Assembly (NCBI GenBank): GCA_965216565.1
Contig: OZ244170.1
Span: 2,272,001-2,336,000, forward strand
DNA: 64,000 nt
From: Bythopirellula sp.
Lineage (GTDB): Bacteria > Planctomycetota > Planctomycetia > Pirellulales > Lacipirellulaceae
Direction of reading: 5' to 3'
Below are positions 1 to 64,000 of this stretch, one piece after another (the stretch's first letter is position 1; each line of letters begins with the position of its first letter). Made by a program: the position numbers and the translations under genes. The notes below the pieces were generated by a model. That model had not been told where the DNA came from. It searched no databases and saw only the letters and a list, made by a program, of their open reading frames with translations.

Positions 1-1
1 C

Positions 2-382
2 GGTAAAATCTCGCCCAAACTCCGCAAGATATATGGAGTTGTGTTAAAAGCGCAGCTGGCGGCAATCGATGCCATCAGGCCGGGCATCTCGTGCGAGAAA
101 GTCGATCAGGTAGCCCGCAAGATTATCGCCAAGGCCGGATACGAAAAACAGTTTGGCCATGGGCTAGGTCACGGCACCGGATTGGATGTCCACGAAGCTC
201 CTCGGCTGAGCAAGGGCCAGTCGGAAGAGTTGAAGGCAGGCATGATTGTGACCGTCGAACCCGGTATCTATTTACCGGGTTGGGGCGGAGTAAGAATTGA
301 AGACGACATATTAGTCACCAAAGATGGACACGAAGTGCTGACTTCCGTGCCAAAAGAGTTAGACGAATGCATAGTTGGTTAG
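2..382 (+). CDS. Xaa-Pro aminopeptidase (M24), C-terminal part, 5'-truncated by window edge
   Basis: HGLGHGTGLDVHEAP, TVEPGIY and GVRIEDD motifs of M24B peptidases; frame open from position 2. Confidence 0.9.
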   Translation, partial: GKISPKLRKIYGVVLKAQLAAIDAIRPGISCEKVDQVARKIIAKAGYEKQFGHGLGHGTGLDVHEAPRLSKGQSEELKAGMIVTVEPGIYLPGWGGVRIEDDILVTKDGHEVLTSVPKELDECIVG

Positions 383-438
383 CTCGCTGGCGTCCGCCAC
401 TGCGGATAGCCCGGCAGTAAGCCAGAGGGAGATACTCA

Positions 439-927
439 ATGGGTAGTGGAGGTTCAGGTTCCGGCGACGTATTCGACGTCCGTAAGGTGCGTCGTCTCGT
501 CGAATTGATGAACGAACACGAGTTGGCCGAAGTCGATCTCCGTCAAGGGGAGCAACGCATCCGATTGCTTCGCGGACATCAGCCAATGATCGCTGCTGCC
601 CCCGTTGCACCCGTAGCCCCACCCCCCGCTGCGGCGCCTGCTCCGGCCGCGCCTACCAGCGGATCGGACGCCCCCGCCGAGGACGATGCCGGCGCAACCT
701 ATGTCACCAGTCCGATGGTTGGCACTTTTTACACCGCTTCGAGTCCCGAGTCACCGGCCCTGGTTAGCGTGGGTGACAAAGTCGGACCCGATACCACCAT
801 GTGCATCATCGAGGCGATGAAAGTGTTCAACGAGATTCCTGCGGAATGCTCGGGCACTGTCGCTGCAGTGCTGGTGAACAATGGCGATTCCGTGGAGTAC
901 GGCCAAAAGCTGTTCCAGCTGAAGTAG
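439..927 (+). CDS. accB: acetyl-CoA carboxylase biotin carboxyl carrier protein
   Basis: SPMVGTFY, IIEAMKVFNEI biotinylation motif, Pro/Ala linker; adjacent to accC. Confidence 0.95.
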   Translation: MGSGGSGSGDVFDVRKVRRLVELMNEHELAEVDLRQGEQRIRLLRGHQPMIAAAPVAPVAPPPAAAPAPAAPTSGSDAPAEDDAGATYVTSPMVGTFYTASSPESPALVSVGDKVGPDTTMCIIEAMKVFNEIPAECSGTVAAVLVNNGDSVEYGQKLFQLK

Positions 928-1029
928 AGCACCGGACGAGCGAGTTGCGATTATAGAAAAAAACGCAATCGCTGAACTTCGCTTTCGATGATTTTGCTCT
1001 CGGACCCACAGGCAAAAACTTACGAACCT

Positions 1030-2376
1030 ATGTATCAACGAATCTTAATAGCCAATCGGGGTGAGATCGCCCTCCGTATCATGCGAGCCTGTCGCGAGCT
1101 GGGCATCGAGACGGTGGCGATCTACAGCGAAGCCGACCGTGGTTCTCAGTATTTGGAACTTGCGGACGAGGCTTATTGTGTCGGTCCGCCACGCCCTACC
1201 GACAGCTATTTGCGAATTGCCAACGTCATTAGCGCGGCCGAAGTGGGCAACGTGCAAGCCATTCATCCAGGCTACGGATTCCTCGCTGAGAACGCCCATT
1301 TCAACGAAGTCTGCCGTAGCTGCAAGATCGACTTCATTGGGCCCTCGCCCGATTCGATGGCCAAACTGGGCGATAAGAATGCCGCCCGGGACCTCGCCAG
1401 AAAAGCCAACGTCCCCGTCGTACCTGGTAGCGAGGGCTTAATCGAAAACGTCGATGACGCGATGCGGTTCGCTCACGAGGTCGGTTTCCCCGTGCTAATC
1501 AAGGCGGTTGCCGGTGGAGGTGGCCGCGGCATGCGGGTCGCCGCCAACGACCTGGCTCTCAAGACAGCGCTGCAACAAGCGCAGCAAGAAGCAGAAGCAG
1601 CCTTTGGCAATGGAGAGGTGTACTTAGAAAAGTACGTCGAGCAACCTCGCCACGTCGAAGTCCAGGTGCTGGCCGATCATCATGGCAACGTCATTCACCT
1701 GTGGGAACGCGACTGTAGCGTCCAGCGACGCCACCAAAAGCTCATCGAAGAGAGCCCGAGCACGAGTATCGATCAGAAAACACGCGATGCCATGTGCGAA
1801 GCGGCCTGCCGCTTAATCAAGAATGCCAACTACACCAACGCCGCAACGGTGGAGTTCATCGTCGACAAGGACGGCAAGTACTATTTTATCGAAGTCAACG
1901 CGCGGATTCAGGTTGAGCATCCTGTCACTGAAATGATTACGGGGGTCGATCTGATCAAACAACAGATTTTGATCGCCAGCGGTGAACCCCTGGGCGTGAA
2001 GCAGAAGGAAATCAAGCAAACGGGCGCAGCGATCGAGTGCCGGATCAATGCCGAGAACCCGGCTAAGAACTTCCAACCTTCGCCCGGTCGCATCGATCGC
2101 TTAGTCATTCCTGGTGGTTTTGGCGTGAGGTTCGACTCGCACGCTCATAGTGGCTACACAGTTCCGCCGTATTACGATTCCATGATTGGCAAGCTCATCG
2201 TTCATCAGCCAACCCGCGAAGGGGCCATCGCCACGATGAAGCGGGCCCTGTCTGAGTTGAAAGTCGATGGCATCCACACCACGATCCCCATTCATCAAGA
2301 AGTTTTGAACCACAGTGCGTTCGTCGAGGGACGTATCGACACAACCTTTGTGGAAAGAACTTCTTCGTTTGCCTGA
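1030..2376 (+). CDS. accC: biotin carboxylase
   Basis: [49 protein letters not shown]; start taken at MYQRIL. Confidence 0.96.
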
Positions 2377-2547
2377 GCCGTTCTCGCCTGCTCACGCCTT
2401 TATTTGCCTGCAAAATGTCGAGGCAAATAAATCCCGTTCCGGCCGCCCGTTGCGACCGGCACCAACTGGAATACAATAGGTTTCTCGCAAACCACCTACG
2501 AATAAGCACCAAATAGAGCAGTCCTGGAAAATTAGGAAGTAGAAATC

Positions 2548-3855
2548 ATGGCTTCGACCCTCTCCCGACCTCCCCGTACCGAACACAATTTCCGTCGCGC
2601 CGCGATTCTATTTGCCGGTGGTCCCGCTCCTGGGGCAAATGCCGTCATCTCGGCAGCCGCCACATCGTTCCTCCGCAACGACATCGAGGTCGTCGGCATT
2701 AAGCACGGCTACTCGGGGCTCGTTGAATTCAACCCCGATAATCCGCTGGAAGAAGGCCGCGACTATGTGAATGTGACGCACAAGATGCTTGGCCGCACAC
2801 GGAACACCTCGGGCATCATACTCGGAACGGCCCGCACGAACCCGGGCAAGATGGTTTCCCACCCCTCGCATCTGACAGATCCTGAGAAGTCGGCTCCGCT
2901 CAAGAGTGTCTACGAATCCTTACGCTCGATCGGCGTCGATCTATTAGTTTCTATCGGCGGCGACGACACGCTGAAAACCGCCAACAAACTGAAGATGTAT
3001 CAGGAACGGCTGCCGCTGGATGCCCACCGCATTCCAATCGTGCATCTCCCCAAGACAATCGATAACGACTACCGCGGCATTGACTTTACTTTCGGTTACT
3101 TCACGGCAGTTGATTTTCTTGCCAATGAAGTGCGAAACCTGCTCGCCGATGCCGAGGCCAATCGAAATTATTTCTTGGTCGAGTCGATGGGCCGCAGTGC
3201 TGGTTGGCTAGCTTTCGGCGTAGCTATCGCTGGCGAAGCGAGTCTCGTCATCAGCGTCGAGGACATCATCGGCAAGTATCGTTCTGAAGAGGAGACAATC
3301 GACCCCAAGACGGGCGAGAAGACAACCCGACCTGTGATGAATATGGACGAGGTGATTCCCCGAATTGTCGCCACCATCACGGCCCGCGAACGCGAGGGTA
3401 AGGAATACGGAGTGATCGTAGTGGCCGAAGGGTTGGCTGAACTGCTGCCTTCCAGTTACCTAGAAGGCATCGGCCGCGACGAGCATGGCCACATTAGCAT
3501 CGCTGCCGTGAATCTGCACCTGACTTTCTCCAAGCTGGTGGCAGAAGAATACAAGAGACAAACGGGCCGTTCGAAATCTCTCAAGGCGTTGCAGCTGGGT
3601 TACGAGGCTCGCTGTGCGCGGCCGCATGCCTTCGACGTCATGCTTGGCAGTCAGCTAGGCGTTGGTGCCTATCGGGCACTGGTAGAAAAGGGACTCAATG
3701 GCGTGATGGTCTCGGTTTCTGGTCAGCTCCAACTGGAATACGTGCCGTTTGATGATTTGGTCGATCCCGAAACTCTGGTGACCGTCGTGCGTTACATCGA
3801 ACCCGATAGCGACTTCCAGAAGCTCACCCGCTTCCTGGAAACATATGTTGAGTGA
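2548..3855 (+). CDS. 6-phosphofructokinase, probably PPi-dependent
   Basis: GGPAPGAN, IGGDDT, PKTIDND, ESMGR, LGYEAR; Asp in GGDD and Lys in PKTIDND are the PPi-type signature. Confidence 0.85.
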   Translation: MASTLSRPPRTEHNFRRAAILFAGGPAPGANAVISAAATSFLRNDIEVVGIKHGYSGLVEFNPDNPLEEGRDYVNVTHKMLGRTRNTSGIILGTARTNPGKMVSHPSHLTDPEKSAPLKSVYESLRSIGVDLLVSIGGDDTLKTANKLKMYQERLPLDAHRIPIVHLPKTIDNDYRGIDFTFGYFTAVDFLANEVRNLLADAEANRNYFLVESMGRSAGWLAFGVAIAGEASLVISVEDIIGKYRSEEETIDPKTGEKTTRPVMNMDEVIPRIVATITAREREGKEYGVIVVAEGLAELLPSSYLEGIGRDEHGHISIAAVNLHLTFSKLVAEEYKRQTGRSKSLKALQLGYEARCARPHAFDVMLGSQLGVGAYRALVEKGLNGVMVSVSGQLQLEYVPFDDLVDPETLVTVVRYIEPDSDFQKLTRFLETYVE

Positions 3856-3969
3856 GCTCAGCGAGCAAAACTTAGGGAGCAAAGCCTTGCGACGAAGCTC
3901 CGCCGACCAGACCTTTCTAAGATTTAGCTTCTCCAGGATCCAACACAAACTCTCCCCCCAAGACTGTCC

Positions 3970-4581
3970 ATGACCTTTCCCTCGCCGTTCTTCCGTTGGC
4001 GTCCCCACCCTTGGCACGGACTGGAAGTCGGGCCCGATCCACCCAAAATCGTCCAGGCCTATATCGAACTCACACCCTTCGATCGGGTGAAGTACGAACT
4101 GGACAAGCAGACTGGCTACCTGCGCGTCGACCGTCCGAACCGCACGTCCTCCTTCTCGCCAACCCTGTACGGCTTCATTCCAAGAACCTATTGCGGCAAG
4201 CGTATCAAAGCCCTGATGCCGGGGGCAAAAGATGGCGATGGCGATCCGCTCGACATCTGCGTGATTAGCGAACGCCCGATTAACGTTTCGGAAGTTCTTC
4301 TTAACGCCCGAATTGTGGGTGGCTTGCCAATGCTGGACGATGGCGAGGCCGACGACAAGATTATTGCCGTACTCCACAACGACATCATCTGGAGTGAGGT
4401 CGAAGACATTTCAGAATTGCCGAAAGTCTTGATCGATCGACTGCGGCACTACTTCAGTACGTACAAGATGCTCACGGCAGACGACCCCGTCGTGCGGGTC
4501 GATGCCCCCTATGGGCGCGAGCATGCCTACGAGGTAGTGAATGCGGCATTGGCAGATTACACCGATGAGTTTGGCGAGTAA
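3970..4581 (+). CDS. ppa: soluble inorganic pyrophosphatase (family I)
   Basis: HPWHG, KYELDK, YGFIPRT, DGDPLD, DDKIIAV, FSTYK. Confidence 0.92.
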
Positions 4582-4617
4582 CATCGCGAGAGCGGTTGCG
4601 TCCCCATTCATAGCAAA

Positions 4618-5205
4618 TCAAAGCGAACCTTTAGTACTCGGCACGCCAGTCATGCGTGGATCATCCTCGACAGCCATCCGCATCGCGCGGGCTGTCGACT
4701 TGAACACGGCCTCGGCAATGTGGTGACTGTTGCGACCATAATGTAGCAGCACGTGCAAATTGCACAGAGCATTGCTAGCCACCGCCTGCCAGAACTCTTC
4801 GAGTAGCTCGGCGTCAAAGTCGCCAATCTTTTGGCTGGGTGTTTCTGCTTGATACGCCAAAACAGCACGACCACTGAAATCAACCGCGGTGGTAACCAGC
4901 GTTTCGTCCATCGGCAGCGTGAAGTGCCCATAGCGGCGAATGCCCTTCTTGTCGCCGAGCGCCTCCTTGAGAGCAAGCCCCAGACAAATGCCGGTGTCTT
5001 CAACCGTGTGATGGGCGTCGATATGCAGATCGCCCTGAGCACGAATCTTAAGATCCATCGCGCCATGCTTCGTGAACAAGTCCAGCATGTGATCGAAAAA
5101 GCCAACGCCCGTCTGAATATCTGCATTGCCACTACCGTCGAGCTGCAGTTCCAGTTCGATCTGAGTCTCGTTGGTATTCCGAAGTATCTTGGCTGTTCGG
5201 CTCAT
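4618..5205 (-). CDS. hisB: imidazoleglycerol-phosphate dehydratase
   Basis: [40 protein letters not shown]. Confidence 0.96.
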
Positions 5206-5424
5206 ATTAGATCTATAACGCTAAGTGGCTACCATGCAGAGCGAACCTGCCGCTCCCGCTTTCCAAACACTCTATCGTATCACGGACACGATTGCCCCCA
5301 GACCGGTTCTACCTTGAAATACAGGGCGATTCCGCCTCGATTTTGCTCTGTAGCCGGCCTGTTTGATATAATCGTTGCGGACGAAGCTTTTTTCGCACAT
5401 GCTGCGCTTAGGAGGGTACAGACC

Positions 5425-5640
5425 ATGTCCCCAATGAAGAGTCCTGTTCACCACTCGTTTGGCGGAATTTCAGAAGAGAATTTCTCGCTCACCCATCTCT
5501 CTAGACGTTGGGACATGTCGCGTCGCGAGTTACGGCACTTGCTCCAGAGTCGGCAACTTCAGTTCGTTCAAATACGAGGGCAATTCCGCGTGCCGCGCTC
5601 TGCAGTTTTGAAATTTGAGCGAGAACGTTCAAGATCGTAA
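5425..5640 (+). CDS. small excisionase-like helix-turn-helix protein (71 aa)
   Basis: ATG at 5425 with AGGAGG at 5410-5415; SLTHLSRRW...LQFVQIRGQFRVP pattern resembles HTH_17/Xis-like folds. Confidence 0.6.
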   Translation: MSPMKSPVHHSFGGISEENFSLTHLSRRWDMSRRELRHLLQSRQLQFVQIRGQFRVPRSAVLKFERERSRS

Positions 5641-5910
5641 CAAAAAACTATTGAGCTACGAAGAACCCACAAGAGACTGACGATCCGTTTTTCGCTACGC
5701 ACTCTCCTGATTGTCACAACATTGATTGCCCTGGATCTTGCCAGTTGGCAGGTAAGTCGTGAGCTGGGATTGTTTGCCAACTGCACGCTCCTGGCCGTTG
5801 TGATTGTCTGGGTCGTCCGTCCCTATCGCTTTGGACGATTGGAACCACCCGTGCTCACGGTTCGCAAGCTGGAAAGAGTGGGGGTGTTGAAAGACGGTAA
5901 ATCTAGGGGC

Positions 5911-5936
5911 AACCCGCGGCTAGCGGTGTCGGCTCA
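5911..5936. repeat. degenerate single arm of the TGAGCCGACGGCGCTAGCCGCGGGTA REP family
   Basis: aacccgcggctagcggtgtcggctca matches the arms at 15215 and 16687 with a few mismatches. Confidence 0.6.
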
Positions 5937-5960
5937 GTCGAACTCCTGATTCGTTTTTCC

Positions 5961-7652
5961 TCACTCATCCGTCACGCAACCTTCGCTTGCGCTTTTGACG
6001 TTTTTGATGTACTTGTAGAGTGTGCCGCGAGTTGCTTTGTACTTGGGGGCTTTCCAAGCATCGCGACGCTTTTGAAACTCGTCGTCCGAGATCTGCACGT
6101 CGATTGTATTTTTCTCAGCATCAATAACGATTTCGTCGCCCGTCTGCACGAGTGCCAGCGGTCCGCCAACCTGCGCCTCGGGCGTGATATGCCCCACAAT
6201 GAATCCGTGCGAACCTCCGCTAAATCGACCATCGGTCATCAGGGCGACATCGCTGCCCAAACCGGCACCCATGATGGCGCTGGTGGGCGTGAGCATCTCT
6301 GGCATGCCAGGGCCACCCTGGGGACCTTCGTAACGGATAATTACCACGTCGCCCTTATTGATTTTCTTCTGCTCCAAGGCCGCCAGCATGTCCTCTTCAG
6401 AATCGTAGACGTTCGCTTTGCCGGTAAACTGCAGACCTTCTTTGCCAGTGATCTTCGCCACGGCCCCATCGGGGCACAGATTGCCCCGCATGATGCGAAT
6501 ATGCCCTGTGGCCTTGATCGGATCGGAAGTCGGATGCACGATCTCCTGGCCTTCCTTGAGAGCCGGCAACTCCGCCAGATTCTCCGCCATGGTTTTTCCG
6601 GTGATCGTCAGGCAATCGCCTGTGATCAGGCCCTCATCGAGCAGCAGTTTTAGAACTGCTGGCGTACCGCCCACCGAATGCAAATCTTCCTGCACAAACC
6701 GGCCACTCGGTTTCAAGTCGGCCAGCAGCGGCACGCGGTCGCTAACCGATTGGAAGTCGTCAATCGTTAGCTTCACGTCCACACTACGGGCCATGGCCAA
6801 GAGATGGAGCACGGCGTTTGTCGATCCACCGACGGCCATGATCAGGACCATCGCGTTCTCGAACGCTTCGCGCGTCATCACATCGCGGGGCTTGATGTCT
6901 TTTTCCAAACAAACCTTGATTGCCTCCCCGGCGTCGAGGCATTCTTGCAGCTTGTCGGGATCTTCTGCGGGGATCGAAGAACTGTAGGGCAACGTCATTC
7001 CCATGGCTTCGATGGCCGAGGCCATGGTGTTGGCGGTGTACATCCCACCGCAGGCACCCGCCCCGGGGCAACTAACCCGCACGATTTGTTTGCGTTCTTC
7101 CTCAGTGATCTTACCCGCGAGGAATTCGCCATAGCATTGGAAGGCACTGACGATATCGCGCTTCTCGGCAGCGCCATCAAACTTCGTCATTCCTGGCTTA
7201 ATCGTACCGCCATACACCATCAAACTGGGACGATTCACTCGCCCCATGGCCATGAGGCAGCCGGGCATGTTCTTATCGCAACCAGGCAGGGTAACGCAGG
7301 CGTCATACCATTGAGCGCCCATAACGGTTTCGATGGAATCAGCGATGAGGTCGCGGGACTGCAACGAAAAACTCATGCCGCTGGTGCCCATTGAGATGCC
7401 GTCCGAGACACCGACGGTATTGAACCGCATCCCAACGAGTCCTGCCTTTTGAACGCCTTCCTTCACTTTGGCAGCCAGATCCATCAGGTGCATGTTGCAC
7501 GTATTGCCTTCGTACCAAACGCTGGCGATGCCGATCTGTGGCTTCTGCAAATCTTCGTCGGTGAGGCCTGTCCCGTAGAGCATTGCCTGAGAAGCACCCT
7601 GGGACTTGGGCTGAGTGATGTGTTGGCTGTATTTGTTCAGTGGCTCAGACAA
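5961..7652 (-). CDS. ilvD: dihydroxy-acid dehydratase
   Basis: [49 protein letters not shown] start at 7652 preceded by GAGGAG. Confidence 0.95.
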
Positions 7653-7902
7653 CTTGGAACTCCTCAATTTGATGGGTTTGCTGCGAGCGATCGGGGTGTG
7701 CTGTAAGCACCCAGAGAGCAAGGGGATATTGTACTAGCCCCCGTCGGGTGGGGCAGGGGTGAGCAAAAAGTTTGCCAACCCCCTGGCATATTCCGCATAA
7801 CCGGTCCGCCCCCCAGGACGGCCACCGCCACGGTGCGGTTCGCGTAGTAGAGTTGAATTGGGGAATCCCCCACTTATTGAAGACCTCCTTGGACCACTTA
7901 CC

Positions 7903-8853
7903 ATGCCTCCCACCGCTACGCTCTCGCCACCTGACGTCGACACTCAGCCTTCCGAAGTCATGCTTGCCGACGGAAATCGGATGTCGCTGGAAGGCTTGAG
8001 CTTCCACGACTTGAAACAACTGCAGTGGGTCCAAGAGCAGAAATTCGCTCGGGCAATGACCGCTTGCGAAAAGGGCTCTCGAGAACGGGCCTTGGTCACC
8101 GGCCAGGCTTACGACACCATCTGCACGATTCTCGCCGCCCAGCAATCGGACGACAAACCATTAGATATGGGCATCGATCCGCGTTACGCACGCCTGGTAC
8201 TCGACCTGCTAAACCAACAAATCAAACGAGGATTGGGGCAGCCCTCGTTTTTTGAAATTGGTTACGGTAGTGGTTCGCTTCTGAAAGAGGTCAGCGACCA
8301 TGGCTACCGCGTCTCGGGGATCGAAGTCTCGCAGACGATGCAGGAACAAGCCGTGGACGTGCTAGGGGATCGGTTTGCGGATCAACTGCTCGTGGGAGAA
8401 GTCTTAAAGCTAGATCGCGAGTCGCTCCCCGAGCGGCCATCAATGATCTATTGGAACGATGTGTTCGAGCACATTTGTCCTGACGAAATTGAAGACTATC
8501 TCCAGAAAATTCATAGCCTGCTCTTACGCGGCGGAACCCTAGTGACCATCACGCCCAACTGGTTGTTGCGACCTTCGGACGTCACTGGAGATTTCTGCCC
8601 ACCTCGCACAGACGCTTGTGGTCTGCACCTGAAGGAATATCGGTTGGCAGAAGTATCGCGACTACTGAAGAGAGCTGGTTTTCGGCAGGTTGCCACGCCA
8701 CTGGTTGTGAGCCGACGTCGCATCTACCTGTTAGGGAGTGGGCTCCGTTTGCTTAAGCAATGGAGCGAGCTACTCCTCGACCGCCTTCCGGTGAATTACT
8801 CGGATCTCATGTGCCGAGGATTCGGAATGTCGATCACCATCGCGACCAAATAG
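7903..8853 (+). CDS. class I SAM-dependent methyltransferase
   Basis: FEIGYGSG, GIEVS, DVFEHI, GGTLVTITPN. Confidence 0.8.
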   Translation: MPPTATLSPPDVDTQPSEVMLADGNRMSLEGLSFHDLKQLQWVQEQKFARAMTACEKGSRERALVTGQAYDTICTILAAQQSDDKPLDMGIDPRYARLVLDLLNQQIKRGLGQPSFFEIGYGSGSLLKEVSDHGYRVSGIEVSQTMQEQAVDVLGDRFADQLLVGEVLKLDRESLPERPSMIYWNDVFEHICPDEIEDYLQKIHSLLLRGGTLVTITPNWLLRPSDVTGDFCPPRTDACGLHLKEYRLAEVSRLLKRAGFRQVATPLVVSRRRIYLLGSGLRLLKQWSELLLDRLPVNYSDLMCRGFGMSITIATK

Positions 8854-8886
8854 GGTCGGGTTCTGCTAGAACATCTTTTCTCTCGG

Positions 8887-8950
8887 GTGCCACTGGCTAT
8901 GCCAGTGCTTACCCGTTACCCCAATCAGACACTGGCAAGGCCAGTAGCAC
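8887..8950. repeat. REP-like inverted pair (GTGCCACTGGC...GCCAGTG family) between convergent genes
   Basis: gtgccactggctatgccagtg (8887-8907) and cactggcaaggccagtagcac (8930-8950) are near-reverse-complementary and each is self-palindromic. Confidence 0.65.
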
Positions 8951-9001
8951 GCTTGGCGTTTGTGATCTTCGAATCGAATTCCCGGACACCCTCAATTAAT
9001 T

Positions 9002-9790
9002 CTACGCCGCACGGGCACGCCGTGGTGCCTTGGCAACATTGCCATCCAGGTCGGTCAATCGTTCCAGCCCCATCTTGGCCACCGCCAGGCTCATTCGATT
9101 GCCTTGTCCCAGTTGATCGCCGGTATTCGCTTTCTCCGGCCACTGCCAAACGTTGACGTCGGGCGCCAATCCAACCCGCAGACCTTGGCGATGAGCGCGG
9201 ACAAAGAACTCTTCGCGCTGATCGTCGTGCAGCTCAGCATCCCAACCGCCTAGATTCCGAACTTTGCTGGTCCGAGCGACGAAGAAGTTGCCCACGATGT
9301 CGCACCAGGCATACCCTTCGCCCCGGGTGCGGGTTCCCGGTCGTATTTTCAAACTCGATCCTGCGAATTCACACAGCCCATGCTGCGGTGAGGGTCGACG
9401 TTGGGTGAAAAGTACGAGTCGTTTGTTGCAACGGGTGACGTCTCCACCGGCAATGTCCAATTTGTCGTCGATGACAAGTTGCAGAAGTTCTTCGATCTCG
9501 GTGCCCCGATGCAGTTCGGCAATATCGTTCAACAGCAAGAAGTAAGGAGTACGAACTCGTGCGAGCAACGCGTTCTGGCAGGCCCCCAACCCAGAGTCGG
9601 CCGGTAGCCTGAGCACATCGATCCCCTGGAGCTTCTGCGGCTCGTGACTATCGTCGGCCACTAACAGTCGGAGCTGCGGATAGAACTTGCGGACGCTCTT
9701 CACCAGTCGGCGAACAGCCTGGGGACGGTCGAAGGTGCGGACGATTGCAGTGAGTTTTTTCAAATCAACGGTAGGCACGGCTGCCCCCAC
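9002..9790 (-). CDS. glycosyltransferase family 2 (GT-A fold)
   Basis: TAIVRTFDRP, LLVADDS, TPYFLLLND, LGGWD. Confidence 0.7.
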   Translation of the reverse strand: MGAAVPTVDLKKLTAIVRTFDRPQAVRRLVKSVRKFYPQLRLLVADDSHEPQKLQGIDVLRLPADSGLGACQNALLARVRTPYFLLLNDIAELHRGTEIEELLQLVIDDKLDIAGGDVTRCNKRLVLFTQRRPSPQHGLCEFAGSSLKIRPGTRTRGEGYAWCDIVGNFFVARTSKVRNLGGWDAELHDDQREEFFVRAHRQGLRVGLAPDVNVWQWPEKANTGDQLGQGNRMSLAVAKMGLERLTDLDGNVAKAPRRARAA

Positions 9791-10075
9791 AGTGCGGGTC
9801 GAAAGACGTAATAGCGCTTAGCTTTTACATCGCCGCGCTTCGCCTCAAACATCAGAAAAACCCGCACTGACGTTCGCCTCACGCTACTTCCGCTATTCTA
9901 CCAAACCGCTAAACTGGATCCGCCGATCTCGCTCTCGACAAGTCCGTGCTAGCACTTCGCCTAGGCCGCGTTGCTGCTATCTGAAACGGCAGCTATACTT
10001 CGCCTCTTCCCGCAAGCAGCCCCGACGATTTTCTGCACTGAATTGCTTGCGATCCAGCCCTGCCAAGGAGTGGCA

Positions 10076-11125
10076 ATGCGTATCGGAGTCTTTCTACCCA
10101 ACTGGATCGGCGATGTGGTCATGTGCACGCCGACACTTCGGGCGCTACGCAAGTATGTCGGCAAATCGGGCCGCCTCGTGGGGGTGATGAGGCCCTATGT
10201 GAAAGAGGTGCTGGCTGGCAATTCCTGGATCGATCAGGATGTTTGCTACAAGAAACGGGATCGGCATTCCGTCAAATCAGCCCTAGAGCAAATTCGCGCC
10301 GAAAACCTCGACGCGGTCGTGCTACTTACGAATTCGCTCAGCACGGCTTGGATAGCTCGTAGAACTCGCGTCCCGCAGCGCATTGGCTACGCCCGAGATG
10401 GACGCGGATTCCTGCTCACCACTAAGCTGTACGAACCGGTGGAAAAGGGGCGGCTATCGCCGTTGCCGCAGATTGATTCCTATCTCAACCTGGCTTATGC
10501 AACCGGGTGCGACTGGGAATCGCCGCAGCTCGAACTCGGCACGTCGGATGAAGACGAACTGCTAGCCGACACGGTTTGGCAGGAGTTGGGCCTGCAAGGT
10601 CGCGCCGTGGCCGTGCTGAATTCCGGAGGTGCATTCGGTGCCGCCAAAGATTGGCCCGCGGAGCACTTCGCAACTCTCGCAAGTCGACTGGCCGCCCAGC
10701 GCGATCTGCACGTGCTGGTCAATTGTGGTCCGAAAGAGCGTGAGACAGCCCGCGATATTGTTCGACAAGCGGGAGATCCACGCGTTGTTAGTCTGGCCGA
10801 TCAGCCGGAATTGCCGATTGGATTGACGAAGGCGGTCATCCGACGTTCAAAATTGCTAGTGACCACCGACAGCGGGCCGCGATTTTTTGGAGTAGCTTTC
10901 CAGGTGCCAACCGTCTCGTTATTCGGCCCAACCAGTACGCGGTGGACCAATACGCACAGCAAGTTTGAAACGCGCGTTTCGCTGGATCTCGATTGCGCGC
11001 CCTGCATGGAACGCACCTGCCCCTTGAAGCATCACCGCTGCATGCAAGACCTGTCGGTCGATCTGGTGATGTCCCGCATCCAGCTTCTTTTGGATGAACA
11101 AAGCAACAGCTATCAAGCCGCTTAG
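10076..11125 (+). CDS. waaF: LPS heptosyltransferase II (GT9)
   Basis: PNWIGDVVM, RIGY, GAAKDWP, TTDSGP, SLFGPT, CxPC...CP.HH.CM. Confidence 0.85.
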   Translation: MRIGVFLPNWIGDVVMCTPTLRALRKYVGKSGRLVGVMRPYVKEVLAGNSWIDQDVCYKKRDRHSVKSALEQIRAENLDAVVLLTNSLSTAWIARRTRVPQRIGYARDGRGFLLTTKLYEPVEKGRLSPLPQIDSYLNLAYATGCDWESPQLELGTSDEDELLADTVWQELGLQGRAVAVLNSGGAFGAAKDWPAEHFATLASRLAAQRDLHVLVNCGPKERETARDIVRQAGDPRVVSLADQPELPIGLTKAVIRRSKLLVTTDSGPRFFGVAFQVPTVSLFGPTSTRWTNTHSKFETRVSLDLDCAPCMERTCPLKHHRCMQDLSVDLVMSRIQLLLDEQSNSYQAA

Positions 11126-11545
11126 CAATTTCCGCAGCGAGAGGCCGATTGTACGGTACTTCACACAGGTAGCACTTTCTGCCTCTTGGCTGGATAGAAA
11201 CAATTGCGTAGTTGCAATTCACCCAGGTGGTTAAACGCCTTCTGTTCCGCAGAATGTCGCTAACTACGCAACTATCTGCGTAATCAGTATTAACGTTTGT
11301 TCGGGCCGGTCGGGTTCTATCACATTAGGCCCTAAGAACTGAGCAAAACCTCCCTCTGAGGTAGGCCTGGGAGTCTTACCAACAGGAGGTTGTGCCAAGC
11401 CGAATGATGGACATAGCCCCGAAATTGTCTAAAATGGACACTAATCGAATTCAGTTGGCTTAAGGCGGTTTGCGCCCTCTTTTCATTCGATATGCCATTG
11501 AAATTCTCGAACAGACCCAGGCAAACGGAACAAAAGAAAATCGGC

Positions 11546-12607
11546 ATGCGATTACGACTATTCGTCGCGCTATCTTTGATCTTTCTCATCGCGGGCGAGA
11601 GCGCTTGGTCAGCGACGCCTACGCATCGGGTTCGGATGTATTTTAATCTGGGCACGGTCGATATCGATCTCTACGGAAACGAATCGCCACTGCATGTCGC
11701 CAACTTTCTCGAATACGTAAACAATCGTGCCTACGATCGCACACACATCCACCGCACCAACTGTTGCAATGGTGCCTTTACCTTCGTGCAGGGTGGAGAA
11801 TACTACGTTCCCGAGCCCGGTGAATTTCTGGATCAGAATACCGTCCAAAGCACGGGCCCGGTCGTCAATGAATTCGACCCAAACAATGGACTCAGCAATA
11901 CGCCAGGCACATTGGCCGCTGCAAGAACCACCGATCCCGATAGCGCAGATAACGGTTGGTTTATCAATGCCACCGACAATGCCGCCGCATTCGACCCAGG
12001 GCCGTACACGGTCTATGGACAAGTAACAAGCGGCCTGGAAATTATCCAGCTCATTCCCACACTGCCTAAATCTGGGGGCCTCCAAGGGACGCCATTTTCG
12101 ACATTGCCTGTCTATGAAGGATGGTTCGTTTATCTGCACCAAGTCGTGGAAAGATCACTTGTCGATGGCGACTACGATCAGAACGGAGTGGCCGGCTCTG
12201 CTGATCTCGCTCTTTGGGAAAAAGATTACGGGAGGCTATCTCTAGAGGGCCCCGACTTCAACAATGACCTGCAGGTCGGATCAGGAGACCTTTCGAATTG
12301 GGAAGCTGGCTACGGCAATTACAACGGTGTGAGCACTCTAGCCCATTTCGAAGATGGAGATGCGAACCGGGACCGAGTCGTTGACGGGCTGGATTTTCTT
12401 GAGTGGCAACAACGATCTGGAACTACCAGAAACGTCTCTGCCGATGGTGATGGAGATGGACTTGTCACAGGCCTCGATTTTCTGTTGTGGCAGCAGGGGC
12501 AATCGGCATCGGGTCCCCCCGCTCTCAACAGCGTCCCCGAGCCATCGACTCTATTCCTGCTGACTCTGGGACTGATGGCCTGGCGACCTTGTAGATCGCG
12601 GACCTAG
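11546..12607 (+). CDS. cyclophilin-type PPIase with dockerin-like repeats and PEP-CTERM sorting signal
   Basis: signal peptide; [49 protein letters not shown] repeats; VPEPST plus TM segment and basic tail. Confidence 0.8.
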
Positions 12608-12704
12608 AGTATTGCAATTCTATGTGATCCGGGCGCTGACGCTTGCGGCTGGCCCAATTTCCGACCTATCGGCGCGCACAGCGCGATTGCTCATAATAGA
12701 GCGT

Positions 12705-13559
12705 ATGGACTCCGAGCTTTCTCCACCACCAACCGCCCAGGTCGTCAACATCGCGGCCTACAAGTTCGCCACGCTCACGGATTTACCCGCGCGACGCGAA
12801 TCGCTGCGCGAGCTATGCTTCGAGCTGGAGCTCAAAGGGACGATACTCTTGAGCCCTGAGGGCATTAACCTCTTTTTGGCTGGTCGTCGAGAAGCGACTA
12901 ACCAACTGCTGCGTCAACTCACTGCCGACCCGGAGATTGGCCCACTCGAAGTCAAAGAGAGTTTTAGCGATCATCAACCTTTCAGCCGGATGTTGGTTCG
13001 GCTGAAGCAGGAGATTATCGCCTTTGGTGTGGAAGGCATCGCTCCGGCCCAGCAAACTGCCCCCAAACTTTCGGCGCAGGAGCTTAAGCAATGGCTGGAC
13101 GAAGGACGATCGGTGAAGCTGCTGGATGTCCGTAACGATTACGAGGTGGACCTCGGTTCGTTTGCCGGTGCCGAAGCGATTGGTGTGGATCATTTCCGCA
13201 ACTTTCCAGCTGCCGCGCAACAGCTTCCTGAGGACCTCAAGGACGAAACGATTGTGATGTTCTGCACGGGCGGTATTCGCTGCGAGAAAGCAGGGCCCTA
13301 TATGGAGCGGCTCGGTTTTCAGAAAGTGCTGCAACTGGAAGGCGGAATCCTCAAATATTTTGAGGAGTGTGGTCAAGAACACTACGAGGGCGAGTGCTTT
13401 GTGTTCGACAAACGAGTAGCCCTAGATGGCAATCTAGAGGAAACCGACACAGCGCTCTGCTTTGCCTGCCAAAGCACGTTAACGCTCGAAGAGCAACAAT
13501 CGCCTCACTACATCCCCGGCGACAGTTGCCCTTATTGTTACCAGGCGATTGGTGATTAG
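12705..13559 (+). CDS. rhodanese-related TrhO/YceA family protein
   Basis: [43 protein letters not shown]. Confidence 0.85.
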
Positions 13560-13735
13560 CTGTCCATCTCTAGCTTTTCGCCTCCTAGCATCACATCCCC
13601 ATTGGTCATTCGGCGCTTGGTCATTGGTGAATTTGATCTCTCCGACTGCTAGTGTCAAAATTCTGGCGAGCGATTATACTGCCGCTCATCCAGCCTTATC
13701 TATTCCGACAACTAGCTAGTTTGCAAGTGAACTCT

Positions 13736-15166
13736 ATGAGCACCGACACGCCAACTGCCTCCTCCGGCAAGCCCTATCTCACATCGCCCGTCCCTTCGGA
13801 AAAAATGCCCGGAGGGATTCCGTACATCGTGGGAAACGAGGTAGCCGAACGCTTTAGCTTTTACGGCATGCGCGCTATTCTAGCTATTTTTCTGACCGAC
13901 TATCTACTCAACGCCTCAGGCGAACATGCTGGCTTGGACGAAACCAAGGCCGCCGAGCTGCAGCATCATTTCGTGGCTGCCGTCTATTTTGTCCCCATCC
14001 TGGGCGCGATACTGAGCGATTGGTTACTGGGAAAATACCACACGATTCTCTGGCTCTCGCTGTTTTACTGCGCGGGACATGCCGTCATGGCGCTGGTCGA
14101 TTTTCCGTTATTAACAGGTATCAGCCCGTATACATTGCTGATCGTTGCGCTGACACTCATTGCGCTCGGTGCGGGAGGCATCAAGCCGTGCGTCTCGGCC
14201 CATGTGGGCGACCAATTTGGGACGAAGAACCAACACCTGCTCTCGAAAGTTTATGGGTGGTTTTACTTTGCCATTAATCTTGGCTCGACTGTCTCCACAT
14301 TGCTCACACCTTGGCTCCTGAAAAACTATGGCCCTGGCTTGGCTTTTGGCGTGCCGGGCGTCTTGATGGCGATAGCCACCTTTGTGTTCTGGCTGGGCCG
14401 GCACAAGTTTGTCCATGTTCCTGCTGGGGGCAATAAGTTCTTCTCCGAAACCTTTAGCCGCAATGGGCTCCGAGCCATCGGCAACCTTGCCCCACTGTAT
14501 CTGTTGCTTGCTCCCTTCTGGGCATTGTTCGATCAAACCCAGTCGACCTGGGTCTATCAGGCAAAGGAGTTGGATTGTGTGGTGCTCGGCTACGAGATTC
14601 TGCCGTCCCAAATTCAGGCGGCTAACCCAATTCTTGTGATGATCTTGATACCTCTGTTCTCTTACTTAATCTATCCAGCGATCGATTCCATTTGGAAATT
14701 AACACCGCTCAGGAAAATTGGCCTGGGATTGGCCATCACCGCCCCCGCCTTTGCCATCGTGGCATGGACGCAAATGCGCATTGATGATGGCGAAACTCCC
14801 CATCTTGTTTGGCAGTTGTTGGCCTACGTGGTAATGACCGCTGCTGAAGTGATGGTCTCTATCACCGCGCTGGAGTTCTCTTACACCCAGGCCCCTAAGA
14901 AGATGAAATCTTTTATCATGGGCGTCTACTTCCTCTCCATCACACTCGGCAATGAGTTCATTTCTTTGGTGAACTCCTACAAAAGCAGCCAGGAAGAACA
15001 GGGCAACAACGTTCTCGAAGGTGCCAGCTATTTCTGGTTCTTCACTTGGGCGATGGTCATTACGACTGCGATCTATTTGGTCTGGTCGCAGTTCTATCGC
15101 GGCCAAACTTTCATCCAAGGTGACGAGAAATTAGAAGCAGAATCGCAGGCCGAAGGCACCGAATAG
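13736..15166 (+). CDS. POT/PTR family proton-dependent oligopeptide transporter
   Basis: [29 protein letters not shown]. Confidence 0.9.
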
Positions 15167-15214
15167 AGCGGACGATTGCCTAGCACTTGTTTAAAAACCG
15201 AAAACAGTTTTATG

Positions 15215-15293
15215 TGAGCCGACGGCGCTAGCCGCGGGTAGTATCGGGGCAACCTCGAAATCGAAGGTACCCGCGGCTAGCGCCGTCGGCTCA
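15215..15293. repeat. 79-bp REPIN/MITE-like hairpin element, copy 1
   Basis: perfect 26-bp inverted arms (15215-15240 and 15268-15293) around a 27-bp spacer. Confidence 0.85.
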
Positions 15294-15358
15294 TTAGGAC
15301 TTTTAGCCTATCCCTGATCCCCCTCCTTCGTTTTTCAGGGAAGGGCGGCTTTTGACTG

Positions 15359-16498
15359 CTAAGCCAGCACGCCTTCTAGCGGTCGCAGATTCCGGCCGTA
15401 CTCGATGGGGGCTTGGCCCTCCGCTTCGCGGTTAGGCTCAAACAAGTGTACGTCCCCGGGCGACACTTCGGCGACCACTCGTTTACCTTCTTCCAACACC
15501 TCCGCCTCCGTTCGGCAAACCAGTCGTTGTCCCGAATCGGTGTTTAGAAACACGTCCATCGTGCTGCCCAACGGCTCGGTGACTTGGACCGTAGCGGGAA
15601 TGCCGTGCTGCGTGTTGGCGTCGACTAACCGGATCGATTCAGGTCGAATCCCCGCCACCACCGGTCGGCGTGATTCCCCTTGCAGCCATTCGACGGGGGC
15701 ATCGACTCGCACCCGGGCGTCTTCTCCCACGAACCACATTTGATCGTCCGCGTGTTCCAACGTGCCATCGAAAAAGTTCATCGGCGGCATGCCTAAGAAT
15801 CCTGCCACAAACAAGTCGGACGGGTGCTGATAGGTTTCCAGTGGCGAAGCCGCCTGCCGAAGCAGACCGTCGCACATCACCACGACGCGGTCGCCCAAGG
15901 TCATTGCTTCCTCTTGGTCGTGAGTGACGTAGATTGTGGTGGTCTTAAGTTGACGGTGCAGCCGTTTAATTTCGGCCCGCGTCTGGACTCGTAATTTAGC
16001 GTCGAGATTCGAGAGCGGCTCGTCAAACAAAAATACAGCAGGTTGCCGCACGATCGCACGCCCCAAGGCGACCCGCTGACGCTGCCCGCCGGAAAGTGCT
16101 TTCGGCTTCCGCTGCAGCAACGCTTCCAAACCCAACAGTCCCGCCGCCCACTGCACCCGCTCAGCAATTTCGGCTTTGGGCGTTTTCCGCATGCGCAAAG
16201 CGAACGACATGTTATCGTAAACAGTCATGTGCGGATAAAGCGCGTAATTCTGAAACACCATCGCAATGTCGCGGTCGCGTGGATGGACATCGTTGACTAC
16301 GCGGTCGCCAATTTTGAGCGTTCCGGAGGAAATGGTTTCCAGCCCCGCCACCATCCGCAGCGTGGTGCTCTTGCCGCAACCGGACGGCCCGACCAACACC
16401 AGAAACTCGCCATCTTCGATTTCCAGGTTGAAATCATTCACGGCGTACACGTCGCCGGGATAAACCTTGGAGATGTGCTCAAGCGTCACCGATGCCAT
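15359..16498 (-). CDS. MalK/UgpC-type sugar ABC transporter ATP-binding protein
   Basis: GPSGCGKST, QNYALYPHM, LSGGQRQR, DEPLSNLD, YVTHDQEEAM; TOBE-like C-terminus. Confidence 0.92.
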   Translation of the reverse strand: MASVTLEHISKVYPGDVYAVNDFNLEIEDGEFLVLVGPSGCGKSTTLRMVAGLETISSGTLKIGDRVVNDVHPRDRDIAMVFQNYALYPHMTVYDNMSFALRMRKTPKAEIAERVQWAAGLLGLEALLQRKPKALSGGQRQRVALGRAIVRQPAVFLFDEPLSNLDAKLRVQTRAEIKRLHRQLKTTTIYVTHDQEEAMTLGDRVVVMCDGLLRQAASPLETYQHPSDLFVAGFLGMPPMNFFDGTLEHADDQMWFVGEDARVRVDAPVEWLQGESRRPVVAGIRPESIRLVDANTQHGIPATVQVTEPLGSTMDVFLNTDSGQRLVCRTEAEVLEEGKRVVAEVSPGDVHLFEPNREAEGQAPIEYGRNLRPLEGVLA

Positions 16499-16686
16499 CT
16501 GAATTTCCCTAGGGTGAGAGGGTAGGGGCCAAGTTGAATTCGAAGCCCGGCCGATGGTGGTGGGCTTTCGATCAGGTCTCAAAAATTATACCATCTATTA
16601 GCTCCCATTTCTGCTGCTCGCGTTTGCAAAACTTGAGTCACGATTAAAACAACAAGGCCTAGTCTTCGATTCATTCAGTTTACCCT

Positions 16687-16765
16687 TGAGCCGACGGCGC
16701 TAGCCGCGGGTAGTATCGGGGCAACCTCGAAATCGAAGGTACCCGCGACTAGCGCCGTCGGCTCA
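16687..16765. repeat. 79-bp REPIN/MITE-like hairpin element, copy 2
   Basis: identical to 15215-15293 except one base, same orientation. Confidence 0.85.
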
Positions 16766-16816
16766 CGATTATTAACGCAAAGACTGGTGGCTCCCTTAGA
16801 GACCAGAAAAACTACA

Positions 16817-17401
16817 ATGTCACAACAAAAATCGAGCAAACTTGATCCTGCCGAGTGGCTCGACGTGCACGGCGATTATCTCTTCGCCTACGCCATGCGA
16901 CGTATGCACGACGCAGAGGGAGCCGAAGAGGTGGTGCAGGAAACCTTTGTAGCGGGTCTGCGAGCCCAGGAACAATACGCCGGCACTGGCAACGAACGGG
17001 CCTGGCTGCTGGGTATCTTGAAGCGAAAAATTATCGATGTTTATCGCGCCCGGCAAAGACAGACGGCCCTGGCCGACGATTCGGAAACGGGCGACCCGTC
17101 GACTCTGCTATTCGACCAACGCGGGCATTGGCGGAGCGATACCCGACTTTTAGGCGCTGTTACCCAAGACTCGTTGCAAAGCGGTGAATTCTGGGAGGCG
17201 TTTAAGAACTGCCTCTCCAACCTGCCCCCCAAGCAAGCCGCTGTTTTTGCGATGCGTGAAATCGACGATGTCAAATCAGAGAAAATCTGTAAGGAATTGG
17301 AGATCTCCTCGTCGAACCTGTGGGTCTTGCTGCATCGTGCCCGATTAGGGCTAGCCAAATGCTTGGGGACGCGCTGGAATCCTGAGGGAACGTCCCCATG
17401 A
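16817..17401 (+). CDS. ECF RNA polymerase sigma factor
   Basis: AEEVVQETF, AWLLGILKRKIID, region 4 ICKELEISSSNLWVLLHRAR. Confidence 0.9.
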   Translation: MSQQKSSKLDPAEWLDVHGDYLFAYAMRRMHDAEGAEEVVQETFVAGLRAQEQYAGTGNERAWLLGILKRKIIDVYRARQRQTALADDSETGDPSTLLFDQRGHWRSDTRLLGAVTQDSLQSGEFWEAFKNCLSNLPPKQAAVFAMREIDDVKSEKICKELEISSSNLWVLLHRARLGLAKCLGTRWNPEGTSP

Positions 17402-17655
17402 TGATCAATTGCAACAAAGCGACGAAACTGGTTTCCGAAAGCCAGGAACGGCCGCTGACATTCGGTGAACGATTTTCGCTGAAATTTCATCTACTGATGT
17501 GCAGCATCTGCGCGCAGTTCCAAAAAACCGTCGAGCTTCTCGGCCTCCAGGCAAGCGAATACGGCACGGAGGAACTTGACGCCGACGATTCTGCATGTCT
17601 TTCTGACGATGCCAAACAGCGAATCCAGCGGGCGCTCGAAGACTCTCAAGGCTAA
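17398..17655 (+). CDS. zf-HC2 putative anti-sigma factor
   Basis: N-terminal Cys plus HLLMCSIC (HxxxCxxC); ATGA overlap with the sigma gene. Confidence 0.85.
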   Translation: MMINCNKATKLVSESQERPLTFGERFSLKFHLLMCSICAQFQKTVELLGLQASEYGTEELDADDSACLSDDAKQRIQRALEDSQG

Positions 17656-17836
17656 GTGTGAACTAACACACGTATCCGAGCGGCAGATTCCTAGCGTGTT
17701 CTCAAGATTGGGGTGTAAGGATACGCCCGCGACTGCGACACTTTGGCAGCGAAAGGAACTAACGTTCCAAGAGTGGCTCGACAGAAGATATTCTCAGTGC
17801 CACCGACTAAGATATTTGAAACGTTGGAAGCAAAAA

Positions 17837-18613
17837 ATGAGCGAAGACCACGACACCACCGAAGATGCGGGCCAAGACCAACAGAAAGGTCTCTCATTCA
17901 AAACCAAGCTGGCGGTTCTCGTAGCCCTAGCCGCGGTGGTTGGAGGGTTGTATTGGAAATTCGGCGGCACGCTTTCACTCGACTATCTGGCAACGAAGGA
18001 AGAGCAACTCAAACAGTTTCAGGTCGAGCGGCCAATCTTGGTCTATGGCATCGCCTTTGCTATCTACGTAACAATCACCGGCTTGTCACTACCCGGAGCA
18101 ACGGCACTAACCTTGCTCGTGGGTTGGTATTTCGGGTTCCTGCGCGGACTGGTGCTTGTCAGTTTTGCCTCCACGCTGGGTGCGACGCTCGCTTTTTTAA
18201 TGAGTCGCTACTTTTTTCGTGACGCGATTCAAACCAAATTCAAGGATCGGCTGACAACTTTTAATGAAGCCCTCGAAAAAGATGGGGCGTTCTATCTGTT
18301 CACTTTACGATTAATTCCGTTAGTGCCATTCTTTGTGATCAACGCAGTGATGGGACTCACGCCTATTCGAGTCTGGACATACTGGTGGGTCAGCCAAGTT
18401 GGCATGCTCGCCGGCACGATGGTCTATGTGTACGCCGGCTCAAGTGTTCCCGACTTGATGACCCTTTCCGAAGAAGGCATTCGCGCAGTTTTTTCGCCTC
18501 AGCGACTTAAACACATCTTCATCGCGTTCGGATTACTAGGGATATTCCCATTGGTGATCAAATTTGTAATGAAACAGTTCGCCCCCAAATCCATTGAACT
18601 CGACAACGAGTAA
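17837..18613 (+). CDS. TVP38/TMEM64 (DedA/VTT) family membrane protein
   Basis: LSLPGA, GATLAF...RY, LRLIPLVPF. Confidence 0.85.
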   Translation: MSEDHDTTEDAGQDQQKGLSFKTKLAVLVALAAVVGGLYWKFGGTLSLDYLATKEEQLKQFQVERPILVYGIAFAIYVTITGLSLPGATALTLLVGWYFGFLRGLVLVSFASTLGATLAFLMSRYFFRDAIQTKFKDRLTTFNEALEKDGAFYLFTLRLIPLVPFFVINAVMGLTPIRVWTYWWVSQVGMLAGTMVYVYAGSSVPDLMTLSEEGIRAVFSPQRLKHIFIAFGLLGIFPLVIKFVMKQFAPKSIELDNE

Positions 18614-18626
18614 CGAGGAAGCACCC

Positions 18627-20150
18627 ATGTCGACACTTGCACCACTGCAACCGTTTGACGAACACAATCGCGAATTGGAAGCCAACGTCCATCCGCCAGA
18701 TTGGACGAATCCCAAGCCCTCGGGACGCTACAACCTGGTAGTGATTGGCGCTGGCACCGCGGGTTTGGTCGCTGCAGCAGGCGCCGCTGGCATGGGTGCG
18801 AAAGTTGCTCTGATCGAACGCGAACTTATGGGGGGCGACTGTCTCAACGTCGGTTGCGTGCCCTCCAAGGGACTGCTCAGCGCTGCGCGGGTAGCGCGTT
18901 CGGTACGTTATGCCGATGACTTTGGTGTCCACGTGAAAGACGGATTTTCCGTCGACTTCCCGCAAGTGATGGAACGGATGAGAAAATTACGTGCCGACAT
19001 CAGTCCGGCCGATTCCGCAAAGCGATTTCGGAATCTGGGGGTAGATGTATTCCTGGGGCAGGGCACTTTCACTGGCTCCAATTCCATCCAGGTGGGCGAT
19101 CAAACGCTGGATTTTAAACGTGCCGTCATCGCCACCGGTGCTCGAGCCCAGGCTCCACCCATCCCCGGTCTCGAAGAGATAGATTATCTGACGAACGAAA
19201 CGATCTTCTCACTCACCCAGCTCCCTCAGCGTCTCGGCATTATCGGAGCCGGTCCGATTGGCTGCGAGATGGCGCAAGCGTTTGCCCACTTCGGCTCAGA
19301 AGTGTTTCTCATCGAGGCCACTCACGGAATCATGCCACGCGAGGACCAAGAGGCGGCAAACATCGTCAAGGAATCGATGATTCGCGATGGCGTAAAACTT
19401 CTTTGCTGCGGCAAAGAGACAAAACTGATTCCGGCAGACGATGGACGCGTGCGGCTGACACTTACTTCGCACGACCAACATTACGACGAAGTCGTCGACA
19501 AACTGCTGGTCGCCGTAGGCCGGGCCCCGAACGTCGATAATCTCGGCCTAGACACCGTCGGCGTTGCCTATGATTCTCGCGAAGGCGTCCAGGTGAACGA
19601 TCGCTTGCAAACCACCAACCCGAACATTTACGCAGCCGGAGACATTTGCTCGCCCTACAAGTTCACGCACGCCGCAGACTTTATGGCTCGAATCGTGATT
19701 CAAAACGCACTGTTCTTTGGGCGTGCCAAATCGAGCAGTTTGATAATCCCCTGGGCAACCTACACTTCGCCGGAACTCGCCCACGTGGGCGTCACGCCAC
19801 AAGAGGCCGAGGACCAGGGACTGGCAATCGACACCTATACGCAAGATCTGGCGCACGTCGACCGAGCGATTCTCGAAGGCGAAACCGAAGGCTTCGTTCG
19901 CGTTCATACGAAGCAAGGCTCAGAAGAAATCGTGGGCGCCACCATCGTTGCTACCAATGCGGGCGACATGATCGGCGAGATTTCTCTGGCCATGACGCAC
20001 GGCTTGGGCCTGGGGAAAATTGCTTCTGCGATTCACCCCTATCCAACCCAGGCCGAGGCGATACGCAAGTTGGGCGATCAGTATAACAAGACGCGGCTCA
20101 CACCACTGGTCAAGGGATTGTCGGAAAAATGGCTCTCCTGGACGCGATAA
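18627..20150 (+). CDS. flavoprotein disulfide reductase (MerA/LpdA-like, no C-terminal Cys pair)
   Basis: GAGTAG, GGDCLNVGCVPSK, GAGPIG, AAGD, IHPYPT. Confidence 0.85.
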   Translation: MSTLAPLQPFDEHNRELEANVHPPDWTNPKPSGRYNLVVIGAGTAGLVAAAGAAGMGAKVALIERELMGGDCLNVGCVPSKGLLSAARVARSVRYADDFGVHVKDGFSVDFPQVMERMRKLRADISPADSAKRFRNLGVDVFLGQGTFTGSNSIQVGDQTLDFKRAVIATGARAQAPPIPGLEEIDYLTNETIFSLTQLPQRLGIIGAGPIGCEMAQAFAHFGSEVFLIEATHGIMPREDQEAANIVKESMIRDGVKLLCCGKETKLIPADDGRVRLTLTSHDQHYDEVVDKLLVAVGRAPNVDNLGLDTVGVAYDSREGVQVNDRLQTTNPNIYAAGDICSPYKFTHAADFMARIVIQNALFFGRAKSSSLIIPWATYTSPELAHVGVTPQEAEDQGLAIDTYTQDLAHVDRAILEGETEGFVRVHTKQGSEEIVGATIVATNAGDMIGEISLAMTHGLGLGKIASAIHPYPTQAEAIRKLGDQYNKTRLTPLVKGLSEKWLSWTR

Positions 20151-20231
20151 CGGTCTCTATGTGCCGAATTGTCGCAGTGCCCTTGGCGAACAACGCCCTA
20201 CGCGTTTCAATGTGTACGTAAGGAGTACCCC

Positions 20232-21872
20232 ATGAAAGCATCCGATCTATTTGTCGCGGCACTGGAACAAGAAGAAGTTGAGTACATTTTTGGAATCCCT
20301 GGGGAAGAGAATCTCGATCTGCTCGATTCGCTTTCGGATTCGAAGATCAAGCTCATTCTCACACGTCACGAACAAGCTGCCGGTTTTATGGCGGCCACGT
20401 ATGGACGTCTCACCGGCAAAGCGGGCGTCTGTCTTTCGACCCTGGGGCCCGGTGCAACCAATCTGGTGACCGCAGCCGCCTATGCCCAACTCGGGGGCAT
20501 GCCGATGCTGATGATCACAGGGCAAAAGCCAATCAAGAGCAGCAAGCAGGGTCAGTTTCAAATTGTCGAGATCGTCGACATGATGCACCCGCTCACAAAG
20601 TATACGCACCAAATCGTCAGCGGCTCGAACATCCCCTGGCGTGTGCGCGAAGCGATGCGACTAGCTGAGGAAGAACGCCCCGGTGCCACGCACCTGGAAT
20701 TACCTGAAGACATTGCGCAAGAAGAAACAGACGAACATCCCCAGGAACCCAGCTATGCGCGCCGCCCAACCGCCGAAGCAAAATCGATACGCGCAGCCGT
20801 GGAGAAGATTCACGCCGCGAAGCATCCACTGTTAGTTGTCGGTGCCGCTGCCAATCGGCGTCTTACTTGTCGCATGTTGCGCCGATTTGTCGAAGAAACT
20901 GGCATCCCGTTTGTCACCACGCAAATGGGTAAGGGCGTTGTCAACGAAGACGATCCACGCTTCCTGGGAACCGCCGCACTTTCAGACGGCGACTTTGTCC
21001 ATCGTGCCCTCGATCAGGCAGATCTGATTATCAATGTCGGTCACGATGTGATCGAAAAGCCGCCGTTCTTCATGCATCAAAACGGCAGAGAAGTTATCCA
21101 CATCAACTTTTTTTCAGCTGAGGTCGATCCCGTCTACTTCCCCCAAATTGAGGTGATCGGCGATATCGCGAACAGCATTTGGCAGCTGACAGAGGGAATC
21201 ACTCCGCAGGATAGCTGGGATTTTTCGTACTTCAACAAGGTCCGCGAGGCGGGCGAAGCGCATTTGCAAGTGGGCACCGACGACGATCGCTTTCCCGTCT
21301 ACCCGCAGCGGCTCGTGGCTGACGTTCGCCAGGTGATGCCCGGCAAAGGGATCATTGCGCTAGATAATGGCGTCTACAAGATTTGGTTTGCCCGTAATTA
21401 CAAGGCATTCTCCCCCAACACAGTTCTGCTCGACAATGCTCTGGCAACGATGGGCGCTGGTTTGCCGTCGGCCATGGCAGCGCGGCTCGTGCATCCCGAC
21501 CGCAAAGTGATGGCTATTTGCGGGGACGGAGGATTCATGATGAATTCTCAAGAACTAGAGACTGCTGTGCGGCTCGAGATGGATCTCGTCGTACTCATCC
21601 TCCGCGACGATGCCTATGGCATGATCAAATGGAAGCAGTCTCACATGGGCTTCGAAAACTATGGGCTGGATTACGGCAATCCCGACTTCGTCAAATACGC
21701 CGAGAGCTACGGCGCCCACGGACATCGGGTTGAGTCTGCCGCTGACTTAGTTCCCAAACTGGAAGAATGCCATAGCACGCCCGGAGTCCATGTGGTTGAC
21801 TTGCCGGTAGACTACTCCGAAAACGACCGCATCCTGAATCACGAAATCCAAAAACTAAGCGCTGCTATATGA
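20232..21872 (+). CDS. acetolactate synthase large subunit-like ThDP enzyme
   Basis: FGIPGEEN, RHEQAA, GPGATN, GDGGFMMN. Confidence 0.88.
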   Translation: MKASDLFVAALEQEEVEYIFGIPGEENLDLLDSLSDSKIKLILTRHEQAAGFMAATYGRLTGKAGVCLSTLGPGATNLVTAAAYAQLGGMPMLMITGQKPIKSSKQGQFQIVEIVDMMHPLTKYTHQIVSGSNIPWRVREAMRLAEEERPGATHLELPEDIAQEETDEHPQEPSYARRPTAEAKSIRAAVEKIHAAKHPLLVVGAAANRRLTCRMLRRFVEETGIPFVTTQMGKGVVNEDDPRFLGTAALSDGDFVHRALDQADLIINVGHDVIEKPPFFMHQNGREVIHINFFSAEVDPVYFPQIEVIGDIANSIWQLTEGITPQDSWDFSYFNKVREAGEAHLQVGTDDDRFPVYPQRLVADVRQVMPGKGIIALDNGVYKIWFARNYKAFSPNTVLLDNALATMGAGLPSAMAARLVHPDRKVMAICGDGGFMMNSQELETAVRLEMDLVVLILRDDAYGMIKWKQSHMGFENYGLDYGNPDFVKYAESYGAHGHRVESAADLVPKLEECHSTPGVHVVDLPVDYSENDRILNHEIQKLSAAI

Positions 21873-21935
21873 GGCGTGAAGCTTGCCATGCAAGCCATCG
21901 AAACGCTACGCAGCATTCGCATCGTTCACAGGTTA

Positions 21936-22093
21936 TTTGAACAGGAGGGAACAGAGAAAACGGAGATAATTGGTGAGTCTTTTACTTCTTTCAACGAGAC
22001 GACCGTGATCGGATCGTGATGGATGTTTGATATAGGTAGCAAGAAACTTCCCGATTCCCTATTCTCCGTTTCCTCTGTTCCCTCCTGTTCAAA
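21936..22093. repeat. 31-bp inverted repeat pair (TTTGAACAGGAGGGAACAGAG..AACGGAGA) with 96-bp spacer
   Basis: 21936-21966 vs 22063-22093: 30/31 reverse-complementary. Confidence 0.8.
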
Positions 22094-22126
22094 ACAAAAA
22101 ACGAAAATTGCCCCGGGAGCGAGACA

Positions 22127-23554
22127 ATGCTTCAAGATTCCTATCCCTATTACTTGGCAAACAAGCCGCAGAGCCCCAATACCGATTTGGAGGTCACCGA
22201 CAAGTACACCGGCGAAGTAGCGACGCGTGTGGCCCTTGCCGATCCCGCGGCCATCGATCAAGCAATCGCTGCGACCGTCAAGGCGAGCGAGCCGATGCGC
22301 AAGCTTCCGCCCTACGAACGGCAAGCTGTGTTGCAGCATTGTGTCGACCGCTTCACCGAGCGATTCGACGAACTAGCGATGTCGCTGTGTATCGAAGCCG
22401 GCAAGCCAATCAAGGACAGTCGCGGAGAAGTCTCGCGACTAATTGATACCTTCCGCGTTGCTGCCGAGGAGTCGGTCCGCATCGAAGGGGACGTGCTGAA
22501 TTTAGAAATCTCCGAGCGTGCCAAGGGATACCGAGGTATGACGCAGCAGGTACCGGTGGGCCCTTGCTCATTTATCTCGCCATTCAATTTCCCGCTGAAT
22601 CTGGCGGCCCATAAAATTGCCCCGGCCATTGCCGCGGGATGTCCGTTCGTCCTCAAGCCCGCCAGCCGCACCCCGATCGGGGCGATCATCATCGGCGAAA
22701 TCCTGGCCGAAACCGATCTTCCCCCCGGCGCGTTTTCCATTCTTCCCTGTCGCCGCGACGGTGCCGATTTGTTCACCGTAGACGACCGACTGAAACTGCT
22801 CAGCTTTACCGGCTCCCCCGGCGTCGGGTGGGATCTCAAGGCCAAGGCCGGCAAAAAGAAGGTTGTCTTGGAACTGGGTGGCAATGCCGCATGTGTTGTC
22901 GACCAGGATGTCGACTTGGAAGATGCAGTGCAACGTCTCGTCGTGGGTGCCTTCTATCAATCTGGCCAAAGTTGTATTGGTGTTCAGCGGATTCTCATCC
23001 ACGAATCTATTTACGACGAACTGAAAGAACGACTTGTAGCGGCGAGTTCCAAACTGATTGCCGGCGATCCCAAGAATGACGATACCTTCATCGGTCCGAT
23101 GATTGCCGAATCGGAAGCAGAGCGATTGAAGAATTGGATCGATGCCGCAGTGGACGCCGGCGGCAAGGTCTTGTGCGGCGGCAAACGTGACGGGGCCATG
23201 CTCGAGGCAACGTTGCTAGAGGACGTGCCCCGCGACATGAAAATCTGCACCGAAGAAGCGTTCGGCCCGGTCGCTGTGCTGAGCCGCTTTTCAGATTTCG
23301 ACCAGGCACTAGTGGACGTCAACGATAGTGATTTCGGCTTACAAGCCGGCATCTTCACCCGCGACGTATACAAAATGTTGCGCGCGTGGGACGAACTCGA
23401 AGTTGGCGGTGTCGTCATCGGCGACGTCCCCTCCTGGCGCGTCGACAACATGCCCTACGGCGGCGTAAAGGACAGCGGCTTAGGCCGCGAAGGTATTCGT
23501 TACGCCATCGAAGACATGACCGAAGAGCGACTACTCGTCATCCGCACGCCGTAA
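22127..23554 (+). CDS. aldehyde dehydrogenase family protein
   Basis: PFNFP, LKPA, FTGS, LELGGN, GQSC, EEAFGP, PYGGVKDSGLGREG. Confidence 0.93.
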   Translation: MLQDSYPYYLANKPQSPNTDLEVTDKYTGEVATRVALADPAAIDQAIAATVKASEPMRKLPPYERQAVLQHCVDRFTERFDELAMSLCIEAGKPIKDSRGEVSRLIDTFRVAAEESVRIEGDVLNLEISERAKGYRGMTQQVPVGPCSFISPFNFPLNLAAHKIAPAIAAGCPFVLKPASRTPIGAIIIGEILAETDLPPGAFSILPCRRDGADLFTVDDRLKLLSFTGSPGVGWDLKAKAGKKKVVLELGGNAACVVDQDVDLEDAVQRLVVGAFYQSGQSCIGVQRILIHESIYDELKERLVAASSKLIAGDPKNDDTFIGPMIAESEAERLKNWIDAAVDAGGKVLCGGKRDGAMLEATLLEDVPRDMKICTEEAFGPVAVLSRFSDFDQALVDVNDSDFGLQAGIFTRDVYKMLRAWDELEVGGVVIGDVPSWRVDNMPYGGVKDSGLGREGIRYAIEDMTEERLLVIRTP

Positions 23555-23645
23555 CCTCCCCGCAAATCGATCCGAACCGCAACCATCCCTCAATATTCAC
23601 TCGAGAGCCTCACCCCTACTTGAACACTCTGGTAGACTCTTCGTT

Positions 23646-24152
23646 ATGGAAAACTCTCCTCAACGTAGCACTTGGCGATTCTCTCTTCGCGAAATGCTTC
23701 TTTCAATGGCAGCCATCGCAGCAGTCTTGGCCTTGTTAGTAACAAACAAACCGTATTCGTCGACATCATTCCCAACCGCACTTGATGAAAAGGCGATTCT
23801 GAGCCAGATAGCCACTGATTTGGGACTTTCGATTGAGTATGAAACAGGCTCCGGCACTGGCGCTGTTGACTGGAGCGAAGGTTGGCGAGATGCAAACTTG
23901 CTTGTTACCACCCCAGACGTCGAAGCTTTCCAAAAACGTGTCATGCCAGAATTCCAGAATCGCATAAGGGACATTATTGATAATGCGGGCGGTACGTCCG
24001 AGATCATCTTAGAAAAACCCTCTGGCAATTCGAAGTTGAAGGCTTTCACAATGCAGTACCACATTCGAGGGACAACTGGAAGAGTTCGGGTGATTTCTAT
24101 CAAGCAAGAGGACAACAAGTTCCGGATTCTTTTTTTTGTGGATGAATGGTGA
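23646..24152 (+). CDS. hypothetical membrane-anchored protein
   Basis: planctomycete-type WRFSLREMLL N-terminus followed by a hydrophobic segment. Confidence 0.6.
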   Translation: MENSPQRSTWRFSLREMLLSMAAIAAVLALLVTNKPYSSTSFPTALDEKAILSQIATDLGLSIEYETGSGTGAVDWSEGWRDANLLVTTPDVEAFQKRVMPEFQNRIRDIIDNAGGTSEIILEKPSGNSKLKAFTMQYHIRGTTGRVRVISIKQEDNKFRILFFVDEW

Positions 24153-24450
24153 AACGCCTCACAATGTTTAACAAGAGTCCAATCCCGCACACAGGCTCTT
24201 CTTACTTGGCATATAGAAGTAACATTCCGTAAAACAAGCCTCGCCGAAGATCGTCTATTCCGGCCTTGATAACATTTAGTTAGTCATTCTGTTGTTGGGT
24301 ATTGCTAAATAGAAGTCCCTGCGCTCTTCATCGAGCGATCCACTCTCTTCACCTTGCGCAGAACTCATTTGGTTCTCTTGACAGCGATGCTATGCTGATC
24401 GGAAGATCAGTGCATGTCACATTCTTCTCCATAGTAACGGTGAACAAACT

Positions 24451-26100
24451 ATGTACTGCTCCACGCTCTCGAACGTCGGCTTAACAATCGTTCTCGTTGG
24501 GGCCCACATCATGGGTGTCTCCAGTTTCGCGCTGGGCGAAGATACGATTGATGCCGATGTCTTGCTTGTCGGGGGCACCATTTTCGATGGCACCGGTGCG
24601 ACGCCCATCGAGGGTGATGTGGCAATAGCCGAGGGCCGCATCGTTGCCGTGGGTGAGTTTGAAACTGGAACCGTTGGCAGAAAGATTCCCTGTGCTGGCC
24701 TGATGATTGCCCCCGGCTTTATCGATCTGCACAACCATAGCGACTTCAGCGTCACCAACATCAACAAAGGCGAGGGCGACCCCAACAAAGTCCCGCGCAT
24801 TTTGATGGATCAGACCCGCGAGTCGGCTTGCTATCTGACGCAGGGTTGCACGACGATCGTCACCGGCAATTGCGGGGGTGGAGCGGTTGATGTCGCAGCC
24901 TATTACCAGGCGCTGGACGAAAACAACCCTGGCGTGAACGTAGCGCATTTGTTGCCGCATGGTTCGTTGCGGGCGAAAGTCATCGGCGAAACGCGTCGTG
25001 CGCCCTCAGATGCCGAGCTGGCTGAAATGAAGCTACTCGCTCAGCGGGCAATGGACGAGGGGGCCTGGGGGATGTCCACCGGTTTGCAGTACGTGCCAGG
25101 ATCGTTTGCCGAGACCGATGAGTTGGCCGAGATCGCCGGCGTAGTTGGCAAAAACGGCGGCATTTATGCCAGTCACATGCGCGACGAAGGCGACGAGCTC
25201 ATCGAAGCGATTGAAGAAACCATCGAGATCGGTCGTCGCGGCAATCTGCCCGTGCATATCTCGCACCTGAAATCGAGCCGACGTCGTAACTGGGGCAAGG
25301 TCCGTGTGGCGGCGACGGTCGTCAACAAAGCACGCGAGGAAGGCCACCGCGTCACCGCGGATCAATACCCCTACGATGCCAGCAGCACGTCGATCACCGC
25401 GATGCTCCTTCCCGATGAGGAGCGCGAAGGTGGCAGGGATGCAACCGTGGCCCGCTTGAACGATCCCAACCAAATCCCGCGGCTCAAAGCGCTCGTCGAA
25501 GAAAACCTGGAAGCCCGGGGCGGGATCATGGTGGCTGGCTGTCCCAAACATCCAAAGTGGATTGGGCGAATGATCCGCGAGATCGCCGAGGCCGAAGATC
25601 GACCTGCCGCAGAGATTGCCTTGGACATTCTCCGCACCGGAGACGAGTCGGGCGTCAGCTTTAGCATGGACGAACGTGACGTGCGGTTCGTGATGACACT
25701 TCCCTGGGCCGCGACCGCTTCGGACGGCAGTGTGAAAATCGCCGACGACACGAAACCCCATCCCCGCAGTTTCGGCACATTCCCCCGTCGCATTGGCCGC
25801 TTTGCCATTGAAGAAGGCGTCGTCCCCGTGGAAAAAGCGATCCGCAGCGCTTCCGGACTTCCCGCTGATATTATAGGTCTCCAGGACCGAGGCTATCTCA
25901 AACCCGGCTACGTGGCCGATGTGGTGGTATTCGATCCAGAAACCTTCCGCGACCATGCCACCTTTCAATCGCCGTTCGAATTCTCGACCGGCGTGAAGTG
26001 GGTACTGCTTGGAGGAAACTTCGCCATCGAAGATGGCAACCTCACCCAGCCCGATGCGGGGCAGCCACTACGCAAGTCGACCGCCAAATCACTCGACTAA
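24451..26100 (+). CDS. N-acyl-D-amino-acid deacylase family amidohydrolase
   Basis: PGFIDLHNHSD, GNCG, STGL.Y.PG, HISHLK, DQYPY, SDG, HPRSFGTF. Confidence 0.88.
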   Translation: MYCSTLSNVGLTIVLVGAHIMGVSSFALGEDTIDADVLLVGGTIFDGTGATPIEGDVAIAEGRIVAVGEFETGTVGRKIPCAGLMIAPGFIDLHNHSDFSVTNINKGEGDPNKVPRILMDQTRESACYLTQGCTTIVTGNCGGGAVDVAAYYQALDENNPGVNVAHLLPHGSLRAKVIGETRRAPSDAELAEMKLLAQRAMDEGAWGMSTGLQYVPGSFAETDELAEIAGVVGKNGGIYASHMRDEGDELIEAIEETIEIGRRGNLPVHISHLKSSRRRNWGKVRVAATVVNKAREEGHRVTADQYPYDASSTSITAMLLPDEEREGGRDATVARLNDPNQIPRLKALVEENLEARGGIMVAGCPKHPKWIGRMIREIAEAEDRPAAEIALDILRTGDESGVSFSMDERDVRFVMTLPWAATASDGSVKIADDTKPHPRSFGTFPRRIGRFAIEEGVVPVEKAIRSASGLPADIIGLQDRGYLKPGYVADVVVFDPETFRDHATFQSPFEFSTGVKWVLLGGNFAIEDGNLTQPDAGQPLRKSTAKSLD

Positions 26101-26297
26101 TAGACTCGTTAAACCTAGATCCGTCACCAACTCGCACGCAGGAACCGAACTACGGAGTACCAATCGATTGCATGTCGCCCGTTGGCAATGGAGACACATT
26201 CAAGGAACTATGGAGACACAATCAATAAACATAGCCCAGCAGCCGCACCCTGCTGCTGCAGCCATTCTCTATCGTAAGAAACTACCGACCTGAGAGC

Positions 26298-26492
26298 CTA
26301 TTGATCTTCGTCGGCGTCCATCTCCGACTCTTCTCCCTCCTCATAGGCACTTTCAACTTGGTCGCTGGGCAGATAGTCGAGATCCCAGTGCGACGTATGA
26401 TCAGTCTTCACTTTCTCCGAATGAATCTTATCCTCTTCGTCGCCGTTATCTTTTGGATCTTCTTGGTCCGGGATTTCGTCAGGTTCGCTCAT
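26298..26492 (-). CDS. small acidic hypothetical protein
   Basis: 64-aa Asp/Glu-rich ORF with GGAG upstream. Confidence 0.45.
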   Translation of the reverse strand: MSEPDEIPDQEDPKDNGDEEDKIHSEKVKTDHTSHWDLDYLPSDQVESAYEEGEESEMDADEDQ

Positions 26493-26812
26493 CGTGGTCT
26501 CCGTATGGTGATTCAGCCGTACCTTGTTAATACTAGACCCTAATTGAATCTAGCAAAGGGCCTAAGTAAGCCAAGCACGGTTGAATCCCATTAGACCTGA
26601 TAAACTTTTTCATGTTGGTACAGCAACTTCTGCTGAAAGTAGCGATCGTAAACTCTTTAAATGCTCGACCCCACCGACTTCGTCGGCCAAGTCGGCCAAG
26701 TAACGGCGCGATTGGCCAACAAATTCGCACTCGGCAGCCTATTTCGCTACAATTTGGGTCTGCTTGTCTCTCTCCTTCGACATGCTCGCCATGGTCTCGG
26801 AAAGCCGGTGCG

Positions 26813-27970
26813 ATGAAACAATCGAAATCAGGAATCTCTCTGCTGGAACTGCTGATCGTAATGATCACGGTCGGATTACTTGGCGTTTTCTCAGTAAGTG
26901 GCATCCTGAAAGCCCGGGAAAAGACTCGGCAATCGCGGTGTGCTCTCAAATTGAAGAAGATCCTCCGTGGCGTGCAGCAATACGAAAATACCCAAGGCTG
27001 CTATCCCCCGGGACGGCTCTTTCCCGACTTCGCAAAGAACGGACAAATCAAACGAGGGTATACCAATTACCAGAGCATTCCTCAGACTGAAGAATATAGT
27101 ACTGGGTTCTACTCTGTTCATACCTGGATTCTTCCCTACGTCCGAGCGAGTCATATCTTTGACATGATCGATTTCTCCCGCGCTCAAGGGAAGAAGATGG
27201 AGAATCCCCGCAATATCAATTTCGACGCCTATGTCAAACCGATGCCACTGTTCAGATGTCCGGCAGATGTTAGCACTGAAAAAAGACCCACTGAAAACAA
27301 CTATCGCTACAACTTCGGCGGAGACACTCCAGGTGCCGGAATAAAGACTTGGGATGGGCTTGACAGCAAACCGAGCCGCTTCGATCAATGGTTCGTTGGA
27401 GGCACAGGAGCATTCACGATTGGTCTCAAAGGCCTAGAGACCGGTGAATTTGAGGATGGTTTGACTCACACAGTCTTCTTCTCGGAGAGAACAAGGGGAG
27501 AAAATGGGGATCCAAATCTCCCACCCAGCCAAACCGACATGGTGCGATGTCGGTCGGTTCCCAATCCCCTAGGTTCTGTTGAATTTCTATTTGAGTTGCT
27601 TGATGGTATGGAGAATAGAGATACTGGCTTCATTTTTCGTGCTGCTGGGAGCTGGCCAAAGGAAAATGCTTTCTCTGATGGCTGGCCTTTTGGCATGTAC
27701 ACTGCGACTCAATATAATCACGTCTCTCCACCTAACTGGAGAAGGACGGATTGCGGCGTCAGCTTCGTTTCCGATACACCTCTAGAACACGCCATTGTCG
27801 CCGCCCGCAGCCGACACCCCAACTCCGTAAACGTCGCCTATGGCGATGGCAGGGTGAAAAACATCAAAGACGATATCGACCTCACCATCTGGCGAGCCTT
27901 AGGTTCTCGCAACGGCGGGGAACTCATTCCTCAAAAACGATCTCGCCGTCCCCGTCGTCGACCATTTTAG
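26813..27970 (+). CDS. DUF1559 prepilin-type protein
   Basis: GISLLELLIV, ARE..R...C, ILPY, FRCP.D, DGLTHT...SE, SRHP..VNV...DG.V. Confidence 0.85.
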   Translation: MKQSKSGISLLELLIVMITVGLLGVFSVSGILKAREKTRQSRCALKLKKILRGVQQYENTQGCYPPGRLFPDFAKNGQIKRGYTNYQSIPQTEEYSTGFYSVHTWILPYVRASHIFDMIDFSRAQGKKMENPRNINFDAYVKPMPLFRCPADVSTEKRPTENNYRYNFGGDTPGAGIKTWDGLDSKPSRFDQWFVGGTGAFTIGLKGLETGEFEDGLTHTVFFSERTRGENGDPNLPPSQTDMVRCRSVPNPLGSVEFLFELLDGMENRDTGFIFRAAGSWPKENAFSDGWPFGMYTATQYNHVSPPNWRRTDCGVSFVSDTPLEHAIVAARSRHPNSVNVAYGDGRVKNIKDDIDLTIWRALGSRNGGELIPQKRSRRPRRRPF

Positions 27971-27986
27971 ATCGGAGCTTCTGAAC

Positions 27987-28694
27987 GTGTCGAACCACTC
28001 AACTACCACTAAATTTACATCTGGGTTCCCACTTCTATTGCTATGTCTCTGCGGCGGAGTACTCGCAGGAGTCGTCTATTCTCAGGATACTCCAGAAAAA
28101 TCTAGAGTGGCCGATACGGGGGGATTAATGAACAGCCATCGCCTAGGCAAACTGCTCAAACAGCATTTCCCCGCAGCTCCCTTTCAACACAATGGCGCTG
28201 GTATGTGGATGATACAAGTCGACGCTGACCCGGATGAGAAAGCAGTCTCAGAAAACGAAGAAAATTCTACTACTGAGAAAAACGGTGCGGTAACCGATGA
28301 AGGGGAGGAAGGGGCAGCACCAGATATCATGAACGGCATGATGCTGGTGATGACCGACGAGCAGGCCAACCGTATGCGAATCATGATGCCCATCAAGACT
28401 TTCGATCCTGGTAATGCAGAAGACCTGAAGACAGCGCTAATCGCCCTACATGCCAACTACGACCGTGCTCTCGATGCTCGCTACGCTGTAAGTGAGGGTA
28501 TTCTGTGGTCTGCCTTCATCCATCCCTTGGGTTCGCTCACCGAAGATGATCTCGACAGTGCGATCGAGCAAGTTCGCACACTACGCAAAAACACCGGCAC
28601 AAGCTACAGTAGCGGCGCTCTGCAATTCGCCCCCCGACCCGCCGAGCAGCCCGACGAAGATGCGGACGAGCCGCCCGGTGATCCTACCGTGTGA
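27987..28694 (+). CDS. secreted hypothetical protein, possibly YbjN/CesT-like domain
   Basis: signal peptide; RMRIM.P, ANYDRALDARYA, LWSAFIHPL. Confidence 0.55.
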   Translation: MSNHSTTTKFTSGFPLLLLCLCGGVLAGVVYSQDTPEKSRVADTGGLMNSHRLGKLLKQHFPAAPFQHNGAGMWMIQVDADPDEKAVSENEENSTTEKNGAVTDEGEEGAAPDIMNGMMLVMTDEQANRMRIMMPIKTFDPGNAEDLKTALIALHANYDRALDARYAVSEGILWSAFIHPLGSLTEDDLDSAIEQVRTLRKNTGTSYSSGALQFAPRPAEQPDEDADEPPGDPTV

Positions 28695-28744
28695 GTCTTT
28701 TTTCGCGAACCAACCTGGCGATATCGCCCTCTCGGATCGTTGCT

Positions 28745-30127
28745 ATGAATCGCTTTCTACTTGTCGTTATGTTGTTCAGTCTCGGTACGATTAGCGTTGT
28801 CGCAGGAGAAACCGAGTTCAACAGTCCACCTGTAGCTGTCCGATTTTGGGGCCAGGGAATGATCTCCATCGAGACTTGGTGGAATCTAACCGTGGTGATC
28901 GACCCTTACGATGAAAGAATTGGATACGACCGGCTCGGTTACGAGGAGATTGACTATCAAGGCCCCAAACTCACCGCGGACTTGGTACTAATCACGAAAG
29001 AGCAGTCCGACTACAACAAGCCCAATGCCGTGAAAGGAAAACCTGTTATCGTGCAGGGGCTCGACCCGCAGGGTAGGGTGCAAATGACCTGGGGTGCACT
29101 CGATCGACCAGCCAATGCCAAATCACCCACCTGGCAACAGGGAACCAGCGACGAGCCACGTCCAAAAAATCTATCCCCTCACGCCGTGGTGGTCGAAACC
29201 CTCGCCGCCAAGCGGTACAAGTCGACGGGCGACGCCGGAGAGGCTGTGGCAATTTTTGTCGTCGAAGTCGGTGGCGTCCGCATCGCGCACTTGGGTGAAT
29301 TTTGGCCGGCGCGGCTCACTGACATTCAGCTCAAGTCTCTTGGAAGCATCGATGTCCTTTGCGTTCCTCAGGGAGAGGGCAGCACGGTTGATGCTGAACA
29401 CGCTTGGACCATGGTTGAACAAATTCGCCCGCGGTTCCTAGTATCTCTCGATTACAAGCGAGATTGGCAAGCCAAAGCAGGAGCAGTCGGCACGGCGATT
29501 CTTGAAAAATACCCGGGAGCTATGATTCGCGACGGTAATACGTTGGCTGTCTCCGCCGCCGAAGCCGTGGAAGATCAGGATCCTCTCCATGTGATTCTCA
29601 TGTTCAAGCCCTGGCAGCCCGACGGAGAGCTAGAAGCCCTGATGAAAAAGATGGACGAGTCGTGTCACGCAGCGCAAGAAGTATTCGCCCCTCTCTCAGC
29701 CAACCAAATGAATTGGAAACCGCCCAACGGCACCCACACGCCGCGCTGGAATACCGAACATATGATGGGAAGACAACTTGGCTTTTTCTCTCAAATTTTC
29801 GCGGCCGCCAATCATCAGCTCTTCTCAGAGATCGACCCCAAATGGTCGATGATGTCGCCCATTGATTTGAATCCAAAGCAAATGCCCGCCGATTACCAAC
29901 CTGCACATCCCGATTGGAACGGAGCCGAAGAAGCCCGGCAAATGCAACGGGCAAATTCTTACGTCCGGCGGTTTGCCTATCTGCTGGATGACGTCGAGCT
30001 TGATGAACAGGCTCCCGGCAGTCGGTGGACGCTCCGTGGCTTACTTAAACAAATGGATCGCCACTTCACAGAACATACCGCGAACGTGCAGAAAAAATTT
30101 GAACTAGAGGGTTGGCCGGAGAAGTAG
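28745..30127 (+). CDS. MBL-fold plus DinB-like fusion protein, secreted
   Basis: N-terminal VVIDPY/ADLVLIT/GVRIAHLG MBL scaffold; C-terminal HTPRWNTEH...RHFTEH DinB-like region. Confidence 0.7.
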   Translation: MNRFLLVVMLFSLGTISVVAGETEFNSPPVAVRFWGQGMISIETWWNLTVVIDPYDERIGYDRLGYEEIDYQGPKLTADLVLITKEQSDYNKPNAVKGKPVIVQGLDPQGRVQMTWGALDRPANAKSPTWQQGTSDEPRPKNLSPHAVVVETLAAKRYKSTGDAGEAVAIFVVEVGGVRIAHLGEFWPARLTDIQLKSLGSIDVLCVPQGEGSTVDAEHAWTMVEQIRPRFLVSLDYKRDWQAKAGAVGTAILEKYPGAMIRDGNTLAVSAAEAVEDQDPLHVILMFKPWQPDGELEALMKKMDESCHAAQEVFAPLSANQMNWKPPNGTHTPRWNTEHMMGRQLGFFSQIFAAANHQLFSEIDPKWSMMSPIDLNPKQMPADYQPAHPDWNGAEEARQMQRANSYVRRFAYLLDDVELDEQAPGSRWTLRGLLKQMDRHFTEHTANVQKKFELEGWPEK

Positions 30128-30250
30128 CGATTGCTTAGCCCGGCCGGTACTGCACGACCATTAGGCTGGTTGCCCCTTGGCCCTAAGTCAACCAGTGGCC
30201 ACAAGGCAATCGGTGACCCAAAGGCAAACTGGGCGAAATCAAGAAGTAAG

Positions 30251-30322
30251 CTAGCCCGCCAGGACTTGAACCTGGAATGAGGGAATCAGAATCCCTAGTG
30301 TTACCAATTACACTACGGGCCA
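30251..30322 (-). tRNA. tRNA-Gln (anticodon CTG)
   Basis: TGGCCCG/CGGGCTA acceptor, GTGT-AATTGGTA-ACAC D arm, AGGGA-TTCTGAT-TCCCT anticodon arm, CCAGG-TTCAAGT-CCTGG T arm; CCA not encoded. Confidence 0.95.
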
Positions 30323-30413
30323 ATGTGGGGTCGCTACCTGTGGGGAACGAACCTGCCGCAACTCGATACCCTACGTCTGACGCGGGCCAGCGTCAAGATC
30401 GTCGCCGGAGGGC

Positions 30414-30488
30414 GGGTGGCTGGGGTCGAACAAAGTGAGCCCCCAGTCGGAGCGGTTTGGGAGCTCGTTACACTCGATCTCAGCCTCC
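30414..30488. repeat. degenerate REP-like inverted pair (GGGTGGCTGGGGTCGAA...GAGCCCCCAG)
   Basis: 30414-30446 imperfectly complementary to 30457-30488. Confidence 0.55.
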
Positions 30489-30637
30489 TGAAATTCGAAG
30501 TGAACCACTACCCGATCACCCAACAGTTGACGGCGCAGTCGGTACAACTTTAGAATCGCAGGGTTGTCTCCCATTGATTCTCCAGGCGTTCCCCGATTGC
30601 GACGCACCCTGGATCCCGCCAACCCCATGCGACTGCT

Positions 30638-32356
30638 ATGGCAAGTTTGAAGGTGCTCGAAGGGCTCGAGCCTGGTAAACAATTTCCACTTGATGGGTCT
30701 GAATGGGTGATCGGCCGCAGCCCCGACTGCGACGTGATTCTGGAGGTGGCCGCCGTCAGCCGTAAGCACCTCGTCCTGCGCAAGCAAAACGGTCAATTCG
30801 TGGTCGAGGACCTGGGCAGCCGCAATGGCACCTATATCAATGGGACGCGCGTCAACGAAAACGCAGTTCTCCGGCATCGCGACCAAATGCTGATTTGCGA
30901 TATCCTCTTTCAGTTTGAAGGCGACGAACCTGCCAGCGACTTGTCGGGTGCCGGGCCAAGTGGCGGCTCGTCACTCATTGCCTCCGATCCTGGCGAATCT
31001 GGAATCAACCTGGACGGTGTCGCCAATGTCGCGGATTCCGAGCCAGGTAGCATCATGGCCACGCTCGATGTCGGCACGAGTCCGCTCAGTTCTTGGTCAA
31101 CGACTGCCAAGCCCGAAGCCCAACTCGAAGCCATGGTCGAAATCTCAAACAGCCTGGCCAATACCCTCTCGATGAAAGAAATCTTACCTAAGATTCTGGA
31201 GAGCTTATTTAAGATCTTTGTCCAAGCAGATCGCGGCTTCGTCATGATGCGGCCCAAGCCAGAAGCCGATATCGTCCCGGTAGCCGTCAAAGCACGCCGC
31301 GATGAAGACAAACAATCGATGCGGGTCAGCCGCACAATTGTTACACAGGCCTTGGAAGACCAGCAGGCCATTCTCTCAGCCGATGCGTCGACCGACGAAC
31401 GATTTAGCCAGGCCCAGAGCATTGCCGACTTTGAGATCCGTTCCCTGATCTGTGCTCCTATGATCTCCAACGATGGCGAGTCGCTGGGTGTCATTCAAAT
31501 TGACACGAACAATCAGCGCAGTCGATTTACCGATCAAGATTTACAGATTCTGGCAGGCGTGGCGAGCCAGGCTTCCATCGCCCTCGATAACGCTCGCATG
31601 TTAGAAGCGGCAGTGCAGCAGCGCGCCCTGCAGCGTGACCTAGAAGTCGCCCATCAGATGCAACATGCCCTGTTGCCGAACAGTTCGCCCCAGGTGCCGG
31701 GATACCACTTTTTTGAATTCTACGAAGCGGCCAGCCAGGTTGGCGGCGATTACTACGACTATGTGATGTTGCCCGACGATCGCTTTGCCGCGGTGGTGGG
31801 CGATGTGGCAGGCAAAGGCGTTTCGGCAGCGATCTTGATGGCAAAGCTCTCCAGCGACGTGCGATTCTGGCTAGCGCGCGAGCCCGACGCCGCAAAAGCT
31901 CTGGGACATATCAATAACGCATTCTCGCAACACGGCTGGGACGATCGCTTCGTTACGATGGTGGTGGCAGTCGTCGACCCGAACAAGAACGAGCTGACGC
32001 TAGTGAATGCGGGTCATATGCCTCCCTTGCTACGACAGCGGGAAGGCGAGGTGCTGGAAATTGGTGGCGAAGAGGCCGGATTGCCGCTCGGCGTAATGGA
32101 AGATTACGAGTACGAGGCGTACAAGCGCAAACTGGAACCGGCCGACTTTCTTACCATATTCACCGACGGCTTTAGCGAAGCGATGGATTCCAACCGCGAT
32201 CTATTCGGCATGGAAAAACTCATCGAAGTCGTTGGCAATCGCGAAGTAGGCTCGCACGACCTGGGCAAGCATGTGCTGCAGAATGTTCGCGACTTTGCAG
32301 GAGACTATCCCCAAAGCGACGACATGTGTCTAGTTTGCTTTGGTCGCGACGAATGA
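30638..32356 (+). CDS. FHA-GAF-SpoIIE (PP2C) protein phosphatase
   Basis: IGR, VSRKH, DLGSRNGTYING; GAF region; VGGDYYD, GDVAGKG, NAGH, FTDG, DDMC. Confidence 0.9.
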   Translation: MASLKVLEGLEPGKQFPLDGSEWVIGRSPDCDVILEVAAVSRKHLVLRKQNGQFVVEDLGSRNGTYINGTRVNENAVLRHRDQMLICDILFQFEGDEPASDLSGAGPSGGSSLIASDPGESGINLDGVANVADSEPGSIMATLDVGTSPLSSWSTTAKPEAQLEAMVEISNSLANTLSMKEILPKILESLFKIFVQADRGFVMMRPKPEADIVPVAVKARRDEDKQSMRVSRTIVTQALEDQQAILSADASTDERFSQAQSIADFEIRSLICAPMISNDGESLGVIQIDTNNQRSRFTDQDLQILAGVASQASIALDNARMLEAAVQQRALQRDLEVAHQMQHALLPNSSPQVPGYHFFEFYEAASQVGGDYYDYVMLPDDRFAAVVGDVAGKGVSAAILMAKLSSDVRFWLAREPDAAKALGHINNAFSQHGWDDRFVTMVVAVVDPNKNELTLVNAGHMPPLLRQREGEVLEIGGEEAGLPLGVMEDYEYEAYKRKLEPADFLTIFTDGFSEAMDSNRDLFGMEKLIEVVGNREVGSHDLGKHVLQNVRDFAGDYPQSDDMCLVCFGRDE

Positions 32357-32365
32357 CCAGAGTTT

Positions 32366-32451
32366 GATGTGAGATCTTTGATCGACGATGTTAGTTCTTG
32401 TAGCCTGAACTTTTTCTTACATCAACAATCACAGATCTTACATCACACATC
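32366..32451. repeat. inverted arrays of imperfect 7-bp tandem repeats (GATNNNN / NNNNATC)
   Basis: 4 units at 32366-32393 and 5 reverse units at 32417-32451, between convergent genes. Confidence 0.55.
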
Positions 32452-32453
32452 CA

Positions 32454-32681
32454 TTAGGCCCAGTTGACTTGCAACTGATTCTCAACGCGTTCGACTCCAT
32501 CGAGTCGCAACACGATTTCTTGGGCCATCTGTTTCTGAAAGAATGAGGCAACTGTGCCTTCGATGCGAACATGTCCCTCATCGTGCTCGACAACCATGTC
32601 TTGATTGACGATATAGGGGCTATTGGAGAGTGCCCCGTGAATTTTTTCGATGAGTGGCTGAGAGGTTAGGATCGCTTCCAT
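32454..32681 (-). CDS. BON domain protein
   Basis: G.V.IEGTV.SFFQKQMAQE, GVERVENQLQV. Confidence 0.8.
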   Translation of the reverse strand: MEAILTSQPLIEKIHGALSNSPYIVNQDMVVEHDEGHVRIEGTVASFFQKQMAQEIVLRLDGVERVENQLQVNWA

Positions 32682-32912
32682 TGTTTGCTCGTGCTCGGTA
32701 GAAGGGCGGGAGGGGCCAGGCATTCCGAAGGGCGGAGACAAGCGTCAGCAGACTGCTGCTCCAAATCAATATCGGCCATGAATTGACTCCAGGCCCAGTT
32801 CAGCAGACTTCCGATCAGGAAATTGCAGAAAACTTGTCCGGTCGTGCGGGGTCTGCAGATTGCACGAGGATTTTTCAGGGGCGGGACCCCACCAAAGGCC
32901 CACCTCGCCATA

Positions 32913-32941
32913 GCAATCCCCCGGCTCCGCCGGGGGATTGC
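32913..32941. repeat. perfect 13-bp hairpin (REP-like or terminator)
   Basis: gcaatcccccggc-tcc-gccgggggattgc. Confidence 0.6.
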
Positions 32942-32974
32942 GGCTGGTTACATTGTTGCGCGATGCCCTGATTC

Positions 32975-33000
32975 TACCCGCGGCTAGCGCCGTCGGCTCA
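32975..33000. repeat. single arm of the 79-bp REPIN family
   Basis: tacccgcggctagcgccgtcggctca, identical to 15268-15293. Confidence 0.8.
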
Positions 33001-33082
33001 CGGTGCCGCTGCTGGGCATTGGCACACATTAAGAATTCGACCTTCCGCCATCCGCAATCCAAAATCGGCGATCCGAACTCTT

Positions 33083-34711
33083 CTAAGCCTGCAGCCAGGA
33101 GGGCAGTTCGCCCGCGGGTGGTAGATGAATGACTTTGGCGCTGGTGATCGATCCCATCTGCCGCACTTCTTCCAGGGCTTCCTGCGAAGGTTCGCCGTCG
33201 ATGTTTAATACACCCACCGCATTGCCGCCTGGTTCGTCGGTAGCCCGACCGACAGCCATTTGCGCGATATTTACTCCGTGCTTGCCAAACACCGTACCGA
33301 CGCCGCCGATGATCCCCGGCACATCTTCGTGACAGAAAATGAGCATGCAGCCGTCCAAATAGGCTTCGAGCCGATAACCATCCAACGCCACCAGCCGCGC
33401 CATCGATTGGCCGAAGATGGTCCCGGTCGCCTCATGGGTCGACTGGTCGGAAATCACTTCCACGGTCATGGAAGATCGGAACGAACCCATTTCGGTGGTC
33501 GACTCCGTCGACAGATCGATGCCGCGCTCCTGCAACAGCAACTCGGCATTGACAAGGTTTACCTCTTCGTCGAGCGCGTTTTGCAACAGTCCCGCCGCAA
33601 AGGCTGAATTGAGAACCTTGGTTTCGCGGCTGGCCAATTCGCCACGATAGTGGAGCCGGCAAGTCTTGATGCCGCCTTCCTGCAGTTGTGCCAGGAGTTG
33701 ACCCAGGCGATAGGCAACATCGGGATAGCCGTGCAACGACTCGAGCGTCTTGGCGTCGATGGGAGCCACGTTCACCGCGTGACGGATTGTGCCGGTGTTG
33801 AGGTACTCGGTCAGCAGCCCCACGGCCTCGACAGCCACTTGGGTTTGAGCCTCATCGGTGCTCGCTCCCAAATGCGGCGTGCAGAGCACTCCTGGCATGC
33901 CAAACAGCGGGCTATCGGTGCAGGGCTCCTCGGCATAGACATCGAGCGCGACGCCAGCGATTTTTCCCGACTCGATTCCCGCGGCTAACGCCTGTTCGTT
34001 GTAAATGCCGCCCCGAGCACAATTCACGAGCCGAGCGCCCGGCTTCATGATCTCTACCTGATCGACATCAATTAAATTTCGAGTCTCGTCGGTCAGGGGA
34101 GTATGCACTGTCAGATAGTCAATCTTCGGTAGCATCTCGGCAACGGTGTCGACCGCTTCGATGCCAAACTCTTGCGCTCGTTCTTTCGACATAAAAGGAT
34201 CATAACCGAGTACACGCATTTCCAAGGCTTGAGCCCGCTGCGCCACGGCCAAACCGATGCGACCCAGTCCCACCACGCCGAGGGTTTTGCCTGCGACCTG
34301 GGTGCCCATGTATTTTTTGCGATCCCAACGCCCTTCGATCAAACTCTGATTGGCAGGTGCCACGTTACGCGACATCGCCAGCATCAGCGTGATCGCATGC
34401 TCCGCCGTGCTGAGCGTGTTACCCGCGGGAGTATTCATCACCACAATACCGGCACGCGTGGCTGCGGGCTTGTCGATGTTGTCCGTCCCCACCCCGGCAC
34501 GGACGACCGCCTTCAAGCGTCGATTGCCTTCCAGCACATCCGCTGTCAGCTTCACACCACTTCGGCAGATGGCGCCATCGAATTCATTGAGCGTGTTGCG
34601 AAGCTCATCACCCTTCAGCCCGGTGCGGACTTCATAAGTGATGCCGTCACTGGCATCGAGCAAAGCGAGGCCGTCTTGGGAAAGGTCGTCGAGAACTACT
34701 ACGCTGGGCAT
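33083..34711 (-). CDS. serA: D-3-phosphoglycerate dehydrogenase (with ASB and ACT domains)
   Basis: RAGVGTDNID, GLGRIG, HTPL, NCARGG, TPHLGAST; directly downstream of serC. Confidence 0.95.
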   Translation of the reverse strand: MPSVVVLDDLSQDGLALLDASDGITYEVRTGLKGDELRNTLNEFDGAICRSGVKLTADVLEGNRRLKAVVRAGVGTDNIDKPAATRAGIVVMNTPAGNTLSTAEHAITLMLAMSRNVAPANQSLIEGRWDRKKYMGTQVAGKTLGVVGLGRIGLAVAQRAQALEMRVLGYDPFMSKERAQEFGIEAVDTVAEMLPKIDYLTVHTPLTDETRNLIDVDQVEIMKPGARLVNCARGGIYNEQALAAGIESGKIAGVALDVYAEEPCTDSPLFGMPGVLCTPHLGASTDEAQTQVAVEAVGLLTEYLNTGTIRHAVNVAPIDAKTLESLHGYPDVAYRLGQLLAQLQEGGIKTCRLHYRGELASRETKVLNSAFAAGLLQNALDEEVNLVNAELLLQERGIDLSTESTTEMGSFRSSMTVEVISDQSTHEATGTIFGQSMARLVALDGYRLEAYLDGCMLIFCHEDVPGIIGGVGTVFGKHGVNIAQMAVGRATDEPGGNAVGVLNIDGEPSQEALEEVRQMGSITSAKVIHLPPAGELPSWLQA

Positions 34712-34717
34712 GTCGAA

Positions 34718-34752
34718 TTAGGGGCTAGGTGTTAGGGGCTAGAGGCTAGGGA
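34718..34752. repeat. five imperfect 7-bp tandem repeats (YTAGRKR)
   Basis: ttagggg ctaggtg ttagggg ctagagg ctaggga. Confidence 0.55.
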
Positions 34753-34777
34753 TTCTTCGATTCAGGGATTGCGAAAG

Positions 34778-34904
34778 TCCCTCTCCCCTTTGGGGAGAGG
34801 TTAGGTGAGGGGCTTCTGCGTATGAGAACGGCCTCAGCAAAGAAACGTAATATCGTATAACAAATTCAACCCTCTCCTAACCCCTCCATTTCAAGGGAGA
34901 GGGA
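34778..34904. repeat. REP-like inverted pair (TCCCTCTCCCC..GGGGAGAGGTTAGGTGAGGG)
   Basis: 34778-34812 imperfectly complementary to 34870-34904. Confidence 0.65.
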
Positions 34905-34910
34905 TGCGAG

Positions 34911-36005
34911 CTAGGAATTCTGGCCGCGGAAGCGGACCATAAAGTCTCTGAGTGTCTCCGCGCCGGCAACCGGCATGGCATTATAGATCGATGCGCGGAT
35001 GCCGCCTACCGAACGATGTCCCGCCAGGGCCACCATGTTCTCACCATCGGCCTCGGCAACGAATTTTTTAGTCAGCTCATCGCTGGGCAGACGGAATACC
35101 ACATTCATCAACGAACGAGAGTCTTCGTCCGCATGGCATTCATAAAAACCTTCGCTGGAATCGACCGCATCGTACAGCATCTTCGCCTTAGCCTGATTCT
35201 GCTGGTGCATCTTCTCCAGCCCGCCGATCTCATTCTTCAGCCAGTCCGTTACTAAGCGCACCACGTAGATGGCAAACGTGGGGGCGGTATTCATCAGCGA
35301 ACCCGCCTCGGCATGGACACGGTAATTCATGTAGCTGGGCAGTTCGTCGCGACTCCGCTCAAGTAAGTCTTTACGCATAATCACAATCGTCACGCCTGCC
35401 GGGCCGATGTTCTTCTGGGCACAGGCGTAGATCAGTCCGTAGCGATTTATGTCCAGAGGCTTGTAGAGCAAATCGCTAGAGGCATCGCACACCAACGGCG
35501 CGTCGCCACCGGTTGGCTCGTCGGCAAACTGAACACCTTGAATGGTTTCGTTGGAAGTGTAGTGCAGGTACGCGGCATCGGACGTGTGTTGAATTTCTTC
35601 GGCCTTGGGCACCCGCGTGTAGTTGGAGTCGCTACCGTCCCAAACGACCTTGGCTTCGCCTTCCTTCTTGGCTTCCTTCAGTGCGTGTTTTCCCCACGAC
35701 CCGGTCAGCAGATAATCCGCGCCGGAGTGTTGGTCCTGGAGCAGGTTTTGGGGGATCATCGAAAACTGCAGCCGGCTACCTCCCTGAATAAACAGGACGG
35801 CATAGTCCTCTGGGATCGATAGCAGCTCGCGCAAATTGGCCTCCGCCGCCCCGATGATCTCCTTAAAAGTCGCACTGCGATGGCTGATTTCCATGACCGA
35901 AGCACGCGCTGCGGGCAACGCCATCATTTCTTTTTGCACCTGGGCCAGCACCGGCTCTGGCATGGCGGCGGGTCCGGCCGAGAAATTGAAGGCTCGTTGA
36001 GTCAT
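34911..36005 (-). CDS. serC: phosphoserine aminotransferase
   Basis: NFSAGPA, EISHRS, NETIQG, DASS, AQKNIGPAG, GHRSVGGIRASIYN. Confidence 0.96.
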   Translation of the reverse strand: MTQRAFNFSAGPAAMPEPVLAQVQKEMMALPAARASVMEISHRSATFKEIIGAAEANLRELLSIPEDYAVLFIQGGSRLQFSMIPQNLLQDQHSGADYLLTGSWGKHALKEAKKEGEAKVVWDGSDSNYTRVPKAEEIQHTSDAAYLHYTSNETIQGVQFADEPTGGDAPLVCDASSDLLYKPLDINRYGLIYACAQKNIGPAGVTIVIMRKDLLERSRDELPSYMNYRVHAEAGSLMNTAPTFAIYVVRLVTDWLKNEIGGLEKMHQQNQAKAKMLYDAVDSSEGFYECHADEDSRSLMNVVFRLPSDELTKKFVAEADGENMVALAGHRSVGGIRASIYNAMPVAGAETLRDFMVRFRGQNS

Positions 36006-36171
36006 TGCGAAGTGTCTCTCTAGGGGTTGGTCAGTGCCTCGAACTAGGCGGCGAGGCGAGATATTCTAATGGTTCCCGCGGGCGTTGGCGATGGGGACGC
36101 GCACTGGTATCTAAGGCCTGGGGAGATTACGCTGACGGGAGCCCAATCTCCCTGCGAGTTTTTTCCAAATC

Positions 36172-38160
36172 ATGCAACCCCCTCCCGCCAGTCCCTCCTC
36201 CCGATCGCCTGCTCCCAGTGGCCCCGCTTGGCGCCGCATTCGGCAGCGGCTCCGCTGGCTGGGGCTGTCGTCCGATGGCCTCACTGTTTTTCTGGCAGGG
36301 ATTGTGGGAATCCTTGCTGGCTGCGGGGCGGCGGTTTTTACCTGGTTGATCGAACTTGTTACCGAATCGAGCATCGGTGCCGCGACAACTCGCGCCGCCA
36401 GCGAACCTCTGTGGACCTGGACACTGCTATTGATCCCCGCGTTCGGTCTGCTCTTAGTTTCGTGGTTCACGCGTCGCTTTGCCCCCGAAACCCAGGGGCA
36501 TGGCGTACCGGAGGTCATCACGGCTGTGGCGCGCAACGATGGCGTCGTCCGGCCCCAGGTGGCTCTGATCAAAACTCTAGCCAGTGCGTTTTGCATCGGG
36601 ACAGGTGGCTCGGTGGGTCGCGAAGGGCCCATTGTGCAAATCGGCTCGGCACTTGGCAGTACGGCGGGACAGTGGTTCGGCCTCACCCCACGCAATGTGA
36701 AAGTTCTGGTCGCCGCCGGCGCCGCCGCTGGCATAAGCGCTACGTTCCACGCCCCCATCGCCGGTGTGATGTTCGCCAGCGAAATCATTCTGGGTAGTTT
36801 TGCCGTGGAGAGCCTCACTTCGATTGTCATCGCCAGCGTCCTGGCCGACGTTGTGCAGCAGCACATTGGCGAACACCGCTTCGAACCTGCCTTTCGCGAG
36901 CTACGCAACTACAATTTCGAAGGGGCCTGGCAGCAACTCCCCTCGTATATCTTGCTGGGGCTTTTCGCGGGAATCGCTGCGGCGGGGTTCATCAAGCTGC
37001 TCTACAAAACCGAAGACCTTTCCGCGAAGTGGATTCCCGCCTGGTGGCAAAGGGCGCTCACACTCGGTGCAATTGTCGGACTCGCAGGAATTCTCTATCC
37101 AATCTCGCCACCGGTACTGTCGCTTGAATCCCAAAAACATGCCGAGCATCACGAAGCCCAGCTTCCGCCCTTGATGGGCGTGGGCTATGGAGTGGTGGAT
37201 CATGCGCTGCACCTCGACGTGGAACAGGAAAAACGAAACTCGAAAAAGTCGTTGGCCGAAGCTACCAAGAATCTGCTCGGCAAATTCACAGGCACCAAAG
37301 CCACCAAGACCGTGATGGTCGAAGGCAAAGAGCTTTGGTCTGAGTTTTGGTGGCTACTGCCATTGGTCTTTCTTAAACCGTTGCTAACGAGCATCACCTT
37401 GGCAGGGGGAGGCTCGGGGGGCGTGTTCGCTCCCTCGCTCTACCTGGGAGCAACACTCGGCGCCTGCGTGGGACTTTTGGCTAATATTTGGTTCCCCGAA
37501 TACAGCAACGCACCGGGCGTATATGCCATCGTAGGAATGGGGGCTGTGGTTGCCGGGACCACCCACGGCATACTTAGTGCCATCTTGATCGTCTATGAAA
37601 TGACCAGCAACTACCAAGTGATCTTGCCCATCATGGCGGCCGCCGGTCTCGCCAGCCTCGTTTCGCGGGCCATCCAACCCGAGAGCATCTACGAGAAAAA
37701 ACTCAGCCGACGGGGTGGATCCATTGCCCGCGGGCATCATTTGCATGGACTCGATCACATCATGGTCCGCGACGTGATGATCCGCGAATTCCCCTCGCTC
37801 AAACACTCCGACACCGTGCTGGAAATCATCCGCGTCGCCCGAGCCAACGCACACATCGAAAGTTTGCCGGTGATGGAGGATGGCAAGCTGGTGGGCATCA
37901 TCCGCAGTTCCGATTTGCACCGCATTCTAGATACCGACGTCGCTCCTCACTTGGTGAATGCCGAGGACATCGCTTCGCGGTCGCCCGTGACTGTTTCTCC
38001 CTCAGAAAATCTCGTCGAAGCACTCCGCGACTTCGGCACGCGCGACGTAGAAACGCTGCCCGTGGAAGTCGGCACAGGAGCCAACCGCCGCCTGGTGGGG
38101 CTACTCTTACGCAACGACGTCATGCGCCGCTACCGCGAGGAAGTGTTGGCGCGGCACTGA
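36172..38160 (+). CDS. ClC chloride channel/antiporter with CBS domains
   Basis: GHGVPEV, GREGP, GGVFAP; C-terminal CBS pair. Confidence 0.9.
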   Translation: MQPPPASPSSRSPAPSGPAWRRIRQRLRWLGLSSDGLTVFLAGIVGILAGCGAAVFTWLIELVTESSIGAATTRAASEPLWTWTLLLIPAFGLLLVSWFTRRFAPETQGHGVPEVITAVARNDGVVRPQVALIKTLASAFCIGTGGSVGREGPIVQIGSALGSTAGQWFGLTPRNVKVLVAAGAAAGISATFHAPIAGVMFASEIILGSFAVESLTSIVIASVLADVVQQHIGEHRFEPAFRELRNYNFEGAWQQLPSYILLGLFAGIAAAGFIKLLYKTEDLSAKWIPAWWQRALTLGAIVGLAGILYPISPPVLSLESQKHAEHHEAQLPPLMGVGYGVVDHALHLDVEQEKRNSKKSLAEATKNLLGKFTGTKATKTVMVEGKELWSEFWWLLPLVFLKPLLTSITLAGGGSGGVFAPSLYLGATLGACVGLLANIWFPEYSNAPGVYAIVGMGAVVAGTTHGILSAILIVYEMTSNYQVILPIMAAAGLASLVSRAIQPESIYEKKLSRRGGSIARGHHLHGLDHIMVRDVMIREFPSLKHSDTVLEIIRVARANAHIESLPVMEDGKLVGIIRSSDLHRILDTDVAPHLVNAEDIASRSPVTVSPSENLVEALRDFGTRDVETLPVEVGTGANRRLVGLLLRNDVMRRYREEVLARH

Positions 38161-38179
38161 TCTCTGCCATCAACCTGGG

Positions 38180-39610
38180 TCAAACGTTTTCAGCTACAGC
38201 TCGATATACTCCGTAGGCACTAGCTACGAGTATTGCCACCGAGCTGATCCAGAATGCTATGTCGTACAGTACGCTGGGCCTCAATTCTGGTAGGGAGCGA
38301 ACATAGCGGAAATGAATCGCTGCAAACACGACCAGAACCAGAATGACAGAGGTCGCCACGCCGCCCATAATGACCATCATCACTGGCTGTTCTACGAAAA
38401 GAAACGAAGCCGCCCAGCAGGCTGGAATCACCCAGGCTAAGACTGTCATCGTGCGGCGTCGACTATCGACATCGAAGAAATTTATCCAGCCAATTTGCCC
38501 GAAAGCATCTACATACATTCGGGCCCACGCACTCATTGCTGCAAATAGTGACGAAAACAATACGACGAAGGCTCCGCACAGAAACAGGTTCTTTCCCCAC
38601 TGACCTAGCGATTCGGTATACATGGTCGAAAGTGTTTCGATCAACGCATAGCCTTGCGGAATATCGCCCCGTTGATGCAACACCGAGGCACCTAGCACAT
38701 AGAAAGCAGCCGTCACTACCGTGTAGGCGAGCATCGAGAGAATTGCATCCAGATACATCACCCGTGTCCAACCTTGTGCACGAGCCACCCATTGACGATC
38801 GTCAGCCTGGTAGGGTCCGGTCCACGCCGCGTAGCCTTTCTCGATCAACCAATAGTTATAGTGGAGTATTTCGTCGCCGCCGACGCCAGTCAGGCCAAAG
38901 GTTCCGATAATGAAAACCATGGCCCCAGTCGGCAGAGTTCCTTGGAATCCGGTGACCATCGAAGCCCAACTTGTAGCGTACGGGGTCCATTGCAGTGAAA
39001 CGACTGACGCCAGTGTCAACAATGTGAAGAGTCCCAGCAGCACCAGACAAACGCGTTCTACAAACCAATACTGCCTGACCGCAACCAATACTGCCGTTAT
39101 CAGTGCCGCAATCCAACACCAGCCACCAATGGAGATTTGTGGGACCCACACATGCATCACCATGGCTAGTCCCCCCATGATGCCTCCCATCTGCAGAATT
39201 TTGATGGGCTGCAACGCCAACACAATCCAAATCACCCAATGAGCCTTGCCGAGTCGTCCGCCCGGCAACTCGTTCAGAGCCGCCATGCATGTTTGACCGC
39301 TCTGAATCGTATAACGACCAAACTCTAGTTGCAGGGCAACTTTGACCGTGCAGCTGAGCAAGATGATCCACAGCGCGGTGAAACCCGCTTTCGCGCCCAA
39401 CGTTGTGGTTGCGACCAATTCTCCAGATCCAACCACCGAGGCCGAGAGAATAAGCCCCGGTCCAATATGCCGCAAGCAACCCAACCAGGTTGTTGGCGGC
39501 TCGGTGATCCGAGACCCATCGAGTACATAAGGGTCTGCATGAGGAACTAATTCCATCAGCTCGTTCCGCGAGAAAAGAGGAGTCGTCGCCGAGTCTAAGG
39601 AACGGGCCAT
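38180..39610 (-). CDS. Nramp-like/APC family membrane transporter (start uncertain)
   Basis: GPGLILSASVVGSGE, about 11 TM segments. Confidence 0.75.
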   Translation of the reverse strand: MARSLDSATTPLFSRNELMELVPHADPYVLDGSRITEPPTTWLGCLRHIGPGLILSASVVGSGELVATTTLGAKAGFTALWIILLSCTVKVALQLEFGRYTIQSGQTCMAALNELPGGRLGKAHWVIWIVLALQPIKILQMGGIMGGLAMVMHVWVPQISIGGWCWIAALITAVLVAVRQYWFVERVCLVLLGLFTLLTLASVVSLQWTPYATSWASMVTGFQGTLPTGAMVFIIGTFGLTGVGGDEILHYNYWLIEKGYAAWTGPYQADDRQWVARAQGWTRVMYLDAILSMLAYTVVTAAFYVLGASVLHQRGDIPQGYALIETLSTMYTESLGQWGKNLFLCGAFVVLFSSLFAAMSAWARMYVDAFGQIGWINFFDVDSRRRTMTVLAWVIPACWAASFLFVEQPVMMVIMGGVATSVILVLVVFAAIHFRYVRSLPELRPSVLYDIAFWISSVAILVASAYGVYRAVAENV

Positions 39611-39745
39611 TGCAAAGCAAGAGGTCAACTGCCCCCCAGACAAACCACCCCGAATCCGATAAAATACGGTAGCTGGCCTGGGATTCGGATTCTTCTCGGG
39701 CTACAGCAGATCCCAAATGATCCCGCCGAGTAAGGACCCGTTGCC

Positions 39746-42556
39746 ATGGCAGCCGAAGCAAAAACCGATCCCTTTTCCGCCCGCGATACCTTTGATACCG
39801 GATCCGGACAGGCTGGCATCTATCGTCTCAGCAAATTGGAAGAGGCGGGGCTGACCAAGGTCGCCGAACTGCCGTTTTCCATCCGCGTCTTACTTGAGTC
39901 GCTCCTGCGAAATTGCGATGGATACGTTGTCACCGAGGATGACGTCAAGAATCTTGCCAATTGGACCGCGAGCCGGGGGGTAATCGCCGAGGGCGAAAAC
40001 GGTGTCGAAGTCCCCTTCAAACCAGCCCGCGTGGTACTGCAGGACTTCACTGGCGTCCCTGCCGTGGTAGATCTCGCTGCGATGCGTAGTGCCATGCAGC
40101 GATTGGGTGGCGACCCGAACAGAATCAATCCGCTGGTACCGGCTGACCTCGTGGTCGATCACTCCGTGCAGGTCGACCACTTTGCCAGCGACGACGCGCT
40201 CGATCTCAATATCGAATTGGAGTTTGCCCGCAACCGCGAGCGTTACGAGTTTCTGCGGTGGGGTCAGGACGCGTTCGATAACTTCCGAGTCGTTCCGCCC
40301 GGCACCGGTATTGTGCATCAAGTAAATCTCGAATACCTGGCTAAGTGCGTCTTCCTGCGAGAAGACGACGCCGGCACCGTCGCGGTCCCCGACTCCCTGG
40401 TGGGAACCGATAGCCACACCACCATGATCGACGGCCTCGGCGTCGTTGGCTGGGGCGTCGGTGGCATCGAAGCGGAAGGGGTGATGCTGGGCCAACCGAT
40501 CTACATGCTAATGCCGGAAGTTGTGGGTATGGAACTCACCGGCAAACTCCCAGCCGGGGCCACTGCCACCGACCTGGTGCTAACCGTCACCGAAATCTTG
40601 CGGAAAGAAAAGGTCGTCGGTAAGTTCGTCGAATTCTATGGCGAAGGCGTTTCGAATATGTCGCTAGCCGATCGGGCCACCATCGCCAATATGTCGCCCG
40701 AGTATGGCGCGACCATGGGTTTCTTCCCAATTGATGACGAAACGCTCAGCTACCTCCGTCGGACCGGTCGCACCGAGGAAGAAGTGACGCTCGTCGAGCG
40801 TTACACCAAGGAGCAGGGTCTCTTCCGCACCGACGACACACCGGCACCGAAGTTCACAAAAACAGTGTCGCTGGATGTCTCGACCGTCGAGCCCAGTCTC
40901 GCGGGGCCCAAACGTCCCCAAGATCGGATTGCCCTGTCGGACATGAAAGAAATCTGGCAACGCGATCTGGCCGAGGTCTACGATAAGCATTCTCCCAACG
41001 GCACGCCCGCTGGTCGCTGGGAAGCCGAGGGCGGGCAGCCCGCTCTACCGGGTGCTGCCGAGCCGGATCCTGCCGTGGCGGTGGCCGATCCTGGTTTCGA
41101 TGCCGTGGAGGTGGAGTGGAATGGTCAGCAATTCCCCTTGAAACATGGCAGTGTCGTCATCGCGGCGATCACAAGCTGCACAAACACCTCGAACCCCTCC
41201 GTCATGGTCGCGGCGGGATTGGTGGCAAAAAATGCCGTCGAAAAAGGTCTCACGGTCCCTCCGCACGTGAAGACCAGCCTTGCCCCCGGTTCCCGAGTGG
41301 TGACCGATTATCTGGAAAAGTCGAAGTTGGATGACGACTTGGATCAGATCGGATTTCAGACCGTGGGCTACGGCTGCACAACTTGCATCGGCAACAGTGG
41401 GCCGCTTCCCGAGCCGATCGCGGGAGCCGTCATGGAACACGACTTAGTCGTTGCGGGCGTACTCTCCGGCAATCGCAACTTCGAGGGTCGCATCAACCCC
41501 CACGTCAAAGCCAACTACCTGGCCAGTCCGCCGTTGGTGGTCGCCTATGCCTTGGCAGGCACAACCGACATCGATCTCACTTCCGAAGCGCTCGGCCTAG
41601 GCAACGACGGACCGGTATTCCTCAAAGACATTTGGCCCACGCACAGCGAAGTGCAAAGCGTTGTCGATGCCTGCGTGCTGCCGGAGATGTTCCGAAATCA
41701 ATACGACAACGTTTGGCAGAAGAACGAAAAATGGAATGCCATTGAAGTCACCGGCGGCGACCTCTACGACTGGAACGACGAGAGCACCTATATCCAAGAG
41801 CCGCCGTTCTTGGTCGATATTTCGCCGGAAGTCGATCCGATTGAACCGATTGCAGACGCTCGCTGTTTGGCATTGTTGGGCGATTCGGTGACGACCGACC
41901 ACATTTCGCCGGCGGGAGCCATCGCCACCGACAGCCCGGCGGGATTGTTCTTACAAGCCGCCAGCGTCGAGCCGCGCGACTTCAACAGCTACGGCAGTCG
42001 TCGTGGCAACGACCGGGTAATGACCCGCGGCACGTTTGCCAATATCCGGATCCGCAACCAACTTGCCCCGGGCACCGAGGGCGGCGTTACACGTCACCTC
42101 CCCGACGGCAAACAGATGTCTATCTACGATGCTGCGATGCAGTACCGTGACGACGGCGTGCCGCTAATTGTGCTCGCCGGCAGCGAGTACGGCACCGGCT
42201 CCAGCCGCGACTGGGCCGCCAAAGGGACATTCCTCCTCGGAGTGCGGGCCGTGATTGCCACCAGCTACGAACGCATCCACCGCAGCAACCTGGTCGGTAT
42301 GGGCGTGTTGCCGCTGGAGTTCTCCGCAGGGGAGTCCTGGCAATCCTTAGGGCTCAACGGCGAAGAAGAATTTTCCATTCCCAGCCTCGACGACAACCTC
42401 AAACCGCGTCAATCGCTGAAAGTGATCGCCAAGGCCGGTGACGGTTCCACCAAAGAATTCGACACCACGGTGCGTATCGATACTCCCGTCGAGCTCGACT
42501 ACTACCGTAACGGCGGTATCCTACAAACGGTGCTGCGGAAGTTGCTCAAAGATTAG
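39746..42556 (+). CDS. acnA: aconitate hydratase A
   Basis: [55 protein letters not shown]. Confidence 0.96.
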
Positions 42557-42576
42557 CCGCAATGCCACGCATTGCA

Positions 42577-42648
42577 CGGCCATGTGCCGCGTGGCGAGCA
42601 TGAACGGCGATAAGGGGCTCGCATCGCCCGGCCATGTGCCGCGTGGCG
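42577..42648. repeat. 20-bp direct repeat x2 (cggccatgtgccgcgtggcg)
   Basis: copies at 42577-42596 and 42629-42648, between convergent genes. Confidence 0.7.
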
Positions 42649-42682
42649 GCACGGCTATTCTCTAATAGCTATGCTTTGACTG

Positions 42683-43045
42683 CTACTTGAAGATTCCCGT
42701 CTTCTGGAACGCTTTGCGTGCCGCCGCTTCGTCTTTTTCGATGTCGAACATCTTGTGTAGCTTGGTGATTTTGAACACCTCGTAGATCTCTTTGGTGATG
42801 CCCGCGAATTTGACCTTGGCGCTATATTCCTTCGATTTCTTTTGAAACTGCACGAGCTTCCCCAGCGCCGACGAGGCCATGAATTGCACGTTGCGGAAAT
42901 CGATGATCACCCGGTCCTCGGTCGACTTGTGCAGCAGAGTGTCGAGTTCCTCAAACATCCGCGTCAGCACAGAGGGGTCCACAAGCCGATCGTCCTCGAT
43001 CCGAATGGTTAGAATTCCATCTTTAGAAGCAGATTGCAAAGCCAC
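42683..43045 (-). CDS. STAS domain anti-sigma factor antagonist
   Basis: IIDFRNVQFMASSALG, EVFKITKL; GTG start assumed. Confidence 0.8.
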   Translation of the reverse strand: MALQSASKDGILTIRIEDDRLVDPSVLTRMFEELDTLLHKSTEDRVIIDFRNVQFMASSALGKLVQFQKKSKEYSAKVKFAGITKEIYEVFKITKLHKMFDIEKDEAAARKAFQKTGIFK

Positions 43046-43231
43046 GATGCGGTTTCTCCCACGTAGAATGAATAGATCAATTTCCGATAAGACCACTGAT
43101 AGCATCGCACGGCGTTCGGCTTCCTGCAAGCATTTCCCGATTCATCTACGGATCTACTTGCAATCAGGCCGATGATACACAGCAGCGAGTCTAGAATCTC
43201 GATGTCGCTTTAACCCCTATCCAAACAGACT

Positions 43232-44050
43232 ATGTTTCTCAACTGGTGGAAAAATGATCGCCGCAAAGAGTGGCTTGCCCAGCCGCAGCCTCCCCAGTGG
43301 GAGCGCTGGCTGGAGAACAATGTCTGGCAATACCGTCAGCTCCCCGGGGAACTACAGCAGCATGTACGCGAAATTGTCTGCGTGATGTATCACGAAAAAA
43401 ACTGGGAAGGCGGCAGCGGTTTTCAAATCAACGACGAAATGCGAGTCGCCATTGCCGGCCAGGCTGCGCTTCTGACCTTGGGTTTCGAGAAGCCTTATTA
43501 CTTCGACAAACTCAAGTCGATCATCATCTATTCCGGCTCCTACGAGCAGCGCCCCGCATCGCACGACAATCTGCTGATGGGACGACTGCAAGATTCGTTT
43601 CCGCGTAGCGGCACGTTGCTCGGAGAAGCCTGGCAAGGGGGCCCCATTGTGCTCGCCTGGAATGTGGTCCAGCGCGATGGCCGCAACGCCCGTCGGCGAC
43701 GTTCCGTGGTACTCCACGAATTTGCCCATCATATGGATGGGCTCGACGGTTCGACCGACGGCAGCCCTCCGATGACGAGCTTTCGTTTTGAAAAACGCTG
43801 GTACGAAGTCACAACCAAGGAATACCAACGTCTGCTCCAATTCGCTCAGCGCAAGCAGAACACGCTACTCGACCACTATGGCGCAACCAATCACGCCGAG
43901 TTCTTTGCCGTTTCGACGGAGTGCTTCTTCACCACCCCCCATGAGTTTGCCGAACAGCATGGCGAACTCTATGAGATCATGGTCCAGTTCTTCGGACAAG
44001 ATCCCCGCGATTGGCTTTCCTCACCGGTACGCGATAGCGATATTGCTTAA
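43232..44050 (+). CDS. MtfA/M90 family zinc peptidase
   Basis: GEAW..GP..L.W, HEFAH..D, YGATN.AEFFAV.TE.FF. Confidence 0.88.
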   Translation: MFLNWWKNDRRKEWLAQPQPPQWERWLENNVWQYRQLPGELQQHVREIVCVMYHEKNWEGGSGFQINDEMRVAIAGQAALLTLGFEKPYYFDKLKSIIIYSGSYEQRPASHDNLLMGRLQDSFPRSGTLLGEAWQGGPIVLAWNVVQRDGRNARRRRSVVLHEFAHHMDGLDGSTDGSPPMTSFRFEKRWYEVTTKEYQRLLQFAQRKQNTLLDHYGATNHAEFFAVSTECFFTTPHEFAEQHGELYEIMVQFFGQDPRDWLSSPVRDSDIA

Positions 44051-44086
44051 CGCTCTTGGTGGGTGATGATTCGCAAACTGGCTCGG

Positions 44087-44605
44087 CTAGTTCACCGGTG
44101 CAGGGGAGGGCAGAGTGTTTTCCACAGGTGCCAGGCTTTCTTCATAGCGCTCGAGCGACGCTGCCGGTTCGAGATTGAATACCGACTGGCCATCCGAACC
44201 CCAGGTCCCCCGTCGATTGACGAAAAATACGGTCGCGTAGCGCAAGTTGCCCACGGCTTCGACGTCTTCCATACCACCTCCGGGAATCGCCGCGAAGCTA
44301 ATCGTTGCACCGCAGAGCGCGTAGAGCTCGCCGGTCACGCGATCTGTGGCAAACAACACCTGGTCGCTCATTTCGCAACCGATCCATTCCAATCCCCGCG
44401 GTTTTCCAGTGGCGTTTGCCGCCTTCAGGAAAGCATCGACATAAGTGTTCTGCTTTTCCAAAAACTCCAGCTGAGCAAGTCGATACTGAGCCTGTCGCTG
44501 GGCAGTGCGACCCCGGCGCCAAATCCAACCAGCAACGAGCGCAAGTGCCAGCCCAACTCCGAATGCGACCCACACATTGCCCATAAATACAAATTCCTCA
44601 GCCAC
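44087..44605 (-). CDS. membrane-anchored hypothetical protein
   Basis: N-terminal TM segment; GKPRGL.W, GGMEDVEAV, VFNLEP. Confidence 0.65.
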   Translation of the reverse strand: MAEEFVFMGNVWVAFGVGLALALVAGWIWRRGRTAQRQAQYRLAQLEFLEKQNTYVDAFLKAANATGKPRGLEWIGCEMSDQVLFATDRVTGELYALCGATISFAAIPGGGMEDVEAVGNLRYATVFFVNRRGTWGSDGQSVFNLEPAASLERYEESLAPVENTLPSPAPVN

Positions 44606-44792
44606 TACGCGAACCTGGCTTTGCTCGACTATCTAGGATGAAGGCTAGATTGAAGTCTAGAATGGAGTGCCACTCACCACAAACAACATACGGAAGTGTA
44701 TACACCAATCAGCAGACCAATAGTCCATGCGCAGTCAAGCGAATCTTGAACTGATGCCCATGCTACCGAATTGCAGCGGCATGTGTAACCGG

Positions 44793-45137
44793 CTATCGGG
44801 CGAAGTTGGCCGCTGGGTACGTGCGTTGCGCAACCGGAGCGGGACCATACTGTGGTCGCTGGGCACAGGCGTAAAAAGTTGGTGAGGAATAGCTCGGCTG
44901 CGGTGCCCGATAGTGGGGGTAGCAATTTGCCGGCGCGAGGACCAACCGACGCGGCGACGGTGCGCGATGACATGGATACCGAACCATCGGAGCATGATGC
45001 CCAGGACCGTATCCGTAGCCAAAGTATTGCGCGGGCGTTCCCGGTACATTCCATCGTCCAAACGAAGCACCAAAAACAGAAGTCGCAACCAAGCACAAGA
45101 TACCGATGGCAAACAGAAATGTCATAGGTCGTCGCAT
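44793..45137 (-). CDS. secreted hypothetical protein
   Basis: signal peptide; P.T.AQYFG.GYGPGHHAP, Pro/Tyr-rich tail. Confidence 0.5.
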   Translation of the reverse strand: MRRPMTFLFAIGILCLVATSVFGASFGRWNVPGTPAQYFGYGYGPGHHAPMVRYPCHRAPSPRRLVLAPANCYPHYRAPQPSYSSPTFYACAQRPQYGPAPVAQRTYPAANFAR

Positions 45138-45471
45138 GGCAGGCTTCCAGCTAGGCAGAGAATGGTTTGGAGAATACGGCCCTCATTGCCTAGCATCGAA
45201 CCACGCGCCTCCCATTCAACAGTCCGAAACGCCCTTGTGAGCAACTCCAGCAACCCCCGGTCATGCCGTGGCCCGACCATTGGGCTCAATCGATGCTATC
45301 ACCAACGGCCGAAAACTTTACCTAAGCTATCATCTAGCCGTTCCGACTAGGCCTAATCGCTGCACTCCATTAAGATCCCTCCCCACCAGCGTAGGCCACG
45401 ATGTCCTTGGCCACTGGTTCATCGGACACTTGGTCATTGGACAATTGATCATTAGACAAGGCATTCCTCCC

Positions 45472-46383
45472 ATGAAGGTCTCCGGCTTCAGCATCATTCG
45501 CGATGGCGTCCAGTTTGGGTATCCGTTTCTCGAAAGCATTCGGTCGGTGCTACCCCTAGTCGACGAGTTCATCTTGGCCGTGGGTAAAAGCAACGACGCG
45601 ACTCTCGAGGTAGCCCAGTCGCTCAATTCTCCGAAGCTGCGGATCATCGAAACCGTTTGGGACGAAAACCTGCGACGGGGCGGTCAGGTAATGGCCCAGC
45701 AAACCAATCTTGCCCTGGATGCGTGCTCGCACCCCTGGTGCTTTTACATCCAAGGCGACGAAGTGATTCACGAGCAGGACCACGAGACTATTCGACAATC
45801 GATGCGTAAGAATCTCGGAAACCCGAAGGTCGAGGGCCTTAGCTTTCGGTACCGACACTTTTTCGGCAGCTACCACCTCATCAATCCATTGCCCTACCGA
45901 CGTCAAATCCGCGTTGTTCGCAACGGCATCGGAGTTCGATCCGTAGGCGATGCATGTGGTTTCGCCATCAATGGCCGCAAACTTCGCAAGAAAAATACAG
46001 GGGCGGAAGTCTACCACTACGGTTGGGTACGCCAGCCGGAAGTGATGGGACGCAAACATGCCCAATTTTTAAGATTCTACTGGGACACACTCCGAGGCCA
46101 CGAAGCGGAACCGGCACCCGAAGTCACCACCGCCAGCGCCTACGAATTCCGCACTAGTGCCTGCGTACCTTTCCGCGGGTCGCACCCTGCGATTATGCAC
46201 GAGACGATTGCCGCCCAGGATTGGCCCGAGCCACCGTACAATTACATCCCGCTGTGGAGAAATCCGCAATGGTGGGATGGTTTTCTGCAAAAGAACTTCG
46301 CCACACTCTATCGGCGACTGCCACAAGGCAAAGAGGCCACCAGTGGCAAGACGCACCGAGAAGGTGAGCTTCACGCTGTATGA
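45472..46383 (+). CDS. glycosyltransferase family 2
   Basis: MKVSGFSIIR, YPF.ESI.S, QQTN, YIQGDE, YHYGWV. Confidence 0.8.
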   Translation: MKVSGFSIIRDGVQFGYPFLESIRSVLPLVDEFILAVGKSNDATLEVAQSLNSPKLRIIETVWDENLRRGGQVMAQQTNLALDACSHPWCFYIQGDEVIHEQDHETIRQSMRKNLGNPKVEGLSFRYRHFFGSYHLINPLPYRRQIRVVRNGIGVRSVGDACGFAINGRKLRKKNTGAEVYHYGWVRQPEVMGRKHAQFLRFYWDTLRGHEAEPAPEVTTASAYEFRTSACVPFRGSHPAIMHETIAAQDWPEPPYNYIPLWRNPQWWDGFLQKNFATLYRRLPQGKEATSGKTHREGELHAV

Positions 46384-46468
46384 TGAACGCAGGTTCCCGA
46401 CGATCTATTAGATTGCGGCCAGATTGAGTTGCGGTCTACGTGAAAAGTGAATCCTCATCCGTGAAGAG

Positions 46469-47143
46469 TTAGACTTCTATTAATCGCCCCGCCTCCAGGC
46501 GAGTCTTGCGGCCCATCGCGCCGGCCAACGATTCGCTATGCGTCACCACAATCAGCATTGCTTCTGATTGCGTTTGCAGTTCGACGAGTAGCTTGGTGAT
46601 TTCGTCTGCCGTCTTGGCGTCGAGGTTCCCCGTGGGTTCATCCGCCAATATTAGTTGCGGCTTGCGAACCAGTGCCCGCGCGAGGGCCACCCGCTGACGT
46701 TCGCCTCCGGAGAGCTGCGCGGGACGATGCAAACTCCGCTCGCCCAAACCGACACGATTGATTAACTCCTGCGCTTGCTCAATTTCTGCACCCTGCGCTG
46801 ACCCATCCGACAGAAACGGGACCAGCACGTTTTCCAAAACCGTACATTGCGGCAAGAGATGATGATCCTGAAAGACGAAGCCAATGTTAGCACTCCGAAA
46901 CGCCGCCAGCTTGGCCTCGCTAAGTGAGAAGGGATTGCAGTCTCCCAACGTGACACTGCCCGACGTGGGCGACTCCAGGGTGCCCAGGATAGCCAGCAGC
47001 GTGCTCTTTCCCGAACCACTAGGGCCCAAGATCGCAATGCTCTCACCTGCCTCAACCACCAGCGACGCCTCGGCCAACACAACCAATTCCCGATCGCCCG
47101 AGGGATACGATTTTGAAATGCTCTCCGCAACAAGCTTGCTCAT
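46469..47143 (-). CDS. LolD-like ABC transporter ATP-binding protein
   Basis: GPSGSGKST, GFVFQ, LSGGERQR, ADEPTGNLD, VVTH. Confidence 0.88.
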   Translation of the reverse strand: MSKLVAESISKSYPSGDRELVVLAEASLVVEAGESIAILGPSGSGKSTLLAILGTLESPTSGSVTLGDCNPFSLSEAKLAAFRSANIGFVFQDHHLLPQCTVLENVLVPFLSDGSAQGAEIEQAQELINRVGLGERSLHRPAQLSGGERQRVALARALVRKPQLILADEPTGNLDAKTADEITKLLVELQTQSEAMLIVVTHSESLAGAMGRKTRLEAGRLIEV

Positions 47144-47431
47144 GCCGCCATTGTGGCTGCCGATCGCGGAAAGTGGAAGGAGTCCCGCAGAAAGCAGAGG
47201 CGAAGTACGCCGCGGCCCAATCAGGTGGCCAAAAATAAGACTACATTTCTTTGGCCAATATCGATAATCAACTTCGACAATTTGCGTAGCGAAGACAACC
47301 AGGCAGAGGGCGCCAGAAGACGTAAAAATCCTCAGAGGCGAAAAACGGTAAATCTCGGATTTCGATTTACACTAGATCGTGTGTGACACTTTTAAGACCA
47401 CACAAAATATGCTTGGCCTCTATTTTTGAGC

Positions 47432-49132
47432 CTAAGCGATGATATCTCGGCGACGCTTCAGATAGTCCCATACCACATAGCGGTCCAAATCTTTTCCAGC
47501 AGTAAAAAACACGCGACCTTGGGTCGACTCTGCCAATCGATACGCGAAACGGACATCCTCTTCGGTCTGAGACCAACTGGGCAGCAGAAACATGTTGATC
47601 GTGATTCCATCCCGATGGCAAAGTTGGCCTTCCCGCATCGTCGCCTGTTCGGTTTGCGGATCGGGTGGATACAGCAGGTAGAGCATTTCACCTTCAAAGT
47701 GGGCCGTCGGCAGGCCATCGGTAATGAGCACAATCTGCCGATTCGGCGTGTCCTGCGTCGCCAACAGACGCCGCGCCGTGGACAACGCATGTTGGATATT
47801 CGTGAAATGCGGCGGCACTTGGTACTCGCTAACATCTTCGCGGCTCATATCCGCCCGCAAACGCACCACCGGATCGTGCACGGTGACCGGTTTAGGCATA
47901 AGTTCAACAATCCGCCCCCGTTCTACCGGTTTGGCGAAGCTAGACATTTCGATAAACTGCAGAAAATCGCCAGGATACTCGCTCCGAATGAGGCCCTCGA
48001 GCGTCAAGGCCATTCGCTTGACGTTGATATACTGCCCGTCGTAACGCATTGATCCACTCATATCCATCAACACACAAGTCGCACACTTGGGGTTGTTGCG
48101 AGTCGTGTGGATCTGCATGTCATCTGCTGAGAGCCGAATCGGCAACCCAGGCCCCTGGCGGACAAGCGCATTGATAAACGTACCAGGGATGTCGAGATGC
48201 GTGACGGAGTCGCCGAATTCGTAATCTTTGGTCTGTTGCGTTTCAACGGCGCCTTCGCCCACAATAGGCCCTTGATGCCGTCCGCTCCGTGAGGCTTCAA
48301 TCTCGCTAAACAGTCGGTCAATGAGCTTTGCTTGAAAGATTCGGTATGCTTTGGGCGTCACCTGGTAGTGCTCGCCGCGTTGCTCCAGCCCCTGCCGTTC
48401 GGCTTCTTCGCGGAGGTAGTCCTGGACCTGTTGCTGCAAGGCACTGAGCTGGTCGATATCCCCCGGCTCGGCAAACTCGGCCAGTGCTTCCATATCGATA
48501 ATGCCAATTTGGGCCGTTTCTCGGGCTTCTTCAAGTTGCTTGATCAACTCGTCAATCCGCTCGAGCTCCTCCTTGATTTCCAGCGCCTGGGGCACAGTCA
48601 TCGACTCCCGCCCCGTGAATTCGTAGTCCGCGGCTAACTGCTCAATTTGATACTTGTCTCCCAAGGTTTCAATCAAACTGACGAGAGCCCGGGCAAATGG
48701 AGACTGATCGTCCCCCGTGGCGTACCACAGGCGTTCCAGCTCACGTAGTTGCTCGTTCGCAATCGCTTCCTGATAACGCTTGCGATGTGGTTTAGGGGCT
48801 GCGACGCTCTGTGCATGCTCGACAAAGGCACTGTGAGCTCGCTGACGAACCTTGCGGGTTTCGTACTTTTCGAGAATCTTCCGGCGGCGTTCCCGAAGCA
48901 AGGCCAGTAAAGCGTCAATGCTGGGCCCGAGCCCGGAGATTTGGCTAGGATCGATTCGCACCGCCCGAGCAAGCTCTTCTTCCGTTAGCTCTCGCCGTTG
49001 GCCGAACATGAGCATATGTTCAAATGCCGAGGAAACTAAGTCGGGCGGTGGTTGTGTGGGACTAGGAAATCGCCGCGGATCGTATTTCTGGTAGGTATGA
49101 ATCACACCGCCCAGCGTGTTGCGATTGGCCAT
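47432..49132 (-). CDS. VWA domain-containing protein
   Basis: DMSGSM MIDAS motif, TNIQHAL, ITDG.PTAH. Confidence 0.8.
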   Translation of the reverse strand: MANRNTLGGVIHTYQKYDPRRFPSPTQPPPDLVSSAFEHMLMFGQRRELTEEELARAVRIDPSQISGLGPSIDALLALLRERRRKILEKYETRKVRQRAHSAFVEHAQSVAAPKPHRKRYQEAIANEQLRELERLWYATGDDQSPFARALVSLIETLGDKYQIEQLAADYEFTGRESMTVPQALEIKEELERIDELIKQLEEARETAQIGIIDMEALAEFAEPGDIDQLSALQQQVQDYLREEAERQGLEQRGEHYQVTPKAYRIFQAKLIDRLFSEIEASRSGRHQGPIVGEGAVETQQTKDYEFGDSVTHLDIPGTFINALVRQGPGLPIRLSADDMQIHTTRNNPKCATCVLMDMSGSMRYDGQYINVKRMALTLEGLIRSEYPGDFLQFIEMSSFAKPVERGRIVELMPKPVTVHDPVVRLRADMSREDVSEYQVPPHFTNIQHALSTARRLLATQDTPNRQIVLITDGLPTAHFEGEMLYLLYPPDPQTEQATMREGQLCHRDGITINMFLLPSWSQTEEDVRFAYRLAESTQGRVFFTAGKDLDRYVVWDYLKRRRDIIA

Positions 49133-49250
49133 CGACGAAGTCCCCTGAATGAATGCCTGTAAAAGATTGGTATCGCTGCGGCATCAGCGCATCTTGGGAC
49201 ATTCTAGACGCTCGCAGCAGGCGAGGCCATGCGCAGCCAGTGGAGAAGCC

Positions 49251-50204
49251 TTATTGAACGAATCGAGAATAGATTTCGTGAATGTGCCACTTGAGCATGG
49301 TGACATGCCCAGCACGCGGATCTACGATCAGCTCGCTTTCGGCAATGGTGCGGTGAAAATAACGGCCCATCGACGGCGTCGCAATTTGATCGCAGCCACC
49401 TTGCCAAATAGAGACCGGCACTCCTTGCAGCTGACAAAGCTGAAAGCCCCAACACGAACCTAGTAGCCGAATGTCCTTGACCATCCCCGCAGCACCGCAC
49501 CGGCCCGCTTCGTTCAAATTTTCGATCAAATGCCGGTAGTAGTGAGGATTGCATAGAACGAGTTGCCTGTCTGCTGCCGTCCACTTCTTGGCAATCATGT
49601 TCACGATCTTATCGGGACGGCGATCGAGACGTCGATTGATGAAACCAATACCCATTTTCCCCAGTCGAGGACGTTTTGTGATCAATCGGATCATCTTGTC
49701 TTGGCTTCCCGAACAGACACCGGGGGAACCAAGAGGCGAATGGCCCGAGACAATCGCAGCATGATTGATACGGTGCGGCATCCTCAGCACACAAGCACTG
49801 GCATAGGGAGCTCCTCCAGAGAATCCGAGGACGCCAAATTGTCGGTCTGTGTAGCCAAATGAATCAGCGAGTGCGGCCACATCGCTGGGCCAGTCCAGTA
49901 TCCGTCGGCATGGATCATAGGTCGATCGACCTAGTCCCGGTCGGTCGACGGCAATCAAGTGAATCCCTGCGGAATAAGCTTCGTCCGAGACCAGAGCTAC
50001 TTCCAGCCGTGAGCCTGGAGTACCGTGAAAGTAGAAAACCAACTGGCCATGTGGATCGCCATATTCTCGATAGGCCAAGCACCGCCCGTCGCAAAGCTTT
50101 AGGCTTCCCTCGCGACTGAGGGATTCATCATCCGCGCGGGCGAATTGGCCAGAGCAAACCAACAGCAGCAAAGCTGCAATGCGAGTGGGGAGAGCAGAGA
50201 GCAT
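49251..50204 (-). CDS. alpha/beta hydrolase, secreted
   Basis: HGTPGSR, DRPG.G.S, GFSGG nucleophile elbow, AGH. Confidence 0.85.
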   Translation of the reverse strand: MLSALPTRIAALLLLVCSGQFARADDESLSREGSLKLCDGRCLAYREYGDPHGQLVFYFHGTPGSRLEVALVSDEAYSAGIHLIAVDRPGLGRSTYDPCRRILDWPSDVAALADSFGYTDRQFGVLGFSGGAPYASACVLRMPHRINHAAIVSGHSPLGSPGVCSGSQDKMIRLITKRPRLGKMGIGFINRRLDRRPDKIVNMIAKKWTAADRQLVLCNPHYYRHLIENLNEAGRCGAAGMVKDIRLLGSCWGFQLCQLQGVPVSIWQGGCDQIATPSMGRYFHRTIAESELIVDPRAGHVTMLKWHIHEIYSRFVQ

Positions 50205-50321
50205 TTCAATATCTTGGGCGGGACGGATCGGGGAGGGGCGCAAGCAAGACTTGCGACTATATAAATCTACACCCTAATTGTCATCTAGGCGCTGGCTAGC
50301 TGATTGTAAAATGTTCGGAAT

Positions 50322-51111
50322 CTAACAAATCCAACGATTAGAGGGACCAATTAGGGCCAGCAAGGGCAATAGAAGTATTCCTAGATTCGGCTCGGGCACT
50401 GCGGACAGGTTTGGAGTGAGCGGTATGCCCGTTCCAAATTCTTGCTGCCAGTCCAGAAAATCCAATCCATTGAGGTCCACTCCATAGCGAGCCTCCCAGC
50501 CAAGCGTTGGATGCGTGAGATCATTTGAATCGACATCACCATCGCCATCAAAATCCGCTTTTAAGTTCTGGAACAGAAATAATCCGCTGTCTCCATTGGT
50601 GAAGTCGACTGAAAACAGCAGATTGCCCAAATCGTTTAAGGCGGTAGGACTGCCGTCGTTTCCACCTGAGCCGCCTACGAAATCGAGTGACGCGATCGTT
50701 CGACCCGCCAGATTATCGCCCTCCTGGGCAATCAATACACCTGCTCCTCCTGAGTCCATCAGCCACAATCCCGAGTCGTTGCTGGCCCCCACCGCACCGC
50801 CAAGCTGTAAGGAAGCTTTCAGTGCGATCTGACCGGCAGAGTTTAATACATACTTTTCAAAATCGTCGAAGCTGGCCCCCACAATGCCAGGCACGCCTGC
50901 ACTTCCACTACGGGCAATTTCGTTTGATGTAACGCCATCAAACGACCAGATTCCACGGCTGTCGCTGGCTGTAACTCCTCCCACACCAGCCACAAGTTCA
51001 CCATGGACGATAACATCTCCGCTATCACTCAATAGAGGAGTCTCGAACGACTCAAAATCAGCATCTGCAATCCCCGGCACCCCTCCCGACCCCGTTTGTG
51101 CAATCCGTTCC
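50322..51111 (-). pseudogene. C-terminal fragment of an IS-interrupted PEP-CTERM protein (NxxGxxAF-like repeats, dockerin-like motif)
   Basis: LNSAGQIAL repeats, ADFDGDGDVD, VPEPN plus TM segment; joins in frame to 55011-56007. Confidence 0.85.
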
Positions 51112-51278
51112 GGCACTGGTAACCTTCCGTGTGGGATTTCTTCGTATTCCCCGTGATTCCCAGCCGTTGGCGGATTGTTTGCATTTTATTCCGCTAGCAA
51201 TGCTATAGTACCAATTGCGTTGGCCTGGACTTGGGGTGTCTATCACGCAACAATTCCAATCCGCTCTAACTCCCCAAC

Positions 51279-51311
51279 AAAAAAACCCGGTTGCCATTAC
51301 TGACAACCGGG
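51279..51311 (-). terminator. rho-independent terminator downstream of the 56-aa cargo ORF
   Basis: minus strand CCCGGTTGTCA-GTAA-TGGCAACCGGG-TTTTTTT. Confidence 0.8.
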
Positions 51312-51336
51312 CTCGATAGAACAAGTTTACTGCACT

Positions 51337-51507
51337 TTAGGCGTACTGGATCAGCTTCCATGTCACGGCTTTACCATTGTATGGGGGCATCACATTGCCC
51401 TCTGCAATGGGTGCAGTTGTGGATGGCGTACCTTCCACTTTCCACACTCCGCTCTCTGGACATCTTTGACCAGTAGTCGCTGTAGTGCCTATCGGTTTTT
51501 TGCTCAT
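51337..51507 (-). CDS. 56-aa small protein, YjzC-like (absent from ORF track)
   Basis: MSKKPIGTTATTGQRCPESGVWKVEGTPSTTAPIAEGNVMPPYNGKAVTWKLIQYA; AAGGAG RBS; own terminator. Confidence 0.7.
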   Translation of the reverse strand: MSKKPIGTTATTGQRCPESGVWKVEGTPSTTAPIAEGNVMPPYNGKAVTWKLIQYA

Positions 51508-51541
51508 CTCAAACAAACTCCTTTAAAAAAGAGGAAAAAAA

Positions 51542-51811
51542 GTGGCCAGCTTCGGACTAATAAAGCCCTTCGACATCGACCACGGGGAACTCGATGGACT
51601 CCGCCAACAAGATTGTTTTGTCCTTGGCTATGAACTTGCTCAGATCGACCAACTGCTAAAGCAGCCAGAGTCCATCAATAAACCAGTTCACGCTGACAAC
51701 AATAATCGTATAAAAAAAGCCTGTGTCGAATCTGGTCGCCAATACAGCTTGACGTGGATGTCCGGTGACTCGTCAGAGTCATGGATGCATCTTCAAGTTG
51801 ACGGCTTGTAA
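51542..51811 (+). CDS. hypothetical passenger protein (89 aa)
   Basis: GTG start with GAGG upstream; globular-looking composition. Confidence 0.55.
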   Translation: MASFGLIKPFDIDHGELDGLRQQDCFVLGYELAQIDQLLKQPESINKPVHADNNNRIKKACVESGRQYSLTWMSGDSSESWMHLQVDGL

Positions 51812-52092
51812 AACGACAACGACTCCCAAATCTAATAATTAAGCATCATTGCACGCATGCGCGGCAACTCTATCGGTGCTATTTGGGGATGCTGTGCCAG
51901 AGGCGGCGAGATGTGAATAACGTCCGCTACTCCATTAACAGTCAATTCCTACTCAGAATATACATAATTGGAACGCGGTCGCAAGGGGCAAAGCCAACTT
52001 GCGACCGCATCCAATAAAGACGTTATTCACGGGCAACTTTGTACCATTTTTCACAATGTCTCGTCAACTAGTTTTTGCACTATTCCGTGCTG

Positions 52093-53037
52093 TTAGTTTG
52101 CGGCATTTATCAGCAATTCTCCAACACCCCAGGCTTTTTCTGTCAAACCAGCGGCCATTGCTGGGGTCTCGCCTAGCGAGTCATGCTTGCGAGCAAAGTT
52201 GTAGTAGCAGAGATAGATTGCTTGCATGGCCTTGTGATGCTCTAGGCTCTTGCTGTGGGCATTCGTGAGACGGGTGAACCGTCGCAGATGCATTCTATAC
52301 TTCTGGTTGAAGGATTCGATATGGCTCGTGCAGACGTTCTCTTGCTTGGGGTTACCGTAAACAGCTTTCTTCTCAGAGTTTATTATCGTGGCCGGGCTGT
52401 AGCGGGTCTGCGTTTGGGTAGATGCGTAGTTCTTGACGATCTGGCCATAGTCTACCCGATTGCCGAAGGTGAACGGCACGTTGTTGGTGTAGGTCGATAG
52501 GCCGTCAGTGGACAGTTGGAAGCGGCCAGCGGTCGCACGGTCTAACTTCTCCAAGAATCGAACAGTGGTTTCGCGATCCCGGCCACCAATCTCATAGGCC
52601 AGAACCATTTTCGTATTCCGCTCGATTCCAAGAAACGTCCAGGAGTCGCCGTACTCTTCCCCGTAGCCATTGGCTTGACGGGTTTTTTCTTTACAGCCAA
52701 CGAAGCTCCAGATTTCATCGGCCTGCACGTCCTCAACTTCGATGTCGCGTAGGCTGTTCATCAGGCGTTCGCAGTTGTTGCCGACTGTGAGAATGAGATC
52801 GGCCAGAGTTTGACGGCAAAGGCCGGTCACACGCTGTACTGAGCGAATCGACATGCCCTCTAGCAACAGGGAGATAGCGGTAGCGGCTTGCTTGATATCG
52901 GTTCGCATGGCCCCTAGTGGGCTCTCTGGCTTGTCAACGAAAGTCTTGCCACACAGCGAGCACTTCAAACGGGGGTGACCTTGACGGTCTTTCCCGTGTT
53001 TGTGGCAATTTTCGTGTTGGCAGGCGGTTACTATCAT
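52093..53037 (-). CDS. IS1-family DDE transposase, single ORF
   Basis: Cys-rich zinc finger (C..C...KCSLC), HTH (GMSIRSVQRVTG), QADEIWSFV, STDG, TSHIE.FN, RRFTR.T..HSK, TPAMAAG. Confidence 0.9.
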   Translation of the reverse strand: MIVTACQHENCHKHGKDRQGHPRLKCSLCGKTFVDKPESPLGAMRTDIKQAATAISLLLEGMSIRSVQRVTGLCRQTLADLILTVGNNCERLMNSLRDIEVEDVQADEIWSFVGCKEKTRQANGYGEEYGDSWTFLGIERNTKMVLAYEIGGRDRETTVRFLEKLDRATAGRFQLSTDGLSTYTNNVPFTFGNRVDYGQIVKNYASTQTQTRYSPATIINSEKKAVYGNPKQENVCTSHIESFNQKYRMHLRRFTRLTNAHSKSLEHHKAMQAIYLCYYNFARKHDSLGETPAMAAGLTEKAWGVGELLINAAN

Positions 53038-53047
53038 TGTTCTCTCG

Positions 53048-53123
53048 TTGATTTCAGTATACTTTAATCAAACGAGGGCTGCAATAGATTAGGGTTGATT
53101 TTTGGAAACTTTTATCAAATAAT
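53048..53123. promoter_or_regulatory. divergent sigma70-type promoters overlapping two palindromic operators
   Basis: minus: TTGCAG(53084-79)-N17-TATACT(53061-56); plus: TTGATT(53095-100)-N17-AATAAT(53118-23); TTGATT-N12-WATCAA at 53048-53071 and 53095-53118. Confidence 0.6.
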
Positions 53124-53128
53124 CTGGC

Positions 53129-53320
53129 ATGGCTAAGAAAGCAACAAAACGGGGCGGAAAACGCCCAGGCGCAGGACGACCCGCCAAAGCCCCTAGCGAG
53201 AGGCGAGATCAGGTCTTTTCCGTCAAGCTGACTGCTGACGAGAAGAAGCTACTAGACGATACAGAGGCGCGCACGTGGGCACGCGACGTATTGCTACGAT
53301 CCGCTCGCAAGAGACAGTAA
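53129..53320 (+). CDS. small basic DNA-binding protein (RGGKRPGAGRP tail plus RHH-like core)
   Basis: VFSVKLT beta strand followed by two helices; divergent from the transposase. Confidence 0.7.
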   Translation: MAKKATKRGGKRPGAGRPAKAPSERRDQVFSVKLTADEKKLLDDTEARTWARDVLLRSARKRQ

Positions 53321-53321
53321 G

Positions 53322-53412
53322 CGGAGAGTGGGGGAGTCGAACCCATCCGATGGACGGACCCCTAGCACAGTGTATAAGGCTGCTGCATCAACCGAGATGC
53401 GGGCCGCTCTCC
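53322..53412 (-). tRNA. non-canonical 9/3 allo-tRNA-like gene, anticodon UAU
   Basis: GGAGAGCGG/CCACTCTCC acceptor (8/9), GCATC-TCGGTT-GATGC D arm, GCAGC-CTTATAC-ACTGT anticodon arm, GTCCG-TCCAT-CGGAT variable arm, GGG-TTCGACT-CCC T arm, G discriminator. Confidence 0.8.
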
Positions 53413-53499
53413 AGAGTGGCCCAAATTCAGATGCTAAAATCGCAATGTATTCATGGCGTCCACTAGACTTGAATACTGGAACAGAGGTTCACTGCAAGA

Positions 53500-53769
53500 T
53501 CAGGAGGGTAGCTCTGTGGAGATGTACGAACCTGTGATCCTCGTTATAAAATGCTCTCCCTGGTGTTCGCAGTAATCAACATTCAGCGCAGCAGTCCATG
53601 CCCTGCCTTCATGGGTGCATGTGATTTGAATGTGCACAGGAGATGATTTAGTTGTAGAAGAGATAACTGAGTCAATTCTTTCAGCAAAAATAATGCGGAT
53701 GGCCTCAGGCACATCCGCATCATTGCTAAAAAACTGCTCAATTGTCCTAAGAAGCCATTGAACGTTCAC
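53500..53769 (-). CDS. hypothetical passenger protein (89 aa), candidate toxin
   Basis: GTG start overlapping the upstream ORF by 23 nt; MNVQW N-terminus. Confidence 0.5.
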   Translation of the reverse strand: MNVQWLLRTIEQFFSNDADVPEAIRIIFAERIDSVISSTTKSSPVHIQITCTHEGRAWTAALNVDYCEHQGEHFITRITGSYISTELPS

Positions 53770-54025
53770 TCATAAATTCCTTTAAGGACGTAAATTCCTT
53801 TCGTTCAATGCACTCTTGGATGTCTTGAATCTCGCCAGTGTCTATTTCCATAGACTCAGAGAGAGACTCTAGAACCTTGTAGACACCAACATTGATGTCT
53901 TCTAGGGTCAAGTGACCCGTACCCGAAGACTGCATATATGCTTCCAGCCATGCCGTCAACTGGCGACGGATGGTTGGCTCATACGCGCGTAGGATTCTCT
54001 TGGCATCAAGTGGAATTGTAGACAT
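53747..54025 (-). CDS. hypothetical passenger protein (92 aa), candidate antitoxin
   Basis: helical, with acidic C-terminus EIQDIQECIERKEFTSLKEFMSE. Confidence 0.55.
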   Translation of the reverse strand: MSTIPLDAKRILRAYEPTIRRQLTAWLEAYMQSSGTGHLTLEDINVGVYKVLESLSESMEIDTGEIQDIQECIERKEFTSLKEFMSERSMAS

Positions 54026-54312
54026 TTTAATAACCCGTGAGAGATTGCTTACATGCTGTACCGATACTCCATTAACCGCTATCGGCTGCGGCACTCCCCA
54101 ATATTTAGAACGCAACAGACGCTCAAAAGTTCGCTAAACAAAGAAAAGCCCCGCAATGTATAAAGCTTAGGGACCATTGTCAATCCATAGTTGGTCGGCA
54201 CCCTAAGTCTAGAATGGCAAGCGAGTTGTGTCAATAATAGAGTTGGTGGATTGTGACAAATAAGTGATACATCCGACCGAAAGCATTGGCATAACAGGAT
54301 TTATTGCTAGCA

Positions 54313-54936
54313 CTATTCTCCCGCAGGGGTGCCAAGGTTACCACTACATATAGTCCAACCGGACACTTCGGATCGGATAAACCGCCGTGGATTTGCATGA
54401 AGGGATTTCCTGACGCACCGCAGAACCTTCCCCGGATCGTCCTCGGCACGACAGCCCAACGCCTGAATTGCTACTACTAGCTCTGCTGGCTTCATACCCT
54501 TCGACCCCTCTAGCACCTCTGCGATGACATCCGACATCGGCATCACGGCATAGGGAGGGGCGGCAGTGTCGTTGTCGAAAGTGACCCAGAGAATATGCCC
54601 CTTGTCGTCCTTGGCAATCCGCCTCAGTTCCTTGCGGTCGGCGAGGGTATAGACAGCAGCTTTGACGGACCCACGATTCCAGTGGCGTTCTGGCTCAGCA
54701 GCTTGGAGAATCTCAAGCACTTCACGATTCGAGAACGGACGATCACGGGGCATAAACTCACGCACCGCGTCTATGGCCGTCTTGCGAACTCTCAAGCCTG
54801 GTTCTGGCTCGTCGCCTAGTTCGCGTCGCAGTGAGTTGATCTTGTCGCAGGTGTCCCGGTACTCTTTGCGCGCCAGCGTGATTGCTTTATCAAGTTTTTC
54901 CGCTGCCTGTTTCTTTAGTAGTTCGTAGGCGTCCAT
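54313..54936 (-). CDS. hypothetical passenger protein: coiled-coil N-terminus plus one or two winged-helix-like domains
   Basis: PFSNREV...SVKAAVYTL...ELRR and GMKPAELV...VRKSL...FIR...W patterns. Confidence 0.6.
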   Translation of the reverse strand: MDAYELLKKQAAEKLDKAITLARKEYRDTCDKINSLRRELGDEPEPGLRVRKTAIDAVREFMPRDRPFSNREVLEILQAAEPERHWNRGSVKAAVYTLADRKELRRIAKDDKGHILWVTFDNDTAAPPYAVMPMSDVIAEVLEGSKGMKPAELVVAIQALGCRAEDDPGKVLRCVRKSLHANPRRFIRSEVSGWTICSGNLGTPAGE

Positions 54937-55010
54937 GCCCAAGATGGTAGAATGATCGGAGGGGCTAGCAAGTGGGTCGATTAAATCCCACACACTAGGT
55001 TACCAGTGCC

Positions 55011-56007
55011 TCCGTTCCCCAGTGGTTCCTGTATAGAGCCAGATGCCTTTGTCGTTGGTCGAGCTGATTGAGCCAGCGTGGGTAAGTTCTGAATAGAATG
55101 CCAACTGATCAATACCATTGATCACCGGGTCGCTCAATTCCGTAAAGTCAGTCGAGGCCACGCCTGGTACCGCACCAGCCCCTTGGCGAGCAATCACATT
55201 TCCACCCAACGGGGAATACTTCCAGATCCCGATGAAGTTGGTCGAATTGATACCACCCCCTTGTACTAAACTTGCTCGGAACGCAATCTGTTGATCGTCG
55301 TTGATGGTTGGGCCAACGAAATTATTGAAGATGCTTGATAGATCGGCAGCGACCGTTGTGTTCTCGCGTGCTAAAAGTGTCCCGCCCAATGCGTCGTAAG
55401 TCCAAATGCCACCATCGTCGTCTGAGGTTACGCCTCCCGTCGTGGCAAGCGAGGCATCGACTGCAATCTGGCCGATATCGGAAACATGTAAACTGTTCGG
55501 TAGGAAGTCAAATACTCCGTTAGTGACGCCAGGAGCGGCAGAATCCCCAGTACGGACGACAAGTGAATCGCTGCCAGAAAATCTCCAGATACCTTCACGG
55601 TTGGAAGCGTCCACCCCGCCACTGCCCGTCTCAAGAGAACCACGCACGAACACATCCCCAGCATTGCTAACAGAAAGGTCTCGAAATAAATCATAACTCG
55701 CACCGGCAACCCCTGGGACGTTTCCCGAACCCTGGCGGGCAAGCAACGAAATACTCCCTTGATCGAAGCTCCAGATACCATTTGCATCGCCAGATACGAC
55801 TCCGCCAACGCCGGTCTGAAGTTGTGCAGGGAAAGCAATGGTGCCACTATTATTGATGACTCCGGCTTCGAACGTATCAAATAACCCGCCCGCTACTCCC
55901 GTGGCCGCGTCGCCCGACACGGCAATTGTTGTTACCGTAGCGTGGATAGGTTCACTAAAATATGTAGATAACAAGAGAACGAGCCAAAGTGATTTAGAAT
56001 AAGACAC
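55011..56007 (-). pseudogene. N-terminal fragment of the IS-interrupted PEP-CTERM protein
   Basis: signal peptide; INNSGTIAF, INDDQQIAF and GIW repeats; truncated at the target duplication. Confidence 0.85.
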
Positions 56008-56150
56008 AAACGATCTCGCTTTGGGACAGACAACAAGATGAGTATAAGGTCGATATGTTCGAGGAATACCCAATCTAACGGCCAGCAGGAAGGAATGCAA
56101 AAATTTGCACTCAAATCGTGCGCATCGCTTTTACTGATGGGTAGATTCTC

Positions 56151-57617
56151 CTATAGCAATGGGCCTAACAGCCGGGTGCAATTCTCTGCGAATTTCTGTG
56201 GCAGGGGGCGATTTTCCCACTGCCCCAAGTCCATCAATTCGGACTGGTCGATGTAGCTTTGCTGAAGGTCGCGGAGTTGCGAGGAAAACGGCGAATCATA
56301 CACGGCCAACGATATTTCAAAGTTAAGTCGCAGGCTGCGGGGATCGAGATTAAGCGAACCGAAAATACACATCTCCCCGTCGACACTAATGCTCTTCGTG
56401 TGCAACAGACCTCCGTTGAAGTTGGCGATCCGCACTCCGGCGCGGAGTAGATCCCCCTTAAAAGCCTGGCTCGCATAGCGAACTAGTAGCGAATCAACCT
56501 TAGCAGGGACGACGAGTACGACATTCACACCACGGCGGGCTGCTGTCGTGAGGGCAATTCGAAGTGATTCGCTTGGGACGAAATACGGCGTTGTCAAAAT
56601 CAATTCTTGGCGTGCTGCGTAGACAGCCATAAGCAGTACATTCTCGATTGCTTCCGCCTGCGAGGCAGGACCCGACGGGAGTACCTGTATGGCACAGTCT
56701 CCATGATTATGCTGCTGAATCACGCCACTATTTTGACGCAGTTCATCGAGAGTGCTCTCGGTTTCCACGTACCAATCTGCCAGAAAAGTAGTGGCCAACG
56801 ACTCCACGGCTGGCCCCTGCACACGCACCATGGCGTCAATCCATTGTCCAACCCCGGCGTCCTTCTTAAAGAATCGTGGATCGACCATATTTAAGCTACC
56901 GGTGTAAGCAACTTTGCCGTCGATCAGAACGATCTTACGATGCATTCTCAGATCAAATCTTACGAAAAGTGCCCGCAGAAGCCCGCCAGCCAGTGCAGGC
57001 TGCAGCTGGATACCCTCGGCGATCATCCTGTCAGCCAAATCACTTTTAAGAAATGCTCGACTTCCAATGGCATCGAGCAGTACACGGCAGATAACGCCCC
57101 GGTTGCTAGCCCGAATGAGTGCTTCGACAACCTCGTCAGCTCTGCCGCCCAAATGCCAAATATAGAATTCCAGATGACATATGGATTGCGCCTGCTCGAT
57201 GTCGGCTAACATCTTGTCGAACGCTTCTTCCCAACCGCCAATCAGTTCCAAGTCGTTTCCCGGCTGAGTGGGCAACCCCAAGGTAGAATGCGCAAGACGC
57301 GCCAGAGGTTCGCACTCAACACCTAGAGCCGACCAATTAACGGGCTGGCGCCGTGTGATGTCTTCCAACCAGCGTTCGAAAGGAGGAAATAACTCGATGA
57401 ACCGGCGTACCCGACGTTCGCCCAATCTTAACTCACCGATCATCAGATAGGCCAAGGGCCCGACTAGTGGGAAGATAAAAATCACCAGGATCCAAGAAAG
57501 CGACTCACCGACGCTCCGGCGTCGCATAATAACGCGAAAAGCCAGTGCAACCTGGACCGCCAGCATCGCCAGCAGCGCCAACCACACCTGCCATTGATCG
57601 TTCCAGGACCAGCTCAA
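56151..57617 (-). CDS. cls: cardiolipin synthase
   Basis: two N-terminal TM segments, HRKIVLID and HTKSISVD HKD motifs, TPYFVP. Confidence 0.92.
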   Translation of the reverse strand: MSWSWNDQWQVWLALLAMLAVQVALAFRVIMRRRSVGESLSWILVIFIFPLVGPLAYLMIGELRLGERRVRRFIELFPPFERWLEDITRRQPVNWSALGVECEPLARLAHSTLGLPTQPGNDLELIGGWEEAFDKMLADIEQAQSICHLEFYIWHLGGRADEVVEALIRASNRGVICRVLLDAIGSRAFLKSDLADRMIAEGIQLQPALAGGLLRALFVRFDLRMHRKIVLIDGKVAYTGSLNMVDPRFFKKDAGVGQWIDAMVRVQGPAVESLATTFLADWYVETESTLDELRQNSGVIQQHNHGDCAIQVLPSGPASQAEAIENVLLMAVYAARQELILTTPYFVPSESLRIALTTAARRGVNVVLVVPAKVDSLLVRYASQAFKGDLLRAGVRIANFNGGLLHTKSISVDGEMCIFGSLNLDPRSLRLNFEISLAVYDSPFSSQLRDLQQSYIDQSELMDLGQWENRPLPQKFAENCTRLLGPLL

Positions 57618-57669
57618 CGTCTACTCGTTCATGTGCAACTAGTTTATTGGAATGGTCTCTCGACCCACT

Positions 57670-58401
57670 CTAACTCAGTTCAAAATCAGCAACCAACGGG
57701 AGGTGATCGGATGCCTGCCTAGCCATCTGTGTTCGTTTGGCAAATGCTCTTCGGAGCCTCAATGACCCTCGATAAAAAATCCGATCTAGTGATCTCACCG
57801 GAAGCAATGCCGGAAACGTGCGGATGGCTTTTCCCGCAGATGCATACCCTTGAGGAAACATGACTCGACGGCCCAGACTTCCGTAGAAATCATTGTAGTC
57901 CCCACCCACAATTATCGGAATCTTGCTCGATGCTCGCGACAATGGATGCTTGGAGAGTAGCCGTTTGAGTTGCATCTTTCGCTCAATCCCTGCCAATCCT
58001 AAATGAAGATTTACTACTACTAACGATCGAAAGTGATGCCCGACATCGATTCGACAACGTGCCACAATCGCTCGTCGACGCTTTTTGGGACGCACGGTGA
58101 GATCGATATTCTCAACCGAATTGAGTGGGAACCCGCTCAAGATGGCATTTCCATAATGACCTTGTTTCAATCGAACGTTTTTTTGATACGCGTGATGGGG
58201 CATTCCCAACGCCTCGGCTAGTAGTTCAACCTGACAATCGCGGTGAGAGCGTGGTACCCCATCGTCGACTTCCTGGAGAAGTGCGATATCAGGCCGCAGA
58301 TCGCCTAACACCGATCGAATACGCTCGATCCGATAGAGTCGATCTGTGCCGCCAATACCCTTGTGGATGTTATAAGAAACAACGCGGAGTTTTGTGGGCA
58401 T
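57670..58401 (-). CDS. endonuclease/exonuclease/phosphatase family (YbhP-like)
   Basis: SYNIHKG, LQEV, GNAILS, GDYND, LDRIF, SDHLP; coupled to cls. Confidence 0.88.
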   Translation of the reverse strand: MPTKLRVVSYNIHKGIGGTDRLYRIERIRSVLGDLRPDIALLQEVDDGVPRSHRDCQVELLAEALGMPHHAYQKNVRLKQGHYGNAILSGFPLNSVENIDLTVRPKKRRRAIVARCRIDVGHHFRSLVVVNLHLGLAGIERKMQLKRLLSKHPLSRASSKIPIIVGGDYNDFYGSLGRRVMFPQGYASAGKAIRTFPALLPVRSLDRIFYRGSLRLRRAFAKRTQMARQASDHLPLVADFELS

Positions 58402-58552
58402 CGGCGAGCATCGCAGTCGGTAGGAATCAGCGTGAGATGTGAATTGCTGATTGTACAGCCTACAATACGAAATCTCAAAGTATCGCGACATCGCGGGACG
58501 CGACATGGCTGCAGAGACTTGAAACGATAGGAGCCACTCAGCAGTATCCGGC

Positions 58553-59398
58553 CTAAGCAGCTTTTCCTAGCGAAGCTTCCGTGTCGCTGGACTTCTGGCG
58601 GTTTTTTTTCTTGCGACTCAGATGATTGGCCCAATCAAGAACCCCAGGTACCAGACGTTTACCCAAGTAGGCCAATCGCGCATAGAGTTGGGGAATCGAC
58701 AAGGCGCGATTCCGATAGATTGAGACAATTGCCTGATCGGCAACACGCTCTGGTGTTGTCAGCGACCACTTGGGAGGAAGCTTCGGTTGCTCCCGATCAT
58801 CGCCAAGTGCTGCTGATTCGAACAAACGAGTATCGACGAAACCGGGGCACAAAGCCGAGACGCCAAGCCCGCTCCGGGCGTACTCGGCTCGCAGTGATTC
58901 GCTAAATCCCACTAGTCCAAATTTACTGGCGGTATACAGTGCCAATCGCCTAGTCCCAATAAGTCCGAGGAAGCTTGCTACATTCACAATGTGAGCTTCA
59001 TCCTGTGACAACATTGTGGGAAGCAATTCGCGAGACAGTTGAATCGGAGCATGCAGGTTGATCTTGAGCAAGCGACTGGCGTCAGCTGCAGACATCTTTG
59101 CTGTCTCGCCGTAGTACGCTATCCCCGCGTTGTTTACCAAGACATCGATGCTAGAGCACCGGGAGCGGGCATCCTCCGCAGTTGTTGTTATCTGAGCTGA
59201 GTTTGCCAAGTCGCAACACTGCGTCAGCACTTGGACGCCTGAGCGAGCGGCCTCAATGGCTACGTTCTCCAAACCCTCTTCGTTAACGTCGATCAGATAG
59301 AGGTGGGCCCCCTCGCCAGCGAGACGCAGAGCAATCGCTCGACCAATCCCAGAAGCGGCACCTGTGACAACTGCAGTTCTGTCTCTGAGAGTTTGCAT
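58553..59398 (-). CDS. short-chain dehydrogenase/reductase
   Basis: TGAASGIG, NNAG, YTASK, CPGFVDT. Confidence 0.92.
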   Translation of the reverse strand: MQTLRDRTAVVTGAASGIGRAIALRLAGEGAHLYLIDVNEEGLENVAIEAARSGVQVLTQCCDLANSAQITTTAEDARSRCSSIDVLVNNAGIAYYGETAKMSAADASRLLKINLHAPIQLSRELLPTMLSQDEAHIVNVASFLGLIGTRRLALYTASKFGLVGFSESLRAEYARSGLGVSALCPGFVDTRLFESAALGDDREQPKLPPKWSLTTPERVADQAIVSIYRNRALSIPQLYARLAYLGKRLVPGVLDWANHLSRKKKNRQKSSDTEASLGKAA

Positions 59399-59413
59399 CC
59401 TGCCTCGAACTTG

Positions 59414-60514
59414 TTAGGCCACGCGCTTGGAATCGACGGGAATATCGTGGCCCAGTTTAGCGGCATCGACAGAACGGCTCAAGTTGAAGTGGTCGTGGCC
59501 CCGCAACAGCGCGACACCCCAGTTATCCAAATGGTACTTCCCGCCATTGTAGACCGAACGGTAGTACTTCTTATTGGGATACACCGGCACGTTCGTCGGA
59601 ACGATCCGCATATTGAATGCTAGCCTATGGCGATCGGTCGTGTTCGGAGGCGAGCCATGAATACAGCGTTGGGTAAAGATGACAATTTGCCCTGCTTTCA
59701 CCGGCAGCGTGACCAGGTTGCCAGCATCTCTGTCAAATTCCAAGGTAAACTTCGCATTGTAGAACGCTTCCTCGCCACCGAATCGAACAGTCCGTATCTC
59801 GCGATGACTTCCGCGCACAAATTGCAAGCAGCCGTTTTCAGGCACTGCATCGTCCACAGCAACCCATACCGTCAGCTGGAACATCTCGGACTTGTTTGGT
59901 GGAAAGATGGCAGGATCAAGATAATCTTCTACCATGAAAGTACTCGCCTGATGGCATTCAATGGCTGGCGCATGAGGTGGTTTGAAAAACATTTGCGAAC
60001 GCCAACAAAGCAAGTTGGGCCCCAGGAGTTGAGCCACTCGTTCCGTGATGGCGGGATGCGACATGTAGTTCCATAAACGAGGCATTTCTAAGTGCCGATC
60101 TCGTGGAGAACGGAATCCATAAGTCCGCGACTTAGCATTCTCCTGTGCAAGCATTTCGCCTCTAAAATCGGCCATTTCTCGTGGGTCGAACGCGTCGAAC
60201 GGGCCAATAAATCCGTCCGTGTATAGACTGCGAATCTGGTCTGACTCAAGGCGATACTTTTGATCGACCAACACCTTGGGCTCAAAGGATGTAGGCATCT
60301 TGAATTCACAGGGCTCGTCGATATAGGCCCGCGTAACACCCGATTTAATCAACATCCAAAACATACTGTAGTGCCAATGGGTTACTATCGATCTCAGTGC
60401 GCGCGGCAGAATCGCCTTAGGTAATCGAAGCGCCTTGTAGGCCATCAATACCAAGAGCGAAGGAACAATAATAAGACGTTGCCAAACAGGGCGTATTTTT
60501 GGATGGAGATTCAT
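59414..60514 (-). CDS. Fe(II)/2OG-dependent PhyH-family enzyme, SyrB2-like putative halogenase
   Basis: RDRHL, CWRSQMFFK, HQASTF (HxA), TVWVA, NGCLQF..GSH, IHGS.PN, R....RIVP..V.VYP. Confidence 0.75.
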   Translation of the reverse strand: MNLHPKIRPVWQRLIIVPSLLVLMAYKALRLPKAILPRALRSIVTHWHYSMFWMLIKSGVTRAYIDEPCEFKMPTSFEPKVLVDQKYRLESDQIRSLYTDGFIGPFDAFDPREMADFRGEMLAQENAKSRTYGFRSPRDRHLEMPRLWNYMSHPAITERVAQLLGPNLLCWRSQMFFKPPHAPAIECHQASTFMVEDYLDPAIFPPNKSEMFQLTVWVAVDDAVPENGCLQFVRGSHREIRTVRFGGEEAFYNAKFTLEFDRDAGNLVTLPVKAGQIVIFTQRCIHGSPPNTTDRHRLAFNMRIVPTNVPVYPNKKYYRSVYNGGKYHLDNWGVALLRGHDHFNLSRSVDAAKLGHDIPVDSKRVA

Positions 60515-60890
60515 GGATCAATTCAACTCAGCTAGGAACATATTCGGAGAATAGTGGTCTTCTCAGGTAGCAGTTAGGTAAACTTGGCTGTCATTTCAGG
60601 GTGCGTAGCCTGAAACAATTATCGGAAGACTGCAGGCGACCAGATAAATGAAATTACGGTAAATGGACTGCGCTGCGACCACTGCAGGCATCGTGGACTC
60701 AGGCATGCTGAATCTCTCCACCCACTGCTCGTCCTGTGCAATTGATGCAGTTGCGATCCGCTGACAGACGCCTGTCATTAGCATGAATGCCCCCAGAGGC
60801 AGAATCGCCAGAGAAATCGGCAGAAGTTTTTTGGGTTTGCTAGCACTTTCGTTTAGAATGGGCGAGAGCCAAGTTCTTTCGGGGAGTTAC

Positions 60891-62354
60891 ATGACTGCTG
60901 GATTGCCCAACTCTGAGCAAGACAACACCGACGATCTGTCTGCTAGCGATCCTGACTTAGAAGGTGTCGAGAATTTCATTTTCGAAGCCACGGCAGGCGT
61001 CCGCACTGACGCCGCGCACGAAAAGGGAGAAGTTGCTCCCCGTCTGGCGAGGATTGCAAACAGCAATCCACCCGGCAACGATTCGAACGCTAAGGAGTCC
61101 GCCACTTCTTCCCCCGCGTCTGCCAGGCAAGGAAAGCGTGGAGTTACAACAAATTCCTCCATCCAGCCAGCAGTGCCTGAGGCAGCATTGGCTGAGGCAA
61201 CCCTCACCCAATCGAAAGTCATCAACAAGGCAAAACGGCATAGCCGGAAAGCCACGGCTTATGAGAACTCATTAAACCCCGCTAGCCGCTATGCATTGAA
61301 AGAGCGCAAGTCGGGCGCCAAAAAGCGGCGACGCAGCGCGCCTCCTTGGGCAGTGAGTCTGGGGATACATGCTGCCATTCTTTCCGTGTTAAGCCTATTT
61401 ACTCTCGCGACTCTCGAGCCGGATGAATTCCTCGTTTGGTCCAACGCCCCCGTAATGGACGATGTGGAAGAATTTCAAGAATTGGAAATCGAGTCACAGC
61501 TTGATCTGGAGGAACTGGAAACAGAACTCCCAACTGAGTTAGAAGACGCAGGGATGGCAGCGTTGGGAGATGTTTCGGCGGACAGCGTCTTTTCCGAAAT
61601 AAGCCATAGCGGTCCGCTATCTGGTGAATCCATCGGTGAGTGGGGCTCCATGTTTGGCGATCAGGGCTCGGGCTTGGCAGATCTTGGGCTAGGTGAAGGT
61701 AATGCGCTGACAGAGTTTTTCGGTACCAAGAGCAAAGCTCGCAATGTCGTGTTCGTGATCGATAACACAAGCAGCATGGCCTCGGGTGGCCTGGAAACGG
61801 TGATTGTAGAGATGATGAAAACCGTCGAATCACTCGATTCTAAGCAGCGGTTTTACGTCTACTTCTTTAGCGATCAGGTTTACCCACTGTTCTATCCTCA
61901 ACCAGTGAGCACGCTGATTCGCCCCACCGCCGCGAACAAGAAAAGCTTGAGACGCTGGCTAGATACGGTTGAGTTCTGCACTGGCGGTGTCTGGCAGTTG
62001 ACGCAAGCTCTCGAGGCAGCCTATAAGTTGGATCCGGACGTAGTTTACTTGCTAACCGACGGTAGGCACTGGGGGGCAGTGCGTGCTGATTACAAAGTTG
62101 AAGCCGTCAAGAACCTGCGATCCACCGCGAACCCGCAGGGAATTCCAGTACACACTCTGGGGATGGGCTGCCAAACGGACTTCGATCGCGAGAATCTCGC
62201 CCAGGTGGCCGAGGCCAATAGCGGAACATTTCGAGAAGTCGCCGTGAGCCCCGCGATGGTTCGTGTGGCGGAGACGATGAACCGTCCGAAGCACGACTAC
62301 AACACAGGACCGGGACCGGTCTGGGGAACGTTGGTACCGAAGCGGCGCAATTGA
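60891..62354 (+). CDS. membrane-anchored VWA domain protein (start uncertain)
   Basis: WAVSLGIH TM segment, EFFG, VFVIDNTSSM, LLTDG. Confidence 0.75.
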   Translation: MTAGLPNSEQDNTDDLSASDPDLEGVENFIFEATAGVRTDAAHEKGEVAPRLARIANSNPPGNDSNAKESATSSPASARQGKRGVTTNSSIQPAVPEAALAEATLTQSKVINKAKRHSRKATAYENSLNPASRYALKERKSGAKKRRRSAPPWAVSLGIHAAILSVLSLFTLATLEPDEFLVWSNAPVMDDVEEFQELEIESQLDLEELETELPTELEDAGMAALGDVSADSVFSEISHSGPLSGESIGEWGSMFGDQGSGLADLGLGEGNALTEFFGTKSKARNVVFVIDNTSSMASGGLETVIVEMMKTVESLDSKQRFYVYFFSDQVYPLFYPQPVSTLIRPTAANKKSLRRWLDTVEFCTGGVWQLTQALEAAYKLDPDVVYLLTDGRHWGAVRADYKVEAVKNLRSTANPQGIPVHTLGMGCQTDFDRENLAQVAEANSGTFREVAVSPAMVRVAETMNRPKHDYNTGPGPVWGTLVPKRRN

Positions 62355-63221
62355 GGCGCCTTTGATGTCTTGCCTTCGCTAGATCTGCGAAGAGCCCACT
62401 GCTGTTCGAATTCTGGGGCTAACAAAAAAAGCGGGCCTCGAACGAGCCAAATACGTTTGACTTAATAAAACGGTCAGGGGCAATTGAACCGCTTCATCAC
62501 AGATCGTTCGGGGCCCGCAGGCCAGTAAGTTTGGTTAGTTTGTTGGTAGAGCCGACTATCTCGAAACTCCCATTGTCGAGAGTCTCGAGACAATCGCCCA
62601 ACAAACTAATGAGGCCCACGATCGAGGATCCACGTCCGCCAGCCTCATCTGTATATAAGGCACTTCACGTGCCAACCTGGGGGGCATAGAGCGTTGGGCA
62701 GAGCCCAACCACCTTGCTTAAATACCTAGTGGCAATAGATTTAGAGTGAGACAAATTTCCCGGCTGTCAGAGATAGCTCTGCTCCTCGTAAGTCGGGTCT
62801 GTCCAATAATGACTAGGGCGGAATACTGCACTCGAAGGTGAATTGTCTTAAATGAACACACCGCTTGAAACACCTCGACTTTCGGCACCAAATGGACCCG
62901 ATTTCGTCTCATTTTGCGATGCTCCGTTCCAGATTGAACGTCACAAACTTAAACCATACAATGAGATACGCAAATTACATGCGGCAGGCGAAAGGCTTGG
63001 GATCTGCGGAAATGTCCGTTTCTCAATAGCTGGCCTGGAATTCGGCGGATTCTCGTTTCGAGACACGATTGCATTGCCAATTCTTGGTCAATCGAGGGTC
63101 CCGTTAGAATTCCTCCGCACTGCGGAACCAATACACCGCGTAGTCCGTAGGGAGTAGTGAGGTTATATTGCTCCCTCCTGCGATACTAATTCACACTTAT
63201 AACGTCCATGGAGTCTGACTG

Positions 63222-64000
63222 GTGCCAAACTATCCCGCCGCGATCGGTCCCCATCAGTGCGGAGCAGATCAGCCCTTGCTATGGATCGCCGGACCTTGCG
63301 TGCTGGAAAGCCAATCGGCTGCCCTTGAGATCGCCGAAGAGCTGCAGCGCATTGCCGACCTACTCTCTGTGCAGTTAGTATTCAAAGCGTCTTACGACAA
63401 AGCTAATCGCACGAGCGGCGATGCCTATCGCGGCCCAGGCTTGAAAGCTGGCCTAGAAATCCTGTCTGAAGTACATCGCGAGACGGGGCTACCGGTTACT
63501 ACCGACATCCATGAGCCTTCCCACGCAACGGCCGCAGGAGAGGTTTGCCACTTGCTTCAGATTCCCGCCTTTCTTGCGAGACAAACTGACCTGTTATTTG
63601 CAGCTGCTAAAACCGGTCGTGCCGTTAACGTGAAAAAAGCCCAGTTCATGGCGCCCAGCGATATGAAACACGTCGTCTCGAAGCTAAGCACGGCAGGTTG
63701 CCAAAATATCTTGCTCTGCGAACGAGGCACGTTTTTTGGATATGGAAAACTAGTCAACGACATGAGAGCCATCCCACAGATGCAACAGTTCGGCGTGCCC
63801 GTTGTTTTTGACGCAACGCACAGCGTTCAAGAACCCGGTGGCTTGGGCGGAGCAACCGGTGGCAACCGCGATATGGTAGAACCACTGGCACGCGCAGCGA
63901 TAGCCTTGGGAGCCGAAGGACTGTTTACCGAAACCCATCCTGATCCGGAACAATCTCCAAGCGATGGCGCTAATATGATTGCGCTATCCGATCTGGAGTC
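63222..64000 (+). CDS. kdsA: KDO-8-phosphate synthase, 3'-truncated by window edge (absent from ORF track)
   Basis: [55 protein letters not shown] start with GGAG. Confidence 0.93.

What the first reader, a model, noticed from the sequence alone, without database searches (positions are those of the whole stretch)
53322..53412. 9/3 allo-tRNA-like gene with a UAU anticodon carried inside an insertion sequence
Seen: the minus strand reads GGAGAGCGG CCC GCAUC UCGGUU GAUGC A GCAGC CU-UAU-AC ACUGU GCUAGGG GUCCG UCCAU CGGAU GGG UUCGACU CCC CCACUCUCC G. This folds into a 9-bp acceptor stem (one C.A mismatch), a 3-bp T stem with a canonical UUCGA loop, a 5-bp D stem, a 7-nt anticodon loop with U33, a long variable arm and a G discriminator. 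CCA is not encoded. Known: a 9/3 acceptor/T geometry defines allo-tRNAs (Mukai, Soll and colleagues, 2017); most bacteria read AUA with lysidine-modified CAU rather than UAU; a long variable arm with G73 resembles SerRS substrates. Inference: this mobile tRNA-like RNA could mistranslate AUA (e.g. Ile to Ser), supplement AUA decoding, or act as a decoy or antitoxin RNA. Here it lies between the precise ends of an apparently intact, recently inserted IS, which offers a direct route for allo-tRNA spread. Standard annotators may miss it.
Basis: partly seen in the sequence, partly recalled or inferred. Interest (0 to 1): 0.92.

Follow-up and report, generated by a model that had tools for sequence, protein, structure and literature searches.

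The report
Transposon-borne tRNA-like gene reading AUA
A real, conserved tRNA-like gene with an AUA-reading anticodon sits inside an intact IS1-family jumping gene, as a fixed partner of its small regulator gene and its transposase gene, so it offers a concrete way to test what these odd "allo-tRNAs" do.

Summary
Window 53322-53412 (-) encodes a 91-nt tRNA-like RNA: a 9-bp acceptor stem with one C.A mismatch, a 3-bp T stem, a UUCGACU T loop, a UAU anticodon, a long variable hairpin and G73. ARAGORN and Rfam's curated cut-offs miss it.

It is not chance. At least 65 relatives, mostly in Planctomycetota MAGs, keep the fold with compensatory changes in 25 of 30 pairs.

It lies in an intact 3,899-bp IS1-family element (51112-55010) with 33-nt inverted repeats and an 8-bp target duplication. 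The element split a DUF7453 gene.

Across the family the RNA gene belongs to a fixed core. An ECF-like promoter motif precedes it. A convergent ribbon-helix-helix gene stops 0-3 nt from its 3' end. An IS1 transposase gene starts 120-800 nt downstream in 31 of 44 testable cases.

The linked transposase genes use the rare ATA codon about 2.6 times more than unlinked relatives. This link is not strict and is not significant once phylogeny is controlled.

Mukai et al. 2017 already described allo-tRNA(UAU) and guessed a transposon link, so this is a new variant of a known kind. Decoding, charging and expression remain untested.

The parts
53322..53412 (-). tRNA-like RNA gene (Planctomycetota-type 9/3 allo-tRNA, anticodon UAU, G73, no encoded CCA)
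   Evidence: Sequence. tRNA-Sec model 25.8 bits. Own covariance model R1 gives 87.4 bits. Covariation.
53464..53490 (-). Promoter-like bipartite motif GAACC-N17-GTCTA, ending 51 nt upstream of the RNA's first base (ECF-sigma-like by recalled consensus)
   Evidence: GAAC[CGT]-N15-18-GTC is present upstream of 36 of 65 family members. Shuffles give a mean of 1.5 (max 5) and the reverse complement gives 2. Window sequence.
53129..53320 (+). 63-aa ribbon-helix-helix (NikA/CopG-like) gene, convergent with the RNA gene. Its stop codon ends 1 nt from the RNA's 3' end.
   Evidence: An ORF of this kind ends within 12 nt of the RNA gene in 54 of 66 members. Of 42 aligned members, 23 hit Pfam NikA-like and 10 hit RHH_1. 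The profile hits NikA 2ba3 at E 6.3e-5. The window copy alone has no Pfam hit.
53056..53084 (-). Sigma-70-like promoter TTGCAG-17-TATACT, 18 nt upstream of the transposase ATG, in the divergent RHH/transposase intergenic region
   Evidence: Conserved TTGAC-N17-TATAAT block in the alignment of 13 spacers. Coordinates.
52093..53037 (-). IS1-family DDE transposase, 314 aa, single ORF with an N-terminal zinc-binding domain. Carries 4 ATA codons, including a tandem ATA-ATA at residues 218-219.
   Evidence: NCBIfam NF033558 104.8 bits (cut-off 100) and NF050000. Pfam PF03400 E 1.5e-8. Codons.
51112..55010 (-). Whole mobile element, 3,899 bp
   Evidence: Inverted repeats, target duplication and restored frame. 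Relatives have the same layout at 3.6-4.5 kb.
51112..51144 (.). Terminal inverted repeat, low-coordinate end
   Evidence: pair I1. Sequence.
54978..55010 (.). Terminal inverted repeat, high-coordinate end
   Evidence: pair I1. Sequence.
51104..51111 (.). Target-site duplication TCCGTTCC (left copy)
55011..55018 (.). Target-site duplication TCCGTTCC (right copy)
54313..54993 (-). 226-aa ORF starting just inside the inverted repeat. Weakly conserved at the same place in relatives. Function unknown.
53747..54115 (-). 122-aa cargo ORF, no family
53500..53769 (-). 89-aa cargo ORF, no family
55000..56100 (-). N-terminal half of the interrupted DUF7453 host gene
   Evidence: Pfam PF24251 E 5.8e-42. 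Frame restored.
50322..51116 (-). C-terminal half of the interrupted DUF7453 host gene
   Evidence: Pfam PF24251 E 5.3e-31. Frame restored.

Best explanation
SHOWN. The 91-nt sequence is a genuine, selectively maintained tRNA-like RNA gene. It is a Planctomycetota-type allo-tRNA with a 9/3 acceptor/T branch, a UAU anticodon, G73, a long variable hairpin, and an extra 3-bp helix that encloses the D and anticodon hairpins. It is a fixed component of an IS1-family transposon core laid out as: promoter-like motif, tRNA-like gene, convergent RHH gene, divergent promoter, transposase gene. Here the core sits in an intact 3.9-kb copy that recently split a host gene. INFERRED. The RNA is transcribed from its own ECF-type promoter with a roughly 45-nt leader. 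It is trimmed like a tRNA and receives CCA, as host tRNAs must. It then acts through its anticodon on AUA codons, which the element's own genes use two to three times more often than host genes. On this reading it is an element-borne AUA reader that tunes or gates synthesis of the transposase. The RHH protein would separately repress the divergent promoters. The amino acid it carries, if any, is open. The acceptor end looks like tRNA-Ser, yet the ATA positions in the transposase behave like hydrophobic Ile or Val positions.
For: Structure and selection: and the R1 scores of 58-98 bits in 66 sequences. The anticodon is kept where my search did not force it. Of five members found without the CTTATA pattern, four have UAU (L003, L129, L058:1257, L151) and one has UUA (L024:4898). 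Synteny: an IS1 transposase ORF starts 120-800 nt downstream on the same strand in 31 of 44 members with at least 890 nt of flank, and 2 more have fragments. The RHH ORF abuts the RNA gene in 54 of 66. The linked transposases fall in two well-separated clades of the transposase tree. The RNA gene is internal to elements with defined ends in the window and in L009, L074, L066 and L061. Promoter motif: 36 of 65 versus 1.5 in shuffles. Codon link: ATA is 74 of 398 Ile codons (9.5 per 1000 codons) in 24 linked transposases and 16 of 200 (3.6 per 1000) in 16 unlinked relatives from the same phylum. The naive Fisher p is 6e-4. TTA, GTA and AGA/AGG are not enriched. The host uses ATA at 3.5 per 1000 codons, 7.0% of Ile codons. 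In the 24 linked genes, Ile at the RYSPAx-I-I site is ATA in 14 of 14 and 9 of 9 cases. The RHH genes use ATA for 18 of 81 Ile codons. Transposases next to other kinds of UAU tRNA-like genes (L070, L183, L020, L031, L032) are also ATA-rich, and L183 ranks first of 80. The first six acceptor pairs and G73 equal those of host tRNA-Ser(GCU), and the 3' trailer starts C-T like host tRNA genes.
Against: There is no expression, processing or charging data, and no RNA run is listed for this organism. Mukai et al. found six allo-tRNA(UAU) species inactive as amber suppressors in E. coli. The seventh acceptor pair is mismatched in 44 of 66 members and the anticodon-stem closing pair in 28 of 66, in the window as well. 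The extra helix departs from any tRNA known to decode. The ATA link is not strict: L163 and L176 have ATA-ATA at the same site but no tRNA-like sequence and no CTTATA anywhere in 4.8 and 6.1 kb, and L130 is ATA-rich without one. With phylogeny controlled, only 5 independent pairs exist. ATA goes the same way in 2.9, the other way in 0.1 and ties in 2.0, giving a sign-test median p of 0.25. Most family members were found with a pattern that fixed CTTATA, GGAG/CTCC and GGG/CCC, so invariance there is by construction. The host has tilS and a normal set of CAU tRNAs.
Confidence: 0.4

Rival explanations
1. It is a non-decoding regulatory or processing module. Transcription from the upstream promoter runs through the tRNA-like fold into the convergent RHH gene. 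The fold gives RNase P/Z cleavage sites or stability to an RNA antisense to the repressor's mRNA. Activating that promoter therefore lowers RHH and derepresses the transposase. The tRNA shape is used only by processing enzymes.
For: The RHH stop codon lies 0-3 nt from the RNA's 3' end in nearly all of the 54 cases. The orientation is strictly convergent. RHH and transposase are divergent and share a 91-nt promoter region. A conserved promoter-like motif lies upstream. The leader often carries a sequence complementary to the 5' acceptor strand, with stems of at least 7 bp in 29 of 66 members (mean 6.7 versus 5.2 in shuffles), which suggests an alternative fold. Published allo-tRNA(UAU) species failed in translation tests. 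Mismatches occur at acceptor pair 7 and at the anticodon-stem closing pair.
Against: This does not explain why UAU, U33, A37, the D-loop GG and the T loop are kept. It also does not explain why ATA is specifically enriched in the element's genes. In the window the leader-acceptor stem is only 5 bp, no better than shuffles.
Confidence: 0.3
2. It is a serine-charged missense tRNA. SerRS charges it through the tRNA-Ser-like acceptor end and long variable arm, and it inserts Ser at AUA. The result is either harm to the host (addiction or toxin-like behaviour held in check by RHH) or self-limitation of the transposase, whose ATA codons lie at conserved hydrophobic positions.
For: G1-C72, G2-C71, A3-U70 and G73 are invariant, also in the members found without the pattern. 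The first six acceptor pairs equal those of host tRNA-Ser(GCU). 9/3 and 8/4 allo-tRNAs insert Ser in E. coli whatever their anticodon, and two of six UAU variants killed E. coli. Related IS1 elements carry Ser-type class II tRNA-like genes with GAU, UAA and CUA anticodons. Some RHH members resemble TacA-type antitoxins, 8 of 42.
Against: At the first codon of the conserved ATA pair, none of the more than 100 transposase homologues I read through by eye has Ser. They have V, C, I, M, L or F there. At the I-C-T-S site ATA alternates with ATC, ATT and GTN. Ser would therefore damage the element's own enzyme. No toxin partner gene is present, and PADLOC finds nothing. A genome-wide Ile-to-Ser error at 3.5 codons per 1000 would be costly to a host in which the element has just transposed.
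Confidence: 0.15
3. It is a decaying relic of a captured tRNA gene with no present function.
For: Mismatches occur in the acceptor and anticodon stems. The T loop is degenerate in L003, L129 and L058:1257. The Edaphobacter example was called a pseudogene.
Against: Compensatory changes occur in all six helices across hosts whose transposases share only about 30% identity. Spacing to the RHH gene is fixed and a promoter motif is conserved upstream.
Confidence: 0.05

Closest known systems
allo-tRNA(UAU) group of Mukai, Soll and colleagues (Nucleic Acids Res 2017, PMC5389517; sections 13, 14, 16 and part of the supplement read)
   Same: Both surface as sub-threshold matches to the tRNA-Sec model. 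Both have a 12-bp acceptor/T branch, a UAU anticodon, a G or U discriminator and a long variable arm. Both show stem-destabilising mismatches and irregular ('five-stem') junctions. The authors suspected a link to transposon-related genes. The 3' end nearly equals one published sequence.
   Different: Published UAU species are listed mainly as 8/4 'major (delta 9-10)' types from Acidobacteria-like soil contigs. This type is 9/3 with an added 10-12/51-53 helix, is 86-99 nt long, and occurs in Planctomycetota. Three motifs typical of it and the word Planctomyc are absent from their supplement text. The fixed RHH plus IS1-transposase synteny, the promoter motif and the ATA codon bias are not in that paper or in the 2020 review. 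Searches for later work found nothing.
Translation-active (9/3) allo-tRNA-Ser of Silvibacterium bohemicum (same paper)
   Same: 9/3 geometry, G73 and a Ser-like acceptor.
   Different: Those have a tRNA-Sec-like long D stem with a tetraloop and a regular junction, and were shown to insert Ser in E. coli. This one has a 5-bp D hairpin with a 5-6-nt loop and the extra helix, and is untested.
IS1 family insertion sequences
   Same: DDE transposase above the NCBIfam IS1 cut-off, terminal inverted repeats and an 8-bp target duplication.
   Different: Classical IS1 is about 0.77 kb with two frames joined by frameshifting (recalled). This element is 3.9 kb with a single 314-aa ORF, cargo ORFs, an RHH gene and an RNA gene. 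It resembles the long single-ORF 'ISMhu11' subgroup of ISfinder. That name is recalled, and no paper in the library holds it.
bldA tRNA-Leu(UAA) and TTA codons in Streptomyces; phage-encoded tRNAs that match phage codon usage (both recalled, works-like only)
   Same: A dedicated tRNA for a rare codon that is over-represented in a defined gene set.
   Different: Those are canonical tRNAs with shown decoding. Here decoding is inferred and the RNA is structurally aberrant.
Bacterial AUA decoders: tRNA-Ile2 with lysidine (TilS), and rare tRNA-Ile(UAU)
   Same: Targets the AUA codon. The U36-A37 context suits ANN readers.
   Different: It is not 7/5, has G73 rather than A73, has a long variable arm, and is missed by ARAGORN and the tRNA model. 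The host keeps the normal TilS route.

Membership tests
allo-tRNA (Mukai et al. 2017) | 12-bp acceptor branch split 9/3 or 8/4 | tested here: met
   9 + 3 pairs. The ninth pair is G-C in 57 of 66 members with 5 double changes. The T stem is paired in 100% of cells. The seventh pair is mismatched in 44 of 66.
allo-tRNA (Mukai et al. 2017) | [quoted passage not shown] | tested here: met
   RF01852 gives 25.8 bits, full length, below the 47-bit cut-off. The host has its own tRNA-Sec elsewhere.
allo-tRNA (Mukai et al. 2017) | Long variable arm and G73 or U73 | tested here: met
   The variable hairpin has double changes in 5 of 5 pairs. G73 is present in 65 of 66 members.
allo-tRNA (Mukai et al. 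2017) | tRNA-Sec-like D arm (long stem, tetraloop) and longer anticodon stem | tested here: not met
   The D hairpin has 5 bp with the loop UUGGC in 30 of 66 members (UCGGUU in the window). The anticodon stem has 5 bp with its closing pair unpaired in 28 of 66.
allo-tRNA (Mukai et al. 2017) | Regular cloverleaf junction | tested here: not met
   An extra helix 10-12/51-53 encloses the D and anticodon hairpins, paired in 97.4% of cells with double changes in 3 of 3 pairs. This fits the 'five-stem junction' remark made for the UAU subgroup.
allo-tRNA(UAU) subgroup | UAU anticodon, destabilised stems, neighbourhood of transposon or toxin-antitoxin genes | tested here: met
allo-tRNA(UAU) subgroup | Sequence of this type present in the published set | tested here: not met
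   Three type-specific 12-nt motifs are absent from the supplement. Only the shared 3' end was found.
Functional elongator tRNA | Transcribed, processed, aminoacylated, used on the ribosome | not testable with these tools
   No RNA run is listed.
Canonical tRNA-Ile (UAU or lysidine type) | 7/5 cloverleaf, short variable loop, A73 | tested here: not met
tRNA-Sec | UCA anticodon and a score above the Rfam cut-off | tested here: not met
IS1 family insertion sequence | IS1-type DDE transposase | tested here: met
   NF033558 104.8 bits versus 100; PF03400
IS1 family insertion sequence | Terminal inverted repeats and 8-9-bp target duplication | tested here: met
Type II toxin-antitoxin pair with RHH antitoxin | Adjacent protein toxin gene | tested here: not met
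   No toxin family was found in any element ORF by Pfam, NCBIfam or PADLOC.

The most novel reading that the evidence does not exclude
A mobile element carries a private codon-reading device. An ECF-sigma-induced allo-tRNA(UAU) gates translation of a transposase whose catalytic region keeps rare AUA codons, so transposition is switched on by host stress through a tRNA. More broadly, IS1-family elements would be the natural carriers and users of allo-tRNAs with many anticodons (UAU, UUA, UAA, GAU, CUA, UCU), each matched to codons in its own element.
Probability: 0.25. Interest if true: 0.85.

Novelty: new variant of a known kind. Interest (0 to 1): 0.62.

Why it matters
[quoted passage not shown] This work places one structural type inside a defined, intact transposon in a complete 5.2-Mb genome. 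It has a fixed gene order, a candidate promoter, a candidate repressor and a specific codon signature in the neighbouring transposase. That turns a metagenomic curiosity into a set of simple tests: is the RNA made, is it charged, and do the ATA codons or the anticodon matter for transposition? If the decoding link holds, it would be a case of a transposon controlling itself through its own tRNA. It would also show a route by which aberrant tRNAs, and possibly codon reassignments, spread between genomes.

Tried and rejected
- Earlier notes of this scan: nothing near this place.
- RNA evidence: no RNA holder listed. Read laying was not used, because the guessed RNA runs held next to none of the words.
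- Inverted-repeat core of the window element in other loci: no match with up to 2 mismatches. Ends had to be found locus by locus.
- Rfam on the second copy in this genome found nothing at E up to 1. Only my own model found it.
- Model R1 over 150 further genomes of the phylum found no strong member outside this genome. The 47-51-bit hits look like ordinary class II tRNAs but were not inspected.
- Kissing-loop idea: UUAUAA is self-complementary, but this was dropped because position 38 varies (A 48, C 11, U 3, G 3).
- Terminator between the RNA gene and the transposase: present in the window and in 10 of 25 spacers. It lies inside the RHH coding sequence, where Lys codons give the T run, so I do not count it as a signal.
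- AUA read as Ser to make an active transposase: not favoured, because reading by eye I saw no homologue with Ser at the main ATA site.
- Matching of other anticodons to codon counts: L205 has UCU and AGA 6 (third of 80). L155 has UAA and TTA 4. L166 and L211 do not match. This is suggestive only.
- Passenger ORFs: no family in Pfam, NCBIfam or PADLOC. The only exception is a 17.5-bit HisZ-like stretch in the 122-aa ORF, far below its cut-off.
- A formal 8/4 test was not run, because the base before the T stem belongs to the variable hairpin.

Full report
1. THE OBSERVATION

ARAGORN reports only tRNA-Gln at 30250-30322, and Rfam at its curated cut-offs reports only that same gene. A permissive scan of 53000-53800 gives one relevant match: the tRNA-Sec model over its full length, 25.8 bits, E 0.01, cut-off 47. 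Allo-tRNAs were first noticed in the same way. The fold energy of the single sequence is ordinary (z -1.25, 19 of 200 shuffles as good). On its own the sequence therefore proves nothing.

2. THE MOBILE ELEMENT

- A 33-nt inverted repeat pair lies at 51112-51144 and 54978-55010, 85% complementary.
- Each arm is flanked by TCCGTTCC.
- The ORFs outside both ends match DUF7453.
- Removing 51112-55018 in a script restores a 633-codon frame across the junction.
- Inside the element lies a 314-aa ORF (52093-53037, minus strand). It passes the NCBIfam IS1 transposase cut-off at 104.8 versus 100 bits (Pfam).

This is an intact 3,899-bp IS1-family element that inserted recently. The RNA sequence occurs once in the 5.2-Mb genome by BLAST.

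3. RELATIVES OF THE RNA

I scanned one genome per species with a pattern that fixed GGAG, CTTATA, GGGTYCGANTCCC and CTCC. Only the first 80 came with 6-kb flanks, and the rest had 300 nt.

Of 123 pattern matches, I kept the 61 most similar to the window. The rule was a global score of at least 24, dropping L111 and L035, which are of other types. Nearly all come from Planctomycetota MAGs (Pirellulales, Planctomycetaceae).

Realigning gave A3 with 66 rows, including the window.

Results on A3:
- 90.3% of cells pair, versus 77.9% in shuffles.
- 25 of 30 pairs show changes on both sides.
- The covariation score is 0.354 versus 0.134, with 0 of 500 shuffles as high.
- Slid controls reach at most 0.089.

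All six helices are supported. That includes CCC 10-12 with GGG 51-53, for which TCC/GGA, CGC/GCG, CCG/CGG and CCA/UGG variants exist. Many G-U pairs fix the strand.

The seventh acceptor pair is a mismatch in 44 of 66 rows: C.U in 31, U.U in 7, C.A in 5 and C.C in 1. The window has C.A.

Caveats. The columns fixed by my pattern cannot vary by construction. The alignment was fitted to the model.

4. MEMBERS FOUND WITHOUT THE PATTERN

R1 found five further members:
- L024:4898-4988, with loop CUUUAAA (anticodon UUA).
- L058:1257-1350.
- A second copy in this genome at C1:4676956-4677049, 373 nt upstream of a transposase homologue broken by two TGA codons.
- L129, from a genome of the same class.
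- L151, from a metagenome, with loop UUUAUAC.

Four of the five carry UAU. Their acceptor stems keep G1-C72, G2-C71, A3-U70 and G73. Three of them have degenerate T loops.

5. FIXED NEIGHBOURS

Transposase. Of the 66 members, 44 have at least 890 nt downstream. In 31 of those an IS1-family transposase ORF starts 120-800 nt downstream on the same strand, and 2 more have fragments. The other 11 include two with a different transposase (DDE_Tnp_1), one with a Tad/VWA protein, one near an ArdC-like gene, and the rest with no Pfam family.

RHH gene. Between the RNA gene and the transposase, on the other strand, lies a 50-75-aa ORF. Its stop codon ends 0-3 nt from the RNA's 3' end in nearly all cases. 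An ORF of at least 35 aa ending within 12 nt was found in 54 of 66 members. In the window it is 53129-53320 (+). I aligned 42 of these and left out 12 that had long or doubtful N-termini. Pfam NikA-like matches 23 of them, RHH_1 matches 10 and TacA1 matches 8. The profile hits the NikA structure 2ba3 at E 6.3e-5. It is a ribbon-helix-helix DNA-binding protein. The window copy has no hit of its own, but it is 86% identical to L074's.

Promoters. RHH and the transposase are divergent. A conserved TTGAC-N17-TATAAT block precedes the transposase (TTGCAG-17-TATACT at 53084-53056 in the window). A promoter-like site faces RHH.

Upstream motif. GAAC[CGT]-N15-18-GTC lies upstream of the RNA gene in 36 of 65 members, against 1.5 in shuffles and 2 on the opposite strand. 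It ends 34-93 nt before the RNA (53490-53464 in the window). From recalled consensus it looks like an ECF-sigma promoter.

Element ends in relatives. L009, L074, L066 and L061 have their own inverted repeats that enclose the same order of genes in 3.6-4.5 kb. The cargo upstream of the RNA gene varies.

6. THE CODON LINK

Host background. ATA is one of the three rarest sense codons in the host: 3.5 per 1000 codons and 7.0% of Ile codons, counted in 1,576 long ORFs. The host has tRNA-Ile(GAU), three CAU tRNAs, tilS, and no canonical UAU tRNA.

Enrichment:

| Gene set | ATA / Ile codons | % of Ile | ATA per 1000 codons |
|---|---|---|---|
| 24 full-length transposases next to this RNA type | 74 / 398 | 18.6% | 9.5 |
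| 16 same-phylum homologues with no such RNA | 16 / 200 | 8.0% | 3.6 |
| RHH genes | 18 / 81 | about 22% | 6.8 |

TTA, GTA and AGA/AGG are not enriched in the linked set. At the site RYSPAx-I-I (window residues 218-219), every Ile in those 24 genes is ATA: 14 of 14 and 9 of 9. The alternatives there are ATG or GTN. The other clade instead keeps two or three ATA codons a few residues further on.

Evidence against a strict link. Among 80 metagenomic homologues fetched by protein alone, L163 and L176 also have ATA-ATA. Yet they hold no tRNA-like sequence by R1 with filters off or by Rfam, and no CTTATA anywhere.

On a tree of 122 transposases, the linked ones fall in two distant clades plus scattered others. 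Only 5 independent contrasts exist. ATA of 3 or more goes with the RNA in 2.9, against it in 0.1, and ties in 2.0, for a median p of 0.25. The direction is consistent, but the test has no power.

7. A WIDER PATTERN

Other homologous transposases have other irregular tRNA genes beside them:
- An 89-nt UAU type on the opposite strand (L183, like L070).
- 90-nt Ser-like class II bodies with UAA (L155), GAU (L151) or CUA (L179) anticodons.
- A tRNA-Arg(UCU) (L205).

L183's transposase has the most ATA of the 80, and L205's is third for AGA. This fits the diverse anticodons reported for allo-tRNAs.

8. WHAT IS KNOWN

Mukai et al. 2017 report the following (section 16 read). [quoted passage not shown] It has destabilised stems and odd junctions. 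Six variants were inactive and two were lethal in E. coli. One Edaphobacter pseudogene overlaps a transposon-related ORF. [quoted passage not shown]

Their host list is Clostridia, Proteobacteria and Acidobacteria. Their supplement lacks three motifs typical of the present type and the word Planctomyc. The figures are not held as text, so a drawing of this junction could have escaped me. The 2020 review repeats the same points. Searches for later work on allo-tRNAs and transposons, or on tRNA-like genes, insertion sequences and AUA codons, found nothing relevant.

9. VERDICT

The object is real, conserved and part of a mobile element. The kind is known, and the transposon link was guessed before. 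What appears new:
- the Planctomycetota 9/3 type with its sixth helix;
- the fixed RNA-RHH-transposase core;
- the promoter motif;
- the ATA signature.

How it works remains inference. I put 0.40 on an anticodon-dependent role at AUA codons of the element's own genes, 0.30 on a non-decoding processing or antisense module, 0.15 on a Ser-inserting missense tRNA, and 0.05 on a relic.

Noticed in passing
G000:C1:4676956-4677049 (locus L003:2818-2911, minus strand): A second, older copy of the same RNA type in this genome (75.5 bits, UAU, degenerate T loop GAGUUCACCUCUC). It has its own RHH-like ORF and a transposase homologue (39% identity) interrupted by two TGA codons.
   Followed up: partly
L024:4898-4988 and L024:6001-6092: Two family members lie 1.1 kb apart in one Pirellulales genome. 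The first has anticodon UUA, which would read the UAA stop codon. The second has UAU and is followed only by a transposase fragment.
   Followed up: no
L155:2786-2875, L151:310-399, L179:498-587, L205:1580-1653, L183:1982-2070: Homologous IS1-family transposases in soil metagenomes have other irregular tRNA genes directly upstream. These are Ser-like class II bodies with UAA, GAU or CUA anticodons, a tRNA-Arg(UCU), and an 89-nt UAU type on the opposite strand.
   Followed up: partly
30 nt upstream of the RNA gene in family members (e.g. L029, L061, L085, L028, L027): The leader often holds a copy of the 3' acceptor strand. It can pair with the 5' acceptor strand in stems of 9-12 bp, with stems of at least 7 bp in 29 of 66 members (mean 6.7 versus 5.2 in shuffles). 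This could be an alternative RNA fold or a DNA inverted repeat for a binding protein. In the window it is only 5 bp (GGGCC/GGCCC).
   Followed up: partly
L124:1125-1193 and L134:860-927: Upstream of more distant transposase homologues there are 68-69-nt acceptor/T-arm minihelices ending in CCA-like tails. One matches the tRNA-like domain of the tmRNA model (25.8 bits).
   Followed up: no
L124, L126, L133, L138: Ordinary tRNA genes (Pro, Ser, Trp, Thr) lie within a few hundred bases of distant IS1-family transposase homologues. This could reflect insertion next to tRNA genes.
   Followed up: no
window 53747-54115 (-): The 122-aa cargo ORF has a very weak resemblance to HisZ, the HisRS-like regulatory subunit (17.5 bits, E 0.0015, far below cut-off). 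It is probably chance.
   Followed up: no
whole genome G000: Host tRNA genes end in the discriminator base plus C and do not encode CCA. The lack of CCA in the tRNA-like gene is therefore the local norm. The genome has 48 ARAGORN tRNAs, including tRNA-Sec.
   Followed up: yes
window 51542-51811 (+): An 89-aa ORF lies in the roughly 980 bp between the transposase stop and the low-coordinate inverted repeat (weak DUF3045 hit, E 0.003). Relatives such as L009 lack this stretch.
   Followed up: no
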